Shown: positions 1 through 64,000 of the stretch, one piece after another
Layout: each line of letters starts with the position of its first letter
Position numbering within the stretch: the stretch's first letter is position 1
Assembly (NCBI GenBank): GCA_904063045.1
Contig: CAJFCJ010000004.1
Coordinates: forward strand, 1,915,713-1,979,712
DNA from: Dimorphilus gyrociliatus
Lineage: Eukaryota; Animalia; Annelida
Reading direction: 5' to 3'
DNA length: 64,000 nt
Notes under the pieces: generated by a model
The model's input: only the letters and a program-made list of their open reading frames with translations
Databases searched by the model: none
Told to the model about the DNA's origin: nothing
Translations under genes and position numbers: made by a program

Positions 1-61
1 TATTAAATGTTTATAATTGAAATAAGTAATTTATAGTTGAAATAAGGAAATTTCATTGCAG

Positions 62-1015
62 AGTTACAGCTTAAAACTTGGCTATATATTAACAATTGCA
101 CCGAGAGAGGAGACTGTATTGGATTTTATCAGATTGATATGGGATCAAAATGTTACATGTATAGTTAAATGCCATAATGAAACTATTGAAGTTAGATGAT
201 AAAAAAAACAATAACAATACTCTCTGTTCTATTTATTTCACTTTTTCTTTTTTGAACGAAAAAAACAGTCTGAAGTTGAGATTTGGTCGAATTTATCGTT
301 AGTTGAACCATTTATTGTTAAAATAAAACGTGAAAAGGTAGTTGACAAATTACTGATAAGAGATTTAGAAGTTTCATGGTCTGATATGGTTAGTATTTTA
401 TTTTTTTTTATATAAAAACTATTATATGATTATTAATAGCAATAATCCTCCTAAACTAATAGGTTAGACAGGTGAGACATGTACAATTTTTATGTTGGAA
501 TAAAGATGCAACTACACCTGGACTGGATGATCTTACAAATGTGACAAAAGAAGTAAAAATATTTCAACAGGGTTTATATGAAAGTAGAGTGGTTGTTTAT
601 TGTTCGTAAGTAATCTTCACAAATAATGAAAAGAACTTGTAGGTCGAGTCGGGCAATAAAGCTACAATTTTTTGTTATAGTGACGGCGTCAAAAGAAGTG
701 CTACTTTTTGTATACTAAACGCAGTATTAGAAAGAATCGACCTTGACAGAGAGGTTAATATCTTTCAAGCTTCTCGTCAAGTAGCTGAGTTAAGACCACA
801 GGTTATCTCAACCTTAGTAAGTAGTATACTGTGTAGAGAAAATGTTGCTTGTTATTCATTACTAACAATCAATATAACATATATACTATACATACTGTAT
901 ATACACTTGTATATGTAATCTTTCTATAATTTATTTGAAGGAAAGCTACAAGGATCTTTATAAGTTGATTTCTAAGTATCTACAAGCTCACAGTGATTAT
1001 GCTAATTATGAATAG
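62..1015 (+). CDS. Receptor-type protein tyrosine phosphatase, C-terminal D2 domain (5'-partial, five exons in window), PTPRA/PTPRE-like C-terminus
   Basis: Spliced translation gives SYSLKLGYILTIAPREETVLDFIRLIWDQNVTCIV...VRHVQFLCW...RVVVYCSDGVKRSATFCILNAVLERIDLDREVNIFQASRQVAELRPQVISTLESYKDLYKLISKYLQAHSDYANYE*. All introns are GT-AG and in frame. The 'SDYAN' ending resembles PTPRA/E. Not in the ORF track. Confidence 0.85.
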
Positions 1016-1536
1016 ACTTTCATGTGAACGCCCTATATCATATATTCATTCTCTTCGCTATTTACCTATACATCTATTTATTAGTCTCTTATTTCTATTC
1101 TTACGCTTTCTTACATATTAGCTGTCTTTATCTCTTTTATGAAAAGAGAAATATAGGCAAATTAGCGTTAATAATAAAAACAATACATTAATAACGTTTA
1201 ATGAGAATAAATGGGTCCGTATCGAAATAAAGCTATTTTGCAAAGTTTATCTATACTGTATATAAACCGTCTATGTACAGTATATACACTCTATGTGTAT
1301 ATTAGAATACATATACACCTTAGTAAAATAGTATTTAAAAGATTTTTATTCATTATTTCCAGGTAATTTTTATACTTTTGTACAACGAGATATAACTATT
1401 TTATTCGTAATCATCATGATACGACGAAAATAAAGGTGGCGCTAAATCTTTTAATATGCTATTTATATCATTAAAAAACTCCAGTTAAAGGCCAATTTTA
1501 TTATCGTCGAGGTTCACTTTCAAGAGTATTTTCGAA

Positions 1537-3538
1537 ATGAGTGGATCTAAGGAAAAATGCAATGATCGCAATGGTAACTCCAATGGAAATGGTTAGTTGT
1601 TTATGAAATAATTGGTTTCCTTTCACTCAAGATTATATACATGTTTTAAGCATGCTGTCGGGGTCCAGGATTTGAGACACCTTTGGACGCTATGAAGGGT
1701 CCTAGAGAAAAATTGATATACCTTCCATGTATATCAACAGATAGTGAAAAAGCAGACTATTTGGCAACTGTGAACGTTGATCCCGAATCAAAAGATTACT
1801 CTAAGGTTAACAATTTTCTTAGAATTTTCTTTATTCATAGTTTTTTGTATACTGTCGCCACAATAGGTTATACATAGGCTTAAGATGAGCAATTTGGGAG
1901 ATGAGCTTCATCATTCCGGATGGAATGCTTGCTCTAGCTGTTATAACGACAGTTCCAAGTCTCGTTCAAAACTAATTCTACCTGCACTCGGTTCATCTAG
2001 AGTCTATGTCATAGAGACTGCTAAAAATCCTACTGCACCAACTATTCATAAGGTATCACATCCTTTCATAAATTACTGCAGAGCTTGTATTGATAATTAG
2101 AAAAGGTAATTAAAGTCTTAATAATTAGGTCGTTGATAACAAAGACATATTTGAAAAATGTGACTTGGGTACACCCCATACCTCTCATTGCCTAGCAAAT
2201 GGACAAATAATGATTAGTGCTATGGGCGATTCCAAAGGAAAAGCGAAAGGAGGTTTTCTACTCTTAGACGGAGAAGACTTTTCCGTAGTTGGTAATTGGG
2301 AAAAAAAGGCTGCCCCATTCGGCTATGACTTTTGGTATCAGCCCAGACATAATGTAATGATAAGCACCGAATGGGGAGCTCCTAATGCGTTCAAAAAAGG
2401 CTTTAATCCGGCTCAGGTGGAAACTGGTAAAAATGTCTATTATGTTTATCAATAAATCACTCAAGTATATTTTTGCTCTTGTTACACAACAGAATATGGA
2501 CACCATCTAAATGTTTGGAATTGGTCTGAACACGAATTAATACAGAGAATTGATCTCGGTATATTAGGGGGCCTTATTCCTTTAGAATTGCGATTTTTGC
2601 ATAACCCTGAGGCGACTGAGGGCTTTGTGGGTTGTGCTTTGACTTCAAACATATTTAGATTCTTTAAGAACCAAGTAATAAAGAAGTTACTTATTACTAT
2701 TTCCTTAAATAGGTTTGAGAGAATAATACTTTTTCATTTTATTTTTCATTTTGAAATAACAAGGACGGTAAATGGTCAGCTGAAGAAGTTGTCAAAGTGC
2801 AAAATATTAAAGTAGGTCAACCAAGCTGTTCTGATTTCAATAAAAAGAAACCAAATATTTAATACTTTTATTTACATTTTTTAGGTTGAAAACTGGGCTC
2901 TCCCAGAGATGCCGGGATTGATTACTGACATTATATTATCGCTTGATGATAGATATCTCTATTTGAGTAATTGGCTTCAAGGAGATATTCGTCAATATGA
3001 CATTACCGACACACGAAACCCTAAATTAGCTGGGCAAATATTCTTGGGAGGTTCCGCTTGCAGTGGAGGCAAAGTAAAGGTTTTAAGCGAGGAATTTCAA
3101 GTAAATTATATAATTGACACGAATTCTAACATAATTAATATATCTTTCATATTCTATAGCCACCAGAGGAATTAATGGTAGGAGGAAAGCGTGTTCACGG
3201 TGGCCCGCAAATGATTCAATTAAGCTTAGACGGAAAGAGACTTTATGTAACAACTTCATTATTTAGTCCATGGGATAGTCAATTTTATCCTGACATGATG
3301 AAGTAAGTTCTAAAAACTATAAAAGTAAAATAAGTTAATAAATTTACTTAAAACAATGTCTTTTCCCTAAATTAGAAATGGCTCTTACATGTTACAAGTT
3401 GACGTAGACACTGAAAAAGGGGGTCTTAAATTAAATGAGAAATTCTCTATTGACTTCGGTAAAGAACCTGATGGACCTGTTTTAGCTCATGAAATGCGTT
3501 ACCCAGGGGGAGATTGTACTTCAGATATTTGGCTATAA
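1537..3538 (+). CDS. SELENBP1: Selenium-binding protein 1 / methanethiol oxidase (multi-exon)
   Basis: Exons give [131 protein letters not shown] and the ending [21 protein letters not shown] at 1537, TAA ends at 3538. Confidence 0.97.
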
Positions 3539-3685
3539 TTTATGAAATTTGGATGAAGAAAGAAAAGCATATTTAACATTATTTTAACAGATTGAGATGA
3601 ACATTTTAAGCGACCATATATAACAAATTAATAATGGCCATAACAATTATTCACTTTAAAAATTATAAAGAAAAAAATGAAATTT

Positions 3686-5007
3686 TTATTCAGGGTGATG
3701 TTTTAGCAAATGAATATCCAAAATACAACAAGGAGCCCTACAAGTGGGGCAAGGGCATTTGGAAGACAGCCAAGTGTCAGTTCTAGACTGATCTTGCCTA
3801 GATGCCCACCATTTACCCATACAATCCAAACACCACATAGGCCTGAATAAATATATAAATAGATTGCATTAAAATGTGAAAACAGAGAGAAAGGTATAGC
3901 TGTTAATAATTTACCTGCAAAAGCATTGGGCGCAATTATCCGCATCATCGCAAGCTTTTAATATTTTAATATTAGCTCGACTTCTCATGCATCCAAGACA
4001 TTGATCCACCTCAATGTTATTGGGAACTTCGTATTTATCATGACTCAAAATCTGATATAAGAAATATGAATGTAAAGTACGAATGCTATGTGAATACCAT
4101 ATTATATATTTTATTAGAACAATAAGAAAGAAAGCTTACTTCTTGTCTAAATGTACTTAAAAATCTATCGCTTATGGTTTGGTGAATTACAACATTCTGC
4201 GTCATTCTTACTGGCTTTTGTAATTTATCATTCAAGTCTTTATAATCAGTAGATTTCAAATGTAGCTTGAAACTTTTTAAATTAGAATTAGAAGGCTTAA
4301 CATCGATGATTAACAATTGTAATTCTCTAAGGCTATCTATTCCCATAGAATGTATTTGTGATTCTGTTAGAGTTAAATTGATATCGTTTTGATGGGCAAT
4401 ATCAAGGTTATATGTAGACGTTTTCATGACCCATGAGTCTGTGACAATTACCCGTCTACCAGGTATTCTTGGACCACATGTGAATTTGTCAATTCGTCGG
4501 AATTCAACGTTTACAGATGACGCAACAGATTTCCAATCTCTAGTTTCTGATAAAAACCTAAAATTTTCAAAAGTGCTGATTTAACTATCATTCGTTCTGC
4601 TCTTCATAAATATAAGTATACCTTAATTTCTTGGCAACAGGGTGATTTTCAAACTCATTACTATGCCAGTAACGAACTAGAATAAGTACCAAAATTAATA
4701 ATGATAGAGAGAACATTAAATAAATTTTCCAATACAAATGCATCTCCCAGGGTTTATGCAGCAATTTGAAGGGATTAATCCAAGCCATCATTAAATAATA
4801 GATAAGTGGAACGGAACTGTGGCATACTAGAGTTATACTTATTCTTTTCATGTGATAATTGATAAAATTTATGGTTTCACTTCCCAGAAATCTATCGAGG
4901 ATATTTTGTATAGTTAAACCGGCTGCAACAAACTCTTCAGGAGGAGCGATAATGCAGAAAGATATTAAGCAAAAGACTATAGTGAATACCATATCGTAAC
5001 TACTCAT
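3686..5007 (-). CDS. TMEM129: E3 ubiquitin-protein ligase TM129 (ERAD); alternative in-frame start at 5067
   Basis: N-terminus VFTIVFCLISFCIIAPPEEFVAAGLTIQNILDRFLGSE...YHMKRISITLVCHS. Cys-rich C-terminus QCLGCM...CAQCFCRPMWCLDCMGKWWASRQ...WLSSKCPCPTCRAPCCILD, ending HHPE*. Confidence 0.95.
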
Positions 5008-5621
5008 CCCATCATCGCGTTCCATTACTATTTCAAAGCCATCTCCCTCTGGATAATCAAAGTCCATCGTAAACAATATAGATTTTGACTACATTTAATA
5101 ACAAGTGATAATCTAATTTCCGAAAGGCAGGTTTTCCGAAATTTGGACAATGGCACTCACGCTACATACCGATTAGACCGATAATGTGAAAATTAATCAT
5201 AAAATTACATTAATATCAAATAAGATATGCAGTTGAAGATAATACAAGATATCCATAGCATACATAGTATATTGTATATAGTATATGGTATGTCTAAAAT
5301 TAAATTCTTAATTGGTATTATTGTATCTTTTTTAATATAGTAGAAGTAGTTTATTTCATAAAAAAAGTAACAATAGAGCCACTAGAGTATTTTCTATTTT
5401 TTAAATATTTATTATCGAATTTGCAATTCAAACAATTGAAAATTTAGTATTTTCATGCAGTTCAGCCCCACTTAATTGAACACAAATGGGATGACTTTGT
5501 TCTACGAACATAACTTTTAGAGATTGGAACATTTACAATGTTTAGAATACTGTGAATAAACAACGAATATAAACATTAACAATTTTTGGGTAGTTTTTAC
5601 TCTAAGAAAAGGAAACAATTA

Positions 5622-8600
5622 TCAGTTTTTCTTCTTTATAAAAGTAGACATTTTATAAAGTTGTTCTTCGCTGTAACTATCTTCGAAATTATTAAAGAAT
5701 GCCACAATTTCCTTCTTCTCTTTGAAATTATACTTGCTATTTGAAAATAAAAGACAATAGTTCAATGGATAATCAATAGAATGCAATAAAAAATAACCTC
5801 TTTTGAAATCTTCTTAAATTGTCAAGCGTATTAAATTCCATTTGTCTTTTAGAGAAATTAACAACCTTTTTCCCAGATACATCAAGATAATCTGGATTCA
5901 CTTCGTTTATAGATGTTAAATCTTTTATGACTAGAGCTCTTTGGAAGGAAAATTAATTAAGGTTTAATCGGTTCAAGCACACAAGCTAACACTTACAACT
6001 GAGGAACGCAAGGTGCCTGAGTTTCTAGTAAAACTTGTCGGTAAGTTCTAAAAGATGCACTCGAGTCGAAAAGTTGATGAAATTCTTTCATATCCTATTT
6101 TGAAACAAAGCGATAAGGGATTATTTAGAATGGCAATTAATAATAATAATAATGATAATATTAATCGTACAAAATAAATAGAGACATTAGATAAGGATTA
6201 TATGATTAACAGATTATATAAAAATAAGTAAGTCACATCAAACCTCTAATGTTTGTTTAGGCCATTCTAAACGACTAATAACGTTGGCATTTAATGCCGA
6301 ATAGATAGCCATACAGCCGTTGAAATTGTTCAATCTTCTTAAATGTTTCAAAACCTTAATAAATTTGTAATAACATTTCTCTCTCTCCTTTGTATCATGC
6401 ACATCCACAATTCTAGAACGACACCAATAGCTTATATTGTTGAATGTATGAACGCATTTCATTAATGTTACAAAATTCTCTTCCTGATCCTCTTTATTGT
6501 GTCTTGACCAAAGTAATACTTCAGCTAGTTCAATTTTGTTGAAAATGTCAGAATCGATAAGCGTCATTTGTTCTGCAATATCTACAGCTTTAAATTGAGT
6601 AATTTTATGGTTGTATTCTCTGTAATAATAGCACAAAAGAGTTTTTATGGATTTATAAAGAAGAGAAAAAAGTATTGACAAAAATTAACCTGACATTCTT
6701 TTTCAATAGACTTTTAGCCAGCGCTAATTTTTTTTCTTTAGTAGCTCTTGCTTTATTTAACAATTGCTTTCTAAAAACTCTGCCAAGTGATAAATCTCCA
6801 TCGCTAATAATCGTATGCACAACATTCATTAATTGTATAAATAAGTTTTCATCCAATTCCGTCATACTGTCAAAAGTAACGTAATAATAGTAACAATAAC
6901 AATAACATTAATAGTAACTAATAATAAGATGGTCAAATTTTACAATGATCAATCTGTAAAATTTGTCATTCGATTGTTCATAAAACTAATAAAACTGTTA
7001 ATAAAGTTATCATGTTTCCGATAAAGTAAAGATAACTTTACTAAATTAATGTTTTAATTACAAAAGAGAATCGTTTTGCTATATTCTAACAACAATACCT
7101 AAACTGTTGGTAAAAATTTTTTTACCTTAGTTCATCTAAAACTCTAATAATAAAGGAAAAAACATTTCTAGATAGTTTCTTCCAATCGTCCATATGACTA
7201 AATTTCTTATATCGACTTATCAATTTATCTATAAGATCTTCCGTTGAGGCAAATGTTCGATAAGTAGTTAAGAAGGCTTCTTGATACATAAAATCTAGAA
7301 AGAAAGTGAAACCAGTATAGTTCAGATTGATTTTTTAAAGTAGAGTATATTAAGGTATTACCTTTATTTCCAGACGTTGTAGCATAGGTCAGCAAAGCCT
7401 CGACGGAACCCCCTTTAATTTCACAACCTTCTTTCGATTCCTTAATTGGTGAAGGTGTTAGATGATGACTCTTTGATAGTGGAAATTAAAGTATAATTAT
7501 ACCTTTTTCTTAAAAATCAATTCATCTAAAATAATTTGGGCATCATCAGGATATAAATTGGAAACTAAATCAGCAGAATTCTTTTTATATTGATCTTCCA
7601 TTTTCTCTTTCCTAAAAGGAAGTAAAAGCGTTGCAAGTTAAATAATTAGACATAATAATTTCCTATACGGAAATAATAATCCAATAAAATCAATATATAC
7701 TCTATTTGAACTGTTACAGCAGGAGTCTCTTGAACATCTTCGGAGCTATCTTCCTCCGATTCATCGCTTATTTTACTCTCTTGTACGAAAGTTCTTCTGT
7801 CAGAACTCCTCTTTCGTTCCTCCCTTAGACACGTCATCTGACTGATTGTCTTAGACTTTATCGGTAAAAAGCTATCAGTATTGGGCTGTATTAGCGATAA
7901 ATAGATACGCGTTGAGTGCATATTATTAGCCAATATAAGAAATTATTATCTATACTAACTGAATGAACGAGCATTTGATGTTCGTACCAGTTTTGCTTGT
8001 AGTAGTTAACAGCATGAACTGAGTGTCTTGCAAGTTCATGATTTTGTGGAAGAGTATAAGAGCCGAACGCATTTAGGTACGCTTGAACTGTTGAGAAAAT
8101 TTGCCAATTAACTAAAAATTCATCATCAATATAAACATTTTTAGCGCCATCTAAAGGTGCATTAAGAAAAAAAATGAAAGTGACGAAATTAATTAAGGCA
8201 ATGTAAAAATTGAGCTAATATATTTTCACAAATAGGCCGCTCAATCATTCCATTAAAAGCAAAATGAAAGTCTGTCGTAAAGGTAAGAAAAGAGAGCTAT
8301 GTCATCTTAGATTCTTTAGAAAAATTACGTTGAATAAACATAAAAACGTACTGGCATGTTTAGGAGGAAGGGGAGGAATTAAATCAGCCGAGGTCTTTTC
8401 CCTTAATTTCATATTATCATAATGAGACTCTTCTTGGCTTTTTCCTTTTTTCGGTGGCAGAGGCGGCGGGGTACTCTCAGATGAGTTCCCATCAATACTC
8501 GGCAGATTATCATAGTACGACAACCTTCGGGGTTCTGTCCTATAGGCGGACTCTATGCTTTTGGCGGGAGAGTGATCATCCAGAGCTTTTGGGGTTTTGA

Positions 8601-11600
8601 GTTTTTCCGGAAGAGGTGGAGGAATGTCAGTATTATTATGCAGATTTAGAGCTGATGGAACTGGTAAAGGGTTTAAGTCGATTTCGTTCAGTGAGCGCCG
8701 TCTCGTTGCACTATAAGAATAAAAAAACTCATTTAAATAAAGGTTCACTTATTTGTGTATTAAGTAGAGTATATAAGGTATAAAAGAATTGCTTAGACAT
8801 AATGTATTAAGGTTTTTTATAATGGTATATAAAATATTGAAAAAACCTGTCAGAGGAAGTTTTTCTTAGCTGTCTTGTTGGCACTTCCATACTATTCGAT
8901 AAACCATATAGGTAATCATTTATTTGTACTTCAAGTTTCTATGAAATTTATGAATACACATATTGAAAAAATGTTGTATTTTTATATTAAATTTATCATA
9001 TTGTATATCACAGATTTATGTCTTTTTCATACCTCCATTCGCTCCTTTAAGGTCATGCACAAATTCCCTATTGTCTGATAATCCTCTCCTCTAGATCCCA
9101 AAAATCCTACAAAGTCACTTATTCGTAGGATAGTCGCTATCTCAGTGTTACAGTTAATTAACTGTTTTTGGATCTCAGAAGGTTTAGGTTCGATTAGGAC
9201 GGATTTTATCCGAGTAGAATATTCCATAAAATGGTCCAGTAGTAGATCAGAGCATTGTCGTAATTGGTCCAAAGATTCTAGGTTTAACACTTTCTGTAGA
9301 TAAACCAAGTCGGAAAAAATATCTTCACCGGCTTCTTTGATCTTTGCCGAAGCCTGTTTTTCAAGAGGCATAGAAAAATAGTAAGTGTTATATAAACAAA
9401 TCTTATTGAGATGATACGAATTGCAAGAAGGAGTGAAATGGATAAATACAATATTTTACTATTTAAATGGATAAAAAAGAAATGGATTTCAATCTAATTT
9501 TAATTGACTACGCCCTTACTTGTATTTTTCTCTTTTATTTATTTAGGTATAGAAATCGAATTGGGGCATTATTTTAATAGATTTTTAATATATATTTATA
9601 TAGTATATATAAATAATATATATATATATTAAATGCCCTATTTGGTCTTATCGAAATCAAACAATTATCTCAATTATTCTGATTATTTATCAATAGAATT
9701 ATCTATATTAAAAAATATAAACAAAAATAAACCTCTCCAATTAGCCGGTCTGCCTCATTGGCATAATCGTTATAATTTATAAATGGCTTATAATTATCTA
9801 TAGCTAAACGTATTCTTCCGTGCTCGTCTTCAACTTGCGGAATGTATGGAGATCTCGTTGATGATCTTCTTAACGAGCCGTTCCTTTTTAAATGTTTTTT
9901 ATTCCACTCGTACATATCTAATCGGTAATCGAATTATCATTCACATTAGTTGGGTCAATAGCTAGATTCGTCGGATGTAGATACTGCCCAGGCCAAAGAG
10001 ATATACAGTTTTATTCGACTGCTAATGAAGCAGTATGAATAGTATGAGGAATATTGTACTGCGGGGGGCGAATTTATCGAGGGGACAGGCCATAGTTGTT
10101 AAATTCTTATTTCCTTCTCTATGTGTCTACTTTTCTTTTTTACACTCGATTAATTTGACCGATAGTCATTAAAGATACCTAAAATAATTAATAAACCAAT
10201 TTCTATGTGACTAGAATATTTGAAAAAAATGTCTCCTAAAGAACCCGCTCTGGTTCCGCCAGCACACACATGCTCACAATCCGAAGTTTGAGCCTACAAA
10301 TGTAAATAAAACTAAGACAAAAAGGCAGTTTGGCAAATAATGAAATCGACAACGCTATACGGAAGAATAGAACTTTTGAACTTACACATTTTGTTGGACT
10401 ATTCTGCTTCTTTAAACTTCGACCTTCGTTGAAGCTGTTACCTCTTTGTAGAGATCTTGGCTTTGATCTATGGTGAAGGATGACTTATTTAACAATGTAC
10501 ACAAATATATAGAGGGACACCGAAAACTGATTTATTAACAAATATGCGAATTATAAGACTATAATGTATATATTAATATATACAGTACACAGTATATATA
10601 TACTATATATATATACTAATATATATATATATATGTATAAGAAATAGAAATCCTTCTGGAAGCGTACACGGTGTATATAGCGAACTATGTAAATTTTATA
10701 GTTTGCGAAGCATATTATGGTTTTAATATATATATATATATATATATATTTTAAATATTTAATCATTCATTACCTTCAGCTTCCTTATAAAAACAATATT
10801 CATTTATAAGGATGACAAAGGTTGACCCAGAAGGGAATTTTAATAGATTTTTTTTACTACTTAATTACGCTACGGCCAAATTTGGTTCTATCGTTATTAG
10901 TCGTTTGATGGCTGATTAGAGAGACTTTGCAGCTTTTATTAAATATTCCATTTTTACTTTGATGGGAAAGATGCTGTAAAGTTAACAGTCTCTCTTCAAC
11001 AATCCTTTCATGGAATATGATAACGAGTTAGTAGATCATATACTAGATATAGTATGTCAATTATGGGTTTTAAATATTTTCTTTTTATTTGTCACTAAAG
11101 ATAAAAGATTGAAAAATTGAAATAAAAGAACAGTTTCGATTGGATGAATGAAAGGAAAAATAAGAGAAAAATATTTTTCGCAGAGAGTTTGTAAACAGGT
11201 GGCGTCGTAATTCGAGTTGAAGAAAGTCTCTGTGGCTGTTTTTGTTCTCGACGAATTTTTTTATACGAAAATTTCAATCGATTTCTTGTTTTTTACTATT
11301 ATTTTCATAAATTTCCCGTAAATTACACCTATATTTCATCGGTTAAGCACTAAAATGGTGAATTAAAAAGGCAAAAATGAAAAAACCCTGCCATAATTCA
11401 AAGCAAACGTCAAACATGGAAAAAACCTTATTTGAAAGTACGTCTTACATAATGCATGAAGAGATAGAAAATAAAGCGGATATAAACAAACCCTGCAGAA
11501 AATTTTGGACTTCTTGTTGGTGAAGGAGATCTTTGAGTAGAAGACGTTCTTCTTCTAATTCTCGCCCTAATATCATCTCTAAAAGATATGGCTTTCCGTA

Positions 11601-11793
11601 AGACTCTAGCTCCTGGTCCAATAATCCGACCTTGCTCTAAAAAATATGCATTTGTAAGAAACAAAGTATATTATATTGAAAAAGAATAAATCAATAAGAG
11701 AGAATTTTTCTTAATTTTTTTATTATATCTTACTAGGTTGCAATTCTTTCCTCATTGATTCGGCGGGTCCACTTGTTTTCCTTTGTGAAGTAT
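5622..11793 (-). CDS. RAPGEF1: Rap guanine nucleotide exchange factor 1 (C3G); start codon lies upstream of 11793 and is unresolved
   Basis: CDC25 domain (DIAEQMTLIDSDIFNKIELAEVLLWS, LNNFNGCMAIYSAL, SSASFRTYRQVL...PCVP, VNFSKR) and REM domain (IKGGSVEALL, YQEAFLTTYRTF). Crk-SH3-type PxLPxK motifs (PPPLPEK, PPPLPPKK, PPLPPK). N-terminal GARVLRKAISFRDDI resembles invertebrate C3G. Stop TGA at 5622-5624. Confidence 0.93.
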
Positions 11794-14700
11794 CTATAAG
11801 AGATAAAAATTACACTTAGTTATTTTGTCTTTCCCCCTCAAGCGTGCACCATCTTATTTATCAGTATTCTATGCGTTTGCTATGTTTTGAAGAACCTTGT
11901 TATAATCAGATTTATTATCTGGAGAATTACAAAGCGTGAAGCGGATCGGAAGAAAAATATAATATAAAGGAAACCGCATCTTTATTGCTGTTATTAATTA
12001 AGTTTCGATTTATCTAGACCCTAAACCATAAGAGTATTGGACAGTTATAGGTGTTTTCGTGATCTATATAATTTTTATCACAACGATTTTTTTCCTTTGC
12101 TTGTTGTAAGCTTTGCATATCAAGTTATATTCCTTTGAGAAACGCTTTGAGGACTTCGCTATTCTTCCATGCCATACAGCTTGTAACGTCATATACCTTC
12201 GACTTTGTATATTACGTAGTAATTTCCTGCGAAATTCTCTTACTATTATTATTATATTCTACATTCGGAAATGGTTCAGTTAATATTATAGATTTGTTGT
12301 TTACTATCCAAACAAAACGCCTTAAGAGTATTGCTATCAGCTATAATCTTCATTGAGGATACAGGCAATTGCCAAATCTTCTAGCAACAATTTACTTTCT
12401 ACAGACAATGTGTAAAGAGCATTATTTCCAAATAAAGTAATAAAGGAAAGAAAATAGAAAGATGAAGCGAAAATATAGTTTGAAACAAATTACTTGGTAT
12501 ATTTTTTGTCATGCGTATAAAACTTTACCTTTATTATTAAAGGATAAATGAGTTAAGAAAATTTCATTATTTAACTTATAATTTTTTAAAAAAATCCCAA
12601 ACGTCTAGAAACTATTTGGTCGGTCAAGATATCTTCATACTTCTAATGAAAAATAGATAAAGTATCTTATGCTGATTTAGCAAAAATGAGCTCAAAGGGA
12701 TAGAAAATGGAAAGGAGGGGAAAGATGTCATGATAAAACGAAACAGCTTGGTACACCTTAAATAAAACTTTGTTTTTGTAAAGAAGAAGCTACAATTTCA
12801 AACAATACGTAAAGAAAAAAGCTTTATCATCTGTATTAAATCGTAATGGTTAAGTAATAAATGGTTCTCAATTACATTTGATTAGTCTTGAAGAGACATG
12901 AAATTGTATAGGTAGATTTTGTTGCCATATATTAGCAAAGACTATGTTGTATACAATGCAAATCTAAAGGTACATATAGATACTACATATAGTATGGAAA
13001 TGACTTTCTATCCCATATATGGTGTACAATATGTACATCACCTAGAAGTAATAATTTCTACATACTGTATACACTGTATATATATCTACAGAATATATGC
13101 ATATATGATGAGAGGGGAGGTGTCGTACTCGTTTGCTAATTTAAAACTGCACTTGTTCGTTTGAATTAACGACCATACTTAAATATCATATGTTTAATGA
13201 CTAAAGAATGTTTTATACTGAAAAAACTATTAAGATGACTCACTTTAAGAAATAATTCTACTTTTTTTGGTCAATTTTTAATAGTTAAATTAGTTAAATT
13301 AATTTTTGATAACTTCAGGAAAAACCTCATTAACGGTGAATATCAGAAACCAGCACGAACAGATAAAGTGCATCAAAGAAAATAGGAACATGTTAGGCTT
13401 ACTTCCACTCTTCAGCGTTATTTATATATTCTCCATTTTATGATAACTAAAATAACATGAAAGGCAGCTCATTAAAAATTGTAACTTAAATCTTGAAAGA
13501 TTTAAGCTAAGAGAAAAAAAAACACAAGAGCTAAGAATTAATGTTTTGCCCCTCCAGACTTTCATCTACTACCAAACTCTTCTATCTGCTCTCCAGGGTC
13601 TCCAAAGACTAATTTACTAACTAACTTTTGCAAGCAACGTATAGAAACGTACGTAAAAGATACTGTTTCTTTTTTGTGCTTAGTCAATAATTTTTCTGGG
13701 AATCCTTTATCGGTTTCTTTCAAGACGAAATAAAGCTTACGTTGTGAAAGATTACAAAAATCAAAATAACGTGAAAAAATCGTGATTGTACAAAAGAATG
13801 ACACAATGTAGAATGTAAGTCGTGCGAAATGGATAAGGTGGAAGAGAGTAATCAATCATTTTTATCCACTAGTTACTAAGTAAAAGAGAATTGTATTAGG
13901 ACCTAAATGGTTGTGTCGTATGTTTTCCACTTCCTCAATAACTTGAACTACCCTTTTACATTCAGTCAATTGACATTTAGTATACCACCTTCTATGAACA
14001 ATACATAATACACATCTAGACTGTATAGTTTCTTGCAGCTAATAGGGCTGCAATTTAATTTTAAGTTTACGCTTAAGACATACTAAAGTTACTGTGAAGG
14101 GTCTAAGGAACAATGAAGGCACAATACAGATGATTCAGCGGTGTAAAAGAGGCGATTGCAGTTATTAACAATCGCTTTAGTAAGCTCTATTCATTTAAAG
14201 GTCTTGTCAAGAGGAAATGGTGTTTTTAAAAATACGTCGTATTCGTGCCTGCCAAGAAATATATATGAGCGATAGTTTTAATTTTAGGTCACTTGTACTG
14301 AATTTTCAAGGAAAGTCAATAAGTACACTGCAGAATTACAGTAGAGGAGAGCTTAATTTCCTCACGATCTTTTTTCATTCACAGAACGTGAGGAAGAAGA
14401 AAAATATCGATTTCAACTTTTCGTCAAACCATCTTAACTCTGGCACTTAATAGTATTTATAAGATCGACTACTTGTACTAAATTTTTGAGGGGGAAAAAT
14501 TTTTCTCTCCAAGGAATAGAACTCTAAACTTAACAGACTTTTGACATAATAAAGAAGGAATCAAAGAGATATTGGACAGCTTTGAACCATTTCTCAAAGT
14601 CTTTAGTTGTAATTTCATGCTTTTTTTACCCTTTTTTACCGACAATATCATAAATTAAGTCTGTGATCCTCCTTATATGTAAGGAAGAAACCTAAAAAGT

Positions 14701-15308
14701 TTAGAAACAAGTGACTACATAGCTTAATCTGTCTCTCTGTCTTTCAGACTCAATTTCGTCTCTTTCCTTTTCTTTATTTTCCAAGAGCAGCATTCTAGTC
14801 ATTAATTTAAATAAAAAGAGTAATTTTTTGTTCTTCTCTTCAGTCTAGTTTGGGGAAAAATTAGTCAAATTTTGCTACAGTAAGAGAAAACATATTCTAT
14901 CCAATTAATCTAATTTTAGGACTATTTTCTGTAGATTATTTGTCTTTTTTCCCCAATCATCTAAAATCCTTTTAAAAGATAAAATACTGCTTTTATCAAA
15001 TTGAGCAAAATAAAATACAATTTGCCCCGTATTTCTGACTAGAAAAATTCTGAATAATTTATAAGTCGATATGTTATGTTGCAGGAGGCTGCCTTCTCAC
15101 CATAAGCCTAAAAATGCCTGGAAGACGCTCTGTAATTTACGCTCGTTAATGATGTGCTAGAATGAAATATTTTTCCCCACTTCAATCAATTGTTAATACT
15201 GAGAAAAATGATTGATATCCTTACAGCTAAATTTCTTCAGTCTAAAACTTACGGCACAAAACTATTTATATTAGACTTTGAAGTATGGGCGTAAAAGAAA
15301 AGTATTTA

Positions 15309-15603
15309 GACGTCACGTTCCTATTTGACCGAGCTGCTCGTTTTTGGAGTTCATTATAAATTGGATAAAAGATTCTTTATCTCAACCACCAATTACAAAT
15401 AGGTGGGTGTAAAATATTCTTTGTTGTTGAAGAAACATACATAAATATAGGTAAACTAAACCAAGTTTGAAGGCAAACATCTGATAGAAAAAGGGTGAAT
15501 AAGAATATCAGACTCTCTATAACGAAATCTGACAAGGTTGGCTTATCAAAATGGCGAATTATGCGAGGACGTGACGTAGAATTTCATAAAGGATTCCCCG
15601 GAA
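15309..15603. promoter_or_regulatory. Candidate promoter/enhancer cluster with oppositely oriented CRE-like sites, a YY1-like site and overlapping kB/STAT-like sites
   Basis: GACGTCACG at 15309-15317, AAAATGGCG at 15548-15556, CGTGACGT at 15570-15577, GGATTCCCC at 15591-15599 and TTCCCCGGAA at 15594-15603. The stretch is locally CpG-richer than its non-coding surroundings. Motif matching only. Confidence 0.3.
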
Positions 15604-18600
15604 GGGAAGTTTTTTCTTAGACCATCTAACAAGTGTACTTCAAATTTAACGACAGGGCGTTTGCAGAATTTAGAAAACAAAATAGGAAAACTGGAAAAAA
15701 TCATTCTACACCTAAAAGTGCAGTACAAATCGCCTTAACACGCTCCGTCAAATTTTGCTTAGTCTTGTTGTTATTGTTAGTCAAAAATATTACAGTATTC
15801 AAAGAGGACAAAAGAGAACCAGATTAGATGAAAGATATATAAACAGAATAGGAGCATAGGCAGAGGTAAGTGAAAGCTGTTTGATCGAGAGCGTATTCTC
15901 GGGCGCCTCGTAATTATGCAGGATGAAGAAATGAGCTGGTCTACTCTTATGTATTCATCCAATTAGGACGAATGTTTGCAGGACTATTCTTCAGGTTCTC
16001 TATGCATTTTCTTATTATTTTTAGTTGTCAAACCGTGCTTTACCTAAAGGAAATGAGGAGTGTAAAAATTTTTCATCAATAGACAAAACAAGCAGCAAAT
16101 ATGCAATTAACCTCTCCATTCCACAAACGGAAATTTCGATTGACAGCTACATAGAAAGTGTCTGGGCATGAAAAATTCTATATTTTGTAATGTTTAATAA
16201 AAAATTCAATGGCTTCTTTCGCTATACTGTTTGTTTATTAAACTACTCATAGCATTTACAGCAATTTAGATTACTAGAACAATTCTCACCACATCTGTGG
16301 CTGTCTTTCTTTCTACTTTTGTTTGGAAACCCATGCAATAAATGTACATAACTAAAGAGAATTCAAGCCAAAAATCTATTTGAGAATATTGGCAATTTTC
16401 TTATCTTATTTATTAATTATATCCGTCAATTTGGATAAAAATACATTGAAAATGTGTATAATCCAAGCTATTTCTAATCAAAGCCTGCCTTTGCTTATTA
16501 CAATATATCAATAAGAAGTGACACACTTAATAAAGTTTAGTTTGACCAATGAAGAATCATTTTTCTCACTTGACACATTTAAGACATTAGACCCTAAAAC
16601 TAAAACGATTAATAATAAATATTATACTGTAAAAGCACTTGCAAATTTAGGCCTTTAGTACTGCACTCATTGTAGCAATGCACTACAAAAACCCCTTTCT
16701 TTTTACCAAGGGTTTTCATCTCTTGTGACTTATCGAGTTATTTATAAATATGAGTGAACAGCCTAGTTTTAACATAAACAAAGAAACTATTAAATAACTG
16801 TAATTAAAAATTATACTGAATTCAGCAAACGACAACAGCCAACATCATTGCTAAAAGAGCCAGTAATTACGATTTATATATAACAAAGAAAAAACTAACC
16901 CCTTTTTAGAATGTCTATACAAAAACGTTTAAATGTTAATTAACTGTAGTCGATAGAAACGCATGGAAAAAAGTGATAAAAAAGACACAGAGCTTAATCC
17001 CTAAACTCGGAAAAAACTGGTGAGGATACGACAGACGGGAGAGAGCTCGTTAAAAGCGAGAAAATTTAAGTCCTTCCTCTTCTTATTTCTTGTCCTCAAC
17101 TCTTTCAAGTTTTTCATTGAAAATCAATGTATTGACTACCAAGGGTATTTGTTCTAACAGCGCTTTTAAATTAATAATCTTTAAGCTTATATTTGACTGC
17201 TTCAAATATTACGAAAAATAGATTTGTGTAAAAAGCAAACTACGTTTAGCACTGTTCATATAACAACTGCTTTATGAAAAGAAACGAGACTCTTTCAAAA
17301 CAAATGAACTATAAGCTATTGCTTATAGAATTTTTTTAAATTGAAGAGATTTTATAAAACAGACCTTCTCCGTATAAAAAAGCTCCCGAAGTGGAGAAAG
17401 AAGGCGAAGGAATTTTATCAGCCATTTTCTCATTCAATTAGTTAATCTTTAAGCGAATAATATAGATATAAGCATCCTTTAATATGATTGTAGTTCATCT
17501 TCGCTGTCGCTCGTTCAAGTGATTTGAGAAGAGACCTCTAAGCTTTAAAAGACGCAGACTGTGATGCCACCTGGAAGCTGAGTCGTCTCTCGTGCGCATC
17601 AATTACAGTTCTCGGTGAATTTAGTACATCACTATAAATGTGAAGGGTGCTTTTTTATCATTCGTAAATTAGCAATAGGGTTTATATTCTCACTTCCGCT
17701 TAAAAAAGATGATAATATTTATTTTTCTACCCTTTCTATCTTCTTTTTATGTATTCTCGAAATCAATATACTACTGGGCGGGAAAAAAATATATGTATGT
17801 AGCGTTAAAAGGGGCGCCATCTGTAAATTCTATAGAATCGACAAAACTAAAAGATAAAAAAATTGCTTAACGATTTATTACGTTACGTTAATATTTTACT
17901 GTGAATATTAAACGAAGAGAAAGAGAGGAATAAATATTTTGTAATATGATATTCTTTTCTGAGTAGACTAGAAATAAAATAAGTTTTTCTTTGCCTAGTA
18001 AAACCCGTTTGCTTCATTAATACATTAATTTTTTTGGAATCAACAGAGTAGCCTTTGCTCTTTGTAAAGCAAATATCACTGATAAAGTTTCCTAGCTTTC
18101 GAATTCGTCTGCACGTTCCAATATTCGTCAATACAGCCGCGCAGAAAATGGATGTTATTTCTATTCCATTACTCCGTTGATTCTCTTTTTCTTACTTATA
18201 TATTGCATTTATTGTAATTTTTTCAAATAAATTTGTATTATATACTAGAGAATGTTTAAACAAAAAGGAGAAAATCTATTCAACTTCTCTAAGAACATTT
18301 CAAATATTTCTTGAACAAATTCGGAATATCGTAATTAGGTGAATGTAAATATTTGCTAGTAATTGTAAACATATCGGTATAATTTCAATATTTGACTATC
18401 TAATAATATCACTAGTACTTATATCATACTTAAGTATCATATTAATTATGTTTAAAGCGTCTTTCCTTGACGATTATTAGTAAATTCAGAAGGATTTATC
18501 GTTGAAATATTCGAACTGTATAGAGTGAAAGTGCCAAAACGAATAAAAAGAAACTCACCAAAATTTAACATTCTTTCGTAATGGAACAACTGCTTCAATG

Positions 18601-19203
18601 TTTAATTAAAAAACGTATAATAAGCCACGGAATTCTTTAATTTTTTTAAATATAGTTAGGTAATATTATATTAAACGCTGTTTTGATTGGTAGCTTCCGA
18701 GTTTATGAACGTATTCGTATGTCTGCCCGCGCTCTTTAGAAAAATAATCCGTTTGTCTACCTGTAGATGGCGTTGGCACATTTCTTTTAACGAAGATGCG
18801 CTACATTTTATAGGCCTAAGAAAATTAAATGAGTCTGTTTGCAAAATGAAACCAAAATTGGTATATATACTTAAGAGGGTCTTAACTTACAAATGTAAAT
18901 TTTTTTTCACAAATGGAGTCATTTTTCACCAATTCAGCTTTTGAAATTCTAGGAAAACCTGAATTTTAACAAATGTTAATGAGTATCATATTGGCAATAC
19001 CAAGAGACTTATATAACGTAAATAAGCTTCTTTAATAATTAATTTGTTAATCTTTATTTATTTATACTATTTACGAAGTTTATTAAAACCCTTTGATAAG
19101 GTTAATAAACTTCTACCAAATAGAATTAGTAAGTTTTTGGAGTACTTTTTCCATAAGTATCATATTAAATTCAAATTACATTGTGGTATATTTTAGAATA
19201 TTA

Positions 19204-19234
<31 letters not shown>

Positions 19235-20390
19235 CAACTGTAAAGAGATACTCTTGTATAAAGTTTAAAAAAAAAGTTCACTTATTATAAATAACAAATA
19301 AATAAATATCTACCAGTTTATTTTTATTTATAGTAAAATAAAATAGAAATCTACCTTCCCTTTTTATTTTAGACTTCATAAAAATATCTCTTATATATTA
19401 CCTACAAAAAATAAATGAAGAAAGGAAATGCTAATTAGTTAACTCTCTTCAACCGGCAATCTTAATTAGAATTTTATTCTACAAGTGCACTCTATTATGC
19501 TCATTAAATTTTTTCTCTTTTTTTTTTGGAGAATTACGTAACAACCCTAGTGTTGTTTGTAAAGGTTTTCTTTTTAATATTTAATCTAGATGAAAATATA
19601 CATGTTAAAGTTGTTCTTTTTCTAGTACATATCTCAAAATGTTTGAATAGTAAGCTTAAATTATTAATAGTGAAACCTGTTCCAATCAATTAGACAATTT
19701 GATTGAATTAATATACAAAATGTTTTTTTTTTATCATAAAGAGTGTATATTCTAAAAGAAAAAAAAATCTGCAATACAGCTGTACCATAACATAACATCT
19801 GTCTAGTATCATCTCAAGCGTGCCTTCAGTATCTTCATCAATTCTTTTAGTGCTTTTCCCGATAATTTTCTCATCTTTATTTGCCGATTATTGTTCGCGA
19901 AGTCTAGGTATTTTTGCTAGTTTCTACAGGTAGAAAAATAAAACGCCATTTTTTATTAATAATAAGGTATTTTATTATAGTCTATACTCTGTTATTTTTT
20001 CTTTCACTCAACATTCTAGTACAATATTTTAACTCTTTAAGGTAAAAGCTGTGGAAAGAGTTACTGAGGTTAAAAATACACTAAACGAAGCAAGAAATAG
20101 AAAGGCATTTTTCTTCTTATTTGAAAGGAAAAAAGATTACAAGACTCGGTTCACCAACTTTTCAAAAGTAAGTTTTCAAGACAAGAGAAAAGAGAGGTAA
20201 GCTGCTTGTCTTTTGCCTGAGCAAACATTTGCAAAAGCCAACCAATCAAGTTTCTAAATTAATCAGTCAATATAAATTAATTGATGACTAATTGAAAAGC
20301 GTCCGTGGTAAGACTAAAGTAGAATTATTGTAAATAAAGAAACTGATAACGATTTCTTGAAATGAAAAACTTGCAAACCTATTAAACTAT

Positions 20391-20470
20391 GGCCAATCAG
20401 CTACTGACGTTCTAATGACGTCACGCCTCAATTGACCTACGTGCTCAAAGTGGCGCGCTTTTGGCGTTGT
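20391..20470. promoter_or_regulatory. Candidate proximal promoter (CCAAT box plus full CRE) upstream of the tetraspan gene
   Basis: GGCCAATCAG at 20391-20400, perfect palindromic TGACGTCA at 20416-20423, then a CpG-containing GGCGCGC; about 400 nt upstream of the ATG at 20828. Confidence 0.45.
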
Positions 20471-20827
20471 CTAATTGTAGTTTGCCCTAGACGAACACAG
20501 ATGGTGGAAAGTTTTGCTTTACATTACGAATGTCCGATGCTTTACGGATAATTATAGGTCGTTAAAACAGTGATTAATTATCGGATTCTCTCTTCACGGT
20601 TAGCTTCAATCTCTTTTCTTGGCTTCCGGTAAAAAATAGATGTGTACGTAAGAGTACAAAAACTTCGATTTTCTTTAAACGTAACAAAGTACAAATAAGA
20701 GTGCAATTTAGAAAAAAATCTATATAAGTTATATTGATTATTCTTTAGAGGATGCTTTAAAAAATTACTATTATTTAATGCCCAACATATCTATATTATT
20801 CTGTTTTTACTTGTTTAGTTTTCAACG

Positions 20828-23160
20828 ATGAATACAAATTTTCAACTTAAGCATGAGAATCGAAGTCTTCGTAACTGTCTAGTTTCTTTACACGCTCTAC
20901 AAACTATTGTTGGTAAGTTAAATACTAAAATTTTGCCATTTGACTATTTTATGTATTTCTGGTTTTTTTTGCGTTTAAACTGCATTCAATTCCTACTAAA
21001 AACTGATCATTTACATATGTAGATTATATATGAATCATGTAACCTTTCTTAATTGACTATAAAAAAATAAAATGATACCATTACATTAGGCTATTTTTAA
21101 TTTATACTCTAGTTTTTAAAGGTTTCTCTATAAATGTTTTTTATGATGATAAACATAAATAAATTACAAAAAGGCTATCATCTTTATGAATGAATTGTTC
21201 TCTTCACCTTTATTTAGACGCCCACGGCTATTAAATTAAGTAAGATGCGTTATAAATTGATATTTATTGTTTATTTTACCATCTAATTTATTACTATGTA
21301 AATAGTTGACCAAATTGAAGTCATGTATAAGCGAATAGAAAAAGACAAACAGGCGACTTGCTATGCTTCTGAACTGACAGTAAATATAAATCATAGCCCA
21401 TTTTCTTGGCTTACAGAACAAAATAACTTTTCGCAGTTGACGTATGGTAGAAGAGAAAAAAAAAGTCAGGACGGGGGATGGGTAATGTTAAGGTGAAAAA
21501 GGTTAGGAGGAGAAGGACGAAGAGGAGAAAATTTTTACATTAAGGTCAATAGATTAATGGTAAAATAGAAAAAAAAACATATATTTTTTCCATTAAAGAT
21601 CACTGCTTAACTTAGATAAAAGATAAAAGTACAATACTCCTTTCGGGGTCAAAAACCATTTCGTTTAATCGTAAATATATCAAGAAGCTTTTTCATTTAT
21701 TCAATTGTATTCTTTTTGATTATTTAAAACGATTACTTAAAGATCTAATCAAATTCTTCTAACATAAGCAGAGAGTAAGGAAAATTCTATTAAGAAGGCG
21801 AATCTTTTGCGAATTTATGGCGCCTTTCACCTAAAAAGAATAAACGAAAAATATATAAATCACAGTGATTTATTCCTAAAAATGTTCTTGTATTTTTTCC
21901 CCCTAGGTTGCACTGTAACCGCTGTAGGAATTGCCTCGGAAATTTATCTAAAAGTAGTGGCCTACGAGAAGAGGGAAAATTTTCCTGCTTTGTGGTGGTT
22001 TGGAATTGCAGTAATTATTAATTTTGCTCCTGCTTCTGACGCTTTTAAATTTATTTTCTTATAAATTCCAAAAAGAAAAATAATAATAAAAAGTAAAAAG
22101 AATCGGCAATATACTTTACTTATTCTTTCATAATAAAAACAGATAATTGTATCCGGTATTTGTGGTTTACTAAGTGCATTAAAGGGAGCAAAGCTATGGG
22201 TAGAAACATATTAAAATAAATCACTAGCGAATGTTATTTGAAAAGAAACATTTTTTTCTTATGCAAACCAACAGATGAGGCTCTGGTTGTCAATAAGCTT
22301 CCTGGTTTTCGTCCTAGCCTATATTATTCTTGTTATGGTTAAAGCGTTGAAACCAGAAGAATTTGGGGTTACGACGCAAATTTATGGATTGTGCTCACAA
22401 GAAAATGATTCGTGTATCTGCAGGTGGTGAGTCTAAACGTTTAGATTAAGTTTTCCCTGCAACAAAGAGAAAAACCAGCACATTGTAGACGAATTCTTGC
22501 TCATTCCCTATACCCTTTTTAAAAGAAATTCTTCCATAGAAGCACTCACCATTTGAGTGATCATCTATTAGAATTTCCGTAATTGTATCCGTTAGTAGGT
22601 AATGTAACCTTAATCATTTGATATATCCCAAAAGAATTAGCATTTTTTGAGCAAGAAATAAAGAGAGAGAGAGCGAGCGAAAGAAAGATATGAAATTTTA
22701 TCTTCTTTTGTTTATCTTGATTGATGTTCTTTGATAATGACTCTACAGGTATGAAATCAGAAAACAAACCATTCTATCTTATTCAAAGTGTTCCGAAATA
22801 TGGAAAATAACTACAATTTATCTTGTTTGGATTTGTTTAATCATCTTATCCCTATCGGTTCAATCAGTATTAATTGTCACTACTGCGATAGCTGCATGTT
22901 GTTTGGAAAAATGCATGACGAAGGTTAGTGACTCGGGCAAAAATCTTATATAAGGAAGAGCTCGAGTATCTAATACGATTATTGGGGTTTGAAACAGTTT
23001 CATATTGTATCTATATTTTGTTACCGTACAGAATGCCAGACCGGATGTTGGCACAACTGCAGCTTTTGCTGATAGAACAGAATTTAATTCGGACGATGAT
23101 CGATTAACTGCCTTACCTTCTCAAATTCCTTCACAGTATTGTCTATTTAGTCAAGCTTAA
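20828..23160 (+). CDS. Four-TM membrane protein, CD20/MS4A-like, 233 aa, six exons
   Basis: Exons 20828-20912, 21907-22010, 22143-22199, 22275-22426, 22749-22923 and 23032-23160 join in frame via GT-AG introns (phases 1,0,0,2,0). Four hydrophobic segments: LHALQTIVGCTVTAVGIA, LWWFGIAIIVSGICGLLSA, LWLSISFLVFVLAYIILVMV, IYLVWICLIILSLSVQSVLIVTTAIAACC. The loop between TM3 and TM4 has C-x5-C-x-C...C. Confidence 0.85.
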
Positions 23161-24282
23161 AGATGTCGTTTAGTTTGAAAACTTTTGTATATTTCGTTAT
23201 CAATTGTATTTCTTTTAAGAAGAATTTTTTTATTTCATTGAGGAAATATTTTCCTTTTTTTGTACGGATTGAAAACTATTTATATATTAAATTCAACGAA
23301 AAAAATTCCAAATCTGTATCCATAATCAAGATTTACTTACACAGGAAATAGCCTTTTAACCTAATTACTTTTTTTTATCCACAAAGGCCAAAGTTTGAAA
23401 TTTTAGTTTTAGATTCTTTATGCTTAGGATTGCATAATACTAATTGTTAATTAGAAATCAAATTATTTCGGGTAAATTGTAAAAAAGTTGTCTTTTATCG
23501 ATTTCCAACGAGAAAATAATTTGTGTCTGCTGACAATTGACTATCTAAAGATTGACAATATATGAAGGTAATAGAACCATGTGATAAAAACCTTTTTCTC
23601 TTTCCAAGGTCTTAATAAAAGAAAAAATATCGGATATGCTGTTTTTTATATATTCTATAATGTCTGATGATTTTTATCTGAAAGTGTCGATTTATGGAAA
23701 TAGAGAAATAAAGTTGTAATATTAAAAGAGTAACTTATAAATGTAATTAACAATTAAGTAAATATCTAGAATCTAAGGTAACTTTTCCACAAAAAGCATC
23801 GCTGCCAAAGCTTTTCAAAAGAATTCAATTAATCTCTCAACAAAACTAAAATTCCTTTTTGTACTCAATAGATTACCATGTTTACCTAATCCCTTCTTTT
23901 TACATTTCTTACATCCTTACTTAGAAATGGCAATGGAATATAAATCTTCAGTTCTATCTCCAGTTCGTTTAGTACTAAAGAATTGCATCTAGTCATTTAC
24001 GTTCCAGATATTATGGATAAATGGAGACGTATTTTAAGATCTTTCAATTTGCGTTTGGTTCTATTTTACCTATTTTATAAAGATATCATTAAAAATGAGA
24101 AAATTTACTGATTCTATTGATTTCATTGACAGTAGCTTTTTTACTAATAAAACAAGAGATAAAGAATATAGTAAACTCTGTGTTAGAGAGTTGGATAAAG
24201 AAAGAAAAAGAAACAGAAACGTAGAATAAAAGACAGAGAATTATATAAAAAGAAAAAGAGAAAAAGAGAAATATTGAAATTC

Positions 24283-24283
<1 letters not shown>

Positions 24284-24314
<31 letters not shown>
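24284..24314. repeat. (AG)n microsatellite within a purine-rich tract
   Basis: Uninterrupted AG dinucleotide run read directly. Confidence 0.95.
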
Positions 24315-24317
<3 letters not shown>

Positions 24318-26035
24318 GGACGCAAGGATAAAAAAAGAGAAAAGAAAAAAGGAGCAGAGGGAGAAAGAGAGAGAGGTAAATGAGACAGATAAATGAGAAA
24401 AGAGGAGAAAGTAATCTGTTTTATGAACAAATAAAATACCAAGGAATTTCTTCTTATTTAATTTACAAGACACTAGACCAGTCAACGCCAATAATCGTAC
24501 TTAAGAGAAATGAGAAGGATTGTCTTAAATAAGCTTCTTTATTTCATTTAAATTATCTTAAAATTCATTAAGTTGCTTAAATTCATTTAAAATGAGTTAA
24601 ATATTTTTCTTTCTTTGTTTTATAGAAAAAAAGATATGGAAATTTATGTTTTTTATGCTTAAGTAAGAGAATTAGATATGCTAAAGTAGTAGTGGAACTG
24701 TTTAATGTATAGAAAGAGATACCGTACTATAAATAGTCTATATGAAGATTCTTGGTAAAAGAAGTACTGAAAGGAAGAGTCAGAGTTTAGTAAAAAGAAC
24801 ATATACTTCTATTGTTGATCGGTCTAAAATCAATCTTTTATTGATTTTAAAGAAATATATATTTTATTAAAAAACAATACAATAAAAATGTAGGTGCGGT
24901 TGAAATAAATATGGACTATTATAGTTAGTTTAAACGATTATTTTCCCCAACTGTCACTAAAACAATAACAAATGCCATTCCCAGTTGTATTCGAAGCTTT
25001 GAAATACAAAGAAAGAGTTTTAGTTATGCTCTATATGCGAGTATTCGAGTGTTTGAGTGGTAGCATAGGAGCAGAAAGTAAAAAGATACAATATACTAAT
25101 ATAGGAGCTACTGTGTTGAAGAGTTAGGCGACGGAATAAAAAAATAGTACAGTAAGCTTTTCGTCTTTAACAATGTAATCAGAATTTATATTACGCAATT
25201 CTGTATAGATAACGACGTAAAAAATCTCTTAATTCTCCATAAGTAAATGAATTTTTTCATAATTACTTTTCATCCTAAAGAACGAGGTAATTTTTGTAGA
25301 ACAAGACCTTTGAAGAACACTTAAGTTTTCCCCATCTTTTGACAATAATTGCTACTCTTATATTTTTAGTTTTGTCACAAGATTCAACACAGCAACTCTT
25401 TCGCTGATAATTACCCTCAAAAAACATTTACTCGGGGGAGTACTTTTAAGACTTCCCTCGTGTTTATAAAAACGAGCAAATACTACTAGATCTGCTCTGT
25501 TCAGTGTTGATTCTTATTATCATATTCTATAGTATTATGTTAATAAAACTTTCATTTAGGAGAAAGAGAGAAAACGCTATATAATTTGGACATGATTATC
25601 TTTAAGGTTGAGAATTTCATCTATAAAATAGTTTAAACCAGTCAGTTTCTTTTTTCACCGATAATAAATTACAGAAGGTAATCGATAAAGTATTATGTTA
25701 TTCATTGCAATGGACCATGACTATATTTCTTTTCATTTCCATTGCTCATTCAAAATTAAAGACTATAAATTACAAATATCATTTATACCATCAAGATATA
25801 TACAAACTAAATATAGTAACGATTTAACCACTCGTAGTATTATGAAACGAAGAAGATGCATGAAATTAAAATTTATGGCTTTTCTAAAGTTAACAGAAAA
25901 CTTATTCTTTTTCAATCAAAATATGTAAGTTAATTATATAATAATTCCAGATTAGAATTTAATTTTGCATGGCTTTAAGTAAATCTCTCTTGAAAATTCC
26001 AAAAAAACTTCTTTAAAATGCCACTGTAACTTCAT

Positions 26036-29000
26036 CTATTTACCCACATTATGTGGCCAATCACAAACGTTGATTGCTGGATTAAAAACTGTACCAGGCC
26101 CACAGCTCATTACAAAACATCTTGGAGGGATGTGAGGAGGATTACCAGGTGCACATTGACAAAACTTAGCTGCTTCAACATGCTCATGGTAAAACTTGCC
26201 ATTAGATATATTTTCAGGAGTACAAGGATTAACAGCAGCACAATCACACTTTCCACCTAAAAAAGAAAAAATCAAACTGTTCCACAACACACCATAAAAG
26301 TCAACACTTACTCTCTTCACATGTAGGTCCAGTATGAGTTGGTGGACATAAGCATTCGAATTCGTTTCCTTGATTAATACAAGTTCCGCCGTTTGCACAT
26401 GGACTGGAATCACAGGGCTTCACTTCTGTAAAATATAAAACAAAGGTTGCACATTTGAATATCTTAGTTAAAGGATTTACCTTCAGTACATTGTGGACCG
26501 GTGTGTGTTGGTGGACATAAACATTGGAATTCGTTTCCTTGATTAATACAAGTTCCTCCATTTGCACATGGGTTGGAATCACATGGTTTTACTTCTGCAA
26601 ATTGACAAAAGCATTATATAATGCAGAAAAAATAAATCATACAGTACCTTCAGTACATTGAGGTCCAGTGTGTGTCGGTGGACATAAACATTCGAATTCG
26701 TTTCCCTGATTAATACAGGTTCCTCCATTTGCACATGGATTCGAATCACATGGCTTTACTTCTGCAAATTGAAAAAAAGAGAATGATGTTTATCAAAGAT
26801 GGGGCTAATAAATTTACCTTCTGTGCATTGTGGTCCAGTGTGTGTTGGTGGACATAAACATTGGAATTCGTTTCCTTGATTAATACAGGTTCCTCCATTT
26901 GCACAAGGATTGGAATCACATGGTTTGACTTCTACAAATTGACAAAAGCATCATAAAATGTAGAAAAAAATATCGTACTGTACCTTCAGTACATTGAGGT
27001 CCGGTGTGTGAAGGTGGACATAAACATTCAAATTCGTTTCCTTGGTTGATACACGTTCCTCCATTTGCACATGGACTGGAATCACAAGGCTTAACCTCTG
27101 CACAGTGAAAAATAGTTGTTTAAAATGTAGGTTTTAAAGACCAGTAGCATACCTTCGGTACACTGTGGACCGGTATGTGTTGGTGGGCATAAACATTCGA
27201 ATTCATTTCCTTGATTAATACAGGTTCCTCCATTTGCACAAGGATTGGAGTCACATGGTTTTACTTCTGCAAATTGAAAAAGAGAGAATGATATTTGTCA
27301 AAGAAGGAGCTAATGAATTTACCTTCTGTGCATTGTGGTCCGGTGTGTGTTGGTGGACATAAACACTCGAATTCGTTTCCTTGGTTAATACAAGTTCCTC
27401 CATTTGCACATGGACTGGAATCACAAGGCTTAACCTCTGCAATTTGACAATAGTATTATATAATGAAGAAAAAAAATATCGTACTGTACCTTCTGTACAC
27501 TGAGGCCCGGTGTGTGTTGGTGGACATAAACATTGGAATTCGTTTCCTTGATTAATACAGGTTCCTCCATTTGCACATGGACTGGAATCACAAGGCTTAA
27601 CCTCTGCACAGTGAAAAATAGTTGTTTAAAATATAGGTTATAAAGACCAGTAGCATACCTTCAGTACACTGTGGACCGGTATGTGTTGGTGGACATAAAC
27701 ATTGGAATTCGTTTCCTTGGTTAATACAAGTTCCTCCATTTGCACATGGACTGGAATCACAAGGCTTAACCTCTGCACAGTGAAAAATAGTTATTTAAAA
27801 TACAGGTTATAAAGACCAGTAGCATACCTTCAGTACACTGTGGACCAGTATGTGTTGGTGGACATAAACATTCGAATTCGTTTCCCTGATTAATACAGGT
27901 TCCTCCATTTGCACAAGGACTGGAGTCACATGGTTTTACTTCTGCAAATTGAAAAAGAGGGAATGATATTTATCAAAGAAGGGGTAATGAATTTACCTTC
28001 TGTGCATTGTGGTCCGGTGTGTGTTGGTGGACATAAACACTCGAATTCGTTTCCTTGGTTAATACAAGTTCCTCCATTTGCACATGGACTGGAATCACAT
28101 GGCTTAACCTCTGCACATTGAAAAATAGTTGTTTAAAATATAGGTTATAAAGACCAGTAGCATACCTTCAGTACACTGTGGACCGGTATGTGTTGGTGGA
28201 CATAAACATTCGAATTCGTTTCCTTGATTAATACAGGTTCCTCCATTTGCACATGGACTGGAATCACAAGGCTTAACCTCTGCACAGTGAAAAATAGTTG
28301 TTTAAAATATAGGTTATAAAGACCAGTAGCATACCTTCAGTACACTGTGGACCGGTATGTGTTGGTGGACATAAACATTGGAATTCGTTTCCTTGGTTAA
28401 TACAAGTTCCTCCATTTGCACATGGGTTAGAATCACAAGGCTTAACCTCTGTACATTGAAAAATAGTTATTTAAAATACAGGTTATAAAGACCAGTAGCA
28501 TACCTTCAGTACACTGTGGACCGGTATGTGTTGGTGGACATAAACATTCGAATTCGTTTCCTTGATTAATACAGGTTCCTCCATTTGCACATGGACTGGA
28601 ATCACAAGGCTTAACCTCTGCACAGTGAAATATAGTTGTTTAAAATATAGGTTATAAAGACCAGTAGCATACCGTCAGTACACTGTGGACCGGTATGTGT
28701 TGGTGGACATAAACATTCGAATTCGTTTCCTTGATTAATACAGGTTCCTCCATTTGCACAAGGATCCGAATCACATGGTTTTACTTCTGCAAATTGAAAA
28801 AGAGGGAATGATATTTATCAAAGAAGGGGCTAATGAATTTACCTTCTGTGCATTGTGGTCCGGTGTGTGTTGGTGGACATAAACATTCGAATTCGTTTCC
28901 TTGATTGACACAGGTTCCTCCATTTGCACATGGGTTGGAGTCACATGGTTTTACTTCTATTAAATTAAAAAATAACCTTTTTTGACGGAAGATAAGAAAA

Positions 29001-32000
29001 ATTAGCGATTTACCTTCTGTACATTGTGGCCCAGTGTGTGAAGGTGGACATAAACATTGGAATTCGTTTCCTTGATTAATACAAGTTCCTCCATTTGCAC
29101 ATGGACTGGAATCACATGGTTTTACTTCTGCAAATTGACAATAGCATTATATAATGCAGATAAAAGATATCGTATTGTACCTTCAGTACATTGAGGTCCA
29201 GTGTGTGTCGGTGGACATAAACATTGGAATTCGTTTCCTTGATTAATACATGTTCCTCCATTTGCACATGGATTCGAATCACATGGTTTTACTTCTGCAA
29301 ATTGAAAAAGAGAGATTGATACTTATCAAGGATGGGGTAATAAATTTACCTTCTGTACATTGTGGTCCAGTGTGTGTTGGTGGACATAAACATTGAAATT
29401 CGTTTCCTTGATTAATACAGGTTCCTCCATTCGCACATGGGTTGGAATCGCATGGTTTTATTTCTGGAAAAGTGAAATATTTTTAAATGTATCAATTTGA
29501 TTTCTTTTTATCTTACCGTTTTCGCAGTTTAGACCATTAAAATTGGGGAGACAAGTGCATACATAGTGGTCTGTTCCATCAGGTGTGCAAGTACCCCCGT
29601 TTTGACAAGGGGTCGATTCACAAGCGTCGGTTTCACCAGGAATTATATCAATTATAATACCTCCTACGTTTTGAGTACCAGCTTTCAAATTACAGAATAT
29701 TTTACCACTCAATAAATGTGCATCATGTCGTGGAACGTATAAAACGGCTGGTGATCCTGGTTGTACAGTAACTGAGTCTTTGTAATATGCTCGATTAGGA
29801 AATATATCTTTTGCTGTAGTGTATACAACTGAGCCAGATTGAACAGAGATCTAAATACATTAGAAGTTTAGTGAAATATATGTAAAAAGTTAAAGGTTTA
29901 CCCTTATTCTGGCTCCCTTTGAAGGTATTTCAACTTTGCAGTTTTGGGACTCTTTGGCAGGTAAGTTAGGAATTTGTGTTTTTCCTTTTTTGAATGTTAC
30001 AGGTGCTGAATGTTGAAAAATGTTTATAGTAATTCAGTGATAAATTTTCGATTAAAAAAATTTACAATTGCAAATGGACTTAGTGATTGAGCTATCAGCA
30101 AGTGCTAGTTCGTGAAGGTCTTTCATAAGATGCTTATAGCTGCAAGTGGGTCTAGATGCAACTGCTATTAACTCTGCCACATCGTATAGCTTTTTAGCTC
30201 CAACGGCTATCAATGTTATATCAGCTCTATGGGCTCTTGGTGCGGCTAAGAAAGTCTTCCAAGGATACTTCGATTTACCGGCAGTTAAGATAATAGCCAC
30301 TCGAGGGTTAATTGCCTTATTTCTAGCTCCTTTATCAGATCTGTTTATTTAATATGTTTTTTCAATTAATTAGCTAGTCTTCTTTTCGTATTGTGTAAAT
30401 TACCTAAACATGTCGTCCACGATCGAGTGTAGACCGGCATACAAATTTCTATATCCTTTAATAGGATGGATGGACCTAATATGATCAATAACTTCGGCTT
30501 TTGTTGTGTATGAGTTCAAATAGAATTCTGGGTGAGCCCAAGTAGAAAATTGCAATAAACCGACTCTGGTGTTTTCAGAGCCAATATTAAGGTTTTCAAC
30601 GACTTCTTCTGCAAAAGTTAATGAATTGAGGAAGTATTTATCGCTTATAGTTCCATCTAGAACGAAAACGACATCCAACGCTTTGTTGTTGCAAGCTATT
30701 AAAAAAATGATCAATTTAGTGAGATAGAATATTCTCTCTTGGTCTTTCTACAAACATGGTTCGATCTTGGCCGCTTGAGTTGCAAAGTAGTATGGTATTC
30801 CAGCAATTCTATAGTATCGATGCCAATAGTAGGCCTGACCGTCAATGTCTCTGGGTATTTCTTTATTGACACCGGAGAGGATAATTGCTGCAGCAATACC
30901 AGAATATAAAGGTTTGTCCAAATCTCTAAACGTAACGGTCATCCATGGAATATGAAAATTCGCAAGGATAGCAGCTCTCAAAGCTAAATTCTTTTCAATA
31001 ATTTTGAAAGTATTGTGATAACCAATTAGTCCAACCTGTTTTTTTATAAATATTGATGTATTAATATACGGTACTATAAAGAGTATTAATAAAACAAAGG
31101 ATAGACGACAGATGGCGTATAAAGTTTTGCTTATAACCTAGATAATGTAAGTTGACTATCGTCCCATCGTACGATAGATAATACAATTTTAATTATTGAT
31201 TAAACCTTGAAAATATGAGATGTTTATGCAATAAAATGTAATAAATACTTAAAAATCGAAAGAGCTAAATTGAAAAAATGATAGAAAGTGCTAATCCGAA
31301 TAAAGGATAGATAGAGTAAAGAGGCAAAAGTATTTAAGTGTTTTTTTTTTTTTTTCACGGTGTTGTTAAAATAAACAATGAAAAAAACAAACCAGATATC
31401 AAATTATTGTTAAAAGTTTACTCTTTGCTTTTTCTTTCCAGATTTGTCTATTAAGTCTTTTAGTGATTATTTACTCGAGTCACTTTGCTTTACTTATAGA
31501 TAATTTATGTTTTTCACTAAAGAATAGTAAATAAAATATCAGTTAAATATTTCCCTTTTACCATTTTGGATTTCCTTGTAAATGATGTATTCAAATTTTT
31601 ATTGACAATAGTCATTTTTATAAAAATAGACTAGTTATAATGTTATGTTAATATCTAATTCGTTGTTGTTATTATTGATATTTTACTAGGAAATAGCTTG
31701 AAGCTTATAGCTAGCTCTCTGTTCGACAATAAATAGATTATTGTAGCATAAGTGCTTTAGTTATATTATTAATAATTAGTAATAAAATTTTTTCCCAATT
31801 ATAAAAAAGGTGTAAAAGAGAAGATAGATAAAAAATATCATAATTTCATTATTTTAAAGATGTCTAAGCTGATCTAAGACTGTCAAATTCACTTTTTATG
31901 GGTTTTTAATGAACTATTTTGTTCTCTTTTCCATTTCATTCGTCGATTTTGATACCATGTTTTTACCTATAAACATAGCTTGATTATTATTTTAGGCTAT

Positions 32001-33147
32001 TATTTTAATATATTCGTATTTACTTGAATTTGAGAAAGACCAAGGCGCTCTGAGAGGACAATTCTTTCGCTATTTGATAAGTAGCGGCTAGTTTCAAATG
32101 CTTTTTCCAAACCTAATATCTGTTGTAATATTATCTCCAAATGTACGAATCTATAATTCATAAAGAGATATTTTACCTGTAACTCTGTAAAAACAGTCCT
32201 GGATCTTCGACACTTTTTTAAATCCTCTATCTGATAACTTTTTGATCCAAAGTATACTGGTAATGGAACCGGAATTACAAAAGGATTAAAGGTTTTTATC
32301 GGGCTAAGTTCCGTTTTAAGCTTGAGTTTATATTCATTAGATGAGTATGAACCATGATGATTAGAATCTGATGGTATTGGTAGACGAATATTGTCAAATG
32401 ATTCGATAGAAGAACTTTTCCACATTTTCTTATTGTTTTCACTATTGACATCCATTTGTTCCTTTGTTTCTTCCACATTAGCATCTCTTAAAATATCATC
32501 GATTCTAAATGATTTTTTCATCCTACACAACCTCTCTTTCCGATAGTAATTGGAAAAATAAAAATGTACGAGTTTCTAAACTACGAAATTGTTTATAAAA
32601 CGGCGTTAAATAAACCCTAATTAGAGGCTAATCAAAACATTTTAAAAGACATCAAACAGCGCCGATTATTTACGGTCGAATTGATTTCAAGCTGAGATTG
32701 TTAATTGGATAGCCGTGTGCTTCTTTTTTAAATAGGGTTATTTTTCAAGAGGATATATTCATTAATAAATAATTATCTTTTTACTCGTTTGTTTACGAAC
32801 ACCAAAGAAAGAAAAGAAGCATACACGTGTCCTTTATAGGGAACATTATACTAAATTTTCTACTAACAAAGGTCGTCTTGTCAAAATAATTAATAATGCT
32901 AAAAACTTACTTTCCATATGCCTCCTCTGGGCACGAGAAACCTCAAATTGTTACCATCTTTCGATTCAACGTAAGCTAATCTTCTCAAGAAGAGTTTAAA
33001 GTCGGGAAATATACAAGAGGCGTCTATTTTGGCTACAACTGCTTCGACAACTTCCGCTCCCTTTGCCTTAGGAGTATATATAAGATGTTCATCGGCAACA
33101 ATAGCTACCGGTATAAAGCTTATTGCTAAAAACAAAATCAACTTCAT
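26036..33147 (-). CDS. Secreted modular protein: signal peptide, lysozyme/lytic-transglycosylase-like domain, VWA, beta-rich domain, 20 EGF repeats, CBM14 (peritrophin-A) chitin-binding domain
   Basis: Signal [18 protein letters not shown] (ATG 33147). Exon 1 ends GGIWK (phase 0) and continues VGLIGY at 31035. VWA has [13 protein letters not shown] and TRVGLLQFS. 19 single-EGF exons plus one EGF in the preceding exon. Terminal KFCQC...[22 protein letters not shown] then stop at 26036-26038. Confidence 0.85.
26312..29463 (-). repeat. Tandem array of 19 near-identical exon+intron units (about 167-170 nt; 114-nt phase 1-1 EGF exon)
   Basis: Consensus peptide [38 protein letters not shown], counted 19 times. 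Units are separated by GT-AG introns of about 53-56 nt that fall into a few sequence families. Confidence 0.97.
31914..32521 (-). CDS. Barx: Barx-like homeobox transcription factor (three exons), nested in intron 1 of the EGF/VWA gene
   Basis: N-terminal eh1 motif SFRIDDIL. The homeodomain [12 protein letters not shown]|[32 protein letters not shown]|[17 protein letters not shown] has the Barx-diagnostic [11 protein letters not shown] and [17 protein letters not shown] at 31914-31916. Confidence 0.85.
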
Positions 33148-33857
33148 GCCACCAGTTAAAGGTGTCAAGACCGACTGAAGAAATCAGGCTGGACGACCAC
33201 AAAAGTAATCATGATAAGAAGAGTAAGCGATTAAACTTGAGTTAACAAGATAAGAAATTTATGCGTGGGTTACGACTCATTGGAATGTTATATAACTTTA
33301 TTGCTAATCAAAATTATCATTTGAGAGTCGTTTTTATGATAAAGTAGATAGCTTATGAAGCAAAATTCTTTACAATTTTTAGTAAGCCTATATTTAATCT
33401 ATTTTATATTTCAAATTCATACAATAAATAATATAGTTACATAATTTGTCATAAAATTGATATTTAACCGCTTATACATTAATGTTTTAATAGGGTCTTA
33501 TAAAATGTTAACGTCCTCAATGTTGAACTGACACTCACAATTAATACAATTTAACAATTTATAGGCTGTTGAACGAATATCAATTCGTTTTATGCCATTT
33601 ACATGAATTTAACCATAAGTAAAATATGAAAACATATGGCAATCAAGAAATATTTAATATTCATTATTCAATTTGCCTGAATAGTGTCTAATTAAAAACT
33701 GAAAACTTAAAAGCATAGTCATTATAAGACGCTTTTATGATGCGTTGAAATATTAATCAACTTAAAACATTACTTAAGTTTATGAATAATTAAGGGAAAA
33801 GGCAGCAACACATTGCATTTTCATTTTAATATCGTAAGGATAGGAGGAAGAGGCAAT

Positions 33858-35556
33858 ATGGTAGACAACCCTAACTTTCGAGTGAGAGAAGCATTCGCTG
33901 AAGATCGTTTAGAATCAAATATAAAAAGTTCAGGTATAAAGAAAATTGAAGGATGCTCGGGATGCAAGAAATGCGTATCTTTTGTTTGTTGTCACAAGAA
34001 CGAAATATTGTGCAATAATAAGGAGGCATTAATCTCAAAAAATTTTTCCTTCCTATTAAACCTTTCACAAATTGGAGGTTTATACTTTCCTGGTATCTAC
34101 GTTCGAGATAGCAAAGATAAAATCAAGCTTAAATGGACACTGTCAAGGATTTATTGTTATACTATATCCGCAATTATATTCTTGTGTTGCTTCAAAGTAT
34201 GGTTACTTTTTGGATTGATTGATGGTAATTTCAATATATATCAAATTATGACCATCCTAACTATATCATGGTATACATTGATTGTTACGGAAAATATAAG
34301 TATAGTTAGGGGATTTACGTTGTATAGAGGATTTTCCAAATTTTGTTATGTTTGGAAAGAAATATTTGATAACAGTGCAGAATGTCCACATTATCTAAAA
34401 GAGTTTCAAAATATTAAACGTATGGATAAAATTATAACAGTAATCTGTATCTTAGGATTCGTTATAAATACATGTTTCGTGGGTTATCAAACATATTTAA
34501 CAAATTCAATGGATATGTTAGCGTATCCTTTTAAAGTATCCAATTTATCGAAATCATTAACCTTCACTATAGTATTTTTTGGTGGAATTTCCTGGGTTAT
34601 ACCAATTGGATTCCATTTTATTATTTGTTATATTGTTTACAAGTCATTTGTTATAATAAATGAACAAACGAAAGATTCAATCAAACATGAGTTAGCTGAA
34701 AACTTTGCCACAACATTGGAAGTACTTAGGCAAAGGTACGAGAAATGTTGTGATCTCGTTGAAGCAGCCGACTCGATGATCTGTTTATTGAATGCAACTA
34801 GTTTTGTATCTAACATTTTAAACTCGTGTATAACGTTATACATTATGATTTACGACAAAACTGTTATATCAACGAGTACTATAGCAAGACTCGGTTTATA
34901 CTTCTGGCTAATTACAGCTTTGGGAACACTAATAATTATGTCAGTATCAGCAGCAATTGTTCATGAATCCGTAAGTTTTTAATCAGATAAAGTCAATTTT
35001 TACAATTCAATTTTATTATACTTGAAATATTTTCTTTTAACATAATTACGAAATAACAAAAATATAAAATAACCTTCTATTGACCTTAATATCTGGTTGT
35101 CATATCTCTGTTTTTTTGCGTCGTCTTCATTTAAAAAACAAGGCTCACGAATTGACATTTATATTAAGAGATATCAACTTGAATAAACTTGATATTCAAT
35201 CCCATATGAATGTAAGTTATCAGTGTTTTATTATAATACTGAAAAAGAAAAGCCTTAATATTAAAAATCAACATTCTTTTCAACAGTTATCTTTCTTTAT
35301 GCATAAATTAAATGGAACAAAGATTGGACTGACGGCTTTTAAACTATTCATTATAGATAAAGAAACGATAATGACGGTAAGTTCAAAGAAAAACTGCTTT
35401 TATAGAAAACTTAAGGATAATTTGTATACAATAATATTTTCTCTATTGATTTAGATATTTGGCGCGATGATGACATATTTTGTTGTTTTAATTCAATTTA
35501 AACCAACTACTACAAAAACATGTGTATTTAACGGCACATCAATACTAATTAATTAG
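33858..35556 (+). CDS. Gustatory-receptor-like (GRL, 7tm_7 superfamily) chemoreceptor, 457 aa
   Basis: Exons 33858-34970, 35143-35211, 35287-35376 and 35455-35556, with multiple TM segments. C-terminal signature TYFVVLIQF (TY-x5-QF) preceded by KIGLTAFKLFIIDK. Three phase-0 introns near the 3' end, as is typical of the GR superfamily. Confidence 0.9.
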
Positions 35557-35809
35557 TTTCTTCTTTTACTCTTTTCTTAACTTTTATTGAAGCCAATAAA
35601 AGAAAATTTAATAAAAAAAATAAATAAATAAGAGGGAGAATTACAATTGTTATTGATATTATTGTTTACGAGCTCAGTTTCTTGTACTATAATTCTATAG
35701 ATAAGTTAAAAACATTGAGAAACAGTTAAAGGAATAATGGTTGTACTCAGAATAGAAGGAGTAGATTTTGTGAGGGACAACAAACTATAGCACCTTTCTT
35801 TATCGACTT

Positions 35810-37930
35810 TCAACTTGGTCTTGGAAATGTAAGGCTAAGAGAAGCTATGATTAGGACAAAGTATAATATAAAAAAGAATCTGTCCAGCATAGTAGCTATC
35901 CTCTGCCAAGCTTTCTTAGCTTCCTGTGTCATATTATTGGCTATAATTTTTTCACTTTCTTTTGATTCCATTTGCGCCAGCATCCTTTTTAAGTCTGCTA
36001 TTTGTTTTTCAAAATCGGACAGATGTCGCTTTGAATCGCATGTATACATTCTTCTTTCGCTATATGATCCATGTAATTCAAAAGTACTATCTATCGATTC
36101 CAATTCTATTTCGACGTTCTCATCACAGATTTCAGTATTTCTCTCTTTCCTATAGCGTCGCTTGTCCAATTTATGTTTTTTGCACAATAAGCAAACTATA
36201 CAATTTAAGCTAATCTACAATAAAGAAAAAAATGAAACATTTTATCATCTTTTGCAATCAAAATAAAGATTATATAGAGAGGAAATACTTAATTAACTTC
36301 TATAAAGTCTACATAAAACTTTGCAGTAAGTCTAATAGAATTAATATTGTTTAACTTACCGCATTTAGCCACTTTGGTGGCTTTTTACCATCGGCTCCAC
36401 CTCTATAAATGTTTACAACTAGAGAAGATAGAACAATGGCCAACATGATTATAACAACATTAAAGCAATAGTATAAGCCTATTAGTAAGATAAATATCAT
36501 TAGTTGGACAGTTATAAATAAATTAAGCGGAGTAAAGTATACCCAATTTAGGAATAGAACCAGCAGTCGGGGGAGCAGCCTCCACTAAAATGAGCAACAA
36601 AACCATAAAACTTGCAAATATACTCATCGCTGTAAGGTAATTTTCAATTATTAATTTGATATAACTTTGAGAAAATATTAGTTTAGTAAAAATTAATAAC
36701 CTAACGAAGTTCTATCAGGTCTATCAGGAGGAAGCCAAAAGACAACTAATGTTAAACATGCCAAAAAGATGCATGGAAGTGTTAATATATAGGTAGAAAA
36801 GACTATTCGTCTTTTCATGTTTAAATAGAAAACTACAATGGAAAATTTTTTTGTTTTCTCATTTCCTTTAACCTCTTTTTCTGCGTGAACTTCGTAAATA
36901 TCCCATACTGAGCCTTCCTTAAAGTCTGACTGATAAGTACTAAGATCAATACCCTCTTTAGTCATCATTTTCAAATCTATTTGATCATTTGTATAAGTCC
37001 AAGATCCAAACCACATATGGCAACTCTGATTGTCAAAAGGGAAATTGGTGACATCAACACTACAGGATGACTTGAAAACTGTATGTGGATACCACATAAC
37101 TCTACCATTATAGTTAATAACTGCCAAAGCATCTCTAGCAACAGTTTCAACACTTGCTCTAGTGACAAAGTAAATCACAAATTGAAAAGTAAATATTCGC
37201 AAGTAAGCTACTTACGTATTATATAGCATAATATCAGGTATCCATATTAAGTCGGCCGATAATCGAATAGTAATTATTCCATCATAATCCTTTGGATCCC
37301 ATCTTAAATATTCATCTTTCCAAGCCTTTAATATTTTAAATATGGCTCATTGATAATATTATCACTGTTAGTGTCTAAAAGAATGTAGTTAAAACTTACG
37401 TATCTTGTCCACATGCTCATTGTAAGAATTTTATCCTTTTCATTTAAATCCATCTGAATTAATCCTAAAGAAAAAAGAACGACGGAAACTGTTGACATAT
37501 TTCTGACGGGTCTTCCCAATTTACCATATTTGTTATATTCGCTAAGAAGATTTGAAAGCAATCTTTTCTCAGCCGAGATGTGAGAACTAGTTAAATATAA
37601 TTTATACAATTTATTTTCTAGTAAATGAGAGATTAATGTTTTTTCTTTAACATTTATTCAACTGTAGCGATAAAAGCGTTTACTATATAATAATATACTA
37701 AACATTTAAAAATTGATTTATAGTTATAGGTATAGTTCGAAATAGAGCTAATACCGCAATAAATATATTGATGTATATATATATATATATATATGTATAA
37801 ATAGATAAATCGTTTCCCACCTATTCATGATATTTTCCATCTGAGCGGTTTCGCTTAAGTAAAAGACATGTAGATAGTTTACAAAGAGAAGATATACACT
37901 TAAAAACTCTGAAAACTTAGTGAGAGTCAT
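35810..37930 (-). CDS. Atypical nicotinic acetylcholine receptor-like Cys-loop subunit 1 (non-alpha); first exon tentative
   Basis: WIPDIMLYN, Cys-loop [22 protein letters not shown]1 [21 protein letters not shown]2 [22 protein letters not shown]4 [13 protein letters not shown]. No vicinal Cys in loop C. Confidence 0.92.
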
Positions 37931-38486
37931 TCTATAAGACAAAAACAATATAATAGTTTACTGTATAATGCTGCTATCTCCACTGATGTTGATAGTTTAT
38001 TTTACCCGATACTACACTAGAGGGGGTTGTATTTTATAATTAATAACTATTTTTATGAAGATTTTTTTAAATATATCACTTTTTCTCAATTAATTATTTT
38101 GTTTTGAATGAAAAGTGAAAAAACTAATATATGAACAATTGAATTATTTAATTAATTAAAGAAAAAATATGGAAAATATTGACAAAAAACGCACACAAAG
38201 TAGAAACAAAGTAACAATCACGAATTATAATTGAAAAAATACTATACTATAAACGTTTATTGTACACATTTATGCGGTTTGGGTATGCAAAATAGTATTC
38301 TTATTTATCGATTGATGATAATTTATCTATTCAATTGAATTTAAAATTTATATCAATTCAAGAATAATACAAAACAAGGCGCCAATATGCCGTGTATATA
38401 CAATATATATATATTTTTATATATCTTCTTTTTATGTATATAAAGTCAAAATTTTAAAAAAGAGTAACAAAATGACAATATAGATA

Positions 38487-41290
38487 TTAAAGTGGTCTTG
38501 GAAAAAACCATATAAGAAACACGATAATAATAACCAAATAGACGCAAAAGAAGAATCTATCAAGTATTTTTGCAAAATACTTCCAAATATCGATAAGAAA
38601 CTTTCTGTACTGTTTCTTGTCTTCAATCTCCAATTGACGTAGTTCAACTTTTTTCAAAATGAAATTTATTTCTTTTAATTTTAATAATAGTATAGAATCT
38701 TTGTCGCCGTAGCTATAATAGTTTCCCTCAGAGGTTGCCAATCTCTTCTTTAACACTTTAAGCTTTCTTTTCAATTTGTACATTTTCTCTGTTTTGAAAA
38801 TTTTAGCTACTATTTTTATCAACTGTAAGGAATAATATTATTTAAGTAAGAAGGTTCTTTTTGTTAATAGAATGACAATTACCAAAAAAATAATTTTATG
38901 GGGAGTAGTACCAGTTTCTCCAAGTTTTGATATGTTGATTATCACTGTTGACAGGATGATGGCCAAAATTATGAGAATCAAAATGAAGATGTAGTAAAAT
39001 CCTGATGAAAGAAATATTTCTCCTGTCAATTAGCATTATTTATCATAACTTAAAATTACTAGCCTAATTTTGGAGTGGAGCTAGCTGAAGGTGGAGCCGT
39101 TTCAACCAACATCAGTAGGAGAAATAAAAAACTAGCGAAAAGACTCATTGCTAACATGGTTCTATCAGGTCTGCTAGGAGGTAGGCAGAACACAGTTAGA
39201 GTTAAGGATGATAATATAATGCAAGGAACAATTAAGAGACCGTTCATGAATGTCAATCGTCTCTTTAATTCAAATCGAAAGGTAATAATTGAATATGTAG
39301 GAATTTTTCCTCCACCATGTTCTTTCCTGTCAACCTCTGTAGAACTCACTTCCCAAACGGAGTATTTCTCTAGCTGGCTGACATCTAAACCCTGCTTTCC
39401 TAGAATTCTAAAGTCAATTTCATAAATTGGGTGTGTCCAAGAACCAAACCACAGATTGCAAGTTTGAACATCAAATGGATAATTCGTAACAGTCATGCTA
39501 CAAGTTGATTTATAAACACTTTTTTCAAACCAAGTTACATCTCCGTTATAGTTTATTATTACTGGTGCATTTGATATTTCATTTTCGGCCGTTGCCCTAT
39601 GTAATAAAAAGGATTAAACTATTCGTAAAGATTTAATAAATTTGATTATAAGAATTCATATTAAAACATGATTGTCTCAATCCTTAGATAATGATTAATA
39701 TCATGGGTGTTCAAATATAGAGAGTTTGCCTATAGATTATTTGCAAAAGAGTAAATATTGCAAATATATAAATTTATATATTATAGATATAAAAATACAG
39801 TTCAAGTTCGACTATTAGATATTCATTTCTGATAGACAAGATATGGATTTCATAGACAACACTGTTTATTTATAGTCAGCCTTAATCTTAAGGCTAAGCA
39901 TAGTCGAAGAATTGGTATAAAATATCTTACTCAATATGATTTGAAATATATCGTCTATTCTTCTAAACGATAAATGATTAATATTTGATACATATTCGCT
40001 CCTCAGTGTATGATAGTGGCACTAGGACATAGACTATATGCTTTTTTATAATTTAAAATGTTCTAGTTTAATCAGATTGAATCATAGACGAAAAAAATAA
40101 AACTTGACATTTATAATAAAACTTCTGAATAGATTTTCAGAAATATATGATAATAAAGAGTCGATAAGATAAGAATACTTATATATAAGTAAGCTTACTT
40201 ATGTATAACTTTTGAAAACATATCTATTATAATAATTACGTGTTATATAACATTATGTCTGGTCTCCAAATCATATTCATCGGCAGTCGAATATTGTTAA
40301 CACTTTCATAATCTTTTGGATTCCATGTCATATATTCATCCCTCCATTTCTTTTGTAGAATTTTAATATAAGTTTAATATTTATGGTAAATAACATCTTT
40401 AAATTTTGTAAACTTACCATTTGATAATTTGCTGTAGCTGTAAAAACTTTATCTCGTTCGTCTAAATCAACTGCTACTATGCTAAGGGAGAAATAGACTA
40501 TTAGACTATTTGTGCTGTTTCTAATAGGTCTGCATTTAGGACCAAATTTTTCGTACGACTTCAAGAGTCTTTCTATCAACTGTCTTTCGCTCGATTTTCT
40601 CCCTCTGTTGAAAAACTTGTGTATTATCAGTCGAGTAAAACTAGACGTTTATTTAAGACGAATGTAATATAATGCCATCTATCGTTGAATAGAATTTTTC
40701 ATTAAGTCTAACATCTATTTCAATATAAAATAGCAATAAATAACCATTCCTCTAACACTAAGATTGTTCTATTAGACTTTATCGTACCACTGATTTTTTT
40801 TTTTCCAATAACATTTGTAATCTCAAGGGTAAAGTTATTTTTTGGCGATTTAGGGGAATTCTCTTCCTTCTAAATGAGATTTAAAACCTATAGGAAGCTC
40901 GTTTTATTTTTTATCGCAATACAATGTGTATATATTAAACTATGCATATGCTCTAAACCTTATAACTTGCTAGCAAATTATAACAATTAGCATATAGCAA
41001 TATTCAGCCATGTGTAAAGAAGCAATGTTCAGAGAATAGCTTGCATATAAATATATTAATATAATATTATAGTTATTTTAATAAATACATTAATATAAAA
41101 TTCATTTGAAATAGAATACGAAAACTACGAAAGACATTATGTCACTTTCACTTTAGACTTGATATAAAAACAAGAAAAAATAATTCAAATATTTGACTTA
41201 CTTTAACGATAAATTATCAACCGATAAATTGATAATTTCATCAAAATTTACCAAAAATATCATAAAAAGTAGTAGGAAACTTATATTCAT
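38487..41290 (-). CDS. Atypical nAChR-like Cys-loop subunit 2 (non-alpha)
   Basis: Signal exon MNISFLLLFMIFLVNF (41202-41290, phase 2), WRPDIMLYN, CSMTVTNYPFDVQTC, FGSWTH, M2 RTMLAMSLFASFLFLLLMLVE, M4 DRFFFCVYLVIII, ending FPRPL*. Confidence 0.9.
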
Positions 41291-42918
41291 ATTTGTAAAG
41301 AGTATGTATATACAGTATGTACATATATTTATATATATATACAGTATATATATATATATATATATTATATATACATACTTTGTAGGGTACCGTTGTGAAT
41401 TCGTAAAATGACTATAAATTTATTTATCTATTTTCAGCTATATTAAAATAACTGATATGAAATGTCAGCTTATTTCAAAAAACCAATCATTTTTCTTTTA
41501 TTTTTTCATAAAAATTGCACATGTTACCCATTTTTTTAATGATATAGATAAAATTTTTATTGTTTGCGGTATGTTATCTTGTTTTAACAGAATAAAAAGT
41601 TAAACAGATTTAACATGTCAGAAACAGCTGTGTGTTTTCTTATTTTTAAAATGAGCATAAAGAAAAGGAAAATAGAAGAAGATCTTAGATAAAGATGAAA
41701 ATAAAAAATATACCAATAAAATTGGATTAGAGTTAACTATAGAGAAAGTAACGATTGCTAAAGATAGGAATAAGACTGCATAAGAGAATGAAAAGGAAAA
41801 TAAAGATGGACAATTTCCTATTTATCACGCAATTCAGGATTTTGCGTTTGCAGTGTGTTTCCTGTGTAGACTTTGTAAATATTATATTCAATAGAAAAAA
41901 CATTTCTATAGGTTTCTAACAAAATTTAGTTTTTTCTTTTAATTTAAATGATGTTAATTACACTCTATTAATAAATAATTATAAGTTAATAAACGAAAAT
42001 TTCAATAGATATTCAATTCTTAATATTTTATTCTTTGATAGAAAATGAATTATAAATAATTAAAACAATAAAAGAATACAATAACGCATTTAGTGTATCT
42101 TTGAATGCCATTCAAAAATATATAATAAAATAGCGATCGAAGACATTTTTGTTTACATCTATTCAGTTTTTCAACTGTCCTATTCAGGACAATCAATGCC
42201 CTTCACTTTTGAAAGTCGTGGGAAATTTAATTATTATTGTTCATAAATAGCAAATATACTATTAAGCCCTTCTTTTAAATGTAGTCTTATTATTAAATTA
42301 TTAGCCATTATAGACTATATTTTAAAGCGTTAGTTAAGCATGGAAAACTTCCAGACTTCAAATATTTATAGATCGTTACTGTTTTATCATCGTTGAGTAT
42401 CTATTTGATATTTTTCCTCTTTTCTTCTTTATTTTTATTTTAGTGAAGGAATTTGGGGAATACGTTTGCAACGTTCCCCCGCCTCCCTACAACTTTGATA
42501 CTCTCTTTGATTTTTCAATTGGGAACGCTATAAATCACAGTTTCTTGAAATTTTGGCTTGTGCTACTTTTAATCTTTTAACCCTGTCCTTAATAAAAGTG
42601 CTTTCAGGATGTAATATAATAGGTATCAACCTATAGAACATTCAGAAATTTTAGTTTTTTAAAAGGAATTAAATAACGCAAAGTATCCTTGAAAAGACTA
42701 TTAAAAAGATCATCTTAAATACAAAGTATTTCTCCAGTCACTTTATCAGTAAGTGAATAAATGTATACGTGTTTTTTAATAGAAGTACTTGGCTTTGTAG
42801 TATAAGGAAAATGGACGAAAACAATAATAGATATGACAGTTTTTTGGTCTCTTTAACTTGATTCCAAATTTTATAAAAATGAAGCTGAAATTTAAATAAT
42901 TTATTGTTAATTTTCCTA

Positions 42919-44532
42919 CTATACTGGTCTTGGAAATAATAGACTTAGAGATGTTATAATTAAAACAAGGTACAATATAAAGAAGAATCTATCTAGAACT
43001 GTTGCAATTCTTTGCCATGATTTTTTTGCCATTGTTTTCTCTTTTTCAAATCTATTCCTTTCTTCTAATTTTTGTTCAAACCGCAATATAATTCTGCGTA
43101 AATCATATAATTGTTTTTCAAAATCCGACAGGTGTCGCCTATCAACATCAAAATCATGTAATTCGCTAATATCGTTAAACAGTTCAATTCTTTCATGAGA
43201 TTTCTCATTGGTTGCCGAGTAGATATTTCTTGTTGTGCATTTGCCTCTCATACACATAGCTCTTGCTAGGCATCCTAATGTTATCTGAAATGTAATAAAG
43301 TATGTATACACGTGACTATGATCACTTAAAAATCTTCAAATGTTATATTCATACAGAATTTGTTAACGAACCAGATTTAGCCATTTAGGTGGATATTGAC
43401 ATTCGTTACCGCCTCTGTTAATGTTAACGACCAAGGATGAAAGTATGATAGAAAACATGATAATAACAACGTTGAAGCAGTAGTAAACACCTGAATAAAC
43501 AAAAACAGATTTCTATTTAAGATGCTATTTGAATAAACAAGAGAAAGAAAGAAAAACCCTTATAGAACATAAGAGCACTTTGTATCTTTTATGCCTTGAT
43601 ATCTATATTTTTTTGTAATATGACTTCTAAATCTTCCTATTCAATGGTAGCTATAATTTATCTCGTTTCACCTATTCTATTTTGAAAGTAGATATACAAG
43701 CCTCCAGGGTAAAATATTTACCTAAATTTGGTATAGAACCAGCAGTGGGGGGTGCAGCCTCTACCAAGATCAAAAGAAGAACCATAAAGCTTCCAAAGAT
43801 GCTCATAGCTGCATAAATACTGCATTATATATATATAGTTCAAGTGCAAATCTTAGCTATTATATTAATTAGTAACCTACTTACCAAGCGATGTCCTGTC
43901 TGGTCTATCAGGTGGTAACCAGAATACAACTAAAGTTAGACAGGCCAAAAAGACGCAAGGTAGTGTTAGAATATAGCTTGAAAAGACCATCTTCCTTCTC
44001 ATATACAATTCAAAGGTTACAATAGTAAATTTGGGTACATTATCTTTTCCTTTGACTTGTCTCTCAGCATGAACTTTATAAATATCCCAGCCTGATCCAT
44101 CTTTAAAATCTGATTGAAATGTGCTTAGATCAATTCCGTTTTCTGTTAGCATAGTTAGATTAATTTGATCTGAGGGATGTGTCCAAGATCCAAACCACAT
44201 ATGACAACTCTGATTATCGAAGGGGAAGTTTGTTACGTCGAGACTACAAGATGATCTAAAGATCGTATGTGGGAACCATGAAACAGAACCGTCGTAACGA
44301 ATGACTGCAAGGGCCTGACGGGCTACGCTATCGACATCGGCACTGTAATAGAGGCTTTCGTGAATAAAATTCATTTACAGTTGAAATCGATAGAATTCTG
44401 AAATAGGTGCTTTATAATTTAGTTCAACTGGACGTTTAAACGCTGGAAACGGATTGACATTCAATTAAATTACAGATATTTATACCCTATGCAATAAGCT
44501 ATGTCTCAAAATTCTCTCCCTCTCTCCCTCTC

Positions 44533-44597
<65 letters not shown>

Positions 44598-47500
44598 ATA
44601 TGAGAAAGTTTATATATAATACATTGTAAATATTTGTTAAAAATATTAATTTATAATAAACTTATTTAACACTTAAAGGAGATATTATAACTTTGATTGA
44701 TATGACTAAGACATTTGATTTGGAGAACAAAAACTCATAATATTCAGGTAACAAAGTTATTGATCAAAAAGAATATTTAACAAATTCTGTCCTAACATAA
44801 AATTACTGAAGATTAACTCGTTCTATAAATATTGATGAGTCAGTGATATTATAAATAACGTTTTATATATATATATATAATTTATATATACTGTATATAT
44901 CGCATTTAATTTCTTATAAGTGCAATCTAAGTTTGACAGAACAGTTTGCAAAAAAAGTAACCTTTAGAATTGATGACTTTTCAACTCAGAAGTGTCCTTA
45001 TTGAGAAGGATATATGTATGAAAATATTATATTAAATAGAAAGAGTTTTATTCTATATCCATATCTCTACAGGAAATATGAACGTTTCATACGTATTGTA
45101 CAATTGGAAAAAGCTTCTAATGTCGATTGACTTGCCTTGACAACTAATCCTAAATATCTTCCGTAACTCTCCTTTGTCCCTTGCGCTACTACCTCCCATT
45201 CTTTCTTATTCTCTTAAAACTGCTCTGTAAGTTCCACATTATGATAACACTTGCTATAATTCAAGAAATCAATGATACAATCGCGATACGATTAAAACGT
45301 ACATCTTTCTTTCTAATTTTACATTCCCACGAATTTAAAGAAATAGAAGCAGATAAACGGATTTTATTTTATTTTCTACTAATTAGTTGCAGCAGAAGAG
45401 ATAATTAGCCCTAATTAAATGGTGAAGTCTGATTTGATCATATGAAGGAAACAATTTAATAGAAAGTGTTAAAAAACGAAATTATTGACAACAGTTTCTT
45501 CTTTTTCTGACATACCAGGTTTTATTTTAATAAATATAATTAAATTGGTTTTTCTACTTTATCTTTAAAAAAAAAAGGTAAAGCGTTTCTTTTGTTGAAA
45601 GAAAACAGAATTTTTAGTTTGAAATTTTTAATTTAACAATTGTTGCTAATAGCTTAGTCAGATTGATTAATTAATTAATTACATCGATCGTTGATTGTTG
45701 AGGATAAGCTCTTTTGAGGGGAAATCTCATGACAATAATATATTTTTTTTTTACCTTAAAACTGTTAAAATAATATCATGGATGAAGAGAGAGAAAAAAA
45801 GAGAAAAAGAGAATGGAGAAGATAAAGAATTTTATTTAACATCTCAAAGTTTGTAAAGTTTTCTGGATTTGTTCGTCTGTTGTATTTACAACTTGAAATT
45901 AAAGATATAAAATGAACGTTGGAATGTTAATTTATAATAATTGATTTACATTAGAATAATAAAGAATAAATAATAAGTAAGTCAACCAAAATTAAATTTG
46001 CAGTAGTTCTGTAAAATATCACGATAAGCTATTTAGAAAATAATCAAAAGGAAATTAACATTAATAGATTTAAAAACTATGTTTTCTTAAAATTGGAACA
46101 ACTTGGAACAGGATATCAAGAAGATAATCATAAGTAAAGCCCTTTCGTAAATACGCAATTTCCTGACACTTAAGAGAAGATTCTGATTAATTGACATGTT
46201 CTACATTTCTACAGGAATTACAATTTCTTTTTAAACTATGAAGAAATATTTATGGAACTTTATTTAACTGATTTGCTTAACAAATCAAAAAATTTTTAGT
46301 TGAAAAAAATAGTAACTATCTATAGAAAATATAGATTCATTGAATTTAAAGCCGTTCATTCGAGATATATCGAATATATTCTCAATAATCTCAACTAGAG
46401 ACGATAAAAACTCTATGGCAACTGGGAGAAGGAAACAGTAAGAGGAGGAGAAAAGGAAAGGAACAAAAAATAAGCCTACTCTTAAGATTTTCTTTCCATA
46501 TCGCTGCTTAACGTTATTAAATTCCTTATCCAGAACATTGTAATTAGCTTTTAAGTTATATATGAAATTTAAACTAGCTATATAGAAAGGAAAAAGGGAA
46601 AGTTATTATTCGTAGGTGAGACTACGCGCATTTCCCAAACTGCATTACACCCAAAAAACAGAAAAAGACCAAATTATTGATTCATTCTTGTGCTTTCTCT
46701 TTTAATACTTGTATACAGTATATTTAATGAGAAGACAAGACATAGAAATAAAAACTTTACCATGCAGAAATTTCTAAAAATAATTACAGAACATAGACAA
46801 ATTAAATATTAGTAATAACCTAATAATAATAGTTAATAATCACTGATCGTTTGATGTTATTAATTCTCTGTCTACTAATCTTCTATTCTATTATATGTTT
46901 GTTTTTATTATAGCTTATATTTAAAATATTTGTATTAAATTTCATAGATATTTTCGGCATAGAGTATTAATATTTTACCGTTTTGTGTCCAATTGATAAA
47001 GAGTAGTATTGATAAGAAAATTTTTTAACATATAGTCAGTCTTCTGTTTTTGGTCTAGTTGTATTATTTATTCGCAGCATAATTCATAATTCCTTATGGG
47101 AAACTTAATGCAAACATTACAACTATTCTAACGCTTAATCTAATATAACAGTAACACTTTTAGAAATATGTTTATGTACGCAATTATTCTGATCAGATAA
47201 TCTTGTTATAGTTCCGTGTAGTAAAGAGAGCATAAACTTTTTGTGGTCATTTAACGATGAAGGCAATTAGTTTCCTTTCATCTTGTCGTCTTTCATTTCT
47301 TATGAAAAACTATACTTTTGAATATGTTAATACTTTTCAAAATGAAATAAAGTATATATTACAAAAAAGGAACAAGGGAAAATATAGTGTCTCACAATAA
47401 TACATACGTGTTGTATAACATAATATCGGGTTTCCATATGGAATCGGCTGATAATCTGATTGTAGTCACTCCACCGTAGTCCTTAGGGTTCCAGGTCAAA

Positions 47501-48775
47501 TATTCGTCGTTCCATACCTAATAGTTTTCTTCTTCGTTATTACTTAGTAATGAACTTAAGAAAACTCCATTACTCACATAGCGAGTCCACATGCTCATCG
47601 TTAAGACTTTATCTTTTTCGTTAAGGTCCATTTGAATAAGACCAAGCGAGAAGCTGACATTTGAAACGGTCGAAATATTTCTCACAGGTCTGCCCGACTT
47701 GCCCCACTTCTTATATTCAGTCATCAAGTCATTAATTAAAAGCTTTTCGAATGAAACATTTCCCGAACTAGATTTAAAAAATGAATAATAAACAATTTAC
47801 AGCAACAAACGTTAGAATTAAAAATTAATAAAAGAAAAAGGTCAAGTGTTTATTGGAGAGGAATTTTGAATGTTTAACAAGGTAAAAGGATCGCCTAGAG
47901 ATACTAAAGACGATATTACATGATCTGAGGTGTACTACTTTTCGTAAAACTAGAGATATACGGATAATTAGAAGATAAAAGCTCATTACGACTTCCTTCA
48001 AAAAGGCTTATTTTGGAACTCTAAGGATTGTTTTTAAATAGAATACTTATTAAACTATGATAATTTATAGAATATGATATAGATTTCATTAAATACCTTT
48101 ACAAAAATAATAATAATAATAATAGACAATAGATTTGTAATATAGTCCTATCCTTAATATTTTCACACATCTAACTAGTTCTTAAGAAATAACAGTCGCA
48201 AATAGATTCTTGGATAGAAAAATTTGTTCGACTATTACATTTACTGGGAACACGTCAAAATTGTAAAAGTAGTACAGTAAGGTTCCAGTAAGCCTCTAAA
48301 AGTTTCTTTCTATGATAAGTTTATTAGGTTTTTTTCATCAATGAAACCGCGTCTTTTTGGCACACGTACCTACAACGACATTGGAAGCGACTGCTAATCA
48401 GAAGTAAGACCTTGAAGACTAAGACAAATGAGAAATTGTTGACTATTCCAAAATATGTTGCTATAAACAGGGATTTTACTAATAAATTCTAGCATTATAA
48501 CCGGAAAATGATACATTTCCGCTTTATATAGGGTGGTAATAAACTTTTCTCATTTCTATCTTCTTTTTTTCTAATGGAGACGTCTATCCTTTAAAGGAAT
48601 GGAACTTATTTTATATGAAAGAGTTCAAAAATTATTGGTTTCTTTGGAAACCATCTAATTGTATACTGATTTAAATATTATACTATTACATTAGACTTTT
48701 ATAAATAGTTACTTACCAGTTAATAAGCCTGACGATTTCAATTAAGATTGGAAGCAAAGTATAGAAAATAGTCAT
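42919..48775 (-). CDS. Atypical nAChR-like Cys-loop subunit 3 (non-alpha), close paralogue of subunit 1
   Basis: Signal exon [19 protein letters not shown] (ATG 48775), [31 protein letters not shown]2 [21 protein letters not shown], ending FPRPV*. Contains an intron of about 3 kb (approx. 44350-47400). Confidence 0.92.
44513..44592. repeat. Compound (CT)n(TA)n microsatellite in the long intron of nAChR-like 3
   Basis: Read directly from the sequence. Confidence 0.95.
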
Positions 48776-51130
48776 TTTTTTCCCTTTACATATTTGTTCG
48801 CTTATGCTTAAAAATATGAAAAAAGTAGTATAAAGATTTATTCCTTCACTTTTCTTCTTTCTGTCTTCTATCCCTATTTTTCTTTTTATTCTCTTCCTAC
48901 ACTCTCTCCTTACCATTTATCTCATGTCATATAGAATCAAACGTATAAGAAACACTAGACGTCTCTCCCTTATCTCTTGTTCATATAACTAGAGTTCGCT
49001 CTTTATATATAAAACGCTTCAGTCTAATTTCTATCGATTTTTTTACATATTATCGCTCACTAGCTTTTGACGTTTAAAATTACATAGATAGTAATTGAAA
49101 CCAGGATAAAATTTCAAGATTTATTATATTTATCAGAATTTTCAACATGTCATATTTTTAAAAGTTGTCTATCTTAAAGTATACAGAGAAGGAAGGTATA
49201 TGATATATACATACATTAATATATACTGTATATACAATATATACAATATATAGTATAAATTTATATATATATATATATATATATATAAAGACTGTGACTG
49301 TAAGTGTTTATTTGATATTTGTATGGGAAATTAAAGACAAAATAATAAAACAGCTATATTAAAGAAGTAACACTAATTCTACTTGTATTTTAGTATTATC
49401 TTGTTCAAGCTTGTGTTTAATAACATATTTCATTCATCACAGTTAATCTGTACAAAATTGCAATTGGAACAAAGTTTTTGGAAGACAAGGAAGGAAATTC
49501 TTAGTTTTGCATATGTTAGCTAATCTATTATGAGTATAGATTATAAAACTGATATAAAATAATACTAAAATCTTTCTAGAATGAGGAATGGGGGAAAATT
49601 TCATAAGAAGTTTTGCAGATTCTATAAATTTTAACCAACGATTGGCTTACACTGAACTAGTTGAAATATTTAAGAAGAGAAATCATCTGAATGGCAGCCA
49701 CGTGACAATCAGGCAAACTCAACAAAGAAAACTTTACAGTAAATAATACAATTCGCATCCGTGATGAAAATAATTCATTCTTGATAGCTCAGATGGCTTA
49801 CACTACAATTGGTAGAACCTCAAATAGGAGAAAGTAATTCTCTTGTAGAGGCAGTCTGGAGTAGGTAGTACTAAGAAGCAGAGACAATTTCTCTCTAAGG
49901 GAAAACATCTAGGCTTTATTAAAACTAGAAATGAAGATGGAAGTTAAAACTTATACTCTAAGAGACCATTTTATCCTTTAGTTTATCCACCCTGAGGTGA
50001 AAATGCTATCTTAGTGTAAGATGAGGCACCAATATATCGGGATTTTAAAAACAAAACTGTCTCTGGAGGGTGACGTAATTACACTACTGGACTGATCAGC
50101 ATATTCTCTCTAATTTTTAATGTAACTGTTTTGCAGCCAGAAATTTATAAGAGATTTGGAGCAAAGCCTAGAAATCAAACACTGCAATCTTTCGTAATCC
50201 TTTCAGAATGGAAAGAAATTAGTCTATATCTTATTGCTAATTTTATCAATTTTCTTAGCAACTGATTGCTTATAAAATTAACTAGAAAACAACAAGAAAG
50301 CATGTGATAAACAGTTTTTTCCTTATTTCTATAAAAGAAAATTTCTTCATCTCGACTATAGACAATTATAAGAACTACAAAAAATTTTCTTCTATCTTTC
50401 AGTATATTTACTGTCTATAATATTCGACTATTACATCATCAATCTTTTTTATACTATTAATACAGATAATGTTTGTATGTCTATAATTTAGTCGTTGATT
50501 GAAGGCACAGACACATATACTATATATACAGACAGTATACTGTATATATTATTAAAACTAGCACAACAGGTCTTAAGAGCAAAGAAGAAAGTGAAGGATA
50601 TCTATAAAGAGAGAGAGAGAATGAGAGCGAGAAAGAGAGCAAGAGATGTAGAGAGAGAGAGAGATAGATAGAGAGATGGGTAGAAAGATATATTTTTTAA
50701 TAAAACTAAAATAGGAAAGGAAAGCGCGTTTAAAGGGACATTTTTTGGCGATAAAGCTATAAGTAAAAATATTTATTGTTTGTAATCTATAATTGGCACA
50801 AAGTGGCTTTAGAATCATTAGAGAATATAAGCAAATTTCATGCGTACATCAAACTTGTATCATTCATCCTAAGAGCGCTTTAAACAGGGTATTTAATCAT
50901 TTAGGACTGCATTAAGAACGACGATTGAGTAATTCATTGAAATAATTATTTGGGTTAGAGAAGAAAATAATAAAAAAGGAATAAATTTTATATTTAATCC
51001 AGACTTTATTACACTTTTCATTACAAATAAAGAAAGTATATGCATAAATTGACCATCGTTTGTTCTATATTTAAAAGATTCCCTCCTCAATAGAGTATGC
51101 ATCTAATATATACAGTATATATTAATATAT

Positions 51131-52750
51131 ATCAAGTGGACGACAGGTATGTTGGAACACCTGAAATTTTTATAGGCCAAATATTAAAAATCTTTTTCGT
51201 GATGAAAAAAGATTATTTTTTTAATTTTTTTAGTGTTTAATAATAGGTTAAACTTGCAATTTTATATAAATTTCTTTAAAACAGCAGTTAGGTACGTTTT
51301 TACATATTTTTTTTTTATAGAAATTACCATAGTTTTCTGATTGTTTTTTCTTATTTGGCCGCGCGACATGTTTATTGGAACAATGTTCAATAGTTAAATT
51401 TTTGATCTACTTTTGTATGTGCCCACCCTCTCTTTCTATACATTTGCTTATTCTACGGCCCATTCCCCCATATAAGCCTGGCAACAAGAGTGGATTTCTG
51501 TTGATCCTCTGTCTCGAACTGTGGACCATCATAGACCATTGTCTTGGTCAGATGCCACATGTTCTCTATTGGACTCAGATCAGGGCTGGCCAATCTATCG
51601 GCTTGATATTATTGCTTTTAAAGGCCCTTTTTGTTTTTCTTGCAGTGTGACAGCCAGCATTGTCTTGCTGGAAGATGTACTGCCTGCCCATTTTTGCCTC
51701 AATTTCTTCTATGACAGGCAGAACATTTTCCACAATGAAGGAGCTATAGTTTTCAGCATTCAGCTTGCTCCTTATCCTCCAGACTTCAAATATGCCGTCA
51801 GAGGTTATCAACCCCCACACCAATACTCCACCTCTCCCCATATTTTTTGTGATCCTGAAGTCCTTTTCGCTGTTACTGGTCCAAGTCCTAAAATCGTCAG
51901 GTCCACTTAGCGAAAACCTAGCCTCATCAGTAAAAATAACCCTAGACCAGTCTAGATTTTCGCTAATAACTTTGAGGCAGTGCGCTTTTCTGCATTTACA
52001 GTCTTTGGAGGTGAGATCAGTTCTTTGTCTGACTCTTTTATATTTGAAATTTTGTCTTTTCAGCTCCCTCTGTATTGTTCTTATGCTTACATCTACTTCT
52101 AATTCTTTTAATATCTTTGCTGCTGTCACTCTTTGCTAGTTATCTTTCAGTTTCTTTAAAATTCTTTTCATCCTCGCTATCTCTCTGATGGAAAGCTTCT
52201 TCGGACCTCCCCTATTGTCTTGTTCTGGCTTCTTATACTTTAGTATGTTGCTAATTGATGATGGTGCCATTCCTAAAACTCTTGCTGTTGCCCTTAATTT
52301 GCCTATTTCACTATATTTCTTGATTACCAAATCCCTTATATCTTGACTCCAAACCATAATTAAAAAAATACAATATAAATTATGTACAGTAATTTTTCAT
52401 ATTCAATAACTAATTAACTTAACTTAAAACAGGAAAAAAGTTGAAAAATTTTTTGTTTGAGACGTCTATTTGAATGTCAAACTAGATGTCAACTCAATGT
52501 TCCAATAAACATGTCGCGCGGCCAAATAAAGAAAAAACTTATGAAAATTATTAAAAATTTTTGCTAATAATCTTCACAAAATATTATCATTTTCTTAAAT
52601 TTTTTTCAATATTATGTCAATTTAACTCTTTTTCTATATAAATTTAGACAAAAAATACTAATTTGCAGAGGACAAACAATTTTAACCGTTAATTAAAAAT
52701 TGGCCTATCAAAATTTACGGTGTCCATATATACATGTCGTCCACTTTATA
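51131..52750 (-). mobile_element. Tc1-family (DD34E) DNA transposon, about 1.6 kb, IR/DR-type ends, defective
   Basis: Outer inverted 12-mer AAGTGGACGACA (51134-51145 / 52735-52746) and inner exact inverted 32-mer TTATTTGGCCGCGCGACATGTTTATTGGAACA (51351-51382 / 52498-52529). TA-rich flanks; internal transposase remnant. Confidence 0.9.
51387..52357 (-). pseudogene. Tc1 transposase pseudogene
   Basis: HTH region then RGGPKK, FTDE, GVLVWG, FQQDNA and SPDLSPIENMW. Lesions: in-frame TAG at 52136-52138, a frameshifting deletion at WP|SPDL, and a further frameshift/deletion before LYGGMGRRISKCI. D-to-E spacing restores to 34 if two residues are added back. Confidence 0.9.
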
Positions 52751-54602
52751 TATATTAATAAAATCTGTTTATACAATATTTTATCGTTATATAAGTCATT
52801 ATATATTGAAAATTTTTCAATAAACGACATAACGTCAGTTTGTAACTCCTTTCGTATTCTTTTTTCGTCACTATTTTAACCTATAGAGACTTCAACTTGG
52901 TGCTTGCAAGTAATCAGCTTTTTCTAACCGCGTGACTTTTATATTTTGTATATTGTTGTATTATAGTAAAAAGAAGAGAACAAAAATATGCTAAGTAACT
53001 CTTACATTTTAGTTTCTAAGGAAAAATAAGAAAAAAGATGGGAAGAAGAGAGAAAGAAAGAAGATAAAGAGAATGAGAACTACTCAACAAATTTTTTCTT
53101 CCTAAAGAAAAGAGAAAAGTCAAACAATGAAAAGATTACTGTTATGAAAAGATGAGATAGATTATATTCACAAATGGTTTTGATTCGGATTGCAATAGAA
53201 TTAGAAGCTGGACTCATTAGCTGCAAGAGATAAAGAAAAGAAAATAAGAAATTGGCAACTCTTCCCTATTCTTCTTCTTTACTTTTTCTCTTCTTTTAAT
53301 AATATTTAGTACATTTCTTCTCGCTATCTTTTATTTATGAGCAATTGCGAGAAAAAAGATTCCTTTGTTCTCTAAATATTCTTCAATCAAGTTGATTTAT
53401 TAAAACATAGCTGATACTTATGGATTCTTTATTTTAGTTTAATAGACTGACGATAAAACATTTGCCTAATTAGAATTTTTTCAATTTGGACAAGTAGAAT
53501 AACATTTAAATGAGATAATAAAACAAATACCATACTCTACGCTTTACATTGCAACAATGTTTTATATACGTCATATAATTCTGATAATATTATTACTTCT
53601 TTCTGTTGATTATCATTATCTTACTTATTAAGCTATCTTTTCATTTGTTATATGGCGTTCCTAAGTTCCTATATTGGAATTAAAAGTTGAAATAAAGTTC
53701 AGCTGCCAATCTTCTAACTGATTTCGTCACTTTGATTTTCCGTCCCTAATTTAATGATGACTTTATCAAGTTTAAAAGATTTCTTGATGTGCTTCTCTTT
53801 GTTAAAGTAAAGGTTCTTTTTTATCTGAAAGATGCGCATCAATAGATTGAAGATACAAGTTTCGATAAGTTGTTGTCGATAGTTTTATGTCATCTTGATA
53901 TGAGGGAAGGACTAATTCTATTACAACTAATGTTGACCAACGAAACAATACTCAGTGGAAATGTTTATGATTATCAACTCTTTTACAAGTAGCTAATCAT
54001 GATACCATTCCAAAACTAAGATGTTCTGTAAGCTAATTTAAATGTTTTTCATTCACAAATTTAATTCAAACGGCATTCATTTGTTCATTAAATAAATGAA
54101 GAATGCTTTTCAGCTTGAAGTTAAAATATTCTTTTCATCAATCCACTAGAGACGAGTGGCGACGCCGGTTTAATTAGTTAGACTTTCCCACTAATGATCA
54201 TATTAAAGTATAGATGGCGCTTTAGTATTCTCTTTAGGAGTTCCACACCATTTACAAACTTTCATCAACAATCATCGCCAGTAAAATATATTAAGGTAAA
54301 GTTTTAGACTAGACTACGTCATTGTTATAAAGTAAAGGAAAGACTGTTTAATCACGGAAGATAATTTGATTATCTGGATTTTACCAATAAATTATCTACT
54401 TTTGCTTTAGTTTAAGAATTTAAAACTAACTTCTTAGCTATTAAAAAGAAGAATAAATCTTTGTATTTTATATATTTATACGTCTAACTCTATTTAATTG
54501 TACTCTATATAGTATTATAGTAGATGCATTTTTATTTAATTCTTTTGCTGTTCTCGTTAAAATTAGATCATCAAGTAATATCTAGAATAAAAAAGAAAGA
54601 AT

Positions 54603-54863
54603 ATGGGTAGATTCGTCAATGTTATGGTCCTTTCTATTATGGTCCTTCTGTTCTCTTTCGTCCGTTCAAGCGATGATGAATTTGAAAATTCTCCTTCTCT
54701 ATCGGATCTTCGTTATGCGTTGAAAATTCTAAAGAACGTGAGAAGCGATTACAAAATGATGAAGAGATGGGCTATGGGTCCACTAGTGAGTTTGGGAAAA
54801 TTTAGACCAGCAAATGCGCAATCTGCTAATCCTTCAAGACAAATGATGAGATATGGAAAGTAA
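54603..54863 (+). CDS. Neuropeptide precursor, NKY-like (C-terminal MRY-amide)
   Basis: Signal peptide MGRFVNVMVLSIMVLLFSFVRS, acidic spacer, KR site, then WAMGPLVSLGKFRPANAQSANPSRQMMRY followed by G-K-stop (amidation signal). The W..MG.PL..S.G...MRYa pattern resembles lophotrochozoan NKY, recalled from memory. Confidence 0.75.
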   Translation: MGRFVNVMVLSIMVLLFSFVRSSDDEFENSPSLSDLRYALKILKNVRSDYKMMKRWAMGPLVSLGKFRPANAQSANPSRQMMRYGK

Positions 54864-55488
54864 CAAAAGTTTCTAAGAATCTAAAAGTAAAGAACAAAAT
54901 TATTCGAATCTTTTTTCTTCTTATTCAATGTGTTGTTATGATATCTTGAAATATATTAACTTGTACACTTATTGTTTTATATATATCTATAATTATTACT
55001 TTATATGAACGAATCAACAAACAATATATACAGTATATACTGTATATAATTTTAGAAACAAATTCAGAAATAATACAAGACGAAGGCAATAATTTTCCAC
55101 AGAAACATACATTCAATATTTTCATTTTGAATATCATTTAGTCAGATTAAAAATTATATCTTTCACGAAGTCATTCATTTATTTACAGTATAAATGTATA
55201 TATTTATGTATATTTATATAAATATGTATTTATAAATGGACGTTAATTTGAATTGTATTGAAAGTAAAAATACGAATAAAGCCTTTATCTTATCTTTAAT
55301 TAATACTATTTTATTTTTTAATATGATGTAATGTTTGTAGACTTCAATTATCTCACGTCGTATCACCTGCTCAATATGAAGTCAATAACATTATAGCAAA
55401 GGAGAACACTTATCTAATGTCTAACCTCAATCCTTATCAATGATTCAGATCCGTTCATTCTAACATTTACCTATTCAACGAGGACAGA

Positions 55489-58400
55489 ATGAGGCAAAAT
55501 ATGAAGAAATTGTTGTTTAATGCTTTAATTATTAGCGTTTGTTTGATACCCAGCTCTTACGCAATAGGTAGGAATAGTTTTCTATTCTATTTACTAATTT
55601 CAATTGGAAAAAACAACTGATTCTCTCTTTTCGTGTCATAAAAAATGAAATAAAATCGCTTAACTCTACATGTAATTCGACAGCTCAAGGATTTAAGGTA
55701 GAATGTGCTCATAAACCACAAAAAGGCATTTGTACAGAAGAAATTGAACGTTTCTTCTATAATGTAACATCGGCTTCGTGCGAAAAATTTTTGTTTGGAG
55801 GTTGTGGGGATGGAGCTAATGAAAATAATTTTGTGTCTCTTTCGGAATGTCGTCAAGAATGTCTGAATATGCCTCCTATAGAAACATTCGATGAGAAAGA
55901 TTGTCCTATTGCTCGATGTCCCTCAGAAATGTGTAAGTTGGGCAAAAGGTTGGATCAATATGGTTGTGACACATGCGAATGTAAATTAAATATTTGTGAG
56001 GTATAATCGCTTCTTTACAAAAGTTTTTATAGTTTTTAGATTCTGGCAAATTCTAATAACTTTTACAAAATTAATTTAACATGAATTACATTAACATTAT
56101 TATTTTTGTTATGACTATTTTATCATTTACAGGATGAAATTTGTCCTACTGGACGAGTTTGTCGTAGCTTTACACAACCTGACAAAGTTTACTCAATCTG
56201 CGCTGGTAGGAATAGTATAAACAATTCTAATATTATATTTAGTAATTCTCACTATTTTTTACTTAATAATTAAAGAGCCTGATATGCCTGATGCTTGCGT
56301 TCAAGCTCTGGATAGAGGAACCGGTCAACAAAACAAGATAATGTGGCATTTCTTTGAGGGAACTAGAAAATGTATACCATTTAAGTACGGAGGAGAGGGT
56401 GGAAACGAAAACAGATATGAAACAATGGAAAACTGTTTGCAAAATTGCTCGAATTATCGTAAGAGTTATTAAAATCATATTTTCAATGACACATTGTAAA
56501 ACATTATTATCATACCTTACAATGTTTCCAGTTGAACCAAGCTATCAGATTTGTTTACAAAGCAAAGATGAAGGAGAATATTGTAAGCCAAAGTTTATGG
56601 ATAGAACTCAGAAATACTACTTTAATCTAGAGAACGGACAATGCGAAGAAATGAGATATAAGGGTTGTCGTGGGAATGATAATCAATTCAAATCTAAAGA
56701 AGCTTGTGAGATTGAATGTCAAGGTTATTCAACTAATAATGCCTATTAAGATGATTAATAATTAAATTTCAATTTGTAGGAGTATTTCACAAACAATGCG
56801 AATATTCTCAATGTAACAAGCAGTGCGATGAATATAAGATTGATAAAAATGGATGTAAATTATGCGAATGTGTTGAAAATGAATTTAAAGGATGTGACGT
56901 ATGTTTATTTTATTAAATTTAAAGTCATTTTTATTTCAATTATTTAAACGAATTAGGACTATAAATGTCCAGAGGGATTGCTATGCCAACAGTTTCATGT
57001 AACCTACCAATCAGATCCAGTACCTCATTGCTATGGTAAGCTAAGAGACTTAGAAATAAGCGAAGTTTAAAAAATTGAAATTATAATAAGTGTATTTTGA
57101 CCATTAGATCCTAAAACTAGTGATATTTGTCAAAGACCAGTAGATAGAGGAAACTGCAGAGCATCAATTTCAAGTTTTTATTATGAGTAAGTGTTCATAA
57201 AGTTTTCAAAATCACAATTAAATGCATTTTTGAAACAAATAGCTCGATTTCGAAAACTTGTAAAACTTTTACATATGGTGGCTGTGATGGAAACAGTAAT
57301 AGGTTTCTTGAGGAAGACCTTTGCGAAATGCATTGTACACAACGCTTACCAACAATAAGTGAGTGAAGAGTTTTGTTGTTTATATGAAAAATTAAGTTTT
57401 TTCTCTCTCAGAACCGAAACCTCATTGCGAAGAGCAAGAATGTTTACATGAATGTCCATATGGAAATCTTTTTACCACAGATGGTGATAACTAGCTATTA
57501 AACTGATATAGAGAATTAAAGCTTTGTTTTGTAGGTTGTAAAACTTGTCAATGCCTTCCTCCTGAACATTGTGATGATCTTGAGACAAGAAAGTGTGATT
57601 ACAGATCCTGTCCGGGTGGATTTAAGGAAAATTTACGAGGTTGTCCTACTTGTAAATGTGCAGAGCCAGGATATTCTGGACAAATATTTAAACGTACATG
57701 TCCAAAATTGAAAGATCCACATTGCGAATGCGAATTTGGATCTGAATACATCCAAGGCTGTTCAACTTGTAAATGCCTACCAGATCCGTGCCACGTAATT
57801 CTTATAAATTTATTCATAGTACCTTATTAAGAAAAAGATATTCTTATTTTTATAGAAGAAGAAATGTGGAAAAAATGAAAAATGCTCTCCTCTGGAATCA
57901 AAGTCATATGCAGGACAATTTATAGACTCAGTTTGTGTTCGTAAGTAGAGATAATTACCGTCAATTTCGTTCAGAGATTAATTAAATTAAATTTTACAAC
58001 CATTCTAGCGAAATTTTATAGTAGTAGATGTACATTGCCAGTTTTATACGGTGATGGATACGCTGCTATCCAAAGATTTGCTTATGACCCGATTGGCAAC
58101 CAATGTGTGGAATTTACATATTCTGGTTTGGGTGGCAATAGTAATAATTTCAATGAAAAGAACGATTGTGAAGTTGTCTGCGGTAACAGAAGGGAAAAGT
58201 GTAAAGATGTTCAGTGTCAGATATACTGCCCTTACGGTAGAGCAACAAATGATTTTGGGTGTCCTATTTGCAAGTGTAGACATAATCCATGCAATGTGAG
58301 TTGTAACAATAATAGTTGGTTAATTATACCCTTTTAATTATTTTCTAGAGTCACAAATGCGACCTGGGGTTTGTTTGCGAAGCAGCGATGGAGAGGTATA

Positions 58401-59127
58401 ATAGACCTTTTGTAGTATGCGTTGGTAAATATTAAAAGAAAATTAAATTCCTTTAAATGTCTAACTTCAAGTCTAATTGAAATAAATTAATTGAGTTTAT
58501 TAATTCTTTCAGCTGAAGACAACGTACATACAATAAAATTAAGAATAAACTTTTATCATGATAAGATTAAAGATCTTAAAAATATGAACATTGAGCATTT
58601 TAAAAAGGCTGTGACAAAGAAATTGAAAAGTCTCGTTGAATCTAATTTTAGAGTTGTCGATATTATTATCATGAAACCGGATAGTACGTATATACAATTA
58701 GATGTCGACCTAGCAAAACTTCCTTCTGCGGCTATTAACCTTGTTCAAGCTGTTGAAGAATTTAGAGTAATGTAATTTTCTATCTAAATAACATATTTAT
58801 AGCTTTCATTCTATACAGGAAAAACTACGTAGTCAAAGTCATGTGTCAATCCAGTCTGATGGCACTACTTTCATCCCATTCTATGAGGATGTTGGAGTTA
58901 TTTATAGCAGAGAAGTACATAGAACAATTGATCGTCAAATCCAGCATCACAGCTACTCTTCTCCCTTTGCAAGAGGATTTATTTTTGTACTAATCGCAAT
59001 GGTATTTGCTGGTTTTATAACATTAGCAGTTTTGTTATATAAAAAACAGTGTCAAAAGAAAGGATTTAACTATTCCTCAGTTGGCTATAAAAGAGCAACA
59101 AGCGATACTTCAATTATAAAAACATGA
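55489..59127 (+). CDS. Type I membrane protein with 5 Kunitz, 6 antistasin-like and 4 follistatin-N-like modules, a SEA-like juxtamembrane domain, TM and short tail
   Basis: Signal peptide (ATG 55489 or 55501). Kunitz motifs such as GNCRASISSFYYD...YGGCDGNSNRF; antistasin motifs such as CPYGRATNDFGCPICKC; TM GFIFVLIAMVFAGFITLAVLLY; tail KKQCQKKGFNYSSVGYKRATSDTSIIKT*. The exons join via short GT-AG introns. Confidence 0.88.
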
Positions 59128-60640
59128 AAACAATTATATTTGATCTTTCTTAGTGATTTTAGACAAAAATTTTTTCAACAAAGTTAAATTTTCTCTCTTG
59201 TTACCAAAAATTAATATTGTATATTTTGTAACCTAATTACTTTCATCTCAAAATAAACGTTTAAGAGTTTTAACAATAGATTAAAAGAATATAAACAATT
59301 TACAAATGTAAATATCTATTTACTCTATAGTCATATACTAATTTATATATATATGGATGTACTCTTGAAAACCTAAAACTACTTTACTGATCCTATCTAA
59401 TTGTTCAACAAAAAATCTATGTAAACATTCATACGCTCATTATACCTCTACAAGTTTCTATCAATAGTATAGGTCTTTTTTAATGACCAGAAGGAGGATT
59501 TTAAGCTTATTAAGCAAAATTTTACAGTACTACAATATAATGATAAAACAGAATCAGTTTTCAGAGAAACGATGGACAATATAAAATTCTCCGTAGAGAT
59601 ATTTAGTATAATTTATACAAGAGTTTTTACAGCTTGTATAGCAGATATAGTCCAAATATACTCGCGCGTATATAAAAAGACAAGAGAATAGTTTATTCTG
59701 TACAAAATGAGTGATCTGAATATAATCTAAAAGAGAAATATAAAGTAATTATTATTGTCCAAGTACGGACATATGAACAAAGAGGCAAAAGAAAGAAATA
59801 TAGTCTACTGTAAACAACGCTATGTATTAGATATCACCTATATAACATTTAATATAAAAACTACTATGTATTTTTACTGTTCAATGTAATAAACTTATTT
59901 CGTATCTATTCTACTAACTGAAAAACTAATAATTTTAAAAGAAAGCAATATTTTCAACTTTATGGCAATTTGTAAATTAAATGGTAGAATATCTTTTAAC
60001 TAGTTGCTTTATCATTTATGTACTATTATATAAATCAGTAAAGGAGAGAGTATTATAAAAATTATAAGATTATTTAAACATGTACAGTAGCAATAGTAAT
60101 ATAATAAGCTATATAGATTGTATACTCTGTATATTAAATTGAGTATTGCAGTTGTTATGAAGGATAAAAAAAGAATATCTATCGATTTGTAATAATCTCT
60201 TATAGAAACATTTATTTAAAGCTTTGTTTATATTACGTCGAACATATTATCATTCATACTTAAAATAAGTATGACTATCTATGCTTGTAAAACAAGTAGG
60301 TACATTATTTTCTATACATTTCATATGAAAAAGTATAAATATTCACGTTTCTATAAAGAATCTAGTCAAAGTGTATTTACAGACTGTGTTCAATTTATTA
60401 AATAGAACAAGAGATATTGATATACAAATATTGCTAATAATCGTCATTAAAAGTTAATATTCATTCTGAGAAATGTATTAAGATATATTTAACTTTACTA
60501 ATATACAAATAATGAGAAAGAATAGAATATATTGAATAGGCATTTATAACAATAAATCCTTTTTAATCTTTATAATTAAAGAAAACATTAAAGAACTGTA
60601 TAAGTCCTTCTTCCTCCTCCTTCTCCTTCTTTTCCTCCTT

Positions 60641-60645
<5 letters not shown>

Positions 60646-60695
<50 letters not shown>
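60646..60695. repeat. (CT)n microsatellite
   Basis: Read directly from the sequence. Confidence 0.95.
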
Positions 60696-60700
<5 letters not shown>

Positions 60701-60712
60701 GTCCCCTTTCTC

Positions 60713-61069
60713 TTAACGTCTTAAACAGCAAAATCTTTTCGCACAGCCTTGTTTAAAATTACTAAAAAACTTTCGTAGCTTTGTATTCGAATGATTAGTT
60801 TTAATCTTTATCTTTTGATTATTTTTATATTCTTTTTCCAATTCTTTGGTTTTTAAATTTAGTATTTCTAACTCTTTCGTTTCTTGTTTAAAAGATTTCT
60901 TTCTCTTGTTACACCTGTCCACTTCCTTTAATAAACTTCCCGTTTGTCGATTATCAATTGAGTTGCTCTCTTCGACATTTGTGATGCGAATTTCTGGAAA
61001 ATCTGTTACGACGGTTGTATTGGCCGTCGAGGTTGTAGCTGATAAATTATCATTGGAAGGGTTATCCAT
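60713..61069 (-). CDS. Small intronless ORF (118 aa) with a PxIxIT motif, a coiled-coil-like segment and a polybasic di-Cys C-terminus
   Basis: ATG-initiated, with non-random composition. Contains PEIRIT, KQETKELEILNLKTKELEKEYK and the ending CAKRFCCLRR*. No recognised homologue. Confidence 0.55.
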   Translation of the reverse strand: MDNPSNDNLSATTSTANTTVVTDFPEIRITNVEESNSIDNRQTGSLLKEVDRCNKRKKSFKQETKELEILNLKTKELEKEYKNNQKIKIKTNHSNTKLRKFFSNFKQGCAKRFCCLRR

Positions 61070-61758
61070 ACTCGTTGTAAGAAATTTTAAAAAGGATTGA
61101 TGAGATCACTTGAGAATTTCTTTTATATTATTATATTTTAATAAGTTAACAAAACAGCGTAAAGAGGGAGAAATTAATTTCTTATTTCTTGACTCTTTTA
61201 TCCTTAATTGTATCAATTATGAAGTAAAAATTTAATATAAACTTTAAAAGCGTATAACTAGTCTTTTTTTAGAGATATAGTAGTTTTCCTATTAAATCTA
61301 ATGTTTTAATAACCTTATACTGGTGACGCCATCTATATATTGTGTTATTTTCTTAAGAATATTTAAGGCCTACCAGTTTTATTTTAGGCATGTCAATGAC
61401 GTCTGGAAATGTTAATAAGAAAAAATAATAACGAAAAGTTGAAGCATAGATTTTTAAAAATCTATATGTCTAATGCTTTATATTGTGAATATATAGATCA
61501 CTACATAGTCTATATATATATCGAGATTAGTGGTCTTAAATAGGATTAAACTAGTTTATTCAATTCATTTTTTATCATTCGAGACGAGAGATAATTCCTG
61601 ATAATATAAATTTTAAGAAATAACGAAAAAATAATATTAATATAACAAAATAAACAAATAAATAAAAGGAAATCAGAACGAAATTTGTTAAGAAATCTAA
61701 AATGCGCATATTTTTCTACAGTTCATGACTAAATGACTTTAAAATTAATTAATTATTT

Positions 61759-62274
61759 TTAGCATTCAGGAGCTGTTCGATGATGTCGAACTTCCTCGTA
61801 TAATGGAGGCGGTAAGAGTCCTCTAAAGGATTCGGCAACATATTGCACGTTCTCCCCTTCGCACATGTTTGAAGGAAATCCCTCTTTTAAATTATCATTT
61901 TGGAAATCCGGCTCGAAAGGAGGAGCCGTTGGTCTAACTGGAAAGAATTCATTATCATCATTTCTTCTTTGAGGTGGACCAGGGTATTGTTCCTCGAAAG
62001 TATGCAGTGGAAATCCTAATAGCCCAACTGGTCCCGAGCAGCGACGATCAATTTCGGGAGATGGCGCTGTTTTTCGAACGTTAGAATAGTCGTCTTTATC
62101 GTCTTCATCGTCTGCCGTATCGGACTCTGTTTGATGAATAACAAACGAAACTAATTAGTGAAGCTAGTTAATAGAGGTAACCAGAGGGGAGGGACCCAGA
62201 AAGAGAGAGGAAAATTTCTAGGCGTTCAAAGGAGAAAATTATCGCTCATGGAAGTTTCTTTCTCCTTCTCTATT

Positions 62275-62305
<31 letters not shown>

Positions 62306-63524
62306 ACATAAACAACACTAAGTAGCATTTCTCTTAGAAGCTTAAGCAAATAATAAACTTTACCTTTATCTACTAATTATTTTGAAAGGGGTAAAAATTT
62401 AAATATCACAAGTATACTTTTTCACTGGAAACGAAGATGGATTAGATGGATCGATTTTGTATCGCTTAAAGGTTAATAGTTACTTTTGCTAGAAATACTA
62501 CTGATAAAAGCTTGTGGGATTATTAGAATTTTTCGTAATCGATATCTCAGTATTAGTTACCAATATGCTCTTCCCAATAGACTCAAATCCCTGCCAGAAA
62601 TCATATATCGTATCGGCTCAAGCCTTATTAATATATGAGACTATTATATAAAGCAGGAAATATTAGTTTATACTAATAGATTATACGCTGATATGTTTCG
62701 TTTATAGCTTTTCTCTGTAAAAGCTTTCTATTTTTTACTTTTGTTTTTGTTGGAAGAAAAAAAAACAAAAAGCAAATAACCTTCATAACACTTTGAACAC
62801 GAACACCAACTCTCGCTATCTTTCTCATATCGCTTCGCCTTTTTCTTCTTTCTATAGTAATAAACTGATGCCCCTATACACAAAAGTAACAGCAAGGCTG
62901 AGATCGGTAAAGCTACGAGTAACGGAAGGGACATTTTATACGGTCCATTTGACCCATAATGGCCGTTATATTTCCACGGAAAAGTATCGATTACGTCCTC
63001 TTTTTCGTTACATCTAAACCTGTCCCACGTCTGATGGTATAAACAACACATCGCCTTTTTTTTAAACTGACAGCAGCAATAGTCGATTTGGGGTTTGTAG
63101 GATGCTACTCTGCACTCGTGTGTATACAATCCATCAGCGTAAGATTGAATATCGCATTTTCCGCCTGGTGATATTGCATGAAGTGAATTTTCTGTCACTG
63201 TCATCAAAGAAATAAAGAAAAAAAATCTTTTTTATTATAGAATGTAGTTGCATCTCAACCGTTAAATATATAGCCAATATATAATCCGATAAATAGACTG
63301 ATGAAAAATAGTTCTGATTCATTCAATACAATTTTATTTAAATATTTATTAGAAAAACTTCAATACTATTGAATTTCATTTCCACTTAATTGAATTTTTT
63401 TCTTTCTTTATCCTTTATTCGTTTTAAAAGTACTTTTCGATCTTATCCTTATTTAACATTCAATCTTCGCTGCTTTATAAATATTCAGTAGCAATATAAA
63501 AACACCGACTATTCTAAAATTCAT
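61759..63524 (-). CDS. Shisa/VOPP1/WBP1-like single-pass membrane protein (three exons)
   Basis: Exons 63458-63524 (signal-like, tentative), 62781-63197 and 61759-62126 join in frame (phase 1,1). Small Cys-rich ectodomain (C...C...YCCC...CC...C), TM LLVALPISALLLLLCIGASVYYY, and a tail with RPTAPP and LPPPLYEEV. Confidence 0.75.
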
Positions 63525-64000
63525 TATACCCTACCAACTAATTAATTTTTCTTTATTCTCATTTTAAAAACGTTTCTTTTCAATTTTCAAATAATTAAAG
63601 AAGCAAAAATTGAAAGACTATTGAAAAACAAAACTATCTATAATTTATTTAGAACTATATATTGAATTATTCAACTTCTATTTTTCATCAACATTTTGAA
63701 CAGTTCAATTTTCATTAAAAAATAAGGGAGGAAAGTGGGGATAAAGCAACCGTACAAAATGTAAGGGAAAGAAGCGAGATAAAAAGCGAAAAAACAAACA
63801 AAATAATAAACTTTAAGTATCTTATAAAATTATGTTAGTTAATCAGGAAATTAATAATTCATTGTGTTATTGCTATAATCACGATGACTGTAATCAATAT
63901 TGGACTGAGAAGGTTAGAGAAAAGAAAAGGAATAAAAAAAGAAACAAGAGGCTACAAATGAAAAATAACTAATAATAACAATTAGGAGAAATCTTTCGGT

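What the first reader, a model, noticed from the sequence alone, without database searches (positions are those of the whole stretch)
26036..33147. Unusual secreted architecture: lysozyme-like head, VWA, a 20-EGF rod and a chitin-binding tail
One polypeptide couples a putative glycan-cleaving or glycan-binding N-terminal domain to a C-terminal CBM14 through a long EGF spacer. This suggests a molecule tethered to a chitinous matrix (gut peritrophic layer, chaetae or cuticle) that projects a glycan-hydrolase-like domain tens of nm away. It could act as matrix-anchored antibacterial defence or a chitin-matrix remodeller. I do not recognise this domain combination from a characterised protein.
Basis: partly seen in the sequence, partly recalled or inferred. 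Interest (0 to 1): 0.8.

Follow-up and report, generated by a model that had tools for sequence, protein, structure and literature searches.

The report
Lysozyme-headed, chitin-anchored EGF-rod matrix protein
A tiny marine worm's gene encodes a secreted 1,302-residue protein with a lysozyme-shaped head, an adhesion (VWA) domain, a rod of 20 EGF modules and a chitin-binding tail; it belongs to an unnamed family shared by molluscs, annelids and arthropods, and nobody seems to have recognised that family's head domain.

Summary
The minus strand 33147-26036 carries a 26-exon, 3,909-nt reading frame (1,302 aa). All 25 introns are GT-AG and all phases fit. In order it encodes a signal peptide, a ~150-aa head, VWA, a small beta-sandwich, 1 divergent plus 19 near-identical EGF modules, and a C-terminal CBM14.

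The head has no Pfam family. It is nevertheless a conserved domain: 697 cluster representatives match at E<=1e-3. A mollusc member folds at pLDDT 94 into a lysozyme/lytic-transglycosylase (GH23-like) shape, and the domain is homologous to the phage family phrog_3108.

The combination is not unique. Head-VWA-...-CBM14 proteins, all unnamed, occur in molluscs, leech and Owenia. Head-VWA proteins occur in springtail, whitefly and mite. A second copy lies on another contig of this genome (the scan also noted it there). VWA+CBM14 is the hallmark of the Pif/BMSP shell-matrix proteins.

What is special here is the rod. It has 19 exons of exactly 114 nt, with dN/dS 0.04 at dS 0.66. This copy has also lost two head-motif residues and most of its VWA metal site.

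I read it as a chitin-anchored matrix scaffold with a lysozyme-derived glycan-binding or glycan-cleaving head. An antibacterial role remains open. I could obtain no RNA evidence, and a Barx-like gene sits inside intron 1.

The parts
32911..33147 (-). Exon 1: start codon, signal peptide (about 19-20 aa) and the N-terminal half of the head. It carries the E-S ... G-G-I-W-K motif and ends in phase 0 at a GTAAGT donor.
   Evidence: It is 45% identical to exon 1 of the paralogue and 86% identical to P0025 from a related sample. The exon-1 profile finds 697 cluster representatives.
31036..32910 (-). Intron 1 (1,875 nt), the only long intron. It contains a three-exon Barx-like homeobox gene on the same strand (about 32521-31890).
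   Evidence: Read directly from the sequence. Pfam Homeodomain 2.1e-8 on the 32003-32575 frame. The other 24 introns are 51-63 nt.
30756..31035 (-). Exon 2: the C-terminal half of the head domain.
   Evidence: It aligns along the family (W..V.W.DL.KPLYS ... Q-A..W block). Weak phrog_3108 hit at E 0.027. 47% identical to P0058 and 44% to Owenia P0059.
30066..30695 (-). Exons 3 (30695-30404) and 4 (30340-30066): VWA domain with a degenerate metal site (DxTxS, Thr to Arg, Asp to Ala).
   Evidence: Pfam VWA at 2.1e-18 and 4.8e-6. Alignment with the paralogue and 8 homologues.
29634..30005 (-). Exon 5 (30005-29902) and the first part of exon 6: a ~110-aa beta-sandwich of no named family.
   Evidence: Conserved in the paralogue, Helobdella P0056, P0058, P0128, P0132 and P0039. 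The AF2 model of the paralogue's copy has pLDDT 72 and eight strands. Matches to CUB, collagenase collagen-binding and CBM folds are only weak.
29517..29633 (-). End of exon 6: the first, divergent EGF module.
   Evidence: Pfam EGF 4.9e-7.
26312..29463 (-). Array of 19 EGF exons, each exactly 114 nt, phase 1-1, with AG/GT borders and introns of 52-57 nt falling into three sequence classes.
   Evidence: Mean nucleotide identity is 89%. 31 of 38 third codon positions vary, against 3 of 38 second positions. dN/dS is 0.037 at dS 0.66. There are 10 distinct peptides among the 19.
26036..26256 (-). Last exon: CBM14 (peritrophin-A) chitin-binding domain and the TAG stop. There is no transmembrane or GPI-like tail.
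   Evidence: Pfam CBM_14 9.1e-8, 32.6 bits against a cut-off of 22.1. It also passes the cut-off in the genome scan. 48% identical to the paralogue's tail.

Best explanation
This is one gene for a secreted extracellular-matrix protein. It belongs to a conserved but unnamed protostome family whose plan is a lysozyme-fold head, VWA, usually a small beta-sandwich, a spacer, then CBM14.

The C-terminal CBM14 fixes the protein to chitin fibrils. The 20 EGF modules form a long rod; about 50 nm is inferred from the usual 2.5-3 nm per module. All 20 carry Notch-type O-glucose and O-fucose consensus sites. At the far end, the head and VWA engage other matrix components.

The head descends from a GH23-like glycan-cleaving domain that has phage relatives, and it binds or cuts GlcNAc-type polymers (chitin or peptidoglycan). 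In this particular copy the Glu-Ser pair is kept, but the Gln and Asp of the G-G-I-W-Q-V-D hairpin are changed to Lys and Gly. The VWA metal site is also largely lost. I therefore read it mainly as a chitin-matrix scaffold or organiser in the manner of Pif/BMSP, with at most altered catalysis.

Shown: the anatomy, the family, the fold and the selection on the rod. Inferred: chitin anchoring, rod length, glycosylation, and what the head does.
For: Gene model: 26 exons, all GT-AG, phases consistent, 1,302 aa.

Domains: VWA, EGF and CBM14 are above Pfam cut-offs.

The head is a real domain:
- The exon-1 profile finds 697 representatives at E<=1e-3 and 313 at <=1e-10. Most sit at residues ~20-85 of proteins that continue into VWA.
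- Both window exons align along it and keep all 13 near-invariant positions.

Fold:
- The AF2 model of P0018:18-182 used a 69-row alignment that included the window's exons. It gave pLDDT 94 and pTM 0.90.
- An exhaustive structural search of 48,161 chains gave 48 lysozyme-superfamily entries among the top 50. Examples: MltC/MltE Z 9.0, phiKZ gp144 8.7, GH23 chitinase 3w6b 8.2, g-type lysozyme 6.4.
- The ESM Atlas neighbours after the family's own cluster are SLT, glucosaminidase and destabilase.

Motif: Glu in 57 of 66 heads, Ser/Thr in 66 of 66, at the end of helix 36-45.

Phage link: phrog_3108 matches 39 of 69 heads, best 3.3e-19. hhalign to a phage ORF gives 94.9% probability, E 4e-8.

Same plan elsewhere: the paralogue on C6; Helobdella, Owenia, molluscs and arthropods.

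The scaffold role of VWA+CBM14 proteins comes from PMC11291548 and from the annelid tube proteome in PMC8476170.

Changes in this copy are (MIDAS; Q to K, D to G; K is also present in the related-sample orthologue P0025). The rod is under purifying selection. Chitin synthase, GT90 and O-FucT families are present in the genome.
Against: - There is no transcript evidence.
The fold comes from a mollusc homologue 56% and 35% identical to the two exons.
- Z values of 8-9 are middling for helical proteins. The call rests on the purity of the hit list and on the motif.
- Glu-Ser is retained and exon 1 is 86% conserved in a related sample, so activity may well persist.
- The phage ancestry and most structural neighbours point to peptidoglycan, not chitin.
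- Chitin binding by this CBM14 is untested, and it ends before the sixth canonical cysteine.
- I could not confirm here where chitin lies in this animal.
Confidence: 0.5

Rival explanations
1. A matrix-anchored antibacterial enzyme. The head is an active muramidase or lytic transglycosylase held on a chitinous lining (gut, pharynx or egg envelope) by CBM14. The EGF rod presents it to bacteria that approach the barrier.
For: The head is homologous to a phage family. Its closest structural neighbours are peptidoglycan-lytic enzymes. The Glu-Ser/Thr pair is conserved in most members and in this gene. Exon 1 is conserved in a related sample.
Against: This copy replaces the Gln and Asp of the conserved hairpin motif. 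The family is always fused to VWA and usually to CBM14, the signature of structural chitin-matrix proteins (PMC11291548), not of known animal lysozymes. GH23 also includes a chitinase (3w6b), and MltE binds chitopentaose (4hjy). No activity data exist for any member.
Confidence: 0.3
2. Mis-joined model. Exon 1 (33147-32911) belongs to a separate or defunct transcription unit cut off by the Barx-like gene, and the downstream gene starts elsewhere or is not made as a secreted protein.
For: Intron 1 is 1,875 nt, against 51-63 nt for all the others, and holds a complete same-strand gene. No long (~1,300 aa) protein appeared among the 150 listed hits to the exon-1 profile. No RNA data could be obtained.
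Against: Exons 1 and 2 encode the two halves of one compact domain. The intron sits at the same codon and phase as in the paralogue, where it is about 150 nt. The frame upstream of exon 2 has no ATG (the only ORF start listed there is a TTG, at 30981 inside exon 2) and no signal peptide. Exon 1 keeps an intact frame, a GTAAGT donor and every near-invariant family residue, and it is 86% identical in a related sample.
Confidence: 0.08
3. A decaying duplicate. The window copy is losing function (head motif and MIDAS changes), and the EGF array is a recent runaway expansion or an assembly artefact.
For: Q to K and D to G in the head; three of five MIDAS positions changed.
Against: There is no stop or frameshift in 3,909 nt, and all 50 splice dinucleotides are intact. 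The array shows dN/dS 0.037 with dS 0.66, and 18 distinct exon sequences among 19. It is therefore old, selected and assemblable. All near-invariant head residues are kept.
Confidence: 0.05

Closest known systems
[quoted passage not shown]
   Same: Secreted, with an N-terminal VWA followed by a spacer and peritrophin-A (CBM14) chitin-binding domain(s). Some subfamilies put repeat modules (Sushi/CCP) or low-complexity stretches between VWA and CB. The role is to link chitin to other matrix proteins through VWA.
   Different: There is no laminin-G region after the CB domain, since the protein ends 8 residues after the fifth cysteine. A ~150-aa lysozyme-fold head precedes VWA; neither paper describes a folded domain upstream of VWA. 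The spacer is 20 EGF. The host is an unmineralised annelid. Whether its VWA falls in the Pif/BMSP clade was not tested.
GH23 lysozyme-like enzymes: lytic transglycosylases (MltE, MltC, Slt70, phiKZ gp144), goose-type lysozymes, Ralstonia A-471 GH23 chitinase
   Same: The predicted fold matches (Z 8-9 over ~120-134 residues). An acidic Glu followed by Ser/Thr sits at the end of a helix, followed about 18-20 residues later by a G-x-[WFM]-Q-[VI] hairpin. From memory of the goose-lysozyme sequence, the family's ...Q-V-D resembles its ...M-Q-V-D.
   Different: No Pfam SLT hit at E<=1 for any of 69 heads. Identity is about 10%. No A-Y-N-x-G type third motif. It is fused to animal matrix modules. In this gene Q is K and D is G.
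Phage family phrog_3108 (function unknown, ~160 aa)
   Same: Sequence-level homology to the head: 39 of 69 heads match, best 3.3e-19, and hhalign gives 94.9%. Same length. A phage member carries E-S and G-F-F-Q-I-E at matching spacing.
   Different: Stand-alone phage proteins without a signal peptide, VWA or CBM14. The window's own exons match only weakly (E 0.027).
Peritrophins and peritrophic-matrix or cuticular mucins of arthropods (CBM14 plus spacer); matrilins and AMACO (VWA plus EGF)
   Same: Peritrophins use CBM14 as a chitin anchor with extended spacers; the paralogue even has a long (G-K-I-E-R-P)n spacer. Matrilins and AMACO combine VWA with EGF strings in matrix proteins. This comparison rests on my own knowledge.
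   Different: Neither type has a lysozyme-fold head, and neither combines VWA, EGF and CBM14.

Membership tests
CBM14 / peritrophin-A chitin-binding domain (PF01607) | Profile match above Pfam's gathering score | tested here: met
   32.6 bits against a cut-off of 22.1, E 9.1e-8. 34.4 bits in the genome scan.
CBM14 / peritrophin-A chitin-binding domain (PF01607) | Six-cysteine framework and actual chitin binding | tested here: inconclusive
   The match covers profile positions 5-50 of 53. The protein ends before the last canonical cysteine, and extra cysteines lie upstream. Binding cannot be tested here.
VWA domain (PF00092) | Profile match above the gathering score | tested here: met
   67.6 and 27.3 bits for the two exons, cut-off 23.8. 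Together they cover profile positions 1-159 of 174.
VWA domain (PF00092) | Intact MIDAS (DxSxS ... T ... D) | tested here: not met
   The window gene has DxTxS, Arg for the Thr and Ala for the Asp. The paralogue and most of the eight homologues aligned keep the full or nearly full motif.
EGF-like domain (PF00008) | Six-cysteine EGF profile above cut-off; calcium-binding subtype or not | tested here: met
   EGF scores 27.8-31.5 bits against a cut-off of 21.5. EGF_CA scores only 12-14.5 bits against 27, so these are not the calcium-binding type. All 20 modules have six cysteines.
GH23 / SLT lysozyme-like superfamily | Lysozyme-like alpha-helical fold | tested here: met
   Tested on the homologue model P0018:18-182 (pLDDT 94). 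The top 28 of Foldseek's list and 48 of the top 50 in the exhaustive search are lysozyme-superfamily chains, with Z up to 9.2. The window's own head was not folded, because exons were not joined.
GH23 / SLT lysozyme-like superfamily | Catalytic Glu at a helix end, followed by Ser, and a G-x-x-Q hairpin | tested here: inconclusive
   E-S is present in the window gene, and Glu is conserved in 57 of 66 heads at the end of helix 36-45. Alignment offsets place it near MltE E64 and chitinase E141, but I had no residue-level superposition. The hairpin Gln is Lys in this gene.
GH23 / SLT lysozyme-like superfamily | Sequence-profile membership (Pfam SLT and related families) | tested here: not met
   None of 69 heads hit SLT or any lysozyme family at E<=1. 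The PDB profile search was blank.
GH23 / SLT lysozyme-like superfamily | Glycan-cleaving activity | not testable with these tools
   Needs an enzyme assay.
Pif/BMSP (VWA-CB domain-containing proteins) | VWA followed downstream by CBM14 | tested here: met
   Definition taken from PMC11291548 and PMC7747718.
Pif/BMSP (VWA-CB domain-containing proteins) | Laminin-G region downstream of the CB domain (typical of the shell proteins) | tested here: not met
   The reading frame stops directly after the CBM14.
Pif/BMSP (VWA-CB domain-containing proteins) | VWA falls in the Pif/BMSP clade; protein found in a shell matrix | not tested
   No Pif or BMSP sequence was available by reference. The animal has no shell.
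Unnamed head-VWA-CBM14 family (ESM Atlas cluster of 82, mostly Mollusca) | Head domain directly N-terminal to VWA, CBM14 at or near the C-terminus | tested here: met
   The window exons align with the family throughout.

The most novel reading that the evidence does not exclude
The head is a phage-type lysozyme domain that was taken up, or retained, at the base of the protostomes. It became the standard N-terminal module of chitin-matrix VWA proteins and is still catalytically active in most members. Molluscs, annelids and arthropods would then share an unrecognised class of matrix-bound GlcNAc-polymer hydrolases that shape chitin scaffolds, including those of shells, or police bacteria on them. 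This worm's two copies would be an intact-motif enzyme and a rod-bearing derivative.
Probability: 0.25. Interest if true: 0.7.

Novelty: new variant of a known kind. Interest (0 to 1): 0.55.

Why it matters
VWA-plus-chitin-binding proteins (Pif, BMSP) are central to how molluscs build shells on a chitin scaffold, and similar proteins fill annelid tubes. This gene exposes a sister group of such proteins in three phyla. That group carries an extra, so far unannotated, N-terminal domain with a lysozyme fold and phage relatives.

If the domain cuts or grips chitin or peptidoglycan, it adds an enzymatic or immune function to a class of proteins thought of as passive scaffolds. It would also give Pfam/InterPro a new family.

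The EGF rod is useful in its own right. It is a clean natural case of 19 tandem exons kept almost identical at the protein level while their silent sites have drifted far apart. That separates selection from gene conversion in repeat evolution.

Tried and rejected
I did not resend it or a trimmed version, so read laying was never used.
- Head identity by sequence. Pfam on the separate exons, on the paralogue and on 69 heads was blank. PDB sequence and profile searches gave only chance hits or nothing.
- Word-index protein searches gave one partial orthologue of the paralogue and one EGF fragment.
A single protein then found one phage locus.
- Idea that the head equals the 'long insertion between signal peptide and VWA' of subfamily PifS1. 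I could not test it because no sequence was available. The paper describes low-complexity regions in that zone, so I do not claim it.
- The orthologue's contig from a related sample had no DNA on hand, so the array and the nested gene could not be compared between species.
- Beta-sandwich. The model is only medium confidence (pLDDT 72). Its matches to CUB, collagenase collagen-binding and CBM folds are weak (E about 0.006-0.03, TM up to 0.58). It stays unassigned.
Exons were searched one by one by reference, so the whole-protein architecture search and a fold of the window's own head were left out.
Full report
WHAT IS THERE. The window is AT-rich animal DNA (about 30% GC). Earlier notes of this scan name the genome as the annelid Dimorphilus gyrociliatus. 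I did not verify that. The assembly size of 77.9 Mb is close to the 73.8 Mb quoted for that species in PMC8476170.

On the minus strand I read a 26-exon gene from the ATG at 33147 to the TAG at 26038-26036:
- exon 1, 33147-32911
- exon 2, 31035-30756
- exon 3, 30695-30404
- exon 4, 30340-30066
- exon 5, 30005-29902
- exon 6, 29850-29517
- nineteen exons of exactly 114 nt between 29463 and 26312
- a last exon, 26256-26036

All 25 introns are GT-AG and all phases fit. The CDS is 3,909 nt, or 1,302 aa. The finding's coordinates are exact.

DOMAINS. The whole-protein architecture search and a fold of this protein's own head are therefore left out.
- Pfam gives VWA (2.1e-18 and 4.8e-6 for exons 3 and 4), EGF, and CBM_14 (9.1e-8, 32.6 bits against a cut-off of 22.1).
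- There are 20 EGF modules: one divergent module at the end of exon 6 plus the 19 array exons. TRF sees period 169 and 18.6 copies.
- Exon 5 and most of exon 6 encode a ~110-aa module conserved in the paralogue and in several homologues. It models as an eight-stranded beta-sandwich at medium confidence, with no clear named relative.
- Exon 1 starts with a typical signal peptide. The protein ends right after the CBM14, with no membrane anchor.

THE HEAD. Exons 1 and 2 have no Pfam hit and no PDB sequence hit.
- A three-sequence profile of the mature part of exon 1 (window, paralogue, a related species' copy) was run against 1.84 billion cluster representatives. It found 697 proteins at E<=1e-3 and 313 at <=1e-10.
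- In the long hits the match sits at about residues 20-85, just after a signal peptide. VWA follows from about residue 185, and CBM14 usually comes further on.
- Both window exons align along this ~165-aa domain and keep all 13 near-invariant positions.
- A 69-row alignment, with a Mytilus member as first row and the window exons as separate rows, gave an AlphaFold model with pLDDT 94 and pTM 0.90, containing eight helices.
- Foldseek gave only weak E-values, but its top hits were all GH23/GH19 enzymes.
- Re-alignment gave Z 9.2-6.3 for 28 lysozyme-superfamily entries, then a drop to 3.2.
- An exhaustive comparison with 48,161 chains put lysozyme-type enzymes in 48 of the top 50 places. Examples are MltC/MltE at Z 9.0, MltF, phiKZ gp144 and a GH73 glucosaminidase at 8.7, Slt70 and a GH23 chitinase at 8.2, and destabilase and g-type lysozyme near 6.4.
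- The ESM Atlas gave the family's own cluster first (82 members, mostly Mollusca, VWA 100%, CBM_14 91%; TM 0.93). After it came SLT, glucosaminidase and destabilase clusters.
- Z of 8-9 alone is middling for helical proteins. The call rests on the purity of the list, on near-complete coverage of the domain, and on the motif. That motif is a Glu (57 of 66 heads) followed by Ser/Thr (66 of 66) at the end of helix 36-45, then G-G-I-W-Q-[VI]-D about 20 residues later.
- The domain also shows sequence homology to the phage family phrog_3108 (function unknown). 39 of 69 heads match, best 3.3e-19. The window's exon 2 and the paralogue's match weakly at congruent positions. hhalign of the head profile against a 160-aa phage ORF, which itself carries E-S and G-F-F-Q-I-E, gives 94.9% probability at E 4e-8.

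'Lysozyme-like head' is thus supported at the fold and ancestry level. It is not supported as membership of a curated lysozyme family, since none of the 69 heads hit Pfam SLT.

ONE GENE? Between exon 2 and the stop codon the largest non-coding gap is 63 nt. There is no room for a second promoter or terminator, so the VWA half and the EGF/CBM14 half cannot be separate genes.

The only doubtful link is exon 1 to exon 2. Intron 1 is 1,875 nt and contains a complete three-exon Barx-like homeobox gene on the same strand (another note of this scan also flags it). The arguments for the link are:
- The two exons encode the two halves of one compact domain.
- The intron lies at the same codon and phase as in the paralogue, where it is only about 150 nt.
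- The frame upstream of exon 2 has no ATG; the only ORF start listed there is a TTG at 30981, inside exon 2.
- Exon 1 is 86% identical, including the derived Lys, in an ORF from a related sample.

THE FAMILY. In this genome both the head and the tail have exactly one other match, and both matches lie at the same locus on contig C6. That locus reads head, VWA with a perfect MIDAS, the beta-sandwich, at least 14 diverse EGF modules, a long (G-K-I-E-R-P)n-type low-complexity stretch, and CBM14. The scan's note s1-082154 describes it independently.

Elsewhere, head-VWA-...-CBM14 proteins are annotated only as 'uncharacterized', 'cartilage matrix protein' or 'collagen-like'. They occur in Argopecten, Mizuhopecten, Haliotis, Aplysia, Patella, Batillaria and Babylonia, in the leech Helobdella (with the beta-sandwich) and in Owenia. 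For Mytilus, Pfam found only head and VWA. Head-VWA proteins also occur in Folsomia, Bemisia and a mite. One metagenomic member has head, VWA, sandwich and 7 EGF. Apparent stand-alone heads can be exon-level ORFs of the same kind of gene.

THE ROD. The 19 array exons are 89% identical in DNA, yet 31 of 38 third codon positions vary against 3 of 38 second positions. There are 18 distinct DNA sequences but only 10 distinct peptides, which differ at one to three sites. The mean pS is 0.41, dS is 0.66 and dN/dS is 0.037. The array is therefore old, correctly assembled and under strong purifying selection for an almost invariant 38-residue unit.

A few exon pairs are 96-100% identical, and the introns fall into three classes. 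This points to block duplications or local conversion on top of the selection.

All 20 modules fit the O-glucose (C1-x-S-x-P-C2) and O-fucose (C2-x4-T-C3) consensus known from Notch. The consensus is from my own knowledge. The genome has GT90 and O-FucT family genes. They are not calcium-binding EGFs.

THIS COPY IS DERIVED. Relative to the family and to its own paralogue, the head hairpin reads ...W-K-V-G instead of ...W-Q-V-D. The VWA metal site has Thr for the first Ser, Arg for the Thr and Ala for the Asp. The Glu-Ser pair and all near-invariant residues remain.

HOW IT MOST LIKELY WORKS. Shown: a secreted multi-domain protein with a chitin-binding module at one end and a lysozyme-fold module plus VWA at the other, separated by a strongly conserved 20-EGF string.

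Inferred: CBM14 anchors it to chitin. The genome has at least 4 chitin-synthase-like loci and at least 150 CBM14 matches. The rod spans tens of nm, and the distal end binds or cuts GlcNAc-type glycans and/or other matrix proteins.

VWA+CBM14 proteins are documented chitin-scaffold organisers (PMC11291548, PMC7747718, PMC8476170), and this copy has weakened both its catalytic-site hairpin and its MIDAS. I therefore favour a scaffold or organiser with altered or lost catalysis (0.5) over a tethered antibacterial lysozyme (0.3). A mis-joined exon 1 (0.08) and a decaying duplicate (0.05) are unlikely.

NOVELTY. The gene is a lineage-specific variant, with a homogeneous EGF rod, of a conserved but unnamed family related in plan to Pif/BMSP. 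I found no paper in the held library that links a transglycosylase or lysozyme-like domain with VWA and chitin-binding matrix proteins. PMC7747718 lists VWA-CB proteins for molluscs, nemerteans, phoronids and brachiopods but does not mention annelids.

The unrecognised head domain and the selected exon array still make it worth a follow-up.

Noticed in passing
window 31890-32521, minus strand: A three-exon Barx-like homeobox gene (eh1-like N-terminus, homeodomain split by two short introns) is nested on the same strand in intron 1 of the matrix gene. In a related sample, a 128-aa ORF lies about 460 nt downstream of the orthologous exon 1, so the nesting may be conserved (no DNA available).
   Followed up: partly
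window 33813-34979, plus strand: An intronless 389-aa ORF just upstream of the gene matches the Pfam 7tm_7 chemosensory (gustatory-type) receptor at 26.7 bits, barely over the cut-off of 26.6.
   Followed up: partly
G000 contigs C193, C65, C3, C74, C5 and many others: There are at least 150 CBM14 matches in the genome. Many lie in stop-free frames of about 620-645 aa with two CBM14 each, spread over many small contigs. This is either an expanded intronless family or a repeat-borne gene.
   Followed up: no
L003 8371-9726 (G000:C6, minus strand): The paralogue's last exon encodes about 60 tandem six-residue G-K-I-E-[RK]-P units, then twelve-residue G-K-T-E-R-P-P-K-T-D-G-P units, before its CBM14. 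This is a second, quite different way of making a long spacer in the same family. A related species' copy has a P-S-K-T-E-R-type version (L006).
   Followed up: partly
L009 3707-4189 (IMG/VR contig UViG_3300030433_000983): A 160-aa phage ORF of family phrog_3108 is homologous to the animal head domain. It has no Pfam family and sits just upstream of unannotated 326-aa and 144-aa ORFs.
   Followed up: partly
P0003-P0006, P0161, P0162 (metagenomic proteins, 518-552 aa): These proteins are made of three head domains in tandem (spacing about 165 aa) with no VWA. Some repeats lack the Glu. Their source organisms are unknown.
   Followed up: no

Follow-up and report, generated by a model that had tools for sequence, protein, structure and literature searches.

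Three tandem nAChR-like genes on the minus strand of a 64,000-nucleotide window of the Dimorphilus gyrociliatus genome, all encoding intact nicotinic-type Cys-loop subunits, belong, as judged from their sequences, to a conserved family of non-alpha subunits that we name the R-P-D-R family. This is a previously undescribed annelid receptor family, and the missing gate leucine is its family-wide hallmark: no examined member, from three annelid genera, carries a bulky residue at pore position 9'. At slightly better than even odds (about 0.55 for the explanation as a whole), we favor a reading in which these are annelid pore-forming non-alpha subunits with an outwardly placed gate and weak cation preference or poor charge selectivity, which act as accessory components of heteromers.

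The tandem trio and its gene models

For contig CAJFCJ010000004.1 of assembly GCA_904063045.1 the public record calls three Neur_chan genes, with products of 509, 448 and 425 aa. The splice junctions of all three were taken directly from the DNA, and every residue of P0173 (DgyrCDS3081) and P0172 (DgyrCDS3084) maps to the exons of gene 1 and gene 3, respectively.

35810..37581, minus strand: gene 1 (DgyrCDS3081), annotated as 425 aa from 37498
37498-37400, 37325-37215, 37157-36702, 36630-36541, 36476-36360, 36214-35813, stop to 35810, minus strand: whole-codon blocks of gene 1
38487..41263, minus strand: gene 2, annotated product of 448 aa
41263-41202, 40604-40418, 40349-40240, 39596-39064, 39001-38883, 38822-38487 including the stop, minus strand: exons of gene 2
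39062..39063, minus strand: non-canonical GC donor of the gene 2 intron after the M2 exon (exon end ...TTAG, intron start GCTAGT)
42919..48916, minus strand: gene 3 (DgyrCDS3084), 509 aa
48916-48719, 47766-47575, 47514-47407, 44341-43886, 43809-43720, 43488-43372, 43284-42922, stop to 42919, minus strand: whole-codon blocks of gene 3

The public model of gene 1 is N-terminally short, since conserved in-frame coding sequence runs upstream to about 37581; a signal-peptide exon was not located. In gene 2 the GC donor is the only junction that preserves the frame, and it agrees exactly with the 448-aa length of the public model. A related species carries an ordinary GT donor at the same position of its orthologue. 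This dependence on a GC donor, together with an annotated N-terminus unlike a signal peptide, is counted against our preferred explanation. In gene 3 a 3-kb intron precedes the large extracellular-domain exon.

Both Neur_chan_LBD and Neur_chan_memb are detected by Pfam in all three genes (E 9e-28 and 3e-6 for the large exon of gene 1, with similar results for genes 2 and 3) and are precomputed in the protein records of P0172 and P0173. Each translation contains the Cys-x13-Cys loop with an FPFD motif that marks the nicotinic branch, its cysteines (C199 and C213) being invariant in alignment A1. The AlphaFold2 model of gene 3 (mean pLDDT 85.4) combines a beta-sandwich extracellular domain with four transmembrane helices (residues 287-308, 315-337, 347-378 and 437-504), and VIA-align gives Z scores of 26-28.5 against muscle, alpha4beta2, alpha7 and 5-HT3A chains. 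Among these tandem paralogues, genes 1 and 3 form an old duplicate pair (pS 0.79, with synonymous sites saturated, and pN 0.21, falling to 0.10 across M1-M3), and gene 2 is an older and faster-evolving branch, the most divergent of the trio, with the loop-D Trp gone, Phe at 13' and a short intracellular loop. An intronless open reading frame resembling 7tm_7 chemoreceptors (Pfam) adjoins the cluster.

A family-wide pore signature and its nearest relatives

The spliced genes encode exactly the three M2 strings that an earlier note had read from this DNA. The codons give Ala, Ala and Gly at 9' in genes 1, 2 and 3, and all three share an 8' Phe and a Pro-Asp-Arg filter at -2' to 0'.

36580..36731, minus strand: gene 1 M1-M2 loop and M2, -6' to 20', with a phase-1 intron inside codon 4'
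36719-36717, 36716-36714 and 36713-36711, minus strand: gene 1 filter codons Pro -2', Asp -1' and Arg 0'
36618-36616, 36615-36613 and 36582-36580, minus strand: gene 1 Phe 8', Ala 9' (GCA) and Glu 20' (M2 also has Val 13' and Leu 16')
39101..39181, minus strand: gene 2 M1-M2 loop and M2, in a single exon without the codon-4' intron
39169-39167, 39139-39137 and 39136-39134, minus strand: gene 2 Pro -2', Phe 8' and Ala 9' (GCT), with Asp -1' and Arg 0' between
39124-39122 and 39103-39101, minus strand: gene 2 Phe 13' and Glu 20'
43759..43915, minus strand: gene 3 M1-M2 loop and M2, with a phase-1 intron in codon 4' as in gene 1
43903-43901, 43797-43795, 43794-43792 and 43761-43759, minus strand: gene 3 Pro -2', Phe 8', Gly 9' (GGA) and Glu 20' (M2 also has Asp -1', Arg 0', Val 13' and Leu 16')

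HMMER, MAFFT and the AlphaFold model agree on this register, and none of them shifts a Leu or Phe into 9'. In phmmer searches against PDB chains, human alpha6 and beta2 align gap-free across M1, M2 and the M2-M3 loop; MAFFT L-INS-i, run with canonical, anion-type and alpha5/beta3 nicotinic subunits, places no gaps from M1 to M3; and M2 of the gene 3 model (residues 315-337) spans -1' to 21'. A canonical cation nAChR pore combines Leu at 9' with Gly-Glu-Lys/Arg at -2' to 0'; of these features the trio retains only the negative charge at -1'. The small 9' residue is not a chance departure, because among the 117 M2 stretches set outside the R-P-D-R family and its Pro-Ala-Lys sister group 96 have Leu at 9', and Ala, Ser or Gly occurs in one sequence only, itself an R-P-D-R family member.

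Across the 28 M2 stretches of the family, trio included, Asp -1', Arg 0' and Phe 8' are invariant (28/28 each), and 9' is Ala in 13, Ser in 12 and Gly in 3. Leu occupies 16' in 27/28, 17' is Ile, 13' holds a hydrophobic Val, Leu or Phe, a second Phe lies at 11', and Arg is frequent at -3'; Pro stands at -2' in 22/28, the remainder having Thr, Ala, His or Met. Outside the pore, the MAFFT alignment shows that the trio and other R-P-D-R members have neither the loop-C vicinal Cys-Cys (YxCC) that marks nAChR alpha subunits nor the equivalent of Tyr190, both of which are present in Pro-Ala-Lys and canonical alpha rows. The loop A Tyr and loop B Trp are kept, as is the loop D Trp except in gene 2, and a family-specific insert of four residues lies in the loop F region.

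Named members come from annelids only (Dimorphilus, Capitella and Paralvinella), as found by a whole-length word search and an M1-M3-seeded search (188 candidates, 18 matches). Within its lineage the family has expanded in tandem arrays, to seven loci or more in a genome of 74 Mb. It is under strong purifying selection; gene 2 and its orthologue in contig L004 differ with pS 0.76 and pN 0.23. The pattern shared by the three paralogues had been put forward as an argument for selection, and the same M2 is indeed kept in Dimorphilus, Capitella and Paralvinella; agreement among the paralogues, however, reflects inheritance and is not independent evidence, since a small 9' residue is found in 28/28 R-P-D-R stretches.

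In our trees the nearest relative of the family is the pan-spiralian Pro-Ala-Lys clade, the two together being separated from canonical nAChRs with an SH-aLRT of 100, with or without the M2 columns. This set comprises the Biomphalaria 'nAChR subunit type B', the Cryptocotyle 'acetylcholine-gated chloride channel subunit-1', Schistosoma proteins and DgyrCDS7081/7085. Without M2 columns the Pro-Ala-Lys rows group on their own (support 92) and R-P-D-R monophyly relative to them receives a support of 23, a point against our preferred explanation; the AU test does not reject that R-P-D-R arose beside the Pro-Ala-Lys genes of annelids (AU p of 0.12). The spiralian acetylcholine-gated chloride channels (Lymnaea type B; Schistosoma SmACC-1/-2) have in common with R-P-D-R the -2' Pro, the 8' Phe, the absence of a 9' Leu, a Leu-rich 14'-18' stretch and an acidic 20', and open reading frame fragments of both groups stop at codon 3'/4', which suggests a common intron position there. 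In contrast, Pro-Ala-Lys subunits carry Ala (or Ser) at -1', Lys at 0' and Val at 9', mostly have the loop-C Cys pair and occur across spiralian phyla, whereas R-P-D-R subunits carry Asp, Arg and Ala/Ser/Gly at these pore positions and have no Cys pair. The Pro-Ala motif, which replaces the -1' Glu and goes with chloride selectivity of nicotinic-type channels in the Pro-Ala-Lys clade (PMC4055736), is thus only half present in R-P-D-R, where Pro occurs but Asp stands in place of Ala in 28/28. Phe at 8' (109/112) and Val at 9' (91/112) prevail in the Pro-Ala-Lys clade, and because this sister group already has no 9' Leu, the loss of that residue probably predates the R-P-D-R family.

Gating and charge selectivity of the predicted pore

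Textbooks place the hydrophobic gate of pentameric ligand-gated channels at the 9' leucine, and what is known of its replacement comes almost wholly from point mutants: changes to Ser, Thr or Ala in muscle, alpha7, 5-HT3 and GABA-A receptors cause gain of function and spontaneous opening. Mutants such as alpha7 L247T, muscle L9'S/T and GABA-A L9'S place a small or polar residue at the same position as in R-P-D-R, but they are single changes in Leu-optimized pores, whereas the small 9' residue of R-P-D-R is conserved throughout three annelid genera. Some compensation in these pores is likely, because the small 9' is conserved in every examined member together with Phe at 8' and 11'. In our preferred reading, R-P-D-R proteins would be pore-forming subunits of ligand-gated channels whose hydrophobic barrier, with no bulky 9' ring, may have moved outward to 13', 16' and 17'.

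The earlier note implied a different outcome, in which Ala, Ser or Gly at 9' destabilizes the closed state and yields constitutively or tonically open, leak-type channels, with homo- or heteromers conducting without agonist or showing extreme agonist sensitivity and little desensitization. The occurrence of a small 9' in 28/28 stretches and the spontaneous opening of L9' mutants speak for such channels; leaky or slowly desensitizing behavior would, however, be an extrapolation from point mutants of Leu-9' receptors. We consider this outcome distinctly unlikely: hydrophobic rings are still present at 13', 16' and 17' and are highly conserved, the Pro-Ala-Lys sister clade without a 9' Leu includes agonist-gated chloride channels (PMC4055736), and seven or more loci of leak channels would be costly in a genome of this size. 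An annelid orphan also shuts its pore away from 9': Alpo4, an nAChR-like receptor of Alvinella pompejana (PDB 8bx5 series), has its tightest constriction outward, at 16' (PMC10338036). Like R-P-D-R, it is a non-alpha, nicotinic-type annelid orphan with an unusual pore; unlike R-P-D-R, it has Leu at 9' and 13' and Glu at -1', belongs to a different family without the R-P-D-R signature and ranks 44th among PDB sequence matches to the gene 2 large exon.

Natural non-Leu 9' residues do occur in working receptors, in the clade containing acetylcholine-gated chloride channels and in vertebrate alpha5/beta3 (Val). The latter, like R-P-D-R, do not contribute the principal agonist site, and the likeness may be one of function only, that of an accessory subunit tuning heteromers; unlike R-P-D-R, their filter at -2' to 0' reads Gly-Glu-Lys, and their 9' residue is beta-branched and hydrophobic rather than small or polar. 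Orthology with alpha5/beta3 was rejected, as their rows fall among canonical alpha2-6, far from the trio, and kinship goes no further than the nAChR superfamily.

With regard to the filter, the earlier note had described a hybrid of anion- and cation-type features, of which only the pairing of -2' Pro (anion type) with -1' Asp (cation type) discriminates. Arg at 0', listed as an anion feature, occurs in 22/96 canonical cation-type stretches, and molluscan anion-type subunits have Lys there; likewise, the hydrophobic 13' and 20' Glu listed as cation-type do not separate the classes, a hydrophobic 13' and an acidic 20' also being the rule in the anion-type Pro-Ala-Lys clade. A functional analogy is the glycine receptor A-1'E mutant (Pro-Glu-Arg; Keramidas et al. 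2002), which prefers cations with a PCl/PNa of 0.34 (PMC2233820). Its filter, like that of R-P-D-R, joins an acidic -1' to -2' Pro and 0' Arg of the anion type. It was, however, engineered by point mutation of an anion channel and does not represent a natural lineage; its -1' acid is Glu, not Asp, and it has Leu at 9' and another pore background. By this analogy the Pro-Asp-Arg filter would confer weak cation preference or poor charge selectivity.

The subunits might instead be anion-selective, a non-alpha branch of nicotinic chloride channels that co-assembles with Pro-Ala-Lys alphas and leaves charge selectivity unaltered, with -2' Pro and Arg at -3' and 0' dominating over a salt-bridged Asp. 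R-P-D-R does form one clade with the Pro-Ala-Lys group, possibly with an annelid-specific origin within it (the AU p of 0.12 above), and the prevalence of -2' Pro, the frequent -3' Arg and the invariant 0' Arg fit; indeed, Arg at -3' and 0' flanking Asp could neutralize it and favor anions, which counts against our preferred explanation. Against anion selectivity, which we judge improbable, a lone acidic -1' with -2' Pro kept was enough to turn the glycine receptor cation-preferring (PMC2233820), and -1' Asp is invariant while -2' varies, which points to the acid as the selected feature.

Subunit role, ligand and implications

Because R-P-D-R members have no alpha-type principal face, they would most likely serve as complementary or accessory subunits in heteromers, with DgyrCDS7081, an alpha-type Pro-Ala-Lys subunit from the D. 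gyrociliatus genome, as a candidate partner. In such assemblies they would adjust agonist sensitivity, conductance and charge selectivity, much as the Val-9' alpha5/beta3 subunits do in vertebrates. We give a low probability to the alternative that the subunits form homomeric orphan channels of chemoreceptor type, responding to a ligand other than acetylcholine and comparable to the chemotactile receptors of octopus or to Alpo4, with the odd pore serving sensory rather than synaptic signaling. The loss of the loop-C Cys-Cys and Tyr, the loop F insert, the lineage-specific tandem expansion and the chemoreceptor-like intronless reading frame beside the cluster would suit it, and orphan lophotrochozoan receptors of such kind are discussed elsewhere (PMC10338036); genes 1 and 3, however, keep the Tyr of loop A and the Trp of loops B and D, compatible with an acetylcholine complementary face.

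R-P-D-R proteins, whose Pro-Ala-Lys relatives are the only known nicotinic-type chloride channels, offer a natural experiment on where the gate lies when 9' is small, a natural Pro-Asp-Arg filter on which charge-selectivity rules derived from mutants can be tried, and candidate partner subunits for annelid cholinergic inhibition. A bolder and unlikely idea is that they represent a natural 'gate-shifted' pentameric lineage whose Pro-Asp-Arg is a surviving intermediate, or a reversal, between Gly-Glu-Lys (cation) and Pro-Ala-Lys (anion); if true, it would reveal how pentameric channels close without a 9' ring and how charge selectivity flipped in the nicotinic branch. We found no statement in the literature of a clade-wide departure from the 9' Leu. 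This trait extends to the acetylcholine-gated chloride channels of flukes, suggested as possible antiparasitic targets by the authors who described them (PMC4055736).

Three tandem receptor genes and their models

In this AT-rich animal DNA (G+C about 30%), sequence reading and Pfam delineate three nicotinic-type genes arranged in tandem, each carrying both Neur_chan_LBD and Neur_chan_memb, and the public record (GCA_904063045.1, CAJFCJ010000004.1) likewise holds three gene calls, with products of 509, 448 and 425 aa.

Features of the locus (window coordinates, strand)
33813-34982 (+): intronless 389-aa open reading frame just downstream of gene 1, Pfam 7tm_7
about 35.8 to 48.9 kb (-): three Cys-loop receptor genes in tandem, genes 1-3, from sequence reading and Pfam
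37499-37581 (-): conserved in-frame coding sequence upstream of the public gene 1 start, in the same exon
39062-39063 (-): predicted GC donor of the intron after the gene 2 M2 exon, TTAG/GCTAGT, read from the DNA
44530-44600 and 37700-37800 (-): microsatellites of the types (GA)n and (TA)n in introns and flanks of genes 3 and 1

Gene 1 (P0173; DgyrCDS3081, 425 aa) and gene 3 (P0172; DgyrCDS3084, 509 aa) match residue for residue onto the window. The exon structure of gene 2 was taken from the DNA reading: together with a 62-nt first exon from 41263 its exons give exactly 448 codons, with junctions that agree with the public 448-aa model. At the junction with the GC donor, the gene 2 orthologue of a related species has a normal GT (Logan contig L004:850-870, SRR23372228); the same orthologue carries Gly and not Glu at 20'. 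On sequence grounds the idea that gene 2 is a pseudogene is rejected, with every exon open, pN of 0.23 against pS of 0.76 to that orthologue, and a fitting 448-aa model. The public model of DgyrCDS3081 begins at an internal Met, the coding sequence upstream of it corresponding to the helix that precedes the first beta strand, and its annotation lacks the signal-peptide exon. A phase-1 intron interrupts codon 4' in genes 1 and 3 and is absent from that codon in gene 2. Genes 1 and 3 share 69% identity, with saturated synonymous sites (pS 0.79) and an overall pN of 0.21 that falls to 0.10 across M1-M3 and rises to 0.45 in the intracellular loop; with these values, and those of gene 2 against its orthologue, genes 1-3 are all of long standing and under constraint, which is tightest around the pore. 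The neighbouring 389-aa frame matches 7tm_7 (insect-type chemosensory/gustatory receptor) with an E of 4e-6 and 26.7 bits, barely over the curated cut-off of 26.6.

M2 register and the R-P-D-R family

The M2 strings of the earlier note, which had placed Ala or Gly at the 9' position of the usual gate Leu, are identical to the M2 encoded by the spliced genes, and its register withstood challenge by both alignment and model, neither of which yielded a shift that places Leu or Phe at 9'. In a phmmer search of all PDB chains, gene 2 aligns gap-free with human alpha6 and beta2 over M1, M2 and the M2-M3 loop, a register that gives Pro -2', Asp -1', Arg 0', Phe 8', Ala 9' and Glu 20'. When MAFFT L-INS-i aligns family members with nicotinic subunits of the anion type and with canonical alphas and betas, the M1 to M3 region is likewise gapless. 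The AlphaFold2 model of gene 3, built from a 60-sequence alignment (mean pLDDT 85.4), scores Z 26-28.5 against solved nAChR, alpha7 and 5-HT3A chains and has an M2 helix running from -1' to 21' (residues 315-337). A register off by one, with Phe or Leu at 9', is rejected on the canonical, indel-free spacing from the M1 end to the M2-M3 loop Pro, with which the predicted limits of the M2 helix agree. By the simple geometry of a helical wheel, 2', 6', 9', 13', 16' and 20' should lie within about 80 degrees of each other and present Ser, Ser, Ala/Gly, Val, Leu and Glu, respectively; Phe 8' would be directed about 120 degrees off this stripe and is thus unlikely to protrude into the pore.

The gene 2 M1-M2 exon, run through HMMER exhaustively against 1.84 billion representatives and complemented by two word-based searches, recovered a tight group of 28 M2 stretches (25 distinct, window genes included), here termed the R-P-D-R family. 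Asp -1', Arg 0' and Phe 8' are each found in 28/28, and 9' is Ala in 13, Ser in 12, Gly in three and Leu in none. Further along the helix, 10' is Ser in 26/28, 13' is Val (18), Leu (8) or Phe (2), and 16' Leu, 17' Ile and 20' Glu account for 27/28, 25/28 and 21/28 stretches; Pro occupies -2' in 22/28, the rest having Thr, Ala, His or Met. One extra member outside these 28, placed by the tree, has Lys 0' and Gly 9'. Judged from these sequences, the small 9' residue is a property of the whole family. A divergent relative, the JGI metagenome protein P0033 (single contig, unverified), reads Ala-Asp-Arg at -2' to 0' and, oddly for the gate position, carries a charged residue, Arg, at 9'.

All family members with an organism name are annelids, with at least seven loci in Dimorphilus (genes 1-3 plus DgyrCDS2007-2009, 8695, 11285 and 12454), five members in Capitella teleta and two in Paralvinella palmiformis. 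M1-M3 word seeds run against 5.8 billion clusters gave 188 candidates and 18 matches, among which there was no named non-annelid, and the best reading from organism-named members is an annelid-restricted family. On another contig of the same genome, a single paralogous locus is annotated with three products that differ, DgyrCDS2007-2009 (P0170, P0151 and P0003). The product of 448 aa joins the end of the extracellular domain directly to M2, leaving out M1, and represents either an error of annotation or an isoform made by exon skipping.

The Pro-Ala-Lys clade and the selectivity filter

The next-best matches after the family make up a large group whose -2' to 0' residues are Pro-Ala-Lys and whose 8'-9' residues are Phe-Val. 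With M1-M3 of the Capitella member as seed, a search collected 246 proteins, including a Biomphalaria 'nicotinic acetylcholine receptor subunit type B', a Cryptocotyle 'acetylcholine-gated chloride channel subunit-1', numerous proteins of Schistosoma, Fasciola and Clonorchis, and others from gastropods, bivalves, cephalopods, a nemertean, bryozoan, brachiopod, leech, orthonectid and rotifer. This is the clade of nicotinic chloride channels that PMC4055736 delimits by a Pro-Ala motif; the tie to the Lymnaea anion-selective nAChRs comes from that paper and from a protein that the database calls 'nAChR subunit type B'. D. gyrociliatus itself contributes DgyrCDS7081 and 7085, both of which keep the loop-C Cys pair; the public model of DgyrCDS7085 (P0229) has six additional residues within M2, apparently through a splice site called in the wrong place. 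By a regular-expression read of 112 of the 246 proteins, in which a few are possibly mis-registered, 8' is Phe in 109/112 and 9' is Val in 91/112 and Leu in 18/112.

In maximum-likelihood trees, which were quick searches with support by SH-aLRT only, the R-P-D-R family and the Pro-Ala-Lys clade split jointly from canonical nAChRs (SH-aLRT 100), and the split persists with columns -6' to 24' taken out. The family core has a support of 99. Because its monophyly relative to the Pro-Ala-Lys clade has a support of 23 and the AU test does not reject a topology uniting it with annelid Pro-Ala-Lys genes (p 0.12), two orders of pore change are possible: an ancestor with Pro whose acid was retained in one lineage and lost in the other, or an anion-type ancestor followed by re-acidification in annelids.

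The filter had been described as a hybrid in which -2' Pro and 0' Arg are anion-type and -1' Asp, hydrophobic 13' and 20' Glu cation-type. This holds for -2' Pro beside -1' Asp but not for the other positions, which do not discriminate because they are shared across types: 0' Arg occurs in 22/96 canonical cation-type stretches, the anion-type nicotinic clade having Lys there, and this clade as a rule also has a hydrophobic 13' and an acidic 20'. The family further carries Arg at -3', adjoining a conserved acid at -4', so that, with -1' Asp and 0' Arg, the M1-M2 loop of each subunit bears two acids and two bases. Among experimental cases, its Pro-Asp-Arg filter comes closest to that of the A-1'E mutant of the glycine receptor (Pro-Glu-Arg), whose cation preference is weak (PCl/PNa 0.34; PMC2233820). 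By this analogy we favour a filter that would be weakly cation-preferring or poorly selective; in a possible rival reading, R-P-D-R subunits would be anion-selective non-alpha partners.

Gating, ligand site and subunit role

A non-Leu 9' has natural precedents in the Val of vertebrate alpha5 and beta3, and also in that of the clade with ACh-gated chloride channels, but Ala, Ser or Gly is a more radical change. A rival reading takes the R-P-D-R subunits to form tonic leak channels. The hydrophobic barrier could instead be held further out by the conserved rings of 13' (Val/Leu/Phe), 16' Leu and 17' Ile, an arrangement resembling the constriction at 16' in Alpo4, an orphan nAChR-like receptor of the annelid Alvinella pompejana (PMC10338036). 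Because of these conserved outer rings and the Alpo4 precedent, we favour a gate that may have moved to 13'-17'.

The family lacks both the loop-C Cys pair and the Tyr preceding it; the Tyr of loop A and the Trp of loop B are retained, and four residues are inserted in the loop F region; loop D Trp is kept in genes 1 and 3, and gene 2 has neither this Trp nor the insert. By these sequence features genes 1-3 encode non-alpha subunits. We favour R-P-D-R proteins as complementary or accessory subunits within heteromers, possibly partnered by DgyrCDS7081-type alpha subunits, over the rival of orphan homomers of chemoreceptor type.

Jiao 2019, the two Alpo papers, the paper on the Schistosoma chloride channels SmACC (PMC4055736) and the D. 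gyrociliatus genome paper neither describe the R-P-D-R pore nor remark on the missing 9' Leu of the nicotinic chloride-channel clade; Jiao et al. 2019 make no mention of pore residues and the genome paper none of ligand-gated channels. The motifs PDRPDR, LLLILVE and NIFVAFF gave nothing relevant in the literature searched, supplementary files of the Alpo and genome papers included. The 2023 Alpo4 paper placed D. gyrociliatus sequences in its 25-family tree, and the genes, though uncharacterised, have therefore already been seen.
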